The notes below the pieces were generated by a model. That model was not told where the DNA came from. It made no database searches and saw nothing but the letters and a program-made list of their open reading frames with translations. From contig JANLSU010000032.1 in assembly GCA_031362565.1 (NCBI GenBank), positions 1 to 30,067 of the forward strand: a DNA stretch of 30,067 bases. The letters run 5' to 3'. This document shows, in pieces, positions 1 to 30,067 of this stretch. The translations under genes and the position numbers were made by a program. The stretch is from a bacterium. Its GTDB lineage: Bacteria; Krumholzibacteriota; Krumholzibacteriia; G020349025. How positions within the stretch are numbered: the first letter of the stretch is position 1; every line of letters starts with the position of its first letter.

Positions 1-936
1 GAAGTGTTCAGCGTTCATACCGGCCAAAAGCTCCATCGCATAGTAAAAAGTCCCATCGGCGCTGGTGCCGAAGTCGAACAGGTTGACCGTATGTGGCGAG
101 CGGAGATTCGCCGTGACTTGTGCTTCGCGGGTAAACCGCTGTACGACAGCATCCTGTTCCTCGGCCGCGCAGCGGAGCCGCTCGGGAAGGATGAGCTTGA
201 TTGCGGCTGGACGCGCCAAGAGCAAATGCCTCGCTTTCCACACCTCGCCCATGCCGCCCTGCCCCAAACGTTCGAGCAGCTGGTAGCTGCCGACTTGACG
301 CGCCGCGGCAACGCGCAGCCCGGCGCCATGGATGGTGCGCGACCCGACGATTGCGATCGCGACGGCAATCGCCCCCGACAGACAACTGGTCCAATAGTCC
401 GTTGGCTGGATCTCGATGGCGCCGAGCGAGCTGAGCAGCGCAAACGCCGCCGGGACGGTCGCGGCGCAGGCCAAAGAGACCGAGCAAGTGACGAGCGGTG
501 ACGCGGGCACGAGAAGCGGAAACAAAATGATGACCGGCACCACCCACGTGAGCGAGGGCACGTGACCCGTGCGCGTAAACCCGACCCACGGCGAATCGAT
601 GGAAATGATCGCCGAGACGACGATTTCTCCGGCGAGTGCGATGGCCAGAACAGTATGATCCTGAATCCGCGGGACAAGACTCGCCAGCAGTACGAGACCG
701 CACACGGCGATTCCCAGCACGTAGATCGCGCTGTCGATGCGTTGTTCGAACGCGCTCGGGTTCGCCAGGCCGGCCATGCCAAAGACGAAGAACGTCACGA
801 ACACGAGAACGCCGATCGCACCCGCGACCCGTACCCGGCGCCGGCCCTCGCGCACGATCTCGCGCGGTAACTCCAGACGGTGTGCCGCCTCAGCGCTCAG
901 CGTCGCCAGCAACCGCTCGGGGACGAGTGCAGGCAC
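1..936 (-). CDS. Hanks-type Ser/Thr protein kinase with N-terminal multi-pass membrane domain (partial, runs off left edge)
   Basis: Absent from the ORF track because its stop lies outside the window. Hand translation of the minus strand gives GTG at 936 (GGAGG just upstream, in-frame TAG at 958-960), several hydrophobic helices, then GSYQLLERLGQGGMGEVWKARH...AAIKLI...RFTREAQ...FYYAMELL. Confidence 0.9.
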   Translation of the reverse strand, partial: MPALVPERLLATLSAEAAHRLELPREIVREGRRRVRVAGAIGVLVFVTFFVFGMAGLANPSAFEQRIDSAIYVLGIAVCGLVLLASLVPRIQDHTVLAIALAGEIVVSAIISIDSPWVGFTRTGHVPSLTWVVPVIILFPLLVPASPLVTCSVSLACAATVPAAFALLSSLGAIEIQPTDYWTSCLSGAIAVAIAIVGSRTIHGAGLRVAAARQVGSYQLLERLGQGGMGEVWKARHLLLARPAAIKLILPERLRCAAEEQDAVVQRFTREAQVTANLRSPHTVNLFDFGTSADGTFYYAMELLAGMNAEHF

Positions 937-1090
937 AGAACCTCCGGCGCATGCCAGCTAGGAACCCCCGCCGCGGTGCGGAAGTGCCAAGGGGTCGATG
1001 ACGAGTCTGCTATAGTGTAGACATCGGCGTTCAAAAATGACATGGGAGCGTCGCGGCGCGGCCGCGAGCTCGTATGCAGTTTGAATTGTC

Positions 1091-2131
1091 ATGCCGGACC
1101 CATTCGACCAGAAGCCATCGGACTCCGATACACGCGAGGTCATTCTCGGGCGCTACCGCATCGACAAACGGCTCGGGCATGGTGGCATGGGCGAAGTCCG
1201 CTTGGCGTACGACGAATTGCTCGGCCGTCCGGTGGCACTCAAACGCCTGCGTGCCGACGGTACCGATGCCGCCATCCACCGCGACACCATCCTGCGCGAA
1301 GCACGGCGCGCCAGTCACATTAGCGACCGGCGAATCGCCGCCATCTACGATGTCGTGGAACATGGTGACGACGTCCTGCTCGTCATGGAATACATTCCCG
1401 GGCTCAATTTCCGCCAACGCATGAAAGACTCGATCTCGCTCGACGAGTTCTGGGACCTCGCGACCCAGTCGGCCGAAGCACTTGCGGTGGCCCACGACCA
1501 CGGCATTATTCACCGCGACATCAAACCCGAGAATCTGATGTTGACGCCGAACCGGCAGGTGAAGGTGCTGGATTTCGGCATCGCCAAAGCGATCACGTCC
1601 TCCGGCGAAACGGCGACGACGCGCGCCGCCGGCCTCGTGGTGGCCGGCACACCGCAGTACATGTCGCCGGAAGCGCACCTGGGCCAGCACATCGACGCAC
1701 GCACGGACATCTTTTCGCTCGGTGTCGTGTTCTATGAATTGCTCACGTCGCGGCGCCCGTTCGAGGGTGCAACCTACGCGGCGGTCGCCGACAAGGTGTT
1801 ACACACGGAACCCAAGCCGGTGATCGAGATCGCGCCCGCGTGCGGCAGTGCGCTTTCGCAACTCGTCGCGCGGATGATGGCCAAGGACAAGGACGAGCGC
1901 GTCGCTTCGGCCGCGGAACTCATGCACGAGTTGGAACAAGCGCGGGCGGCGACCGGACAGCCGGGCGTTGGTGACAGCACGGCGCCAGCGGCAGGGCAAC
2001 TCCCGGCGGCAGGCAGCCAGCGCAAAGCACCGGATGCACTGCCCGGGCGGCGCTCGGCTGCACGCCGGAAAAGCGTGAAGTTGGACCCAATCATCGTAGT
2101 GGAGGAGCCGCCGACGATTCCGAAGCCATAA
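1091..2131 (+). CDS. Hanks-type Ser/Thr protein kinase with short low-complexity C-terminal tail
   Basis: GHGGMG loop, VALK, HRDIKPEN, DFG, GTPQYMSPE and DIFSLG motifs; no TM segment. Confidence 0.93.
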   Translation: MPDPFDQKPSDSDTREVILGRYRIDKRLGHGGMGEVRLAYDELLGRPVALKRLRADGTDAAIHRDTILREARRASHISDRRIAAIYDVVEHGDDVLLVMEYIPGLNFRQRMKDSISLDEFWDLATQSAEALAVAHDHGIIHRDIKPENLMLTPNRQVKVLDFGIAKAITSSGETATTRAAGLVVAGTPQYMSPEAHLGQHIDARTDIFSLGVVFYELLTSRRPFEGATYAAVADKVLHTEPKPVIEIAPACGSALSQLVARMMAKDKDERVASAAELMHELEQARAATGQPGVGDSTAPAAGQLPAAGSQRKAPDALPGRRSAARRKSVKLDPIIVVEEPPTIPKP

Positions 2132-2187
2132 CCGTTGGCCCGAATCACCGGCCAATAGCGTCGCCCAGGACCTGATCCCGGGCGATG

Positions 2188-3396
2188 TTACAAGAGTTGG
2201 GACAGAAACGTCCTTGCTGGAACCACGACTGGACCTCGTGGCTTCGCGAAGCAATCTGCATCAACGTAGTCGGCGTCGATGACGACCTGAAACGCAAAGG
2301 GTGCCTTGGTTTGATTCTGGTAGTAGTGAAGCGCGCCGCTGATCGATTGCTCGCGCATTTTTACTTCCGCGAGAAACCAGGGCTTGCCGTCACGTACGAC
2401 CACGAAGTCGGTTTCGCGTTTTTCCTTGTCGCGCAGGTAGGCGAGTTCAAATTTGCCGAGTCCCATGTCGTTCCAGCCGTCCACGGCCTTGAGAAGGTGA
2501 CAGCCGACAAAGGTCTCCGCCTTATCGCCGAGATCTTCGATGGAGGCCCAGTCGCGCAAGAACCATTTGGGTTCCTTACGCAACGACCGGGAAACGTTCT
2601 TGAACCATGGACGGATCAAGAAACCAAGATGCAGATCGCGCAGGACATCCACCCACCGGCGGATTGTATCGACCGAAACACGCACGTCACTCGCCAGGTT
2701 GCCATAAATGAGCTGGCGCGCGGATCGATTGACCAGAAGGTTCACCAACGACTCAATCTGATCGATTTGTTGAATCTGAGTCAGGTCCCGAATATCTTCA
2801 CGCGTGAGTTGCTCCATGCGCAGTGATTGCCAACGGCGGCTGAAGCGCGCATCGCGTTTGAGAAATGGTTCCGGATACCCACCGTGGGACCAAAGGGCAT
2901 CGAACTCTGCCGCCGCGATCTTCTTCGGGGGCCGAACGATCTGCTTCGTGCCGGGGAGCTCCAGAACCATTGTCTCGGCGACCGTGAATGGGTGCATCCG
3001 GTAAAGGAAATAGCGTCCCATCAGGCTGTCGCCCCCACGCCGGTACGCATCCATGCGGCTACTGCCCGTGACGATGATTCGAACCTGCTCTGCATGGGTA
3101 TCAAACATACCCTTCAGAAGTTGCTTCCAACGCGGGTACTTGTGCAGCTCGTCGAAAAGAAGGGTAGGCACGGTCTTGGACAAGCGCTGCAATTGGAACC
3201 GTTCGAGTAGCTTCGCAGGCCCCGCAAGAATCACCTCGCGATCATCGAGGTTGTCCCAGTTGGCGTAGTGGTCGGCGTGGTTCCGGCAGGTGGTCGTTTT
3301 TCCCACCTGTCGAGGCCCGCTAACGAGTGCCATCTGGCGGTTGGAAGCCAAGTGCTCCGCCAGCATGGTGTCATAGAGGCGTTGTTTCATTTTCAT
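2188..3396 (-). CDS. AAA+ ATPase (AAA_14-like) with C-terminal DUF4143 domain
   Basis: Walker A GPRQVGKTT, Walker B LLFDE, VTGSS, GGYP, and C-terminal E.DF...AEVK (PD-(D/E)XK-like) motif. Confidence 0.9.
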   Translation of the reverse strand: MKMKQRLYDTMLAEHLASNRQMALVSGPRQVGKTTTCRNHADHYANWDNLDDREVILAGPAKLLERFQLQRLSKTVPTLLFDELHKYPRWKQLLKGMFDTHAEQVRIIVTGSSRMDAYRRGGDSLMGRYFLYRMHPFTVAETMVLELPGTKQIVRPPKKIAAAEFDALWSHGGYPEPFLKRDARFSRRWQSLRMEQLTREDIRDLTQIQQIDQIESLVNLLVNRSARQLIYGNLASDVRVSVDTIRRWVDVLRDLHLGFLIRPWFKNVSRSLRKEPKWFLRDWASIEDLGDKAETFVGCHLLKAVDGWNDMGLGKFELAYLRDKEKRETDFVVVRDGKPWFLAEVKMREQSISGALHYYQNQTKAPFAFQVVIDADYVDADCFAKPRGPVVVPARTFLSQLL

Positions 3397-3462
3397 GTCT
3401 GACTATTATCACCAGCATCGTAGAATAGTCAAGACCATTTTACGACCCATCGTATTTTGGTC
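3397..3462 (-). promoter_or_regulatory. Putative sigma70 promoter with dyad operator-like sequences, near-leaderless
   Basis: Minus strand TTGACT (3432-3427)-N16-GATAAT (3410-3405), 8 nt before the ATG. Inverted repeat TGACTATT (3400-3407)/AATAGTCA (3424-3431). Second imperfect dyad at 3433-3462. Confidence 0.5.
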
Positions 3463-3586
3463 GGATCCTGGAAGGCCTTTCTGAGGGCTTCTGGCGGCCT
3501 GGGGTGCCTTCGTTCCGTAACCTGTGCGGCGTGACGGTGGTATCCAGGGCAGCGTCGTTTCTGGCCGTCGGGCCGCCCTGTCCTGA

Positions 3587-4507
3587 ATGCGAGGCACCAT
3601 CATGCAGCTCGATCGGACCTGCGCTTCGAAGCCGTTCTCGTTTCGAATGTTGGCCATGGGGGCAGGGCTCGCCTGTGGGCTGGCGATCGGGTCGTGGTCC
3701 AGCGACGCGGGCGCAGCGCACCGGAGAGAGCGGCGGGACTGGACCCTCGAGACCACCTCGAAGCCGGATCACTACGAACTCTCTCTGAGCGAGATTGCCG
3801 GCGGCTCGGTCTGGGCCAATTCGCGGCCGGTTTCCCGCTCTCGGATCCTTGGACTGGGTGCCGGCGGTCTCTCGGCCGACCAAGACAACGTCACGCTGCG
3901 ATTCAAGCGCGACGCAGGTACCATCGTCGCCACCGGTGCGATTCGCGATGAACGCGGTGAAGGCACATTCGAGATCGAACTGGATCCGGCGTACGCGGAA
4001 GAACTCGTGCGCCAGGGTATCGGCCGCCCGACGCCCGAACAGCAACGCCGCCTCCTGCATGCCGACGTTCCGCTGACTTTTCTGGAAGACCTGAAGTCCT
4101 ACGGATATCCGCTTCCGCCGATCGACCTGCTGGTTCGCTGCGCCGATCACGGTGTCGACCAGGAGTTCGTGCGTGAATTGGCCGGCGCCGGCTACCGGCT
4201 CTTGGAAATCGAGTCGCTCATCGAGCTCCGCGATCACGGCGTCGACGGGGAATTCATCGACGGCCTTGCGGCAGCAGGGTTCAAGAAACTCCCGATCGAA
4301 GAACTCGTGGAGGCGCGCGATCACGGCGTGGATCCGGAATACTTGGCGGAGATGCGGGCGGCTGGCTTCGATCACCTGACATTGCCGGAGGCCATTCGGG
4401 CCCGCGATCACGGCGTCGACGGGGCCTTCGCAAAGAAATTTCACCGCCGCGAAGGCCGTACCGGTTCATTGGACGAACTCATTCACGCCCGCGATATCGG
4501 TGGCTGA
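3587..4507 (+). CDS. Exported hypothetical protein with 29-aa DHGVD helical repeats
   Basis: Signal-like hydrophobic stretch (MLAMGAGLACGLAIGSW), so the true start may be a later Met; four DHGVD repeats. Confidence 0.8.
   Translation: MRGTIMQLDRTCASKPFSFRMLAMGAGLACGLAIGSWSSDAGAAHRRERRDWTLETTSKPDHYELSLSEIAGGSVWANSRPVSRSRILGLGAGGLSADQDNVTLRFKRDAGTIVATGAIRDERGEGTFEIELDPAYAEELVRQGIGRPTPEQQRRLLHADVPLTFLEDLKSYGYPLPPIDLLVRCADHGVDQEFVRELAGAGYRLLEIESLIELRDHGVDGEFIDGLAAAGFKKLPIEELVEARDHGVDPEYLAEMRAAGFDHLTLPEAIRARDHGVDGAFAKKFHRREGRTGSLDELIHARDIGG
4145..4420 (+). repeat. Intragenic tandem repeat, 87-bp (29-aa) period
   Basis: GATCACGG(T/C)GT..A motif starts at 4145, 4232, 4319 and 4406. Confidence 0.85.
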
Positions 4508-4528
4508 GACGCGGCGCAATCGGCATGG

Positions 4529-5785
4529 TTATGAACCAGCGGTGTCTTGCAAGCGCCGCTCGAGAAAACGACGCTCCGCAGCCTGCGGGGTCAACTCGAG
4601 AGCCCGGGTGTAGGCGGCAATCGCCTCGTCCCGCCGCCCGAGCCGGCGGCACAGGTCGGCGCGCGCGGCGTGCGCCAGGTGATAGTCGGCGAGTTCTCCA
4701 CGCGCGAGGATCGCATCGACCAGCGTGAGCCCAGCCTCGGGGCCATCGCACATTGCGATCGCAACGGCACGATTGAGTTCCACGACGGGCGAGGATTCGA
4801 TCCGCAACAGCAAATCGTAAAGTCCAACGATCTGCCGCCAGTCCGTCGCGCCGGCATCCGACGCCTCGGCATGCACTGCGGCGATCGCCGCCTGCAGCGC
4901 ATACGGGCCGATTGGCCGCTTTGCGAGTGCCTGCTCGACGAGCTTCAACCCCTCGGCAATTTGCGGCCGATCCCACCGTCTGCGATCCTGGTCATCGAGC
5001 AGGATCAGCTCACCCGCGTCCGATGTGCGCGCCGCACGGCGTGCGTCGTGCAGAAGCATGAGCGCCAGCAAACCGATGGCCTCCGGTTCGGGCAGTAGTT
5101 CGATCATCAAGCGGCCGAGTCGGATCGCTTCGGCCGACAAGTCGCTGCGCGTGAGAGCTTCGCCGCTCGAGGTCAAATAGCCTTCGTTGAACACCAAGTA
5201 GATGACATGCAGGACCGTGTCGAGGCGTGCCGGCAGCTCGGTGCGCGACGGCACCTGGTAGGGAATGCCGGCATCGCGGATCTTCGTCTTGGCGCGGACG
5301 ATCCGCTGCGCGAGCGTCGGTGCTGGCACCAAGAACGCCCGCGCGATGCTTTCGGTTTCGAGGCCGCACACCTCGCGCAGCGTCAATGCCACCCGCGCGT
5401 CGGCGCCGAGTGCCGGGTGGCAGCAGGTGAAAATGAGCCGCAGCCGGTCGTCTTCGATGTCTTCGTCTCGGCTGTCGATCGCCGGGGCTACGCTCGCCTC
5501 GATTCGTGCCGCAACACTCTCGAGCAACGCGTCGAACCGGGCACCGCGCCGCAGCCGGTCGATCGACTTGAAGCGCCCGGTCGATACGAGCCAGGCGCGC
5601 GGGTTGCGCGGCATGCCGTCGCGCGGCCAGGTCTCGAGTGCCGCGACAAAGGCATCGTGCATCGCCTCCTCGGCGAGGTCAAAATCGCCGAGGAGGCGGA
5701 TGAGCGTCGCCAGCACACGCCGCGAGTCGCTGCGATAGATCGCTTCAATCGCATCGCGCCCGTGCGGCACCGGATCGTCAGTCAT
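4529..5785 (-). CDS. ECF sigma factor, ECF42-like (long C-terminal TPR-containing extension)
   Basis: LGDFDLAEEA, PRAWL, DDRLRLIFTCCHPAL, VIYLVFNEGY, GPYALQAAIAA and TPR-like tail; overlaps upstream YciI gene. Confidence 0.92.
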   Translation of the reverse strand: MTDDPVPHGRDAIEAIYRSDSRRVLATLIRLLGDFDLAEEAMHDAFVAALETWPRDGMPRNPRAWLVSTGRFKSIDRLRRGARFDALLESVAARIEASVAPAIDSRDEDIEDDRLRLIFTCCHPALGADARVALTLREVCGLETESIARAFLVPAPTLAQRIVRAKTKIRDAGIPYQVPSRTELPARLDTVLHVIYLVFNEGYLTSSGEALTRSDLSAEAIRLGRLMIELLPEPEAIGLLALMLLHDARRAARTSDAGELILLDDQDRRRWDRPQIAEGLKLVEQALAKRPIGPYALQAAIAAVHAEASDAGATDWRQIVGLYDLLLRIESSPVVELNRAVAIAMCDGPEAGLTLVDAILARGELADYHLAHAARADLCRRLGRRDEAIAAYTRALELTPQAAERRFLERRLQDTAGS

Positions 5786-6128
5786 GAGACACGATCGGCC
5801 GCACTTCGATCGAGCCGTAGCGCGCCGCAGGAATGCGCGATGCCACCTGGATGGCGTCGTTCAAGTCCCGCGCCTCGATCAGGTAGTAGCCCCCGAGCTG
5901 CTCCTTGGTTTCGGCGAACGGTCCGTCGGTCGTCGAAACCTTGCCGTTGCGGATGCGGAGCGTCGTCGCGGCGTCGGTATTCTGCAGTTGGAAGCCGCCG
6001 AGCCAATGGCCGCTCGATTTGATGCTGGCGGTGAAGGCACCGAACTCGGCCATCATGGTATCGCTCTCCGACTTTGGCATCGTTCCCCAATGGCTCTCTT
6101 CACCGTAGATCAGGCACAGGTACTTCAT
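5778..6128 (-). CDS. YciI-family / DGPF-domain protein
   Basis: MKYLCLIY start, TDGPFAETKEQLGGYYLIE motif, GSIEVRP end. Confidence 0.93.
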   Translation of the reverse strand: MKYLCLIYGEESHWGTMPKSESDTMMAEFGAFTASIKSSGHWLGGFQLQNTDAATTLRIRNGKVSTTDGPFAETKEQLGGYYLIEARDLNDAIQVASRIPAARYGSIEVRPIVSHD

Positions 6129-6176
6129 GGCGTTCTCTCCAGAAAAGGGGTGTAGATCCTTGGCTCTCGACAGATA

Positions 6177-6203
6177 GTCGAACGGGACCCGCCGAAATCG
6201 ACA
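6177..6203 (-). promoter_or_regulatory. Putative ECF42 target promoter (autoregulatory)
   Basis: Minus strand TGTCGA-N17-CGAC upstream of the DGPF gene; matches the ECF42 consensus as I recall it (TGTCGA / CG(A/T)C). Confidence 0.65.
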
Positions 6204-6701
6204 GCGTTCTCGACGCCCCCCGGGTGCAATCTAAAATGGAAGTGCGCCGCGACGCCAGGCGGCGCCACCCCCCGGCCCGGGGCCCACCACGCCGTTGCCG
6301 GGGTGGGGAAGACCACCCGGACCGGCGCCAAATCGGCGCGCGTCGATCGCTTCGTAGATTTCCCACGCGCCCTGCGTGATGCCCGGTTGCGTCTCGTGAC
6401 GTCGCGCGCCCTGGCGTCTGCGGTGCGATCGGGCGCCGGCCGTTCACCTTGGACAACGCGGAACCGCGACGATGATCACGCTATCTCTGGAGTTGGTGAG
6501 ACGGTTTGCGTTATAATTTTGCGAGCACACGATCGTTTGCGGTGGCACTGCCATCGCACCTCGTTCGGACCGAGCCCACCGTCACAATAGAGGCATTCCT
6601 CGCCCCGCGCCCGTGCGAGCTCGGCACATTGTTGTTTGTTCGCTAAGCATCGACTCCGAAGTCATTGCCGTCACACCGCGATTGCTCTCAAGGATGGACC
6701 C

Positions 6702-9700
6702 ATGTCGAAGTGGAATGGTGGGCGTTCGGACCAGGGCATGAGGCCGGGTCGGCGCCACAAAGCCCGCATCGGGCGTTGGATTGCGCTGGCGGGATTGTTT
6801 GCGACCAGCATCACGGCCATACCCTGCGCCTGGGCGGGTGCTGGGTCGGCGCGTCCGATCGACCGTGACGCGCTCACGCCGGCGGAGCGGCAGAAACTGA
6901 ATGGGATCGCGGCCGCTGCCCCCAACGACCTGCTTGACGCCGGGTTCGACATGTTCGCAACCGCGTCCGGCAGCACCGGCGAAAAACCGCAATCCAAGAT
7001 CTGGTACCACGACGGCTCGTATTGGGGCGCGTTCCGTGGCTCGGACGGCGTTGCGATCTATGAAAAGCAAGGCTCGACCTGGGTTCACGGCACATTCGCG
7101 AACGCCCTGCTGTCGACGGGTGGCCACGCCGACGTGAAGTGGACCGGCACGAACCTCTATGTGCTCGTCTACAACACCACCTGCAATGTGTTCGAGTTCA
7201 CGTACAACAGCGCGGCGCGGACCTGGACTCGGACGAGCGGATTCCCGGTCAAGGTGCCCAACCCCGCGGGCTCGGAAACCATGGTGCTCGAGTCGGATTC
7301 GACGGGCCGGCTATGGCTCGTGGCTGAGGGCGGCGGCAATATCAACGCCTACTACACGACGAGCGCCGACCGCAAGACGTGGGCGACCACACCCGTCATG
7401 CTGCAGACCGGCGTCGGTGCCGATGACATCTGCTCGATTGTCGCCTTTGGCGGCAACAAAGTCGGAGTCTTCTGGTCGGATCAGAATCGCGATGACTTCG
7501 GATTCCGCATCCATACCGATGGCGATTCGCCCGCGACGTGGGCAACGAAAGAACTGGTGGATCAAGGCTCCGGGCACGCCGACGACCATCTCAATCTCGC
7601 GTACGATTCGAGTGGCCGCGTGTTTGCGATCACCAAGGACGCCTCCGATCGCATGACTGTGCACCGGCGTAACACCAACGGCAGTTGGTCTCACGTCACG
7701 GACGTTGTGGGCGGGAACGCGACCCGCGGTATCATCATGGTGTCGGAGTCGGATTCCAAGCTCTACATCTTATACACGCGTTGGGGTGTGTCACCGGAAC
7801 GCATCGAGTACCGGGTCGCCGACATCAACATCATGGCCTTCGGCGGCACGGTGCAGTTCATTACTTCGTCCGCCAACTTGAACAACGTCACGGGCATGAA
7901 ACAGATTCTGCCGCCCGGCAGCTTGTGCGCCGCGGCCGAAAACGGCAGCCATTTGCTGTACAACAGCTTCGGCAGTCCGCCGCCGGGCAGCAACCCGCCG
8001 CCACCGCCGCCCACGCCGCCGGTTGCACCCGCGAACGTCTTGGCGTCGTTGCTCAACGGCACACAAATTCACATCACCTGGACCGCGGCCGCGGGCACGA
8101 TCGACGGCTACAATATCTACCGGCAGTTGGACGGCGGCAGTCTGACCAAAATCAACGCCGCCCTGGTCGCGACGCTCAATTTCACCGACACTGCACCGCC
8201 GACGGGGAATCTGTGTTATCTGGTCCGCTCGCAGCGGAATGGCTTGGAGAGCATTTCGTCCACGGCTTCGTGCCTGGCGTACGCTCCGCCGCCGCCGCCA
8301 CCGCCCGCGTCGCCCACGAACGTGCTGGCGTCGTTGTTCAACAGCACGCAGATCCAAGTCACTTGGACCGCTGCCACGGGCACGATCGACGGCTATAACG
8401 TTTACCGGCAGTTGGACGGCGGCAGTTTCGCCAAAATCAACGCCGCGTTGATCACCCTCCTGGCTTTTACCGATACGGCGCCGGCGACCGGCAACCTCTG
8501 TTATCAGATCCGCTCGCAGCGGAACGGACTGGAAAGTGCATCCTCCGGGGCCTCGTGCTTGTCGTATGCGCCACCGCCTCCGCCGCCGGTTCCGCCGACG
8601 GACGTCGTGGCGTCGCTGTTCAATAGCACAGAGATCGAAGTCACGTGGACGGCGGCCACAGGCACGATCGACGGCTACGACATCTATCGGCAGTTGGATG
8701 GTGGCAGCTTCACCAAGATCAACGGTGCTTTGGTGACGTTGCTCACCTTTACGGACTCGGCACCGCCGACCGGCAACCTTTGCTATCAAGTCCGGTCGCA
8801 GCGCAATAGTCTCGAGAGCACGCCATCCGCGGCTTCATGCCTGGCGTTCGCACCGCCTCCGCCGCCACCACCCCCGCCGCCGGCTGCGCCGACAGACGTT
8901 TTGGCGTCGTTGTTGAACGGCACGCAGATTCAAATCGGTTGGACGGCGGCCGCGGGCACGATCGATGGCTACAACATCTATCGGCAACTCGACGGCGGTG
9001 GTTTCGCCAAGATTAACGCCGCCCTGATTGCCGCGCTCGACTTCACGGACCCGGCGCCGCCGACCGGGAACGTGTGCTACGACGTGCGCTCACAGCAAGG
9101 CACCATGGAGAGCGGGCCGTCGACGGCCTTCTGCCTGGACTTCGCACCACCGCCGCCACCCCCGCCACCGGCTGCACCGACGGACATTCTGGCGTCGTTG
9201 TTGAACGGCACGCAGATTCACGTCACGTGGACGGCAGCCGCGGGCACGATCGACGGCTACAACATCTACCGGCAACTGGACGGCGGTAGTTTCGCCAAGA
9301 TCAACGGCGCCTTGATTGCGGCGCTCGACTTCACGGACCCGGCGCCGCCGACCGGGAACGTGTGCTACGACGTACGCTCACTGCAAGGCCCCTCGGAGAG
9401 CGGGCCGTCGACGGCGTCCTGCTTGGACTTCGCGCCCCCGCCGCCACCCCCGCCACCGGCTGCACCGACGGACATTCTGGCGTCGTTGTTGAACGGCACG
9501 CAGATTCAAGTCATGTGGACGGCGGCCGCGGGCACGATTGACGGCTACAACATCTATCGACAGTTGGACGGCGGTAGCTTCGACAAGATCAACGGCTCTT
9601 TGATTGCGGCGCTCGACTTCACGGACCCGGCGCCGCCGACCGGGAACGTGTGCTACGACGTGCGCGCGCAGCAAGGCGTTTTGGAGAGCGGACCCTCGAC

Positions 9701-11027
9701 CGCCTCCTGCCTGGCATTCGCACCGCCGCCGCCGCCACCTCCTCCGCCGGCGCCAACCGAACCGCAGACTCTGACTGCGACCTTGGTCACCGTACCGGGG
9801 AGCGCGGTCCCGGGTGCGGGAGCGTGGCCTTTCGATGAAGGCAGCGGCCAGTCGTTCGCGGATGCCACCGGCGCGGGCCACACCGGCCAGCTTGGCACGG
9901 CTGCCGGCGTCGACACCGCCGATCCGCTCTGGGGCGCGGGCGTAAACGGCACAAGCGCGTTGGTCTTCGACGGTTCGAATGACCGCAGCGCAATCCCCGA
10001 TGCGGCCGACCTGCATTTTGCGGGCAGCTTCAGCATCGAGGCTTGGGTGAAGCGTGATGTCATCGGGGCGAAGCATTGCATCGCCAGCAAGGGCGACAGC
10101 CAGCACCGGAACTTCTGGGTGGTCATCGATGGGTCGAATCGCATCGATTTCCGCTGGGAAACCGCCGGTGGCGGCAACCACGGGGTGACCTCCAACACAA
10201 TCATCGCCGATCTCAACTGGCACCATGTCGCATGTGTGTACGACGCAGTGGTGCATCAGAATCGCATCTATTGCGACGGGCTGCTGGTCAAATCGGCGAC
10301 CGACAACGGCACCCCCATGACCAGCACCGATCCGGTGTATATCGGAGCGCGGTTGTCGAGCGGCAAGCTGACCGATTACTTCCGCGGCAGCATCGACCAG
10401 TTGCGGATCGCGCCGGGAACTCTGTACTTGAGCAACTTCATTCCGGCGACCTCGTTCGGCGGCGGACCGCCGGTGTCGGCCGTGCAGCTCGCGTGGCAGC
10501 CGCCACTGTCGGGTTCCATTGCCGGCTACAACGTCTATCGCCAAGTCGATGGTGGCATGTTCGCGAAGTTGAACGGAGCCCTGATCGGCGCCCCGAGCTA
10601 CGTCGACGGCACGCTGCCGGCCGGCACCCTGTGCTATCAGGTGACGGCGGTGGACGCCATCCCGCAAGAGGGACCGGCTTCGACCGAAGCCTGCGTCAAT
10701 CAGAACGCTGCCAAGGCTGCCACCAAGGTGACGTCGACGACGGCACCGCATAACGACGCCCAGCTGTCGGCGGGTCCGAATCCGTTCAATCCGACAACCA
10801 CCGTTTCGTTCTCGCTGCCGCACGCGGGCGTGATCCACCTCGCCATCTTTGACATCCGCGGCGAACGGATTGTGACGCTGGCCGAAGGTCTGCATGCCGC
10901 CGGTGCGCACACCGTAACTTGGAACGGCCATGACCAACACGGCAGAGCCGTGGCTTCCGGCGCGTACTTCCTGAAGCTCGACGGTGACAAGATCTCGCAG
11001 CACCGCCGTATCGTGCTGCTGAAGTAG
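6702..11027 (+). CDS. Large secreted protein: N-terminal beta-rich (propeller-like) domain, six FN3-like repeats with polyproline linkers, LamG-like domain, split seventh FN3, FlgD/T9SS-like C-terminal domain
   Basis: ATG 6702 after AAGGA; signal-like segment; repeats of W...GYNIYRQ...F.D...CY.V; LamG features (WPFDEGSG, FSIEAWVK, WHHVACVYD, FRGSIDQLRI); PNPFNP...IFDIRG...WNG...SGAYFLKL tail. Confidence 0.9.
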   Translation: MSKWNGGRSDQGMRPGRRHKARIGRWIALAGLFATSITAIPCAWAGAGSARPIDRDALTPAERQKLNGIAAAAPNDLLDAGFDMFATASGSTGEKPQSKIWYHDGSYWGAFRGSDGVAIYEKQGSTWVHGTFANALLSTGGHADVKWTGTNLYVLVYNTTCNVFEFTYNSAARTWTRTSGFPVKVPNPAGSETMVLESDSTGRLWLVAEGGGNINAYYTTSADRKTWATTPVMLQTGVGADDICSIVAFGGNKVGVFWSDQNRDDFGFRIHTDGDSPATWATKELVDQGSGHADDHLNLAYDSSGRVFAITKDASDRMTVHRRNTNGSWSHVTDVVGGNATRGIIMVSESDSKLYILYTRWGVSPERIEYRVADINIMAFGGTVQFITSSANLNNVTGMKQILPPGSLCAAAENGSHLLYNSFGSPPPGSNPPPPPPTPPVAPANVLASLLNGTQIHITWTAAAGTIDGYNIYRQLDGGSLTKINAALVATLNFTDTAPPTGNLCYLVRSQRNGLESISSTASCLAYAPPPPPPPASPTNVLASLFNSTQIQVTWTAATGTIDGYNVYRQLDGGSFAKINAALITLLAFTDTAPATGNLCYQIRSQRNGLESASSGASCLSYAPPPPPPVPPTDVVASLFNSTEIEVTWTAATGTIDGYDIYRQLDGGSFTKINGALVTLLTFTDSAPPTGNLCYQVRSQRNSLESTPSAASCLAFAPPPPPPPPPPAAPTDVLASLLNGTQIQIGWTAAAGTIDGYNIYRQLDGGGFAKINAALIAALDFTDPAPPTGNVCYDVRSQQGTMESGPSTAFCLDFAPPPPPPPPAAPTDILASLLNGTQIHVTWTAAAGTIDGYNIYRQLDGGSFAKINGALIAALDFTDPAPPTGNVCYDVRSLQGPSESGPSTASCLDFAPPPPPPPPAAPTDILASLLNGTQIQVMWTAAAGTIDGYNIYRQLDGGSFDKINGSLIAALDFTDPAPPTGNVCYDVRAQQGVLESGPSTASCLAFAPPPPPPPPPAPTEPQTLTATLVTVPGSAVPGAGAWPFDEGSGQSFADATGAGHTGQLGTAAGVDTADPLWGAGVNGTSALVFDGSNDRSAIPDAADLHFAGSFSIEAWVKRDVIGAKHCIASKGDSQHRNFWVVIDGSNRIDFRWETAGGGNHGVTSNTIIADLNWHHVACVYDAVVHQNRIYCDGLLVKSATDNGTPMTSTDPVYIGARLSSGKLTDYFRGSIDQLRIAPGTLYLSNFIPATSFGGGPPVSAVQLAWQPPLSGSIAGYNVYRQVDGGMFAKLNGALIGAPSYVDGTLPAGTLCYQVTAVDAIPQEGPASTEACVNQNAAKAATKVTSTTAPHNDAQLSAGPNPFNPTTTVSFSLPHAGVIHLAIFDIRGERIVTLAEGLHAAGAHTVTWNGHDQHGRAVASGAYFLKLDGDKISQHRRIVLLK
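8025..9750 (+). repeat. Six tandem ~285-bp intragenic repeats (FN3-like unit plus poly-Pro linker)
   Basis: Units start near 8025, 8310, 8592, 8886, 9174 and 9462; units 4-6 are very similar at DNA level. Confidence 0.9.
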
Positions 11028-11070
11028 CGGAGCGCGAACCCGCTTCACTCAAAAATGGGAGCCAGCGATC

Positions 11071-11116
11071 ACCGGCGGCGGGACCCTCGAGCCCCGCCGC
11101 CGGTTTGTGTTTGGTT
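11071..11116 (+). terminator. Rho-independent terminator
   Basis: 12-bp stem ACCGGCGGCGGG (11071-11082)/CCCGCCGCCGGT (11093-11104) followed by a T-rich tract, 44 nt after the stop of the large gene. Confidence 0.7.
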
Positions 11117-11414
11117 CGCGATCCCGTCCGCTACGCCTCGCAGTTCCAAGCCGTTCTCGACCACGATCTCCGGAAGCATCTGGCGTTCAAGGAACAAGTT
11201 TCGAGAATCATTGGCGCGGGTGAAAACCCCCAACCAACATCCGAACAACAACGGATTGCGCAACATGAATTCGCATTCATAAAGCACTCCGCGCTAGCCA
11301 GCCGCACCGGGTTTCCGGTAATGTCTTTTTTGTCGAGTTACTCGTGTTTCCTGAACGCCCCCGGTCGAAGTCCCGCTCGTCGTCCAACGACGAGCCCGGG
11401 ATCGGAGGGGCGCC

Positions 11415-12656
11415 ATGTTTTCACGTCTTTGCCTTGCCGCCTGGTTGTTTTCGGGCCTGCTACTGCTGGTTTCGATGGCCCAGGCTCAAGAACGACAGTT
11501 GGCTGCGACGCTGGATTTCGAGGTCGGCAGCGCCGAGCTCGATGCACGGCACATCGTTATCCTGAATGGAATCAAGGCTCAGTATCCGCCCGACGATTAC
11601 ATCTATTCGTTCGAGGGCGACCACGATCCGAGCCCGTTCGACATCATCACGCCCGGAGCATCGAAGCGCGTCAACGAACGGTTGGCAGAGAGCCGCTGGC
11701 AAGCGGCGGCGTTGAATCTCGATGTGCCGGCGATCGGGTTGGTGCGCTATACGGGAAAGACCCAGGCGCGGGTCTACGTGCAACGCCGGACGGCCCGGGG
11801 TTCGGACGGCACGTTGGGGATGGGCCAGGGTGCAGTTGCGGACTCCCTGGCGGCCCTGCGCCGTGGACTGGATGACCTGTACCGTTGGAACACCGAGCTG
11901 GAAGCGATACGGAAACGCGGCGCGCCGGCCGATACGATCCTCGCGGTGGCCCGCTTCGAGGAACTCCACGAACGCTCCGACAAGTGGGTGGACCGGAGCT
12001 GGTGGGAAGGTCAAGGCGGCTTCGAGCTCGGCATCCTGCGCGTGTCACCGGAACGGCCCGACAGGCACACCGGCGTGACGCTGGCCATCAGTAATGGTAC
12101 GCCGGCGTATCACGCTCTCGACATCAGCACCCGGCTGGATCTCTTCCGTCTCGGTACGTCACGCATCGGGATCACTCCCGCATTGCGCTGGTACGACTGG
12201 GACGTGCGGGTGCACTACGGGACCGACTCGCGTACCGCCACCAGCTTCATCAACAACGCCGACCCCGTTTACCTCATAGGCGCCGAGCTGGACGCCGTCC
12301 CGTGGAATCGAGGCCTGCTGCGCGTCGGGTATGCAGGCTTCGGAGCGCGCATCCATGCGGCGCATCGCAACGTCATCAGCTACGATCAATACAATGCGCG
12401 CTTGGATCAGAACCTGTGGCCGCACTGGCGTCTCGAGCTGCAGGGCGTGTACGACGAGCGCTTCGACAAATCGCTGTGTTACTACGGGGTCTGGGTTGCG
12501 CACGGCTGGCGCATGTTGCTGGGTGAGTTCTCGATGCGCTTGGGCTTCGTGGAGCAGCTCGACGCGTTTGCCGCCGCCCGCCTCGGCCGCGAGGACCCGA
12601 TCAGCACGGTCTCGGTCGGCTTCTCCTGGGAGCGGCAGCGGCGGTTCATGTACTGA
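11415..12656 (+). CDS. Exported protein with degenerate N-terminal OmpA-C-like domain and probable C-terminal beta-barrel
   Basis: GGAGG RBS; signal peptide ending AQA; FEVGSAEL...FEGDHD...NERLAESR; alternating aromatic beta-strands ending VSVGFSW. Confidence 0.75.
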   Translation: MFSRLCLAAWLFSGLLLLVSMAQAQERQLAATLDFEVGSAELDARHIVILNGIKAQYPPDDYIYSFEGDHDPSPFDIITPGASKRVNERLAESRWQAAALNLDVPAIGLVRYTGKTQARVYVQRRTARGSDGTLGMGQGAVADSLAALRRGLDDLYRWNTELEAIRKRGAPADTILAVARFEELHERSDKWVDRSWWEGQGGFELGILRVSPERPDRHTGVTLAISNGTPAYHALDISTRLDLFRLGTSRIGITPALRWYDWDVRVHYGTDSRTATSFINNADPVYLIGAELDAVPWNRGLLRVGYAGFGARIHAAHRNVISYDQYNARLDQNLWPHWRLELQGVYDERFDKSLCYYGVWVAHGWRMLLGEFSMRLGFVEQLDAFAAARLGREDPISTVSVGFSWERQRRFMY

Positions 12657-12666
12657 GTCGCGGCGG

Positions 12667-13572
12667 CTAGCGCGGGTCCCGGAACTTGGACTTGAGGCTG
12701 GACCACGTTGCGCCCTGAATCGCAACGAGCGGCCGAAGCCAAGCGATGATTTCGTCGAGGTATGGCTCGCTGTGCCCGGAGACGAGATTGATGAGTCCGT
12801 GGTTCGCGTCAGGATAAAGGCGCATGGTGAAGCGCTTGCCCTCGTCGGTGACGAGGTGTTCCAGAATTGCCACGGATTCGCGGGTCGGAATGCTGCGATC
12901 CCGCCCGCCGAGCAGCCAGATGGATCGTTGCGGCATCCGGCGGAGGAACGGCACGGGGTCGAACCCGTGTTCTCCGGTGAACGCCGCGAGAAGTTGCGAT
13001 AACGTATCGAAGTCCAGCCGGGATCCTTCGGCGTAGCTGCTGTAGTAGATCTCCTCGCCCACCGAGACGGTGGGCCCGACGACGTTGACCGCGTACGCGA
13101 CATTGTTCGAGAGCGTGCATGCGACCGGGATGATCCAACCCGCCTGGCTGGCGCCGATCAGGACGATGCGCGTCGAGTCGATGGTGCTGTAGGTCTTGAG
13201 AGTTTGCACGGCCGCATTTGCATCGGCGGCGAGCTGTACCAGCAAGTCGCCGCTATTCCGCACCGAGACACCCGAGTACTGGCCGCCGGACGCCCCCACG
13301 CCACGCTTGTCGTACCGGAAAACCGCGTAACCTTGCGGCAGAAACCGGGCCACATACTCTTGATATGCGGCGCGCGTGACCGGGCCCGAACCGTGCACAA
13401 ACACCAGGAGGGGAGAGCGCCCGGCGGTCGTCGGCAGCTCGAGCGTGCCCTGTAAAACGACCCCGTCCGAGCTCGTGAAGGAGACGATTTCCGCGGCCGG
13501 CGCGATCGATGGCGCCGCCATGGCGAGGATTGCCGCTGTGGTCACAACCCGGAACCGTCTCGAGCCGAGCAT
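12667..13572 (-). CDS. Secreted alpha/beta hydrolase (S9/Xaa-Pro dipeptidyl peptidase-like)
   Basis: Signal peptide, VHGSG, YDKRGVGAS, nucleophile GASQAG, GGRD, ANHGL. Confidence 0.9.
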   Translation of the reverse strand: MLGSRRFRVVTTAAILAMAAPSIAPAAEIVSFTSSDGVVLQGTLELPTTAGRSPLLVFVHGSGPVTRAAYQEYVARFLPQGYAVFRYDKRGVGASGGQYSGVSVRNSGDLLVQLAADANAAVQTLKTYSTIDSTRIVLIGASQAGWIIPVACTLSNNVAYAVNVVGPTVSVGEEIYYSSYAEGSRLDFDTLSQLLAAFTGEHGFDPVPFLRRMPQRSIWLLGGRDRSIPTRESVAILEHLVTDEGKRFTMRLYPDANHGLINLVSGHSEPYLDEIIAWLRPLVAIQGATWSSLKSKFRDPR

Positions 13573-13718
13573 GTGCGACCTCTCAAGTTGAACCTGCGTC
13601 GTCCGACTCCTCTAGGCGGCGGCGGGTCAGAACTGGACAGAGGGACATTTACAGGCGCACGTGAGCGCCGCCGACGCAGGGCGAAAGCCGCTCGTTACGA
13701 GGCGCCGACACCCGGAGA

Positions 13719-13937
13719 CTAGGCCGTCCTCTGTCGCGACGCGGCGGGTAGTCTGCTCAGGGTGAGTTCGTTGAGGTCGACCTTCTTGCTCGCGTGATCG
13801 ATGTCGATGCCGGCGATGTTACCCTGCGCGTCGTAGTCGACTACGACGCCCGGAGAGATCTCCCGACTCTCGACACTGGGTTGGGCCGACAGGTCGATGT
13901 AGAGAGAGTCCGTGCCCGGGTAGTAGTTGATTTTCAC
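13719..13937 (-). CDS. DUF2283-family protein (putative antitoxin)
   Basis: Y...TDSLYIDL...VVDYDAQGNIAGIDI pattern; GTGA overlap with upstream gene. Confidence 0.85.
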   Translation of the reverse strand: MKINYYPGTDSLYIDLSAQPSVESREISPGVVVDYDAQGNIAGIDIDHASKKVDLNELTLSRLPAASRQRTA

Positions 13938-14176
13938 GGCTTGAACCCTCTGTCGATGAAGGCGTTATGGATCGTCCGGCCGTCGGAGAGCGTCACCACA
14001 CGCAGCGCCCGGCCTCCCAAGTCTTCGAGTATAGCCCAGAATCGTATCCGCTGGTCAGCCTGAGGTTCGGATCTGGCCGGCCACCGTACCACGCGGATAC
14101 AGCGATCGCGGGTCACGTAGGGTCGCTTGCGCAAGACCTCGTTCTCAAAGTAGTCAGTGAATCGACACCGCACCAT
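13934..14176 (-). CDS. Small hypothetical protein, putative RelE/BrnT-like toxin coupled to DUF2283
   Basis: TDYFENEVLRKRPY...RIRFW...LRVVTLSDGRTIHNAFIDR; 4-nt overlap with the DUF2283 gene; start codon uncertain. Confidence 0.75.
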   Translation of the reverse strand: MVRCRFTDYFENEVLRKRPYVTRDRCIRVVRWPARSEPQADQRIRFWAILEDLGGRALRVVTLSDGRTIHNAFIDRGFKP

Positions 14177-14440
14177 GCGTTCTTGCCAGTGCAAGGCCTG
14201 TGACAAGGTCGACTTGGACTTCTGGAAGACCGGCTATCACCTTGAGGCGCTGAGACGTTGCCGACCACACGGCCCGATCGCACGCTTCTCGAGCAGCGCG
14301 CAAGGGCGGCGGATTGCTCACATCGCCTACAGCCCTTCGTCAACTCGAGAGCCAAGGACGGGTCCCGTTGCGGACTTCGGGGTCGGTCCGACGCGAGAGC
14401 CTTGTGCGAGGAGGGAGAGAACCCGCGCCTTCGGGCCCCG

Positions 14441-14469
14441 TTGAGCCGGTGCGTGCGGCGCGGTACACT
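14441..14469 (+). promoter_or_regulatory. Putative sigma70 promoter for the VOC gene
   Basis: TTGAGC-N17-TACACT. Confidence 0.4.
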
Positions 14470-14510
14470 TCTCTGACTCGCCACTACATGTTTCGCGAAA
14501 GGATGCGACT

Positions 14511-14993
14511 ATGCCACGTCCAGCACCGAAGCCCGTTCCCGAGGGAATGCACACGATCACGCCGCACGTATGGTTCGCCGGCAAATGCGGCGAGGCCATC
14601 GAGTTCTACCAGAAGGCATTCGGCGCCGAACTCGCGGCCCCGACCGCGCTCGGCCCCGATGGCAAGAGCGTCATGCACGCCATGTTGAAACTCGGTACCT
14701 CGCATCTCATGATGGCGGATGCGTGGCCGGGCCAGTGGGAGCAAGCACCGCAGGGATCCTCGACCGCGGGGCTCTTCGTGTACGTCGAGAACTGCGATGC
14801 GCTCTTCGACCGGGCAACCAAAGCGGGGTGCGAAGTTCTCTTTCCGATGGCCGACATGTTCTGGGGCGACCGGATGGGTAAGTTGAAGGACCCGTTCGGC
14901 CACTGCTGGGCAATCGCGACCCATCGCTTGGTGATGACCCCCGAAGAAGTGCAACAGGGCCAGATGGAGTGGCTGAAATCGATTAAACGCTGA
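14511..14993 (+). CDS. VOC/glyoxalase superfamily protein (PhnB-like)
   Basis: ITPH, AIEFYQKAFGA, VMHA, DMFWGDRMGKLKDPFGHCW. Confidence 0.92.
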   Translation: MPRPAPKPVPEGMHTITPHVWFAGKCGEAIEFYQKAFGAELAAPTALGPDGKSVMHAMLKLGTSHLMMADAWPGQWEQAPQGSSTAGLFVYVENCDALFDRATKAGCEVLFPMADMFWGDRMGKLKDPFGHCWAIATHRLVMTPEEVQQGQMEWLKSIKR

Positions 14994-15242
14994 CGGAAGC
15001 AGGTTCGAAATGCTGCTCCAGGTCGCTCCCCGAAGCGACCGGAGTGGATCGAGTCGCTGGATCAAGACGGGCTCGCGGCAGTTCGCGAGTTGGCGCGTAC
15101 ACACCCGGACCCGGAGGTGCGTCGCCGGGCCATCGAGGACGCGGGCCAGCGCCTCGACGCGGATGAAACAATCGACATGTTGCTCGAAGCGACACGCCGG
15201 GCACGCGTCCGTGTATTGTTCGATCGCATTGGATGTCTTTGA
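14994..15242 (+). pseudogene. Possible HEAT-repeat gene remnant
   Basis: Open frame directly after the VOC stop reads ...AVRELARTHPDPEVRRRAIEDAGQRLDADETIDMLLEA..., which is HEAT-like; no good start or RBS. Confidence 0.35.
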
Positions 15243-15347
15243 CGTGGCGACTCTTCCGGAGACCGAGCGGCCGAAGTGGTACACTGCAAGTAGAAATAGA
15301 CGCGGCGCGACGCGCTGGAGGAGAACATGAACAAGAAGGAGCAATCC

Positions 15348-15761
15348 ATGGCAAAGAAAGCGGGCTTGTGGATTGACCACCGGAACGCCGTGATCGTGAC
15401 GCTTTCGTCCGACGGCGAACACATCAACGAGATCCAGTCGGATGCCAGTGGGCACGTGCGCTATTCGGGTGGCGCGGAAGCGGAACCGGAAGACCGGCGC
15501 GACCGTCACATCGAGAAGGAACTCAACGACTACTTCGATGCCGTCATCGGAACCATTCGCGATGCAGAAGCGATCTACGTCTTTGGCCCCGGCGAGGGCA
15601 AGACGCAATTCGCGACCCGCCTCGAGCACCACAAACTCACCGACCGCCTGGCCGGCGTCGACGCCGCCGACAAGATGACCGAAGGTCAAGTCGCAGCCAA
15701 GGTGCGCGAGCACTTCGCGAAGGACAAGTCGTCCCACAGTCACAAGCACGCCGGTGGCTGA
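15348..15761 (+). CDS. Small eRF1-domain-2 / host-attachment-like (baeRF superfamily) protein
   Basis: GLWIDHRNAVIV, IYVFGPGEGK, DKMTEGQVAAKVREHF; AAGGAG RBS; alternative start at 15327. Confidence 0.75.
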   Translation: MAKKAGLWIDHRNAVIVTLSSDGEHINEIQSDASGHVRYSGGAEAEPEDRRDRHIEKELNDYFDAVIGTIRDAEAIYVFGPGEGKTQFATRLEHHKLTDRLAGVDAADKMTEGQVAAKVREHFAKDKSSHSHKHAGG

Positions 15762-15912
15762 CTTGATCGGGTCTTGGACTGTCGAGGCGCTTTGCGGATG
15801 CCTGTCAACCGACGCGACAACCTCGACACTCGCTAGCCGGACCTTCCCGTGAACTGTGCCGACAAGAGCCCACTTTCCTGGGTTGGCTGGTCGCTTGCCC
15901 GCGTGCTAACCT

Positions 15913-16176
15913 ATGGAAGTCGTTCGCGGGCGCTACGTCGAATTCGGAGATCACGCACGGCGCCGGATGCGCTCTCGGCGCATTTTGCTCGAGGCTGTGA
16001 TGCAGACGCTGCAAGCACCAGAAATCGAACATCTCGCCCTGTTCCAGTCAGAATTTGGCGAGCACCGCCGGATCGCCGAGCGCGGATTCGAAGACGGCCG
16101 CATCCGCGTCGTCTTCGAGATGTCGACGAGGGACATCTTTGTTGTGACGTGTATGTGGGTCGTCTTGGACAATTGA
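15913..16176 (+). CDS. DUF4258-like protein (putative toxin)
   Basis: F.DHARRRMRSRRI....V...L..P...IRVVFE...VVT pattern; directly upstream of a DUF2283 gene. Confidence 0.75.
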   Translation: MEVVRGRYVEFGDHARRRMRSRRILLEAVMQTLQAPEIEHLALFQSEFGEHRRIAERGFEDGRIRVVFEMSTRDIFVVTCMWVVLDN

Positions 16177-16184
16177 GGGTGGCG

Positions 16185-16469
16185 ATGTCTGACCCTACGA
16201 TCGAAATCTCGTTGGATGCCCGCTCCCGGGCGGCGTACTTGCGGCTGTCGGGGAGTGCGGTTGGACGCACTCATCAAGTGCAGCCGGAACTGATGTTGGA
16301 TACCGATCAGGCCGGCGATGCCGTTGGTATCGAGATCCTGAGCATGCAGGCTTTCGAGTTTTTTATCGCCAATCAGCAAGATCTGTCCCGCCGGTTTCAC
16401 CTGCGGCAACTGTCTCCGGAGGACCTGGAGACTGTGCGCGCCTTCTTCGAAGAGAAGAAAGCGTCGTAA
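16185..16469 (+). CDS. DUF2283-family protein (putative antitoxin)
   Basis: D....AAYLRL...T......LMLDTDQAGDAVGIEIL; ATG 16185 after GAGG; the ORF-track 5' extension to 15849 is spurious. Confidence 0.8.
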   Translation: MSDPTIEISLDARSRAAYLRLSGSAVGRTHQVQPELMLDTDQAGDAVGIEILSMQAFEFFIANQQDLSRRFHLRQLSPEDLETVRAFFEEKKAS

Positions 16470-16490
16470 GCGGCGCAGCTCCCGCGCGGA

Positions 16491-16519
16491 TTGACAATCG
16501 AGCGATGTGGATTTAGCCT
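16491..16519 (+). promoter_or_regulatory. Putative sigma70 promoter for the 16553-19410 operon
   Basis: Perfect -35 TTGACA, 17-bp spacer, -10 TAGCCT; GGGAGAG RBS-like sequence before ATG 16553. Confidence 0.65.
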
Positions 16520-16552
16520 GGCTCTCCTTGCTACGGAACACGGGAGAGTCGC

Positions 16553-17806
16553 ATGGTGGTCTCGACTCGATCGATCACGCCGTCTCCGGACCGCTCGCCA
16601 GCCACTCCGGCAACGCCGCCGGTGCCGTGGTTCTTGTGGGCCGTCGTTCTTGCGTCGACGAGCGTCATCATCGGTCTCCTGTGGGATATCTCCTGGCACC
16701 GGACGATCGGGCGCGACCGCTTTCTGACCCCAGCACACATCGCGATCTACCTGGGCGGATTGGTCGCAGGTCTCTCGTGCGGCTGGCTCGCGCTGCAAAC
16801 GACATTTGGGCGCAACGACGCGGCGCGCGCCGCCCGCGAAGGCGGCATCGGCGTGTGGGGATTCCGCGGCTCGCTCGGCGGCTGGATCTGTATTTGGGGC
16901 ACGTTTGCGATGCTGACATCGGCGCCATTCGACAATTGGTGGCATGGCGCCTATGGACTCGACGTCAAGATTCTGAGCCCGCCGCATGTCTTGCTTGGCC
17001 TCGGTATGATTGGAATCGAGATCGGCGCCATGATCATGGTGCTGGCGTACCAGAACCGATTCGCGCCGGCCTATTCCGGACCGCGGTCGATCGTGTCGCA
17101 GCCAAGCGGACGGGCGCACGAACGCGTTCTTGTGTGGATGTTCATCTATACGGCCGGTATCGCGCTGCTCATGGGGGCAACTCTGTGCATGGAGTACATC
17201 GGCTTCCCGAATGCGTGGCACAATGCGTTGTTCGCCCAGATTTGTGCCGGCGCGTTTCCGGTCTTGCTGGCGGCGGTGGCCCGCGCCGGGCGACTCCGCT
17301 GGTCGGCGACCGCGATCGCCGGGGTCTACACGGGCATTACGCTGCTCATGATGTGGATCTTGCAGTTGTCACCCGCGACGGCGAAGCTGGCGCCGATCTA
17401 CAACCCGGTAACGCACATGGTGCCGCCGCCGTTTCCGATGTTGTTCTTCGTGCCGGCGATCGGTTTCGACCTGCTCGTGCGCCGCTTCGAGGGCCGCAGC
17501 GACTGGTTGCTGGCGGTCATTCTAGGAGTCATGTTTGTCGCCGTGACCTGCACGTTGCACTGGTTGTTCGCCAAATTCCTCATCTCACCGGCGGCGCGCA
17601 ACATCGTCTTTGGCGCCAACCAGTGGGACTACAATTCCCGGCTTGGACCCTGGCGCTACGAGTTTTGGGATTTAGACCTCGACAAGAGCCGAAACTGGAG
17701 CCCAGCGCTCTACGCGCGCGGCATCGGAATCGCGCTCGGGCTCGGCATCCTGTCGACGCGGCTCGGACTCGGCTGGGGCCGTTGGATGTCGAGGGTGTTG
17801 CGATGA
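16553..17806 (+). CDS. Polytopic membrane protein with two D-x3-H...H metal motifs; putative PmoC/PmoA-like fusion
   Basis: Roughly 10 hydrophobic segments; WDISWHRTIGRDRFLTPAH and FDNWWHGAYGLDVKILSPPH. The CDS is solid; the functional call is inference. Confidence 0.8.
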   Translation: MVVSTRSITPSPDRSPATPATPPVPWFLWAVVLASTSVIIGLLWDISWHRTIGRDRFLTPAHIAIYLGGLVAGLSCGWLALQTTFGRNDAARAAREGGIGVWGFRGSLGGWICIWGTFAMLTSAPFDNWWHGAYGLDVKILSPPHVLLGLGMIGIEIGAMIMVLAYQNRFAPAYSGPRSIVSQPSGRAHERVLVWMFIYTAGIALLMGATLCMEYIGFPNAWHNALFAQICAGAFPVLLAAVARAGRLRWSATAIAGVYTGITLLMMWILQLSPATAKLAPIYNPVTHMVPPPFPMLFFVPAIGFDLLVRRFEGRSDWLLAVILGVMFVAVTCTLHWLFAKFLISPAARNIVFGANQWDYNSRLGPWRYEFWDLDLDKSRNWSPALYARGIGIALGLGILSTRLGLGWGRWMSRVLR

Positions 17807-19410
17807 CAGCGCAGCTTCGCCGCGCGGCGCACGTCGCGCGGACCGCGATCCTCGCCACCGCCATCGTCGCGCTCACCGGAATGCAGAGCATCTGCCTGGC
17901 GCACATTGGCAGCCCGGACACTTGGTACGAGGGACCGGCCGGCGCCTACCCGTTGCGGGTGATTGTACGGGCGCCGAGCGTCGTACCCGGTCTTGCGGAC
18001 ATCACCGTGCGGGTCTTGGACGGCCACGCGACCCGCGTCACCGCCGCGCCCTACATCTGGAATGGCGGCGACACCGGCGCACCGCCGCCCGACGTCGCCA
18101 AGCCGGTACCGGGCGATGCGCAATTGTTTTCCGTGCCGCTCTGGTTCATGACGCCGAGCTCGTACAGTGTGCGGGTGAATGTCGAAGGGGATCGCGGCTC
18201 CGGAACCGCGGTGGTCCCCGTTCAAGCGGTCGCACTCCGGCGTCTCGGCATGCAGAAAACCCTCGGCGTGACGCTCGCGATTCTGGGCATCTTCCTGGTC
18301 GTGCTGGCGCTCAGCATCGTGTACGGCGCTGCGAAGGAAAGTGGTGTGCCGCCGGGCGCAACCAGTGGTGCGAACAGCAAGGCCCGATCGCTGTACGCCG
18401 TTGCTGGTGCAGCCGTAATTCTGGCCGTTGCCGCGACCGGCGGGCGCTTCTGGTGGAGCTCCGTCGATCGGGATTTCCAGCGCACCATCTACAAGCCCTT
18501 CACGTCGGCGGCCCGGGTCATCGAGCGTGGGACCGCGCGCGGGCTCGATTTCGAGATCACCGATCCCGTGTGGCGCGGGCGGCGCTGGTCGCCGCTCATT
18601 CCGGATCACGGCAAACTGATGCATATGTTCTTGATTCGGGAGCCCGGGTTCGATGCGATCGCGCACCTGCACCCGGTGCCGACGGATTCGAGCCACTTCG
18701 AAGTCTGTATGCCGCCGGTGCCCGAGGGGCAGTATCACGTCTATGCAGACATCGTGCACGAAAGCGGCTTCACGCGAACGCTGACGGCAACGGTGGATGT
18801 GCCGGCGCCCAACGCATCGAACACCGCAAGCGCGACCGCCGCCGCGGCGGATACAGCGGCCGCGTTCCATACCGATCCGGACGACTCGTGGTACGTGAGC
18901 CCATCCGGCGTTCAGGCAGCGTCACCGGGCGAGCGGGTGGCGCTCGCGAACGGCGCGACGATGACGTGGGAGGCGCCCGATGCGAACCTCGTCGAAGGAC
19001 GCGACGCCGGCCTGCGCTTCGCGGTGCGCAACGCCGACGGTACGGCCGCCGCAATCGAACCCTACATGGGCATGCTCGGTCACGCGATCGTGCGCCGCGA
19101 CGACGGTTCCGTCTTCGTGCACTTGCACCCGATCGGCACCGTTTCGATGGCGTCGCAGATGGCGCTCATGATGCGCGCTCCGAGCGACAGCGTTCCCGGC
19201 ATGCTCGGCCGCCGCATGAGCGCGCCGGGTCACATGGAGCACATGATGGGTGGGTCGATGAGCGGACTCCCTCACGAACCGGGCGTCGTGATGTTCCCGT
19301 ACGGATTTGCGCAAGCCGGGGCCTATCACATTTGGGTCCAGATCAAAATGAACGGGCAGATTCTGACGGGAGCCTTCGCGGCGACGGTGAAGCCGCCGCC
19401 GCCAGCCTGA
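17803..19410 (+). CDS. Exported, membrane-anchored His/Met-rich protein (signal peptide, mature N-terminal His, two central TM helices, two HLHP domains); PmoB-like topology
   Basis: ATGA overlap with upstream gene; ...SICLA|HIGSP; two TMs at about aa 154-177 and 196-218; HGKLMH, AHLHP, MLGH, VHLHP, GHMEHMM. Confidence 0.8.
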   Translation: MTAQLRRAAHVARTAILATAIVALTGMQSICLAHIGSPDTWYEGPAGAYPLRVIVRAPSVVPGLADITVRVLDGHATRVTAAPYIWNGGDTGAPPPDVAKPVPGDAQLFSVPLWFMTPSSYSVRVNVEGDRGSGTAVVPVQAVALRRLGMQKTLGVTLAILGIFLVVLALSIVYGAAKESGVPPGATSGANSKARSLYAVAGAAVILAVAATGGRFWWSSVDRDFQRTIYKPFTSAARVIERGTARGLDFEITDPVWRGRRWSPLIPDHGKLMHMFLIREPGFDAIAHLHPVPTDSSHFEVCMPPVPEGQYHVYADIVHESGFTRTLTATVDVPAPNASNTASATAAAADTAAAFHTDPDDSWYVSPSGVQAASPGERVALANGATMTWEAPDANLVEGRDAGLRFAVRNADGTAAAIEPYMGMLGHAIVRRDDGSVFVHLHPIGTVSMASQMALMMRAPSDSVPGMLGRRMSAPGHMEHMMGGSMSGLPHEPGVVMFPYGFAQAGAYHIWVQIKMNGQILTGAFAATVKPPPPA

Positions 19411-19417
19411 ACGCACT

Positions 19418-21067
19418 CTATCTCGCGATCATCATGCGCCGCACATGGTCGTGGCCGGCGGTGCGCAGGCGCACGAAATAGACACCAGCCGGCACCGGGG
19501 CGCCAGCTCGGCCGCGGCGATCCCAGGATGCGACGAAGCGGCCTGGCTCCGCGGTTCCCGCGAAGAGGGATTGGATCTCGCGGCCGCGGACGTCGAACAC
19601 GACGAGCGATGCATCGCCCGTAGCTCCGACGTTGTACGCGATTCGCACCGCACCGCTCGGACGCACGAGCGGAATTGGATCGAGGCCGGTCACCGCGATC
19701 GCGGCAGTCGCTTGCACCGGACCCGCGGTAGTTACGACACCGGACTGCTCCACCAGCTCGAGGCGGTACGCATAAACGGTTCCGGGCCGGACTTCCGCGT
19801 CCGTCCACGCGAAGCCTTGGCCTTGCGCCGCGAAGTCCTGGGCCGGGTGCTCGGTGCGAGTTTTGAATGCGCTGGTGGCAGCATCCTCGCCGCGGCGCGC
19901 AATACGAATCGTTCTCAACCCCGCGACAGCCTCAGGTGCCATGCGCCAAGTCAACTGCACACCGTCTTGAAGTGTCTCGGCGCGCAGATCTTCGACGGCG
20001 ATTGGTGTCCGCTGGCCATCCCACCGCGCGATGCCGAGCGCACTCTTGCCAGCCACTTCGATGAACGGACCGCCGCAATAGAGGCTACCATGGAAAGGGG
20101 CGATTGCTTCGATTCGCGCGTTGAGTTGCGTGCTGAGCGGCACCCAGTTCGACCCCTGAACCCGGTAGAGCCGGCCACGTTCATGGTAGCCGTTCGGAGT
20201 GACCTATTCATTCCACGATGTTGCAACGACAAGCTCGCCGTTGTACCACGTCACGTCGTGCACTGCGACGTCGGGGGCATTGCCGACGAGTGTCCATGTG
20301 CTGCCGGACCATCGGACGAGGTGGATCTTGCCGTCCGGCAGGGTGCTGCCCAGTGCGTAGAGGGCACCGTTGACGATGCGCAGATGTTGCACGTGGCGGA
20401 TCGGTTGATCGTGAAACGATGCCCATTCGGTTCCGGTCCATTCGGCGACGCTCGAAATCGAGCGGCGCCCATTCCAATTGAAATCGCCGCCGGCCAGTAG
20501 CCGGCCGTCATAGACGACAAGGTCATGGATCGCGCCACCGTAGGGCGGGAACGGCGTCCCTTCCCACCGCTGGCCCGTCCAATGAGCGACATTGGGTGTC
20601 TGGTTCGTGCCGTTGTAGAAGAAGGGGCCCGCCACGAACAGTTCGTTTTGGTATGAAGCAAACGTCTCGACATTCCCACTGAACCGCTCTCCAAACGACG
20701 TCCAGGCGCTGCCATCCCACGCCGCGATGCCGTTCGACGGCTGTCCTCCCGCGTGCGTGAAGGCGCCGGCGACGTACAGGCGATCGCCGATCGTCGCCAC
20801 TGCGGAGACGGTGCCATCGACACCGGCTCCGATCGATTCCCACGTCGTGCCGCTCCAGCGCGCGACGCCGGAAATCGGCTGCCCACCGGCCGAAGTGAAG
20901 TTGCCGCCCGCGACCCAATCGCCGCGGTAGCTGGCGAACGCGCTCGGATACGCTTGTGGGCGCAAGTCATCGTTCCAGCGTGCGTCGACGCCTTGCCCGG
21001 AAGTGAGTGGCTTCCAGCGCCTGGCCGGACGTCCGAAGGCGGTCCGTCGGCGCAACGTGACGATCAT
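19418..21067 (-). pseudogene. Beta-propeller repeat protein with FlgD/T9SS-like C-terminal domain, interrupted by one in-frame TAG (20204-20206)
   Basis: ORFs 20204-21214 and 19418-20143 share a frame, and translation continues sensibly across the stop (SWNE*VTPNGYHERGRLYRVQGSNWVPL). GGxFTxAGG / ARWDG repeats; likely ATG at 21067 after GGAGG. Confidence 0.75.
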
Positions 21068-21238
21068 GATTGCACCTCCACTGGACTCCGGGTGGTGGAA
21101 GTCCTGGGCAGGACGCGCAACCGGCAGGTCGTTGCTGACGCGGTGGTCACGCACGCTCGTTCTAGCACGCCTTGGCAGGGGACGTCGATGCATTCTCAGT
21201 GCCCGGCGGTACAAGCTTGTGTCTATTTCGCTTTCGCA

Positions 21239-22459
21239 TCACGGACTCGCCTGCAGGCGTCGAAAACGAAGTTCCGCGATCAGATCCGCAGTGATTTTGG
21301 GGGGGAATGGCAGCGTTCCACTTGCCAGCCGCTCGCCGAGCGATGCCAGCCGTGCGAGCAAGCCATCGAGCACCTTCTCGGCGCCGCGGGCCGGGAGCCC
21401 AATTTCCGACGCAAACTCCAGCAGGTGTTTGCGGGAGATGCCCGAAGTCCGGCCGAGCATCGACAGCGCCAGGCTCGTGTCGCCATACGGCACCGTCGAG
21501 GGAAGGTCGTATGCCGGCGAGATGCGCCATTCCCGGTCGGAGGTGGCGAGGATCGAAAGGTTCTTGGCGTGCACGTCACCGTTCCCCGTCAGCCACGCGA
21601 AGCAAATTTGTTGGTACAGGGCGCGCAGCGCGACCGGCCGCGCCGCGCACCGGTCGGCGAGCGCGCCGACCACCTGTTCGTACGTCACGCTGTACTTGTC
21701 GGCAGGCCATCGGCCCAGCACCTGGCACGCGTCCTCACATGCTAACGCCACGCTCGAGCCATCACGCTGGGCAATGCGGTCGAATCGGCGCACCAGCAAT
21801 CCGGCCTGCCCGTCGGCGTCGTGGACAACGGTGGCTCGCGCGCAAGATAAGCGCGTTTCGTGGGCGAGTTGCAGGAAGAAGGCCTCGTTCTCCACGACGT
21901 GCGGGAACTCGGGTGGATTGAGCTTGAGCAGGTAACGCTCACCGGCGCGCGCCAGCGGCACCGAGATCATGCGTGCGGATACTTTGTCCTGCACCCCTGG
22001 GAGCGCAACGGCATCGACGATGCCGGTGTCGGTGAGCACGTCCGCGAAGCGGACGTCGGACCACTCGCGTTCCACGGCAAGAAGCGGACGGGCCGGCGTG
22101 GCCGGCTGGCCGCTTGGCACGACTTGGACGTCGCCGATCGTATCGTGACCAACGGCGAGTAGCAGCGACAGCTCGTCGTCGGCGGAAGCCTTCACCGAGC
22201 GGCGAAGCCCCGATAGTCTTCGGCCTTCCGGTAGAAGGCCGGTGAAGAACGGCGGCACCGCTCCGGCGGTGCTGCGGACCGGCTTGTCGCTCAACGGCAA
22301 GGTGGTTGCAACCGCAGGTCTGCCCGATGCGAGGTATTCGGCGCTGTACGAGAATTCGATGCCGTCAGTCTGACGTCTCAATGTCGCCGCATGGATGCCG
22401 GATTTGTAAACCGCCGCTTCGACAACTGTTGTCAGTGCTTCGAGATGGGACGTGTTCAA
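21239..22459 (-). CDS. hipA: HipA-family toxin (kinase) with N-terminal HipA-couple domain
   Basis: PPFFTGLLPEG, LPGVQDK, YLLK, ENEAF, RRFDR, EDACQ, GNGDVHAKN, SPAYD. Confidence 0.92.
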   Translation of the reverse strand: MNTSHLEALTTVVEAAVYKSGIHAATLRRQTDGIEFSYSAEYLASGRPAVATTLPLSDKPVRSTAGAVPPFFTGLLPEGRRLSGLRRSVKASADDELSLLLAVGHDTIGDVQVVPSGQPATPARPLLAVEREWSDVRFADVLTDTGIVDAVALPGVQDKVSARMISVPLARAGERYLLKLNPPEFPHVVENEAFFLQLAHETRLSCARATVVHDADGQAGLLVRRFDRIAQRDGSSVALACEDACQVLGRWPADKYSVTYEQVVGALADRCAARPVALRALYQQICFAWLTGNGDVHAKNLSILATSDREWRISPAYDLPSTVPYGDTSLALSMLGRTSGISRKHLLEFASEIGLPARGAEKVLDGLLARLASLGERLASGTLPFPPKITADLIAELRFRRLQASP

Positions 22460-22695
22460 GCGGTACTCTTCCGCGGCACGAGTTCAATCGCGAGGCCGAG
22501 GACGCGAACCAGATCGAGAACCTTCTCCAATCGGACGCCCGGCTTCCCGGACTCGACAGCGCGGACAAAACGCTGCGAACAGCCGGCCAGATCCGCCAGC
22601 TGATCCTGCGTCAGGTCGAGCGACCGGCGACGGTCGCGGATTCGCGCTGCGAGCCTCTCGATATCGTTCTCCACCAGGGCCCCCAGCAGGCGCAT
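22456..22695 (-). CDS. HipB/y4mF-like XRE HTH antitoxin
   Basis: IRDRRRSLDLTQDQLADLAGCSQRFVRAVESGKPGVRLEKV; 4-nt overlap with hipA; start is ATG 22695 or GTG 22674. Confidence 0.9.
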   Translation of the reverse strand: MRLLGALVENDIERLAARIRDRRRSLDLTQDQLADLAGCSQRFVRAVESGKPGVRLEKVLDLVRVLGLAIELVPRKSTA

Positions 22696-22842
22696 ACGTG
22701 CCTCAATCGGTATGATTGAACCGCTCCCGAAGGTACGCGTGGCTTGGCGCGGTGTCAATTTTGAAATAGGCACGAACATGCCTATTTTGTCGAATCAAGA
22801 GTCAGAGGTCGCCTGGATGGATTGAACCGGCACGTTCGTGCC
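22689..22842 (-). promoter_or_regulatory. hipBA promoter and three 14-bp palindromic operator-like sites
   Basis: TTGACA (22758-22753)-N17-TACCTT (22735-22730); GGCACG-N2-CRTGCC-type dyads at 22769-22782 and 22829-22842, degenerate copy at 22689-22702. Confidence 0.7.
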
Positions 22843-22877
22843 GATTGTCACGTCCCCGACGGCGGCAAAAGCGCCCA

Positions 22878-24812
22878 TCACGGCGACGAGACGACCGGCA
22901 GGCTGATGCAGCTGGCGGTGTCGCCGGCACGGTAGACGCGCTGGGTCGCCAGGCGATAGTCACCCGCTTTGGCGAAGAAGATGTTGTCGACGTACGTCTG
23001 CGGGTTGCGATCGTAGAGCGGGAACCAGCTCGACTGAATCTGCACCATCAGGCGATGGCCCGGCAGGAAGACGTGGTTGGCGTTGGGCAACGCGAATCGA
23101 TAGCGCTCGACGTGGCCGGCTGGGATCGCGGATGGGTGCTCGGGGTCATTCCGGTAACGCCCGCGCAAGATGTCCATGGCGACGGCGAGTTGATAGCCGC
23201 CCATCTCGGCTTGCGTTGAGACTTCGTCGGGGTAAACGTCGATGAGCTTGACGACCCAATCGCAGTCGGTGCCGCTCGTCGAAGCCAGTAAATTGACGAT
23301 CGGTGCGCCGCTGATCTGCAGCGGCGCCTTCAGAACCTCCGACGTATAGGTCAGAACATCGGTGCGATCCGCGACGCTGCGCTGGTCGCTGACCAACCAG
23401 CGCCTCCAGCCCTCCCCATCTTCGAAGCGCACCGGCCGGGGAATGTAAGGCACCGGTTTCGCCGGATCGGCGACGTACTCGTCGAATCCCGCCGCGTCGG
23501 CCGCCGGGGCCGCGAAGCCGAGGCCAAAGCCTGGCTGCAAATACAGCGGCCGTGACACCGCCGCGCACCCTGATTCACATGCGAGCGGCCAATGCGTCAA
23601 CCGCCGCCAGGTGTTGGTGCCGGTCTCGTAGACGGAAACAGGCGAGATGTCGGCCTTCGGGGCGCCATCTTTCAGATGCGCATCCAGAAACGGCTTCATG
23701 ATGTCGCGCCGGAACTGCAGTGCCGTATCACCGTCGAACTTCAGTGCACCCAAGGTCGTGCCATCGCCGTTTTGGCCCCCATGCCGCCAGGGTCCGAGCA
23801 CCAGAAAGTTGGCGTCGTTGGCCGTGTCGAGCGGCTCGGTCGCAGCATAGGCGTGAACGCCGCCGTAGATGTCCTCCTGGTCCCAGAGGCCGGCGACGTA
23901 CATGGTGGGCACCTTCAGCGGCTGCGCCGCCAAAATCTTGTCGAGCGCTTGCGGTTGCCAATAGGCGTCGTACGCCGGATGCTCCGCGAGCTTCATGAAG
24001 AACGGCAACTTGTCGATGCCGAATTGGCGCGCAAAGTCTCCCGCGGAGCCGGCGCGGCGGAAAAGGTCGAAATCGTCGTACACACCGCGCGGGATCTGGG
24101 TGCCTTCGCCGCGCGCCGTCGTTTGGCCGTACATGTAATCGAAGTTGGTCTGGCGGAAAGCGCCGTTGTGGAACCCATCGTCGCCCTTCCAGCCGTCGAC
24201 CATCGGGCACATCGGCACCGCGGCCTCGAGCGCCGGGTGCGGGTTCACCAACCCCATCAGCACGGTGAAGCCCTCGTAGGAGTTGCCGATCATGCCGACC
24301 TTGCCGTTCGACTCGGGGATGTGCTTTACGAGCCAATCGATGGTGTCGTAGGTGTCGGTTGAGTGATCGACCTTGGTTGCGTTCAGCGGGCCGCGCAGCG
24401 GACGGGTCATCACGTAGTCACCCTTCGAACCGTACTTGCCGCGCACGTCTTGAAACACACGAATGTATCCGTCGGTCAAGAACACGTCGTCGCCGAGTGG
24501 CAAGGCGTCCAATACGTGCGGACTCGGATTGCGCTTGGAGCGCTTGGTGGCGTTGTACGGCGTGCGGGTCAGGATCATCGGCGCGCGCGTCACCAGGTTG
24601 GGAACAATGATGACCGTATGCAGCCGGATGCCGTCTCGCATGGCGATCATGGTGTCGCGGCGGGCGAAGTCGGCGCCGGCAGTCGGGGCCTCGAACTTCT
24701 TGCCCGGGATATCCGGCTGCATGGGTGATGTCTGCGGACGCGCCGGGACCACACAGAACAACAAGATCGCCGCAAACACTGCGCAACGGTGCAACACACG
24801 ATTCGCGATCAT
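22878..24812 (-). CDS. CocE/NonD-family hydrolase, alpha-amino acid ester hydrolase-like
   Basis: Signal peptide, MRDGIRL, RTPY, QDVRGKYGS, GNSYEG nucleophile, GLWDQED, GPWRHG, QSSWFPLYDRNPQ. Confidence 0.93.
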   Translation of the reverse strand: MIANRVLHRCAVFAAILLFCVVPARPQTSPMQPDIPGKKFEAPTAGADFARRDTMIAMRDGIRLHTVIIVPNLVTRAPMILTRTPYNATKRSKRNPSPHVLDALPLGDDVFLTDGYIRVFQDVRGKYGSKGDYVMTRPLRGPLNATKVDHSTDTYDTIDWLVKHIPESNGKVGMIGNSYEGFTVLMGLVNPHPALEAAVPMCPMVDGWKGDDGFHNGAFRQTNFDYMYGQTTARGEGTQIPRGVYDDFDLFRRAGSAGDFARQFGIDKLPFFMKLAEHPAYDAYWQPQALDKILAAQPLKVPTMYVAGLWDQEDIYGGVHAYAATEPLDTANDANFLVLGPWRHGGQNGDGTTLGALKFDGDTALQFRRDIMKPFLDAHLKDGAPKADISPVSVYETGTNTWRRLTHWPLACESGCAAVSRPLYLQPGFGLGFAAPAADAAGFDEYVADPAKPVPYIPRPVRFEDGEGWRRWLVSDQRSVADRTDVLTYTSEVLKAPLQISGAPIVNLLASTSGTDCDWVVKLIDVYPDEVSTQAEMGGYQLAVAMDILRGRYRNDPEHPSAIPAGHVERYRFALPNANHVFLPGHRLMVQIQSSWFPLYDRNPQTYVDNIFFAKAGDYRLATQRVYRAGDTASCISLPVVSSP

Positions 24813-25038
24813 CGTGAAGACGCTCCTAAGATGAAGTCGGCTCCGCGCCGGGACGAAGCACGCAGGGTAGCAGGTTGGGCGGCGAAACGCACAACCTCCC
24901 GCTTCGTGCTATCCTCGCAGCGTCCACCTCGCCGGCATTCGTAGGTCGTCTTGCAACCGGCAGCCGCTCGAGATTCACCGCGGCGCCTCCGGTTCTTGCT
25001 GTCGACGACACAGGTCATCGTTCGAAAGGAACTCCGAG

Positions 25039-26139
25039 ATGTTGCGGATCCTTGCAACGGCCTGCCTCATCGCGCTCTGCACCGCCTCGCTCTCGGTTGC
25101 GGCAACCAAACCCTACACGAAGAACGTCGCGATCCTGATCTACGAAGGCGTCGAAATCCTCGACTTCGCCGGACCGGCAGAGGTGTTTGCGTCGGCATCG
25201 GGGTACGGCTCGAATGGTGCCGAGAAAGCCTTCAATTGCTACACGGTGTCCAAGACGAAGGCGCCGCTCGTGAGCCAAGGCTTCATCGACGTCACGCCGG
25301 ACTATTCGATCGCCGACTGCCCGCGCCCCGACATTCTGGTGCTGCCCGGCGGCAGCTCGCAGGTCGTGATCGACGATGCCGCATGGATGGAGTGGATCAA
25401 GACCGCCTGTGGCAACGCCGAGAATGTACTCACCGTTTGCACGGGTGCATTCATCGCCGGCAAGGCTGGATTCCTGGACGGTGCCGATGCGACGACCTGG
25501 TACAACGCCGTTCCCGCCCTCGCGCAACAATTCCCGAAGGCGCGTGTCCAGCCGGGGCGGCGGTTCATCGACAACGGCAAGATGATCACGACCGCCGGCG
25601 TATCGGCCGGCATCGACGGCTCGTTGCACGTGGTGGCACGGCTGCTCGGCCAGTATGTCGCCGCGCGCACCGCCGAGTATATGGAGTACAAGTGGGCGCC
25701 CGAGTCGTACCTCTCGGCGCACTACAGCCAACTCAATCCGCAGTTCGACGAGCGCGGTCGCACCCTGCAACGGGCATCGATCTCGGCACGCGAGGGGGAC
25801 AGTGAAGCGGCCATGGCCACGTATCGCGCCCTCATCGCTACCAACCGCGGCGACGCCGAAGCGTGGCTTCAACTTGCACGGTCGTTGCATGGCCTCAAAC
25901 GCTACCCGGAAGCGATCGAAGCCAATCGTGAGGCAGCAAGAGACGAAGCAATGCGTGGGCGCGCCTTCTACAACCTGGCGTGCGAGTACGCCCTCACCGG
26001 CGACACTGCGCGAGCCCTCGACGCGGCGGAGAAGGCTGTCGCCGCCGGGTACCGGCAGAAGTATTTCTATGAGAGCGACACTGACCTGGCGTCGATCCGG
26101 GGCGACGCGCGTTTCCAGAAACTGCTGTCCACGCTCTGA
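25039..26139 (+). CDS. Exported DJ-1/PfpI-family protein with C-terminal TPR domain
   Basis: AAGGA RBS, signal peptide, LDFAGP, DILVLPGG, VCTGA, ITTAGVSAGID; TPR-like AWLQLA / AFYNLACEYA. Confidence 0.9.
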   Translation: MLRILATACLIALCTASLSVAATKPYTKNVAILIYEGVEILDFAGPAEVFASASGYGSNGAEKAFNCYTVSKTKAPLVSQGFIDVTPDYSIADCPRPDILVLPGGSSQVVIDDAAWMEWIKTACGNAENVLTVCTGAFIAGKAGFLDGADATTWYNAVPALAQQFPKARVQPGRRFIDNGKMITTAGVSAGIDGSLHVVARLLGQYVAARTAEYMEYKWAPESYLSAHYSQLNPQFDERGRTLQRASISAREGDSEAAMATYRALIATNRGDAEAWLQLARSLHGLKRYPEAIEANREAARDEAMRGRAFYNLACEYALTGDTARALDAAEKAVAAGYRQKYFYESDTDLASIRGDARFQKLLSTL

Positions 26140-26239
26140 GTGCGCGGAAGCATCCAAGGGGTCGCGGGGCCGGAGGATCAATCGTTGACGCGCGGCGAGC
26201 GGTCGCGCATCCTGCCCTCTCTCGCGCCCCGGAGACGGC

Positions 26240-28930
26240 ATGCCCCTCGCCGCAGGTCAGAAGCTCGGTCCATACGAGATCGTCGCGCCGCTCGGCACGG
26301 GCGGTATGGGCGAAGTGTATCGCGCCCGCGATACGCGTCTCGGGCGCGACGTGGCAGTCAAAGTGCTGCCGCCCGAAATGGCTGTCGATCCCGAGCGCCG
26401 GGCGCGTTTCGAGCGTGAGGCGCGCGCCGTCGCCGCGCTCAACCATCCGAACATCTGCGTGATTCACGACGTCGGCCGCGAGGGCGCGATCGACTACCTC
26501 GTCATGGAGCTGGTCGAAGGCGACTCACTCGCGCAGCGCCTCGGCCGCGGGCCACTGGCACTGGCCGATACACTGCGCGTCGGCGCCGAGATTGCAGAAG
26601 CTCTGGATCGGGCGCATCGCGCCGGCATCATCCACCGTGACCTCAAGCCCGGAAACATCATGCTGGCGCGGTCCGGCGCCAAGCTCATGGACTTTGGGCT
26701 GGCGCGCGCCGGCGGAGCGTTGATGGCCGGCGGCGATGGCACGCAACTCGCCACCATGAGCCGGCCCGTCACCGCCGAGGGGCATATCGTCGGCACATTC
26801 CAGTACATGGCGCCCGAGCAGCTCGAAGGCCGCGAGGCCGATGCGCGCAGCGACGTGTGGGCGCTGGGCGCGACGCTTTATGAAATGGCCACGGGCGAGC
26901 GGCCGTTCGTAGGCGACAGCACGGCGTCACTCATCGGCGCCATCATGCGCGCCGAGCCGCGGCCGTTGGCGGAGCGTGCGCCCGCAACACCGCCGGCGCT
27001 CGAGCGCATCATTCGCACCTGCCTCGCCAAGGATCCGGAGCAGCGCTGGCAATCGGCAGGCGACGTGGGCCGAATGCTGCGCGGACTCGACACGTCGTCG
27101 ACCTCTTCCGGTGTGGTGCCCGCACCGCGAGCGCGTCGTGCACGCCGCGAATTGTTCGCGTGGGTGCTCGCCGTGTTGCTACCGATTGCCGCGTTCGCGG
27201 TAGCGCGGCTCATGCGCTCGCCGGCGCGCGAAGGCGATCCGCTGCGCGTCGCGCTCACGCTCCCCAAAGGCGCCGTGTACCACTTCTCCGGTGACTTCGC
27301 CGGTCCGCCGGCGATCTCGCCGGACGGCAAGCGCATTGCGTTCGTCGCGCTCGACGATCAGCACGGCGCGTCCATCTGGGTTCGCGAATTGGACCGCCTC
27401 GACGCGCATCCCGTGCCCGGCACCGACGGCGGGAGCTTTCCGTTCTGGTCGCCGGACGGTGGTTCGCTCGGCTTCTGCGCCGGGCTCGCGATCAAGCGGG
27501 TGGACTTGGACGGTGGAGCGGTCGTCACGTTGGCGGAAGCCAATGCATTGCGTGGTGCGAGCTGGGGGCTCGACGGTTCCATCGTCTACACGCCGAATGC
27601 CCTGGGTGGACTCTTTCGCATCCCGGCGGCCGGTGGAACGCCGGTCGCGCTCACGGTGTGCGATACCACGATGGAGACGACGAACCGCTTCCCACAGGTC
27701 CTGCCTGGAGGGAAGTCCGTCCTCTACTACTCGGGTGACCACCGCGATCCGTTGTCGAAGCGCTCCGGGATGTTCGCGGTCTCGACGGACGGCAAGACGA
27801 AGCAGAAACTGCTCGACGCCGCTTGCAACGCGGTCTACGCGAACGGCCACTTGTTGTACTTGCAGGACAGCGTCCTGTTCGCGCGGCCGTTCGACGCGCA
27901 CGCGCTGCGCTTTACCGGTGATGCGGTGCCGACGCGCGAACGCATCCAACCCGACCCGTCGACTTGGACGAGCAACCTGAGCGCCTCCGAGAACGGCCGC
28001 CTGGCGTATGTGCTGCTCGGCCCGACGTTCGGCAGCCGCCTCGAAGAGCGCGGGCGCGACGGCACGCGGCTCCGTCTTCTGACCTCGTCGGCCAACCACA
28101 CGGCGATCTATTTGTCGCGCGACGGGCGCACGCTCGCCAATGCGTCGCAGGCGTCGGCGGCGGCGGACATCTGGATGATCGATGTGGCGTCCGGCCGCCG
28201 GACGTTGGTGCTCGGCGGCAACCCCGACGAGGACTCGCCGGCGCTTTCAACGCGTGGGGATCGGGTCCTCTTTGGTTCGAACCGCGCCGGGCGGCACTAC
28301 CGGATGTTTCTGACGCGGAGCGATGGTGCGGGCGAAGCGCGAGAAATGCTGCGCAGTTCTCGCGACATCCTGCCCGTCGACTGGTCCACTGACGGCCGCT
28401 TCGCGCTGGCGATGGTGGGTGACGCGGTCTCTGGAATTTGGGATTCGCTGGTCGCGGTGGAACCGGACGTCGCCGGTTCACGCCATGTCCTGTTCGTTCG
28501 TCCCAACTCGGCCGGCGACGCGCGCCTGTCCTACGACGGTCATTGGCTCGCGTACACTGACGGTTCTTACGGTGTTTCACGCATCGTCGTAATCCCGTTT
28601 GCGCCGGGCTGGCCCAGCGGCACCGCTCCGACGGGCCGCTGGCAAGTGAGCACGTCGTTCGGAACGAATCCGCGCTGGGCCGCGAGCGGGCGTGAGATCG
28701 TCTTCGCGCGCTTCGACGGCACGATCGTCTCGGTCGACGTCGTGCCCGGGTCCGAAGGCTTTCAAGTCGGCACCGAGCACGAATTGTTTCGCGCCCCACT
28801 CCGGCCGCAGACCGCATCCATGGAGATGAGTGCCGACGGGCAGCGCTTCTATATCAACGCGCTGTCGGGTGACGACGTGAGCCGGCTCGCGGTCGTGACG
28901 AACTGGGCGTCGGAGTTGGCGAAGAAGTAG
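26240..28930 (+). CDS. Ser/Thr protein kinase with TM helix and TolB/PD40-like beta-propeller sensor
   Basis: [28 protein letters not shown] segment; repeated SPDG / PFWSPDG / WS.DG blades. Confidence 0.95.
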
Positions 28931-28949
28931 GCGCTTGTTCGACGCCAAT

Positions 28950-29510
28950 TCACCGCGGCCAGAGCAATGCGAAGGCGCCGCCGGTGCAAAGCCCGTAGAC
29001 GAGCGCATCGAAGACGTCGATCCAGACCTTGGACCACGGCACGCCCTTCCAAATGCCCATCCACACGATTCCACCGCCGTAGCCGAGCCAGGCGATCGTC
29101 GAGGCGAAGCGGAAGATCTGCATCGGCGGCGTTCCTGTGACGAAGGTCCGTCCCATGACATACGCCACGAAGATCGCAATGGCGATCGAGAAGGCGAACC
29201 ACTGGACGAGCCGCGGTCCGATGCGCGGGCTGCCATTCGGAAGCACGGTCAGCATGACGACGGGGCCCTCGGCGTACTTGCGCACCGTGGCAAGCTCACG
29301 CATCTGTTTCATTTCGCAAGCAAACGGCACCGCGTATTGGCCGCGGGCAAGTTTCTGCTTGCCGAGCACGGCGCGCGCTGCCTCCTCGTCGGGGAGCGCC
29401 GCATAGTCTTTTTTGTGGTAGCGGAGCGCCATGTGAATGATCGAACTGACGACGAATACGAACACCGCGGACAACAGAATCGGCAGCCAGAGCGCGGCGA
29501 TCGAGACCAT
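28950..29510 (-). CDS. Conserved hypothetical membrane protein (about 4-5 TM, 186 aa)
   Basis: GGAGGAG RBS before ATG 29510; LWLPILLSAVFVFVVSSIIHM...; the ORF-track extension to 29795 is unlikely. Confidence 0.85.
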   Translation of the reverse strand: MVSIAALWLPILLSAVFVFVVSSIIHMALRYHKKDYAALPDEEAARAVLGKQKLARGQYAVPFACEMKQMRELATVRKYAEGPVVMLTVLPNGSPRIGPRLVQWFAFSIAIAIFVAYVMGRTFVTGTPPMQIFRFASTIAWLGYGGGIVWMGIWKGVPWSKVWIDVFDALVYGLCTGGAFALLWPR

Positions 29511-29836
29511 GGAACTCTCCTCCGGGACCAAGCGGGTGAGTGGCCAAAACCCGATGTGATGCGCCCGATTGTGAGGCGTGGAGCCCCGGTGGTCAAGGCG
29601 CAGAGTGTGCGAGAAGGCAGCAGCCCAGCTGAACCCCTGGATTCGCGACTGCGCCCAACGGATCCAGCCTTGTGTCCCAAAAGTGCTGCACAGCTCCGTT
29701 GGGTGCTTGGACAACGTCCACGGGAGCCGCGAGATAGACGTTTGCTCCCCGTTCAGCAAGCAAACGGTACGCCTAATGCGTTGATCTTCGATCAAGGAAC
29801 GTGGAAGAGCGAAATGTTGGGGAAGTGAGGTTCAGT

Positions 29837-30067
29837 ATGAGAGTCACGAAGATGTTGCAAGGCGTGAGCGTGGGATTGCTCCTCGGAGGCGTGGTCGCAG
29901 CGAGTTGGGCGGGAGATCTGGTCACAATGCCCAAACCGCCGCCGAATCCGAAGCCCATTCAGCTCGTTGCGCACCTGGCTCCGACGTTGGCGCCGAGCGC
30001 GAACGGCTGGGCGCGATTCATCGGGTTCCCGAGTATCGATTCGTACTCCTTCGAGGCGCAGCTGGTG
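29837..30067 (+). CDS. Exported hypothetical protein, 5' part (runs off right edge)
   Basis: GAGG RBS; MRVTKMLQGVSVGLLLGGVVAASWAG signal-like start; frame open to the window end. Confidence 0.65.
   Translation, partial: MRVTKMLQGVSVGLLLGGVVAASWAGDLVTMPKPPPNPKPIQLVAHLAPTLAPSANGWARFIGFPSIDSYSFEAQLV

Follow-up and report, generated by a model that had tools for sequence, protein, structure and literature searches.

A widespread two-gene membrane system as a probable distant relative of the copper membrane monooxygenases

Both the biological methane sink and the step that starts nitrification are under the control of copper membrane monooxygenases (CuMMOs). According to a review, debate about the active site of these enzymes continues, and expressing them is difficult (PMC13058606). 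This raises the question of whether a pair of adjacent genes on a contig of a Krumholzibacteriota bacterium (JANLSU010000032.1; the window is the whole analysed stretch of 30,067 nucleotides) encodes a divergent member of this superfamily, as a sequence-only reading of the locus had proposed, or a different type of metal-dependent membrane complex. The known systems closest to the pair are pMMO (PmoCAB), AMO (AmoCAB) and the actinobacterial HMO, represented in Pfam by the families AmoC (PF04896), AMO (PF02461) and Monooxygenase_B (PF04744).

The locus contains two open reading frames of 417 and 535 amino acids, gene 1 at 16553..17806 and gene 2 at 17803..19410, which, like all features described here, lie on the + strand, and the start of gene 2 overlaps the stop of gene 1 by an ATGA readable at 17803-17806; frames and overlap are thus as originally described. 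Upstream, a putative promoter (16491..16519) can be read as TTGACA (16491-16496), a 17-nt spacer and TAGCCT (16514-16519). The pair had been regarded as a self-contained operon with its own promoter; these letters are present, but TAGCCT is identical to TATAAT at only 3/6 positions and a promoter scan of 16200-19700 returned 0 sigma-70-like sites, so the promoter has to be considered putative. At E<=1e-3, 6965 of 8000 scored candidates are homologues of gene 1 and 1463 of 8000 are homologues of gene 2, indicating that both are real genes and not high-GC artefacts. The composition of the contig gives no indication of mis-binning or of recent transfer: its GC is 0.640, where the genome averages 0.654 (sd 0.010), and its tetranucleotide distances fall inside the range of other contigs and random pieces.

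The AlphaFold model of the full-length gene 1 protein (pLDDT 89.1, pTM 0.89) is polytopic with approximately 10 long helices, in line with the polytopic membrane protein originally predicted. Direct searches name no family: the protein has no Pfam or NCBIfam match (none to AmoC at E<=1), PDB sequence and profile searches with both proteins gave chance matches only (E>=0.018), the ESM Atlas returned unnamed clusters only, and Foldseek with the full-length model found no match at E<=1e-3 (best E 0.022). PmoC occurs in no fold list obtained with this model, which is uninformative because such lists give each entry once and the PmoA-like half dominates the search.

The N-terminal half contains a four-helix core at residues 26-170 (16628..17062; helices 26-51, 60-85, 108-134 and 143-170) that carries two potential metal sites. 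The first, D45-x3-H49-x12-H62 (16685..16738), is located at a helix-hairpin turn and aligns with D128/H132/H145 of PmoC; the second, D127-x3-H131-x13-H145 (16931..16987), aligns with N199/H203/H217, with Asp in place of the PmoC Asn. Genuine PmoC sequences contain D-x3-H-x12-H, whose residues we take to be the CuC ligands, and N-x3-H-x13-H, in one copy each, and gene 1 likewise has a single copy of each spacing, the CuD-like one differing only by the substitution of Asp for Asn. In AmoC both sites are described in a review (PMC13058606) as two His plus Asp or Asn, highly conserved and likely the active site. The likeness to PmoC extends beyond the ligands to identities within an 18-residue stretch, D-x-(S/T)-W-H-x-T-x-x-R-D-x-x-x-T-P-x-H, which includes the loop W-H-x-T-x-x-R-D-x-x-x-T-P-x-H common to both. 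All six Asp and His residues are invariant in 44/44 aligned homologues, as the initial proposal had called for. Among 75 diverse sequences they are retained in 73/75 (D45), 61/75 (H49) and 73/75 (H62) at the CuC-like site and in 73/75 (D127), 66/75 (H131) and 67/75 (H145) at the CuD-like site; H49, H131 and H145 thus each give way to other residues, usually Q, E or D, in between 8 and 14 of these sequences.

Profile-profile alignment with HHalign (42 comparisons in all) brings both triads of the N-terminal half (75 sequences) into register with PmoC/AmoC/HmoC, in a profile of only 16 sequences, at P 4.9e-6 and a probability of 86.2%, below the 95% usually asked. The alignment covers 95-126 columns at PmoC positions ~104-247, and control comparisons gave P 0.28 (reversed PmoC), 0.044 (PmoA) and 0.64 (PmoB). 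With single-lineage PmoC, PmoA and PmoB the N-terminal half reached 70-74% against PmoC and the C-terminal half gave nothing; the signal of both halves rose when plasmid-borne proteobacterial and actinobacterial sequences were added. AmoC is also the sole Pfam family that recurs among the weak matches, being found in 10/74 diverse representatives (best E 0.0011; other families in at most 2) and, again below threshold, in 3/44 members of the 44-sequence alignment. The highest AmoC score of any family member, 18.8 bits, lies below the curated cut-off of 26.7, and neither protein reaches a curated CuMMO family threshold. Taken with the motif spacing, these matches uphold the proposal that the first half of gene 1 is PmoC-like, and at the sequence level they point to probable homology, over about 125 of the 275 PmoC residues.

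The C-terminal half, residues 182-417 (17096..17803), had been suggested to be PmoA-like. In the AlphaFold model this membrane domain has the predicted fold of PmoA, and its best structural match is PmoA/AmoA, whose well-resolved chains lie about 4 Z units above the best ECF S-component with about 40 more residues aligned. The HHalign match to PmoA is weak (P 5.7e-4, controls at P>=0.29) and collinear over 211 of ~236 columns, which together with the modelled fold bears out the suggestion; AMO (PF02461) has no match in the gene 1 protein, nor in 74 representatives at E<=0.1. Gene 1 is therefore very probably a relative of the CuMMO superfamily.

Gene 2 was predicted to encode an exported, membrane-anchored and His/Met-rich protein, and its AlphaFold model (pLDDT 89.6) agrees: a signal-like helix is followed by one beta-sandwich, a pair of long helices and a further two beta-sandwiches. 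The signal-peptide-like segment (residues 1-33, model helix 2-31; 17803..17904 including His34) ends in an A-x-A-like site, behind which H34 is invariant in 44/44 homologues and, if cleavage takes place there, is likely the first residue of the mature protein. Domain 1 (residues 34-145; 17902..18237) is an Ig-like beta-sandwich, followed by a transmembrane hairpin of two long helices, 152-179 and 190-228 in the secondary structure of the model (18256..18486). Domain 2 (residues 232-336; 18496..18810) is a beta-sandwich with the invariant columns D268, H269, H274 and H288-x-H290-P, and domain 3 (residues 360-535; 18880..19407), again a beta-sandwich, contains H427 and H440-x-H442-P as well as a helical, Met-rich insert at ~444-490 that holds 10 Met in 47 residues. 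Domains 2 and 3 are duplicates (HHalign 83%, P 8.7e-6), and the 502 residues of the mature protein include 17 His (3.4%) and 20 Met (4.0%).

The PmoB-like character proposed for gene 2 holds for the domain order and topology, since the model has beta-sandwiches flanking a two-helix hairpin and an N-terminal His34, but not for sequence or fold matches. The protein has no Pfam or NCBIfam match; Monooxygenase_B (PF04744) gives no match to it and is not among the 25 listed of the 26 families matched by the 44 members. HHalign gave no signal against PmoB (best P 0.0099 among the 42 comparisons), and PmoB is not among the best 50 matches listed in either fold search. The individual domains have CrdA and CopC among their top fold matches, CBM56 and FN3 domains reach scores equal to those of these copper-protein beta-sandwiches, and the ESM Atlas gave a YtkA-like lead at 0.76. 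Below threshold, Pfam CopC (PF04234) matches 3/44 family members (best E 0.067, far below) and YtkA (PF13115) 2/44 (best E 0.00056), neither of them the gene 2 protein itself.

Both proteins have thousands of unnamed homologues, and the family is widespread, with 2577 clusters at 50% identity and at least 574 matches in species-representative genomes. The carriers include abundant soil and sediment heterotrophs of the Gemmatimonadota, Acidobacteriota, Verrucomicrobiota and others. A survey of gene-pair conservation, proposed with the original reading, places gene 2 directly downstream of gene 1 on the same strand in 76/80 loci of several phyla, and no other neighbour is conserved across the 80 loci. 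The pair is single copy in its heterotroph-like host genome, which has no canonical CuMMO genes and so fits the earlier impression that the host is neither a methanotroph nor a nitrifier. Among the matches listed in full-text literature searches, seen as excerpts, none describes a PmoC/PmoA-like family that is fused or that occurs outside methanotrophs.

These observations are best explained if the pair encodes a periplasm-facing membrane copper complex that is distantly related to the CuMMOs (pMMO/AMO/HMO) and has a rearranged architecture, a reading with a probability of about 60%. The C-like part, the A-like part and an exported protein with a modelled beta-sandwich/two-helix hairpin/beta-sandwich layout follow one another in the xmoCAB order. 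The differences are considerable: C and A are joined in one 417-aa chain, whereas CuMMO operons have three separate genes, xmoC, xmoA and xmoB; C is represented by its four-helix core alone, leaving ~100 N-terminal and ~45 C-terminal PmoC residues without counterpart; the exported protein has HxHP sites and is built of three Ig-like domains; and the carriers, by gene content, are not methanotrophs or nitrifiers.

In the proposed mechanism, gene 1 would fuse a four-helix metal-binding subunit-C core to a subunit-A-like domain, with both Asp/His/His triads predicted to sit at the outer ends of the two helix hairpins of the core, where they may bind copper. The gene 2 partner, held in the membrane by its own two-helix hairpin, would present the N-terminal His, the duplicated H...HxHP sandwiches and the Met-rich loop, and could capture and deliver copper, or relay electrons, to the triads. 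The complex might then use O2 to oxidise a substrate, probably a hydrophobic one, in the way that CuMMOs do at the subunit-C site. An oxidase or monooxygenase function of this kind has somewhat less than an even chance, and monooxygenase activity of the pair is something we purely infer. More tentative still is the idea of a minimal two-subunit copper membrane oxygenase that has kept only the subunit-C copper core and the subunit-A domain; within the superfamily of methane and ammonia monooxygenases it could be an unrecognised, deeply branching lineage or an early form that has persisted.

Copper handling would be the other function open to such a complex, and is considered unlikely. The corresponding alternative, itself quite unlikely, is a non-enzymatic trafficking machine for copper uptake, export or insertion, which may still be a PmoC/PmoA homologue. 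Here a CopC/CrdA-like partner would take up copper through its N-terminal His, HxH sites and Met-rich loop and pass it on to the membrane protein, which would receive the metal at its Asp/His/His sites and move or buffer it. CopC-CopD, YcnI-YcnJ and H. pylori CrdA offer a parallel, in that a polytopic membrane protein is encoded beside an exported, copper-binding beta-sandwich protein that has Met-rich sites, an N-terminal His or both, and the weak CopC and YtkA matches and the density of Met in domain 3 are consistent with such a role. So are the single copy of the pair in a heterotroph-like genome and its lack of linked pathway or reductant genes: neither among the 23 window ORFs nor in the 80 loci is it linked to a reductase, an alcohol dehydrogenase or any further pathway gene. 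Against this, gene 1 has no similarity to CopD, gene 2 differs from CopC-type proteins in being three-domain and hairpin-anchored, the CopC and YtkA matches of its family are far below threshold and its beta-sandwich matches are generic. The duplicated three-His sites and the two membrane sites would also resemble fixed cofactor sites more than transfer sites, and to our knowledge the folds of PmoC and PmoA are known from enzymes only.

That CuMMO kinship is absent altogether, gene 1 being a solitary transporter or receptor in which a generic four-helix bundle has converged on two Asp/His/His sites beside an ECF-S-component-like half, is highly improbable: every sequence signal does fall below curated thresholds, but each half matches the expected CuMMO subunit in CuMMO gene order where the other subunits and reversed controls do not, the identities of the 18-residue motif exceed the ligands, and the S-components, besides their lower score and coverage relative to PmoA, give no sequence signal and have no energising module nearby, the 23 window ORFs scanned containing no ABC ATPase (ECF A component) or ECF T component.

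On the preferred reading of a CuMMO relative, a widespread family keeps both subunit-C triads while having a simpler organisation of only two genes, and does so in hosts without a canonical CuMMO. If the complex is an enzyme, it would represent an additional oxidation reaction in common soil bacteria and a minimal scaffold on which to test which copper site does the chemistry; activity would mean that the CuC/CuD core and a PmoA-like domain can catalyse by themselves, with no need for a PmoB-type subunit, and a minimal oxygenase would allow the disputed active site of the CuMMOs to be studied in a small and tractable system. Should it handle copper instead, the PmoC/PmoA fold would predate the enzymatic use known for it and be more versatile than that use suggests.

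Two kinds of unusual gene structure were encountered among the homologues. A single 806-aa candidate (P0392) among 7996 appeared to be a natural fusion of gene 1 and gene 2; frameshift read-through is the most likely explanation, given that neither gene is matched by residues 230-347. Apparent split genes were represented by short sequences that start at conserved internal Met/Val positions and look like truncated gene calls.

The most economical explanation of gene 1 (P0001) and its partner gene 2 (P0002) is that the pair constitutes a distant module of the copper membrane monooxygenase (CuMMO) superfamily, in which a subunit-C copper core and a subunit-A domain would be fused in one protein and partnered by a different, multi-site copper-binding periplasmic protein. 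Neither protein has a meaningful match to Pfam, NCBIfam or PDB chain sequences, profiles from the alignments of both genes find none in the PDB, and no description of such a family was found in the full-text literature, as judged by titles and abstract openings.

Gene 1 (16553–17806, forward strand) encodes 417 residues and gene 2 (17803–19410, forward strand) encodes 535, with the ATGA at 17803–17806 common to the stop of the former and the start of the latter, which bears out the overlapping two-gene layout described by the sequence-only reading. The claim of a dedicated promoter fared less well: TTGACA-N17-TAGCCT is present at 16491–16519, but just three of the six positions of the −10 hexamer TAGCCT agree with the consensus and a promoter scan across 16200–19700 reported no sigma-70-like site, so the element stays a putative promoter. 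Upstream on the same strand, an ORF carrying a DUF2283 domain stops 83 nt short of gene 1, and a convergent gene for a 241-aa protein with a C-terminal FlgD_ig domain (19418–20143, reverse strand) starts 8 nt past gene 2. The remaining long ORFs overlapping the pair, among them a 967-aa frame spanning gene 1 into gene 2, are unsupported and usual for DNA of 64% GC.

In the AlphaFold2 model of gene 1 (44 sequences; pLDDT 89.1, pTM 0.89), helices 26–51, 60–85, 108–134 and 143–170 form two hairpins. Triad 1 is made up of D45 and H49, where helix 1 ends, and H62, which opens helix 2; triad 2 is made up of D127 and H131, where helix 3 ends, and H145, which opens helix 4. The inter-hairpin loops are rich in Arg, so the positive-inside rule would place both triads on the periplasmic side. 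All six residues are invariant in the 44 aligned sequences. In a more diverse set of 75, comprising P0001 and 74 of 150 listed 50%-identity representatives (355–440 aa, the other 76 being left out as fragments), D45, H62 and D127 are each retained in 73 sequences, H49 in 61, H131 in 66 and H145 in 67. The losses of H49, H131 or H145, affecting 8 to 14 of the 75, are chiefly substitutions to Gln, Glu or Asp, and a sub-branch may bind another metal or none.

The spacing of these residues, D45-x3-H49-x12-H62 and D127-x3-H131-x13-H145, is that of a genuine PmoC used for comparison (D128-x3-H132-x12-H145 and N199-x3-H203-x13-H217), and each pattern occurs once per protein in both; the second triad of CuMMO subunit C opens with an asparagine (Asn199 in that PmoC), whereas that of gene 1 opens with Asp127. 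Around triad 1 the likeness exceeds the ligands (PmoC DGTWHQTVIRDTDFTPSH, gene 1 DISWHRTIGRDRFLTPAH). A recent review (PMC13058606) describes both AmoC sites as highly conserved, with two His and either Asp (CuC) or Asn (CuD), and as now favoured as the active site. Within a series of 42 HHalign comparisons, the N-half profile aligned with 16 PmoC/AmoC/HmoC sequences at 86.2% probability (P 4.9e-6) with both triads in register, across 95 columns or, at a looser setting, 126; the controls gave P values of 0.28 (reversed PmoC), 0.044 (PmoA) and 0.64 (PmoB). Weak matches to Pfam AmoC were found in 3 of the 44 sequences of the first alignment and in 10 of the 74 representatives, the strongest at E 0.0011 and 18.8 bits against a cut-off of 26.7, any other Pfam family matching weakly in at most two of the 74. 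Spacing, profile match and recurrent sub-threshold AmoC matches together support the PmoC-like assignment of this half.

Given a PmoC-like half in the same protein, PmoA is the expected match for the C-half. PmoA/AmoA chains are the top Foldseek matches of the gene 1 model, in 11 of the 50 rows listed (probability 0.96–1.00, target TM-score 0.50–0.61), with nothing at E ≤ 1e-3 and a best E of 0.022, and PmoA leads the other fold matches of this half by about 4 Z units and ~40 aligned residues. HHalign against 12 PmoA sequences was collinear across 211 columns (29.5% probability, P 5.7e-4; controls P 0.29 or more). The proposed PmoA-like character thus stands as the best fold match and a collinear profile match, but at low probability and without a significant Foldseek E-value.

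The model of gene 2 (pLDDT 89.6) comprises a signal-like helix (residues 2–31), a first β-sandwich (39–142), two long helices (152–179 and 190–228), a second sandwich (235–333) and a third with a helical Met-rich insert (362–530). His34 comes after an A-x-A-like site, does not vary among the 44 sequences and is probably the mature N-terminus after cleavage. An internal duplication gave rise to domains 2 and 3 (HHalign 83%, P 8.7e-6), both of which have one His followed 12–13 residues on by H-x-H-P; these residues, H274/H288/H290 and H427/H440/H442 respectively, are all invariant. Fold matches are to Ig-like sandwiches generally, with CopC (8.9) and the P19/Tp34 metal-binding proteins (8.1–8.3) scoring similarly to CBM56 and FN3 domains, and weak Pfam matches among 44 members include PKD (14), CopC (3) and YtkA (2). 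PmoB is absent among the matches listed in both fold searches, its HHalign comparison with gene 2 is at background level (best P 0.0099), and Monooxygenase_B is not among 25 of the 26 Pfam families listed for the 44 members. The PmoB-like topology suggested earlier is therefore retained as a likeness of layout only (N-terminal His, sandwich, two-helix hairpin, sandwich).

By analogy with CuMMO, the favoured reading is that the two triads would carry out a copper- and O2-dependent oxidation, with the gene 2 protein loading copper or passing electrons; to this we assign a probability of about 0.45. Copper trafficking is the chief rival, possible though somewhat unlikely, and pure convergence is improbable, as the two signals are independent and each is subunit-specific and order-preserving.

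Homologues number 6965 of 8000 scored candidates for gene 1 and 1463 of 8000 for gene 2, every one unnamed or labelled 'hypothetical'. The gene 1 profile (44 sequences) matches 2577 clusters at 50% identity (E ≤ 1e-3), 1540 of them at E ≤ 1e-10. In species-representative genomes at least 574 gene 1 matches were confirmed (574 of 600 pattern matches), and the best 80 of these are, by title, predominantly from Gemmatimonadota, followed by Acidobacteriota lineages, and also from Ca. Eisenbacteria, Verrucomicrobiota and Ca. Methylomirabilota (n=1). A gene 2 homologue lies immediately 3′ of gene 1 on the same strand in 76 of these 80 loci, confirming that the pair is linked in other genomes. In one exception (L077) the contig stops 122 nt past gene 1; in the Acidobacteriota loci L071–L073 unrelated genes lie downstream and the gene 1 homologue keeps both triads, and here the partner may be encoded elsewhere in the genome or be dispensable for that branch. 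When every ORF of 90 aa or longer in the 80 loci was clustered, no further conserved neighbour emerged, the large clusters around the pair being its antisense shadows or Ser/Thr kinases; the pair is a self-contained module. An 806-aa related protein from a single metagenome contig (P0392) was rejected as a fusion of the two genes, as its residues 230–347 match neither, and is most likely a frameshifted read-through.

The host genome (5.4 Mb, 133 contigs, 100% complete, 1.85% contamination) carries gene 1 in single copy, and searches of it with the AmoC, AMO and Monooxygenase_B families gave no match, in keeping with the earlier view that the host is not methanotroph- or nitrifier-like. Within its own phylum P0001 matched in one of 208 genomes (125 of high quality), this host alone, whereas the family is common in other phyla. 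With one carrier among 208, the pair is sporadic in the lineage. Neither the contig nor the pair stands out in composition, and there is no sign of mis-binning; the pattern suggests scattered occurrence or a transfer long ago. A neighbouring peptidase gene has a 53%-identical counterpart in a same-family genome.

Annotated plasmid CuMMO copies from Methylocystis, Methylomagnum, Nitrosomonas, Rhodococcus, Mycolicibacterium chubuense NBB4 and Mycobacterium dioxanotrophicus were also compared. On the Methylomagnum ishizawai plasmid the order is amoA-amoB-amoC, followed by an MFS transporter gene, which we take to be the known pxmABC-type arrangement. As a positive control, Pfam AmoC exceeded its family cut-off in 4/151 and 5/301 other genomes, overlapping sets (the phyla of the Ca. 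Methylomirabilota-titled and Limisphaerales-titled loci) that seemingly reflect one group; these control genomes hold three CuMMO operons each and a divergent extra copy.

Neighbours of the pair in the window encode kinases, an ECF sigma factor, a HipA-like kinase, peptidases and surface proteins. The HipA-like toxin kinase gene (21239–22459, reverse strand) matches HipA_C (E 1.9e-43) and Couple_hipA (E 2.4e-21). A 1463-aa protein (6636–11027, forward strand) contains fn3 and Laminin_G_3 domains with FlgD_ig at its C-terminus, and it and the 241-aa FlgD_ig protein may be secreted or surface proteins with a common C-terminal sorting-type domain.

Follow-up and report, generated by a model that had tools for sequence, protein, structure and literature searches.

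Methane and ammonia oxidation are controlled by pMMO and AMO. According to passages in PMC13058606 and PMC11725843, the copper sites of subunit C (AmoC/PmoC) are each formed by two His together with an Asp (CuC) or an Asn (CuD), and the pocket in which both sites lie is taken as the active site. The same passages present the location of the pMMO/AMO active site at this pocket, beside subunit A, as still debated, and describe both enzymes as very hard to express and purify. Gemmatimonadetes MAGs and pmoC are mentioned in passages of PMC8782848 that describe nothing resembling the fused gene considered here; nor is the fused family described in the full-text literature searched, a coverage that ends at subscription-journal papers.

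We analyzed a window, i.e., the whole stretch of 30,067 nucleotides, from a bacterium of the phylum Krumholzibacteriota. A preliminary description had proposed that positions 17120-17806 encode a PmoA/AmoA-like module fused to a PmoC-like half. This segment corresponds to residues 190-417 and the stop codon of the ORF at 16553-17806 (+), an unannotated gene (GC3 0.81) for a 417-residue membrane protein. In our opinion, the protein is probably best explained as a single polypeptide very distantly related to two pMMO/AMO subunits. The structural and evolutionary reading is highly probable; the whole explanation, which includes the functional steps considered below, is reasonably likely.

The fused gene and its PmoC-like half

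The features of the gene are as follows.

16542..16546, + strand: RBS-like GGGAG, 6 nt upstream of the ATG, read from the sequence
16553..17806, + strand: gene (ORF) for the 417-residue, ten-helix membrane protein, in which a PmoC-like core and a PmoA-like domain are fused
16628..17062, + strand: N-terminal half, residues 26-170, four transmembrane helices, PmoC/AmoC-like metal-binding core (hhalign, Pfam, ESM Atlas)
16685..16738, + strand: candidate site 1, D45-x3-H49-x12-H62 (WDISWHRTIGRDRFLTPAH), aligned to PmoC DGTWHQTxxRDTxFTPSH
16931..16987, + strand: candidate site 2, D127-x3-H131-x13-H145 (DNWWHGAYGLDVKILSPPH), aligned to PmoC NEWGH..x..APLH
17063..17110, + strand: polar linker between the halves, residues 171-186, low pLDDT, no secondary structure
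17111..17803, + strand: C-terminal half, residues 187-417, six long helices, PmoA/AmoA-like fold (predicted model)

The AF2 model of the whole protein has a pLDDT of 89, which falls to 58-67 in the linker; the linker, placed earlier at about residues 168-191, differs in length between family members in the alignment. The protein has at least 6965 relatives. The family is present in 69 of the 301 Gemmatimonadota sampled (23%) and in one of 208 genomes of Krumholzibacteriota, the window's own phylum. A promoter scan at the locus found none, and terminator-like sites occur in a number near shuffle expectation. Sequence and profile searches of the PDB with the 417-residue protein returned chance matches only (E > 0.5), and NCBIfam gave nothing above threshold.

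The premise that the N-terminal half is PmoC-like holds. The reference consisted of 23 PmoC/AmoC sequences taken from pmoCAB, amoCAB and pxmABC loci (Pfam PF04896). Against it, hhalign scored the N-terminal half at 92.7% (E 4.4e-7), and at 89.8% (E 1.8e-6) when the 108-row family alignment was used. The default alignment places residues 44-145 onto PmoC 133-224 of 265 over 89 columns, and a looser setting (-mact 0.05) matches PmoC over 110-259 of 265. Controls with the same half gave 6-8% (E 0.004-0.006) against PmoA and 0.1-0.2% against PmoB; in global mode, every pair except that of the N-terminal half and PmoC collapsed. The Pfam AmoC signal on residues 45-68 is the sole one in the 5.4-Mb genome (12 bits, E 0.22) and lies below the gathering cut-off of 26.7 bits for PF04896. 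AmoC clusters occur among the ESM Atlas neighbors of this half (0.89 and 0.88), a result that we use as a lead only. At the level of sequence profiles, the N-terminal half is a homologue of the PmoC metal core.

The two candidate sites carry the six putative ligands in an invariant form: all 108 relatives have D45, H49 and H62 of site 1 and D127, H131 and H145 of site 2. PmoC/AmoC has the same spacings, D-x3-H-x12-H and (N/D)-x3-H-x13-H, and also carries the RD and TP(S/A)H signatures. Site 1 has the CuC-type pattern, in which Asp and His are four positions apart and the second His follows 13 further on. Site 2 is aligned to the CuD-type pattern, in which Asn and His are four positions apart and the second His follows 14 further on. 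H131 and H145 align with it, but the first ligand position is occupied by Asp127 here and by Asn in PmoC; the next residue, N128, is Asn in 81 and Asp in 27 of the 108 relatives. The N-terminal half also differs in covering only the final ~130 residues of PmoC; it has no counterpart of that subunit's N-terminal helices.

The fold of the C-terminal half and the fusion

The sequence features of the C-terminal half, paired with PmoA through an alignment of low confidence, are these.

17192..17221, + strand: polar cluster E214..N220..H223 in the loop after the first helix of this half, at the position of PmoA GDWDFWxDWKD
17291..17311, + strand: RLRWSAT loop, aligned to PmoA RLPxGAT
17432..17470, + strand: FPMLFFVPAIGFD, with invariant F294, P295 and D306, aligned to PmoA P..vP.A..LD
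17561..17563, + strand: W337 (of HW), aligned to PmoA NW

The structural evidence is strong. The best eight Foldseek matches of the C-terminal half are all PmoA/AmoA, each with probability 1.00, and its predicted model agrees with the PmoA fold (PF02461; 7s4h_B, 6cxh_B, 4phz_B, 9cl6_B, 9leg_A) over the whole chain, at 9-15% identity in the structural alignments. All fold comparisons rest on predicted models, and the VIA lists hold one chain per entry, so that PmoC rows may be hidden behind PmoA rows. Profile-profile similarity to PmoA, on the other hand, is not significant: the hhalign probability was 3.3% (E 0.013) when the family alignment had 46 rows and 9.8% (E 0.0033) when it had 108, about equal to the unrelated control pair of the N-terminal half and PmoA. 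The claim of a PmoA-like C-terminal half is supported by its structural part and not by its profile part. The absence of both kinds of similarity to PmoA/AmoA, named beforehand as fatal to the claim, is not what was found, because the structural similarity is strong. ESM Atlas returned no AMO-like neighbor for this half and is uninformative here, since the best named neighbor (0.79) is a "hypothetical protein".

The six long helices, as found in ECF S-components, and the lack of a significant profile link to PmoA would also suit a generic six-helix bundle that binds a small molecule, or a convergent look-alike, joined to the PmoC-like domain. We consider this very unlikely. PmoA/AmoA entries of good resolution exceed the S-components (5edl_A, 4z7f_A, 5kbw_A) by 2-4 Z units and by 40-50 aligned residues, end to end, and the S-components give no sequence signal with the C-terminal half; in the wide structure library, pMMO is represented solely by the low-resolution entry 3chx_B. 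Of the three hhalign comparisons tried for this half with 108 rows, the one with PmoA scores best (PmoA 9.8%, PmoC 0.2%, PmoB 0.2%), and its weak alignment runs colinearly through 220 columns. Moreover, the half is fused to a relative of PmoC in the order pmoC-pmoA. None of the 11 other ORFs scanned in the window is an ECF module gene (EcfT, EcfA) or an ABC gene; as solitary S-component genes exist, this is weak evidence. In the predicted model, the likeness of the C-terminal half to PmoA is clearly non-random at the level of the fold, and not by sequence alone.

The same weak alignment pairs four motifs: EYIGFPNAWHN with GDWDFWxDWKD, RLRWSAT with RLPxGAT, FP..PA...D with P..vP.A..LD, and HW with NW. 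The strings quoted in the preliminary description are all present, namely MEYIGFPNAWHN (residues 213-224), AFPVLLAAVARAGRLRWSATAIAG (234-257), FPMLFFVPAIGFDLL (294-308), LLAVILG (319-325) and HW (336-337). The PmoA motifs that it cited come close to the consensus translated from 24 pmoCAB/amoCAB loci, which reads ..aGDWDFW.DwKD.., ..tf.aA.qy..W...RlPfGAt.., ..fPinfV.P.t.ip.a..lD.., ..iTa.vGg... and ..yp.Nwp. Conservation in the 108 relatives is high at the paired positions. E214, N220 and H223 are found in 103, 94 and 103 of them, and W250, A252 and T253 of the RLRWSAT loop in 99, 102 and 106. F294, P295, D306 and W337 are present in all 108; the residue before W337 is Gln in 65 and His in 40.

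Unlike PmoA/AmoA, the protein lacks GDWDFW; MEYIGFPNAWHN, with its E..N..H, takes the aligned position, the alignment being of low confidence. The expectation that standard primers and HMMs would miss the family was borne out. GDWDFWxDWKD is the target of primer A189f, and the gene contains no A189f match even when three mismatches are allowed. Pfam has no match to the 417-residue protein even at E 10, and PF02461 (AMO) has none anywhere in the genome up to E 1, in a search that matches 3 of 3 control methanotroph/nitrifier genomes.

A further difference is that the A-like part is covalently joined to the C-like part and is not a separate subunit of the kind encoded in xmoCAB/ABC operons. The fusion, anticipated as unusual, joins the halves in all intact relatives examined, among which no intact two-gene form was found. 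Apparent splits are frameshifts. Many of the 1030 short proteins that match the N-terminal half are contig-end fragments. Recurrent 192-residue entries on Mb-size contigs have a non-homologous Arg/Pro-rich tail with the signature of a frameshift, as judged from the protein sequence. Two candidate split forms were rejected: in one genome (G524), a +1 frameshift lies inside the conserved LAxQNR motif and the second gene has no start codon, and in another (G322), two frames overlap, with a TGA.

The partner protein and the predicted complex

A second gene follows directly.

17803..19410, + strand: partner gene, 535 residues; its start ATG overlaps the TGA stop of the fused gene (ATGA)
17803..17904, + strand: signal peptide (residues 1-33) and His34, the predicted first mature residue
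18256..18489, + strand: transmembrane hairpin (residues 152-229) between one N-terminal and two C-terminal Ig-like domains

The partner has at least 1463 relatives and lies directly downstream of the fused gene in 65 of the 69 loci with room for it; the gene pair is conserved. At the predicted cleavage site, all 40 relatives have H34, preceded at position -1 by Ala (31), Gly (8) or Ser (1). The AF2 model of the partner has a pLDDT of 86.

Prediction of the complex of the 417-residue protein with its partner gave 0.83, against 0.00 for the best control. Of 157 solved complexes, 116 reach the mark used, as do 2 of 215 mismatched pairs; these counts are approximate, own alignments having been used. 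The runs have at least 87% of contacts in common, with a partner pLDDT of at least 83. The core of the predicted interface is formed by the first transmembrane helix of the partner against helix 3 of the 417-residue protein. Judging by these models, the two proteins most likely bind each other.

The partner resembles PmoB/AmoB (PF04744) in its position after the C and A parts, in having a signal peptide followed by a predicted mature N-terminal His, and in its modeled layout of a periplasmic beta-sandwich, two transmembrane helices and more periplasmic beta-sandwich domains. A difference is that PmoB has two cupredoxin domains where the partner has three Ig-like ones, and no HxH pair like that of the CuB site was identified in the partner's N-terminal domain. 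Homology to PmoB was rejected. Against 23 PmoB sequences, hhalign gave 7.9%, no detectable homology, and PmoB chains are absent both among the 50 matches listed in either of two VIA searches and from the Foldseek list; generic Ig-like folds fill these lists. Pfam has no match to the whole partner, whether Monooxygenase_B, YtkA or CopC, and returned only sub-threshold PKD and LicP for its three domains searched separately. PF04744 has no match in the genome, but the same search matched nothing in the control genomes either. Since no homology to PmoB was detected, the parallel is an architectural one only.

CopC-CopD and YcnI/YcnJ of B. subtilis are copper uptake systems, in which a polytopic membrane protein with conserved His is accompanied by an Ig-like periplasmic domain whose N-terminal residue is His, as in the pair described here. 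By analogy with them, the pair might be a system for acquiring or delivering copper and not an enzyme, its homology to PmoC and PmoA reflecting ancestry only. The partner would then capture periplasmic copper through its N-terminal His and its HxHP- and Met-rich Ig-like domains, and hand the metal to the Asp/His/His sites and on across or along the membrane. Consistent with this are the conserved partner motifs HLHP and YMGMxGH, the Met-rich linker, and the self-contained nature of a pair that lacks a conserved redox partner. YtkA (best E 5.6e-4) and CopC (0.067) each match 3 of 40 members of the partner family weakly, and an OmpR-type regulator and a histidine kinase lie near 9 and 8 of 80 loci, respectively. 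These family matches, however, are below threshold, and the fold matches of the partner tie with dozens of generic Ig/FnIII domains. The 417-residue protein has no CopD-like fold or family match in Pfam or structure searches. To our knowledge, no PmoA-like domain has a role in metal transport. A copper-delivery role for the pair is, in our opinion, unlikely.

Candidate role and significance

The explanation that we prefer, a single-chain relative of two pMMO/AMO subunits, would assign the parts as follows. The first four helices would represent the metal core of subunit C, with the two Asp/His/His triads near the predicted outer membrane face, and the last six the subunit A fold. The 535-residue partner would be co-produced, exported and matured to its N-terminal His, spanning the membrane twice, with three Ig-like domains in which conserved His are abundant. 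A C-like part, an A-like part and a partner in the B position would follow one another as in pmoCAB. [quoted passage not shown] This is a candidate role for the fused protein and its partner. Oxygenase or oxidoreductase chemistry, as against plain copper handling, is suggested tentatively and falls somewhat short of an even chance.

It seems quite unlikely that the gene pair encodes a functional copper membrane monooxygenase in minimal form, from a lineage that is a deep sister to pMMO/AMO. If it did, this minimal enzyme would occur widely in soil and sediment bacteria that are not methanotrophs, would oxidize a substrate not assigned to these organisms (for example, a trace gas or a small hydrocarbon), and would be invisible to all pmoA/amoA primer and HMM surveys. 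Marker-gene surveys based on pmoA/amoA are blind to the fused branch. The family would offer a two-gene system in which a CuC/CuD-type site could be studied more simply by mutagenesis and spectroscopy, as well as an outgroup for the CuMMO superfamily, whose origin is unexplained. In soil phyla that are abundant, it may also represent an unrecognized activity, either oxidative or in copper handling.

In the surroundings of 80 loci, no conserved gene for a reductase or for downstream metabolism was found. Beyond the pair, the commonest neighbors are a solute-binding protein (10), the OmpR-type regulator and histidine kinase counted above, and PEBP (8); as parts of the system they were rejected, the counts of 8-10 in 80 loci being too few. 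A variant found in two Gemmatimonadota genomes has kept the C-terminal half and lost all six ligands.

The 417-residue protein and its PmoC-type core

The feature under study is the C-terminal half (C-half) of a single open reading frame (ORF) of strongly coding-like composition.

16553..17806, forward strand: 417-codon ORF, GC3 0.81
17120..17806, forward strand: C-half, aa 190–417 plus the stop codon
6 nt 5' of the ATG, forward strand: GGGAG motif

The encoded protein has no match in Pfam or NCBIfam, and neither phmmer nor the family profile finds one among PDB sequences. Its family is very large (6965 matches at E ≤ 0.001 among 8000 scored candidates); the 120 relatives listed are 361–496 aa long, and the named ones are "hypothetical proteins", mostly of Gemmatimonadota. 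The family alignment consists of the query and 45 of these 120 relatives, and was later grown to 108 rows with ORFs of metagenome loci. The AlphaFold2 model computed from the initial alignment (mean pLDDT 89, pTM 0.89) contains ten long helices, four in the N-terminal half (N-half) and six in the C-half. Its sole long unstructured, low-confidence stretch is the linker that the preliminary description had placed at about aa 168–191, and the sequence strings quoted in that description all occur where it had located them.

The N-half is a PmoC-type double Asp/His/His core. Reference pmoCAB/amoCAB loci (120) were retrieved by a DNA pattern search for the published primer A189f, and PmoC, PmoA and PmoB were translated from 24 of them, picked by organism name and ORF layout, with one misassigned ORF left out. 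In hhalign, aa 20–178 match 23 PmoC/AmoC sequences with a probability of 92.7% (E = 4.4e-7) over 89 columns, aa 44–145 falling on positions 133–224 of the 265 of PmoC; the 108-row alignment gives 89.8%. Controls pairing the N-half with PmoA (6–8%) or PmoB (0.1–0.2%) are low. The PmoC alignment matches WDISWHRTIGRDRFLTPAH to DGTWHQTVIRDTDFTPSH, and DNWWH...PPH to NEWGH...APLH of PmoC, with identical spacing in both cases. All 108 family members have D45, H49 and H62 (site 1) as well as D127, H131 and H145 (site 2). In excerpts of two articles, each AmoC/PmoC copper site is described as two His with an Asp (CuC) or an Asn (CuD), and the pocket holding both sites is regarded as the active site (PMC13058606, PMC11725843). 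Site 2 differs from CuD in having Asp where PmoC/AmoC has Asn. The Pfam AmoC model has a single weak match across the 5.4-Mb genome, on aa 45–68 of this protein (12 bits versus a cut-off of 26.7). In the ESM Atlas, the named neighbours closest to the N-half include two AmoC clusters (0.89 and 0.88), which serves as a lead only.

The C-half as a fused PmoA-type domain

Structural comparison of the predicted model shows a PmoA-type domain fused to the PmoC-type core, as had been proposed from the sequence. In the PDB, the eight best Foldseek matches of the 417-aa model all fall on chain B or Ca of pMMO/AMO entries (E = 0.06–0.17, probability 1.00, target TM up to 0.59). VIA-align, applied to the Foldseek candidates, places aa 182–417 onto residues 14–243 or 19–248 of these chains, which a search with real PmoA confirmed to be subunit A; 3chx_B, the sole pMMO representative in the wide VIA library, stands at 9.3. 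The fold neighbourhood of the C-half also includes ECF S-components, compared with which PmoA of good structure scores 2–4 Z units better on the C-half, with 40–50 more residues aligned.

The proposed similarity did not extend to sequence profiles: in hhalign, the C-half has no significant match to 24 PmoA/AmoA sequences (3.3%, E = 0.013; 9.8%, E = 0.0033 with 108 rows), and the control pair of N-half and PmoA scores about the same. PmoA still scores highest of the three subunits compared with the C-half (PmoC and PmoB, 0.2% each). At -mact 0.05, a colinear alignment of 220 columns places aa 182–417 on positions 56–289 of a 293-residue PmoA ORF translation, matching EYIGFPNAWHN with GDWDFWxDWKD, RLRWSAT with RLPxGAT, FP..PA...D306 with P..vP.A..LD, and HW337 with NW. 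The PmoA motifs quoted in the preliminary description agree approximately with the consensus of real PmoA sequences; F294, P295, D306 and W337 are each found in 108 of 108 family members. This alignment is consistent with the fold match, of which it is no independent proof. The C-half has no AMO-like neighbour in the ESM Atlas.

The expectation that standard pmoA/amoA tools would overlook the family proved correct. Pfam yields no match in the protein at E ≤ 10, and PF02461 none in the genome at E ≤ 1, the same PF02461 search having matches in three of three methanotroph/nitrifier genomes. The A189f pattern, with up to 3 mismatches, is absent from the gene; the sole near-match in the window lies outside it and is within chance (at least one in 6 of 100 shuffles).

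14208..14225, forward strand: A189f near-match, 2 mismatches

Marker genes indicate a 100% complete genome, which carries the 417-aa gene in single copy and has no match to canonical AmoC, AMO or Monooxygenase_B, although the last search (PF04744) shows little, as it has no match even in the control genomes.

No intact two-gene form of the halves was found in 80 metagenome loci, the sampled Acidobacteriota and Gemmatimonadota, or database proteins. Every match in the 80 best metagenome loci covers both halves and starts at or before residue 33; those ending before residue 409 are cut by a contig end (L147, L184, L185, L187), with the exception of L199, whose best segment stops at residue 360. 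In Acidobacteriota, the phylum of a Thermoanaerobaculia MAG, the gene is present in 15 of 301 sampled genomes (including the unpublished G236), and 15 of 17 matches run through both halves in a single frame; the remaining two are halves of a frameshifted copy in genome G322. That copy (G322:C1:2131801-2132948) has two overlapping frames with a TGA near the domain junction. In Gemmatimonadota the gene occurs in 69 of 301 sampled genomes, 67 of 73 matches being whole and in one frame. A candidate split at the domain boundary in genome G524 was rejected as a +1 frameshift within the conserved LAxQNR on a 2.4-kb contig.

L226 (G524:C123), 1474..1658: +1 frameshift in LAxQNR

Short database proteins matching the N-half as a separate gene were likewise rejected, being fragments or having Arg/Pro-rich tails typical of frameshifts. 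P0251, P0252, P0257, P0258 and P0271, encoded on Mb-size contigs, are truncated at 192 aa, nearly identical to one another and end in Arg-rich tails. Such relatives, interrupted close to the domain junction or shortly past it, may reflect faulty assembly or genes in decay. Searches of the openly accessible full-text literature found no account of a PmoC-PmoA-like fusion family, and a recent AMO review makes no mention of a natural fusion.

The partner protein and a possible function

The 417-aa gene is followed by a gene whose product also lacks a Pfam family and has at least 1463 relatives.

17803..19410, forward strand: partner gene, 535 aa, its ATG overlapping the TGA of the 417-aa gene

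The partner is obligatory: a homologue lies directly 3' on the same strand in 65 of 80 loci, and 2 more have one about 4.7 kb further downstream; 2 loci lack it despite 1.2–2.1 kb of room, and the remaining 11, ending within 136 nt past the 417-aa gene, are unscorable. In an alignment of the partner with 39 of the 119 other relatives listed, His34 is invariant (40/40) and immediately follows a signal-peptidase-type Ala/Gly/Ser; H269, H274, H288, H290, H427, H440 and H442 are invariant too. In the model (pLDDT 86), a pair of TM helices separates one N-terminal Ig-like domain from two C-terminal ones. The partner resembles PmoB in gene position, predicted mature N-terminal His and sandwich-TM-TM-sandwich layout; neither hhalign nor the PF04744 search links the two.

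Complex prediction for the 417-aa protein and the partner gave 0.83 (best control, 0.00). Of 157 solved complexes, 116 attain this score, as do 2 of 215 mismatched pairs, a rough calibration since own alignments were used. At least 87% of contacts recur between runs, with partner pLDDT of at least 83. In the predicted interface, the first TM helix of the partner packs against helix 3 of the PmoC-like core, and loops of its N-terminal domain lie over residues 131–143 (the site-2 loop) and 276–283 of the C-half. The prediction supports, and does not demonstrate, binding of the partner, which would probably take place over the metal-site face.

We infer that the Asp/His/His triads would bind copper, and that the pair may form a membrane redox enzyme that depends on copper and is related to, and distinct from, CuMMOs. 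As the main alternative, the pair would capture and deliver copper in the manner of CopCD or YcnIJ; among neighbours in the 80 loci, no conserved reductase or downstream enzyme stands beside the gene pair. Two of the 301 sampled Gemmatimonadota genomes (G629 and G666) carry a divergent subfamily whose N-terminal helices are devoid of all six Asp/His ligands.

L227, 1502..2644, forward strand: divergent variant, C-half kept (E = 4e-58)
L228, 1847..3334, reverse strand: divergent variant, C-half kept (E = 3.5e-54)

No homologue of the partner was detected next to either variant in the fetched stretches, the L227 contig ending about 520 nt downstream. This joint absence hints that partner and metal sites belong together.

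Distribution and other genes in the window

Within its own phylum, the gene pair is found in this genome alone (1 of 208 searched), in contrast to its frequency in Gemmatimonadota, which suggests, as a reasonable inference, acquisition by horizontal transfer. The closest relative among the database matches listed is 83% identical to the 417-aa protein. Local GC of the pair (0.62–0.67) is unremarkable relative to the rest of the window.

Other genes of the window are as follows.

11415..12656, forward strand: coding-like ORF, 413 aa, no Pfam family at E ≤ 0.01
15327..15761, forward strand: coding-like ORF, 144 aa, no Pfam family at E ≤ 0.01
21239..22459, reverse strand: HipA-like kinase gene (Pfam HipA_C, 1.9e-43; Couple_hipA, 2.4e-21)
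6636..11027, forward strand: 1463-aa protein with five fn3, a LamG-like domain and a FlgD_ig/Por_Secre_tail C-terminus
19418..20143, reverse strand: 241-aa protein with a FlgD_ig-type C-terminus

The HipA-like kinase probably acts as toxin in a toxin-antitoxin pair, and the 1463-aa and 241-aa proteins resemble type IX secretion cargo.

Follow-up and report, generated by a model that had tools for sequence, protein, structure and literature searches.

The window, by which we mean the whole stretch of 30,067 nucleotides that was analysed, contains two adjoining genes on its forward (+) strand, and all of the features described here lie on that strand. The first, gene 1 (16553..17806), is preceded by a Shine-Dalgarno-like GGGAGAG (16542..16548) that ends 4 nt 5' of the ATG. 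Its reading frame and AF2 model describe a polytopic membrane protein of 417 residues and about ten helices, in which a PmoC-like core appears to be fused to a domain of PmoA fold. The second, gene 2 (17803..19410), encodes 535 residues that comprise, from the reading frame and the AF2 model, a signal peptide, a β domain, two transmembrane helices and two more β domains. The two frames share an ATGA (17803..17806) in which the start of gene 2 lies on the stop of gene 1, an overlap of the kind that goes with translational coupling. As far as their sequences tell, both genes belong to large families without a name. The gene 1 protein matches nothing in Pfam or NCBIfam (0 Pfam families at E up to 1), a search of the PDB with the single sequence gives no relatives, and gene 2 likewise matches no Pfam family. 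The gene 1 family is nevertheless large: of 8,000 candidates at least 6,965 score E 0.001 or better, and a search of sequences clustered at 50% identity gives at least 1,785 representatives. No description either of a PmoC-PmoA fusion or of the gene 1 family was found in a search of the main text of openly available articles.

The N-terminal part of the gene 1 product carries two Asp-His-His triads. The stretch WDISWHRTIGRDRFLTPAH contains D45, H49 and H62, the stretch FDNWWHGAYGLDVKILSPPH contains D127, H131 and H145, and both strings are read in the 417-residue product just as a sequence-only reading of this DNA had quoted them. Triad 1, W44-D45-x3-H49-x12-H62, includes R54-D55 and occupies 16682..16738; its motif, profile alignments and conservation identify it as the counterpart of the CuC site of PmoC. 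Triad 2, F126-D127-x3-H131-x13-H145, occupies 16928..16987 and, from its motif, a full-length alignment and its conservation, is the putative positional counterpart of the CuD site, with Asp for Asn. Since the codon of W44 is 16682-16684 and that of H145 is 16985-16987, the range 16682-16987 spans exactly W44 to H145. All six triad residues are kept in each of the 120 closest cluster representatives. Across 150 representatives at 50% identity, where the denominators are the rows that cover the column in question, each residue is kept in 90-98%: D45 in 114/116, H49 in 105/116 and H62 in 116/120 for triad 1, and D127 in 136/139, H131 in 130/140 and H145 in 134/144 for triad 2. The complete set, DHHDHH, is found in 217 of the 233 homologue rows that cover all six columns, and in this sense the ligands are not variable among homologues. 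Six variant rows alter three ligands jointly (H49 to E or D, H131 to Q, T or L, and H145 to Q), suggesting that both sites act as one unit.

The spacing of the triads is that of the metal sites of PmoC. For M. capsulatus PmoC, one source gives the CuC ligands as Asp156/His160/His173 and the CuD ligands as Asn227/His231/His245, in agreement with the residues that the sequence-only reading had named, and places a second-sphere Arg165-Asp166 at the CuC site (PMC12576850). The active site of the CuMMOs is located, in a second source, at CuC/CuD of subunit C, with each site made up of two His and an Asp or Asn (PMC13058606). Our reference alignment of 19 PmoC/AmoC sequences, which are ORFs from IMG/VR contigs with their identity confirmed against the PDB (E down to 5e-145), has invariant D128/H132/H145 (+4, +17) and N199/H203/H217 (+4, +18), and these offsets are identical to those in gene 1, as had been claimed. 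When the gene 1 family is compared with these 19 sequences by hhalign, a single alignment of 99 columns (Prob 84%, E 7.6e-6) puts all six ligands in register, D45/H49/H62 with D128/H132/H145 (CuC) and D127/H131/H145 with N199/H203/H217 (CuD), and aligns R54-D55 with the second-sphere Arg165-Asp166 of PmoC. The first hairpin, taken alone, aligns with the PmoC CuC hairpin at Prob 95% and E 2.7e-8, and by its sequence it is homologous to PmoC; the second, taken alone, aligns in register with the CuD hairpin, at a level that is not significant (Prob 0.2%, E 0.29).

Profile searches point the same way. A family profile built from 49 gene 1 family members (A1) and searched against all PDB sequences gives five matches at E 10 or better, with E 5e-4 to 0.019; every one is an AmoC/PmoC chain aligned on the first motif. 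The earlier statement that the WH.TI.RD...TP.H context is common to gene 1 and PmoC holds, and the first triad lies in the WHQ.I.RDT.FTPSH surroundings of the CuC triad. The Pfam AmoC family (PF04896) matches 11 of the 49 members, in all cases below threshold (best E 0.0011), and no other Pfam family recurs in more than two of them. Over all 5.4 Mb of the genome, the AmoC model finds a single place, 16685-16756, where it scores 12 bits and leaves gene 1 short of the curated cut-off of 26.7 bits. The region of likeness is the N-terminal four-helix domain, residues ~24-172 (16622..17068), which the AF2 helices, the profile and hhalign together indicate to be a homologue of the core that binds metal in PmoC/AmoC, built from two repeats of a helical hairpin. 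In gene 1 this core starts early, its first helix having only 25 residues ahead of it, and the alignments begin at about residue 100-127 of PmoC; the full subunit-C architecture, with N-terminal helices ahead of the core, is absent from gene 1.

How do the two sites come to be so alike? The sequence-only reading had observed that Asp stands in place of Asn in the second triad, a substitution that holds through the family (D in 136/139 rows, compared with the invariant N199 of PmoC/AmoC), and had suggested an ancestral internal duplication or a different metal preference. Comparison of the gene 1 hairpin 24-88 with the hairpin 104-172 by hhalign gives Prob 88% and E 3e-6 over 56 columns, against Prob 2.4% or less in eight controls, for which other helical hairpins of the protein were used. 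The alignment contains a single one-residue gap, which accounts for the difference between x12 and x13. For the PmoC CuC and CuD hairpins the same comparison gives no repeat signal (Prob 0.1%), in an alignment that is low in diversity. The descent of the gene 1 core from an ancestral hairpin duplication is thus supported at the level of sequence.

The AF2 model of gene 1 (pLDDT 92.7, pTM 0.91) has N-terminal helices at residues 26-51, 60-85, 108-134 and 143-170. Each triad is built in the same way: one helix ends in two of the residues, a turn apart, and the helix after it begins with the third. The triads therefore occupy equivalent turns, TM1-TM2 and TM3-TM4, on the same face of the membrane; the model does not place them on opposite sides. 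Lys/Arg counts in the short loops suggest an N-in topology, for which the triads would be periplasmic. The C-terminal domain, residues 172-417 (17066..17803), has the PmoA fold as modelled. The top seven Foldseek matches of the gene 1 model are PmoA chains, their identity confirmed with a PmoA/AmoA profile, with prob 1.00 and E 0.019 to 0.11; there is none at E 0.001. Against BFVD, Foldseek has no match at E 0.001 or better. The PmoA/AmoA fold extends over the whole of the C-terminal domain, and a clear gap separates these matches from the next fold. In sequence the domain has no match to Pfam PF02461 (PmoA/AmoA), and hhalign shows a weak similarity between A1 and 28 PmoA/AmoA sequences, at Prob 12% and E 0.0024, that runs colinearly over 178 columns.

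Could gene 1 instead encode an unrelated helical membrane protein in which two D-x3-H-x12/13-H strings have arisen by convergence or chance? The curated family thresholds are unreached by gene 1, and the whole-model fold searches have no PmoC chain for the N-terminal bundle among the matches listed, both of which would fit such an origin. Against this, a double D-x3-H-x12/13-H occurs in 0 of 200,000 shuffles of the gene 1 protein (a single match occurs in 1,458), the PDB matches of the A1 profile are exclusively AmoC/PmoC, the hhalign E-values for the full core and for hairpin 1 are those given above, and the domain that follows has a PmoA/AmoA match of its own, which stands well clear of the next fold. 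This explanation is already largely refuted, and we regard it as extremely improbable.

In the gene 2 product the signal peptide, residues 1-33 (17803..17904), has an A-x-A-like end and is followed directly by His34. This residue, part of an AH[VI]GSPD motif, is shared by all 37 of the 37 homologues aligned and would, from its position, be the N-terminus of the mature protein. There follow, in the AF2 model (pLDDT 88.4), an N-terminal Ig-like β-sandwich, residues 37-147 (17911..18243), and two transmembrane helices, residues 152-179 and 190-228 (18256..18486), as seen in the secondary structure of the model. The middle β domain, residues 232-336 (18496..18810), has invariant D268, H269, H274, H288 and H290 (PDHGKLMH...AHLHP), and the C-terminal, CrdA-like β domain, residues 372-535 (18916..19407), has M424, H427, H440 and H442 (YMGMxGH...VHLHP) together with a Met/His-rich insert. 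The middle and C-terminal domains are repeats of one another (hhalign Prob 84.5%, E 6.9e-6), and both bear a His/Met motif that ends in HLHP. The closest folds of the gene 2 product are copper-resistance and copper-trafficking proteins, and its domains match in fold a solved CrdA/CopC-like member. Faint Pfam matches, all below threshold, are found for some of the 37 members, to CopC in 4/37 (best E 0.067) and to YtkA-like in 3/37 (best E 5.6e-4).

Homology of gene 2 with PmoB finds no support. When its family is compared by hhalign with 17 PmoB/AmoB sequences of validated identity, the outcome is Prob 5.6%, on 33 columns; Pfam PF04744 (PmoB/AmoB) has no match in gene 2, and no PmoB appears among the listed fold-search matches of the product. 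The HxH of the CuB site (invariant H154-x-H156 in PmoB) has no counterpart in residues 37-147 of gene 2, the HxH motifs of which lie in the second and third domains. What the two proteins have in common is a layout, in which a β domain is followed by two transmembrane helices and then by one or more β domains, and this is a likeness of layout only. A His directly after the signal peptide is invariant in both families (H34 in gene 2, H50 in PmoB/AmoB).

The two genes form a recurrent pair, which, like the fusion within gene 1, the sequence-only reading had not noted. A scan of species-representative genomes for the motif, by means of a degenerate DNA pattern, gives at least 120 loci, and in the 80 for which the flanking DNA was examined a gene 1 homologue is present in every case. 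Gene 2 adjoins it in 70 of these; in 69 it follows gene 1 on the same strand, and in one (L128) it lies upstream. Of the ten partnerless loci, a contig end truncates L077, L084, L091 and L145, the matches at L078, L119 and L134 are weak or partial, and L075, L080 and L088 have a full-length gene 1 with no adjacent partner. The paired loci are spread over Acidobacteriota, Gemmatimonadota, Bacteroidota, Verrucomicrobiota and others, and the carriers of gene 1, by record title, extend this to Methylomirabilota and include, within the Bacteroidota, cultured Dyadobacter. Silvibacterium strains are also among the cultured, non-pathogenic carriers. A search for fused or longer forms gives one match among 7,996 candidates, P0391 (806 residues), and this proved to be an artefact rather than a fusion, in that gene 1 reads through a frameshifted stretch into gene 2, the signal peptide of which is still intact.

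A quick tree of the gene 1 family (70 rows, with 11 partial rows left out) clusters by phylum, with 9 label changes compared with 30.8 in shuffles. The protein of the window groups with Gemmatimonadota sequences, its sister pairing having an SH-aLRT value of 91. The prevalence of the family differs sharply between phyla: it is found in 32 of 151 sampled genomes from the phylum of a genome titled Gemmatimonadetes, and among 201 sampled genomes of the window's own phylum only in G000. The sequencing runs listed as containing the locus comprise five DNA rows from two freshwater-sediment studies, one of which may be the source of this DNA, and no RNA run is among them. The genome of the window has no match to AmoA, and none to PmoB, the latter being a weak blank in that control genomes also gave none. 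Apart from gene 2 there is no conserved neighbour, the best being a short-chain dehydrogenase cluster at 9 of 80 loci; neither a reductase nor an alcohol dehydrogenase, nor any other gene of a pathway, lies regularly beside gene 1 in the 80 loci, and a scan of 129 ORFs on the flanks of the 70 paired loci shows no copper-homeostasis family.

Which metal, then, do the two sites hold? By analogy with PmoC, copper is the probable metal of the Asp-His-His sites. Alternatively the sites might bind Zn, Fe, Mn or Ni, or a metal of structural importance only, in a non-copper enzyme or transporter that shares its ancestry with PmoC. With Asp for Asn at site 2, both sites consist of a carboxylate and two His, a combination that Zn and Fe sites employ too; the variant subgroup with D-[E/D]-H and D-[Q/T/L]-Q shows the set of ligands to be plastic; and crystal structures of pMMO have held Zn at the CuC position. 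This alternative is nonetheless improbable in our view, given that the gene 2 product resembles copper proteins and that the homologous pMMO/AMO sites hold Cu in native membranes (PMC13058606, PMC12576850).

The folds of the partner, being those of copper-resistance and copper-trafficking proteins, fit copper handling as well as they fit catalysis. The N-terminal His domain of gene 2, with the CrdA-like domains, might capture periplasmic copper and pass it to the Asp-His-His sites of gene 1, which would move, store or deliver it, for uptake, efflux or the metallation of enzymes, much as in CopC/CopD or YcnI/YcnJ, with no catalysis involved. Such a role is a serious rival, given the CrdA/CopC-like folds of the partner and the lack of pathway genes around the pair; the faint CopC and YtkA-like matches, the Met/His-rich insert of the gene 2 product and the absence of any metabolic gene conserved beside the pair all count in its favour. 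Copper-homeostasis families are, however, missing from the flanking ORFs of the paired loci, a likeness in fold to CopD or to P-type transporters is absent among the matches listed, and for a simple chaperone a PmoA-fold domain and both catalytic-site triads would be superfluous. We consider copper handling alone to be rather unlikely, but should it be correct, a copper handler of this kind would be the evolutionary source of the CuMMOs.

The explanation we prefer is that gene 1 encodes a single-chain and very distant member of the CuMMO superfamily, with gene 2 as its copper-protein-like partner, and on the combined evidence of profiles, folds and pairing this is probably correct. The first four helices would then be the PmoC/AmoC metal-binding core and the last 245 residues a domain of PmoA/AmoA fold. 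The two hairpin repeats would provide neighbouring Asp-His-His sites at the CuC and CuD positions, on the same, probably periplasmic, face of the membrane. The gene 2 product would be anchored in the membrane on its periplasmic side, exposing its N-terminal His and carrying two CrdA-like domains rich in His and Met. The two proteins are likely to associate physically, in what would be a copper-loaded membrane complex, where the gene 2 product may capture or hand over copper and possibly electrons.

In such a complex the Asp-His-His pair could bind one or two Cu ions and activate O2, and the activated oxygen could oxidise a substrate, probably a hydrophobic one. The retention of exactly the CuC/CuD residues, together with a subunit-A fold, leads us to favour a copper-dependent oxidase or oxygenase, although oxygenase or oxidase chemistry in the predicted complex, argued by analogy with the CuMMOs, can be proposed only tentatively. 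More doubtful is the fullest form of the idea, in which gene 1 and gene 2 together would make up a functional copper membrane (mono)oxygenase. It would represent an ancient branch of the CuMMOs, so far undescribed, that is spread through heterotrophic Acidobacteriota, Gemmatimonadota, Bacteroidota and Verrucomicrobiota, and its symmetric Asp-His-His pair would preserve the duplicated ancestor of CuC and CuD.

The interest of the pair lies in what it may offer for a long-standing question, the site and mechanism of O2 activation in methane and ammonia monooxygenases. Expression and mutagenesis of the native CuMMOs, which are three-subunit trimers, are very difficult. The gene 1 family would be a natural minimal relative, with both sites and the subunit-A fold on one polypeptide; it retains a visible internal duplication and it occurs in cultured, non-methanotrophic bacteria. 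Such a relative makes the chemistry of the sites, the evolutionary origin of the CuMMOs and a possible new activity directly testable. As the place of O2 activation, current work favours the CuC/CuD pair of subunit C (PMC13058606), and if gene 1 is indeed an oxygenase, the single chain and the cultured strains that carry the pair would make it a tractable model of this disputed site. The CuMMOs may have originated in a symmetric pair of metal-binding hairpins, perhaps a copper handler. The carriers of gene 1, a family common in soil and sediment phyla, may possess an oxidation or copper-handling activity that has gone unrecognised.

Among the closest known systems are H. pylori CrdA and the periplasmic copper proteins of CopC type, with the pairs CopC/CopD and YcnI/YcnJ. 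The pair described here differs from CopC/CopD in that its membrane partner, gene 1, is PmoC/PmoA-like rather than CopD-like, and gene 2 differs from H. pylori CrdA and the CopC proteins both in a sequence similarity that stays below threshold (for CopC, the best E-value given above) and in being itself anchored in the membrane by two helices. The S components of ECF transporters are also named among the closest known systems. Subunit C is known to occur without A and B, as stand-alone pmoC on phage-like contigs in IMG/VR, where 66 stretches carry the CuC motif and none of the five records checked has an AmoA match. In contrast to gene 1, however, these encode PmoC of canonical type and full length, with E-values as low as 5e-145 to PmoC in the PDB, unfused and with Asn at the CuD position.

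From the CuMMOs themselves the pair differs in several respects. The C and A parts lie on one polypeptide, and the pair stays below the Pfam thresholds for AmoC (PF04896), AMO (PF02461) and Monooxygenase_B (PF04744). Compared with PmoC, gene 1 lacks the part before the four-helix core (approximately the first 100 residues of PmoC), has Asp for Asn at the CuD position and has a repeat symmetry still detectable, unlike the PmoC alignment used here. Compared with PmoB, the gene 2 product has neither a cupredoxin match nor an HxH in its first domain, and has three β domains, two of them CrdA-like. The hosts of gene 1, moreover, belong to heterotrophic phyla, and the genome of the window has no AmoA or PmoB match. 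What the pair has in common with the CuMMOs (pMMO, PmoCAB, and AMO, AmoCAB) is the identical spacing of both subunit-C triads, the second being a putative counterpart, and the WH.TI.RD..TP.H context; a second-sphere Arg-Asp; an order of C core and then A fold that matches the xmoCAB gene order; and a signal-peptide-bearing partner in which a mature N-terminal His, itself a prediction for gene 2, is followed by a β domain, two transmembrane helices and further β domains.

The gene-1 family, whose member here is the 417-residue membrane protein that combines a PmoC core with a PmoA fold, is unevenly distributed among phyla. In the window, gene 1 and its partner gene span 16553–19410. Within the window's own phylum the family was found in one of the 201 sampled genomes (G000–G200), namely G000, and it was found in 32 of 151 genomes sampled from the phylum of a genome titled Gemmatimonadetes. 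In the tree, the window's gene-1 protein clusters with Gemmatimonadota sequences. This uneven occurrence could be read as horizontal acquisition or as a patchy distribution.

The six putative metal ligands are not uniform throughout the family. In a variant subgroup of six homologues (P0185, P0234, P0254, P0256, P0259 and P0268), three of the histidines are altered jointly, His49 to Glu or Asp, His131 to Gln, Thr or Leu, and His145 to Gln, and the same proteins retain Asp45, His62 and Asp127. This subgroup may bind another metal, or may have lost the second site.

Around the pair formed by gene 1 and its partner, a short-chain dehydrogenase gene adjoins in some Acidobacteriota and Gemmatimonadota loci (L116 and L135, and also L070, L089 and L096). 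In both L116 (3874–4698, plus strand) and L135 (173–994, minus strand) it lies on the same strand as the partner gene and begins 4 bp past its end; a homologous SDR cluster turns up at 9 of the 80 loci examined. Two Gemmatimonadota loci carry a SURF1-family gene, associated with cytochrome oxidase assembly, directly downstream of the pair (L081, 4313–5047; L103, 6018–6800). The usual gene order is reversed in a Cyclobacteriaceae genome, with the partner gene before gene 1 (L128, 2469–5327, minus strand), and a Mongoliibacter MAG has an additional gene-1 homologue after the pair (L148, 6270–7034, plus strand). The sole longer homologue found, P0391 (806 residues), proved to be a gene call that extends from gene 1, which is frameshifted, into gene 2; it is not a true fusion.

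Within the window, an ORF on the plus strand (15849–16469), the C-terminal part of which matches DUF2283 (E 2.9e-6), lies directly upstream of gene 1 and ends 84 nt from it. The gene at 21239–22459 (minus strand) encodes a HipA-type kinase, probably the toxin of a toxin–antitoxin system, in which HipA_C and Couple_hipA domains are recognised. A 1,463-residue ORF (6636–11027, plus strand) combines fibronectin type III and Laminin_G_3 matches with an FlgD Ig-like domain at the C-terminus; its product is probably a large protein that is secreted or located at the surface. The 30-kb stretch also contains three genes for Ser/Thr protein kinases (1–936, minus strand; 1091–2131 and 26240–28930, both plus strand), and in one of these the kinase is fused to PD40/WD40-like repeats.

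The CuC motif of canonical PmoC/AmoC was found in 66 virus-classed IMG/VR stretches (L003–L068), and none of the five of these records that were checked had a match to AmoA. These contigs are consistent with stand-alone pmoC carried on phage-like contigs.
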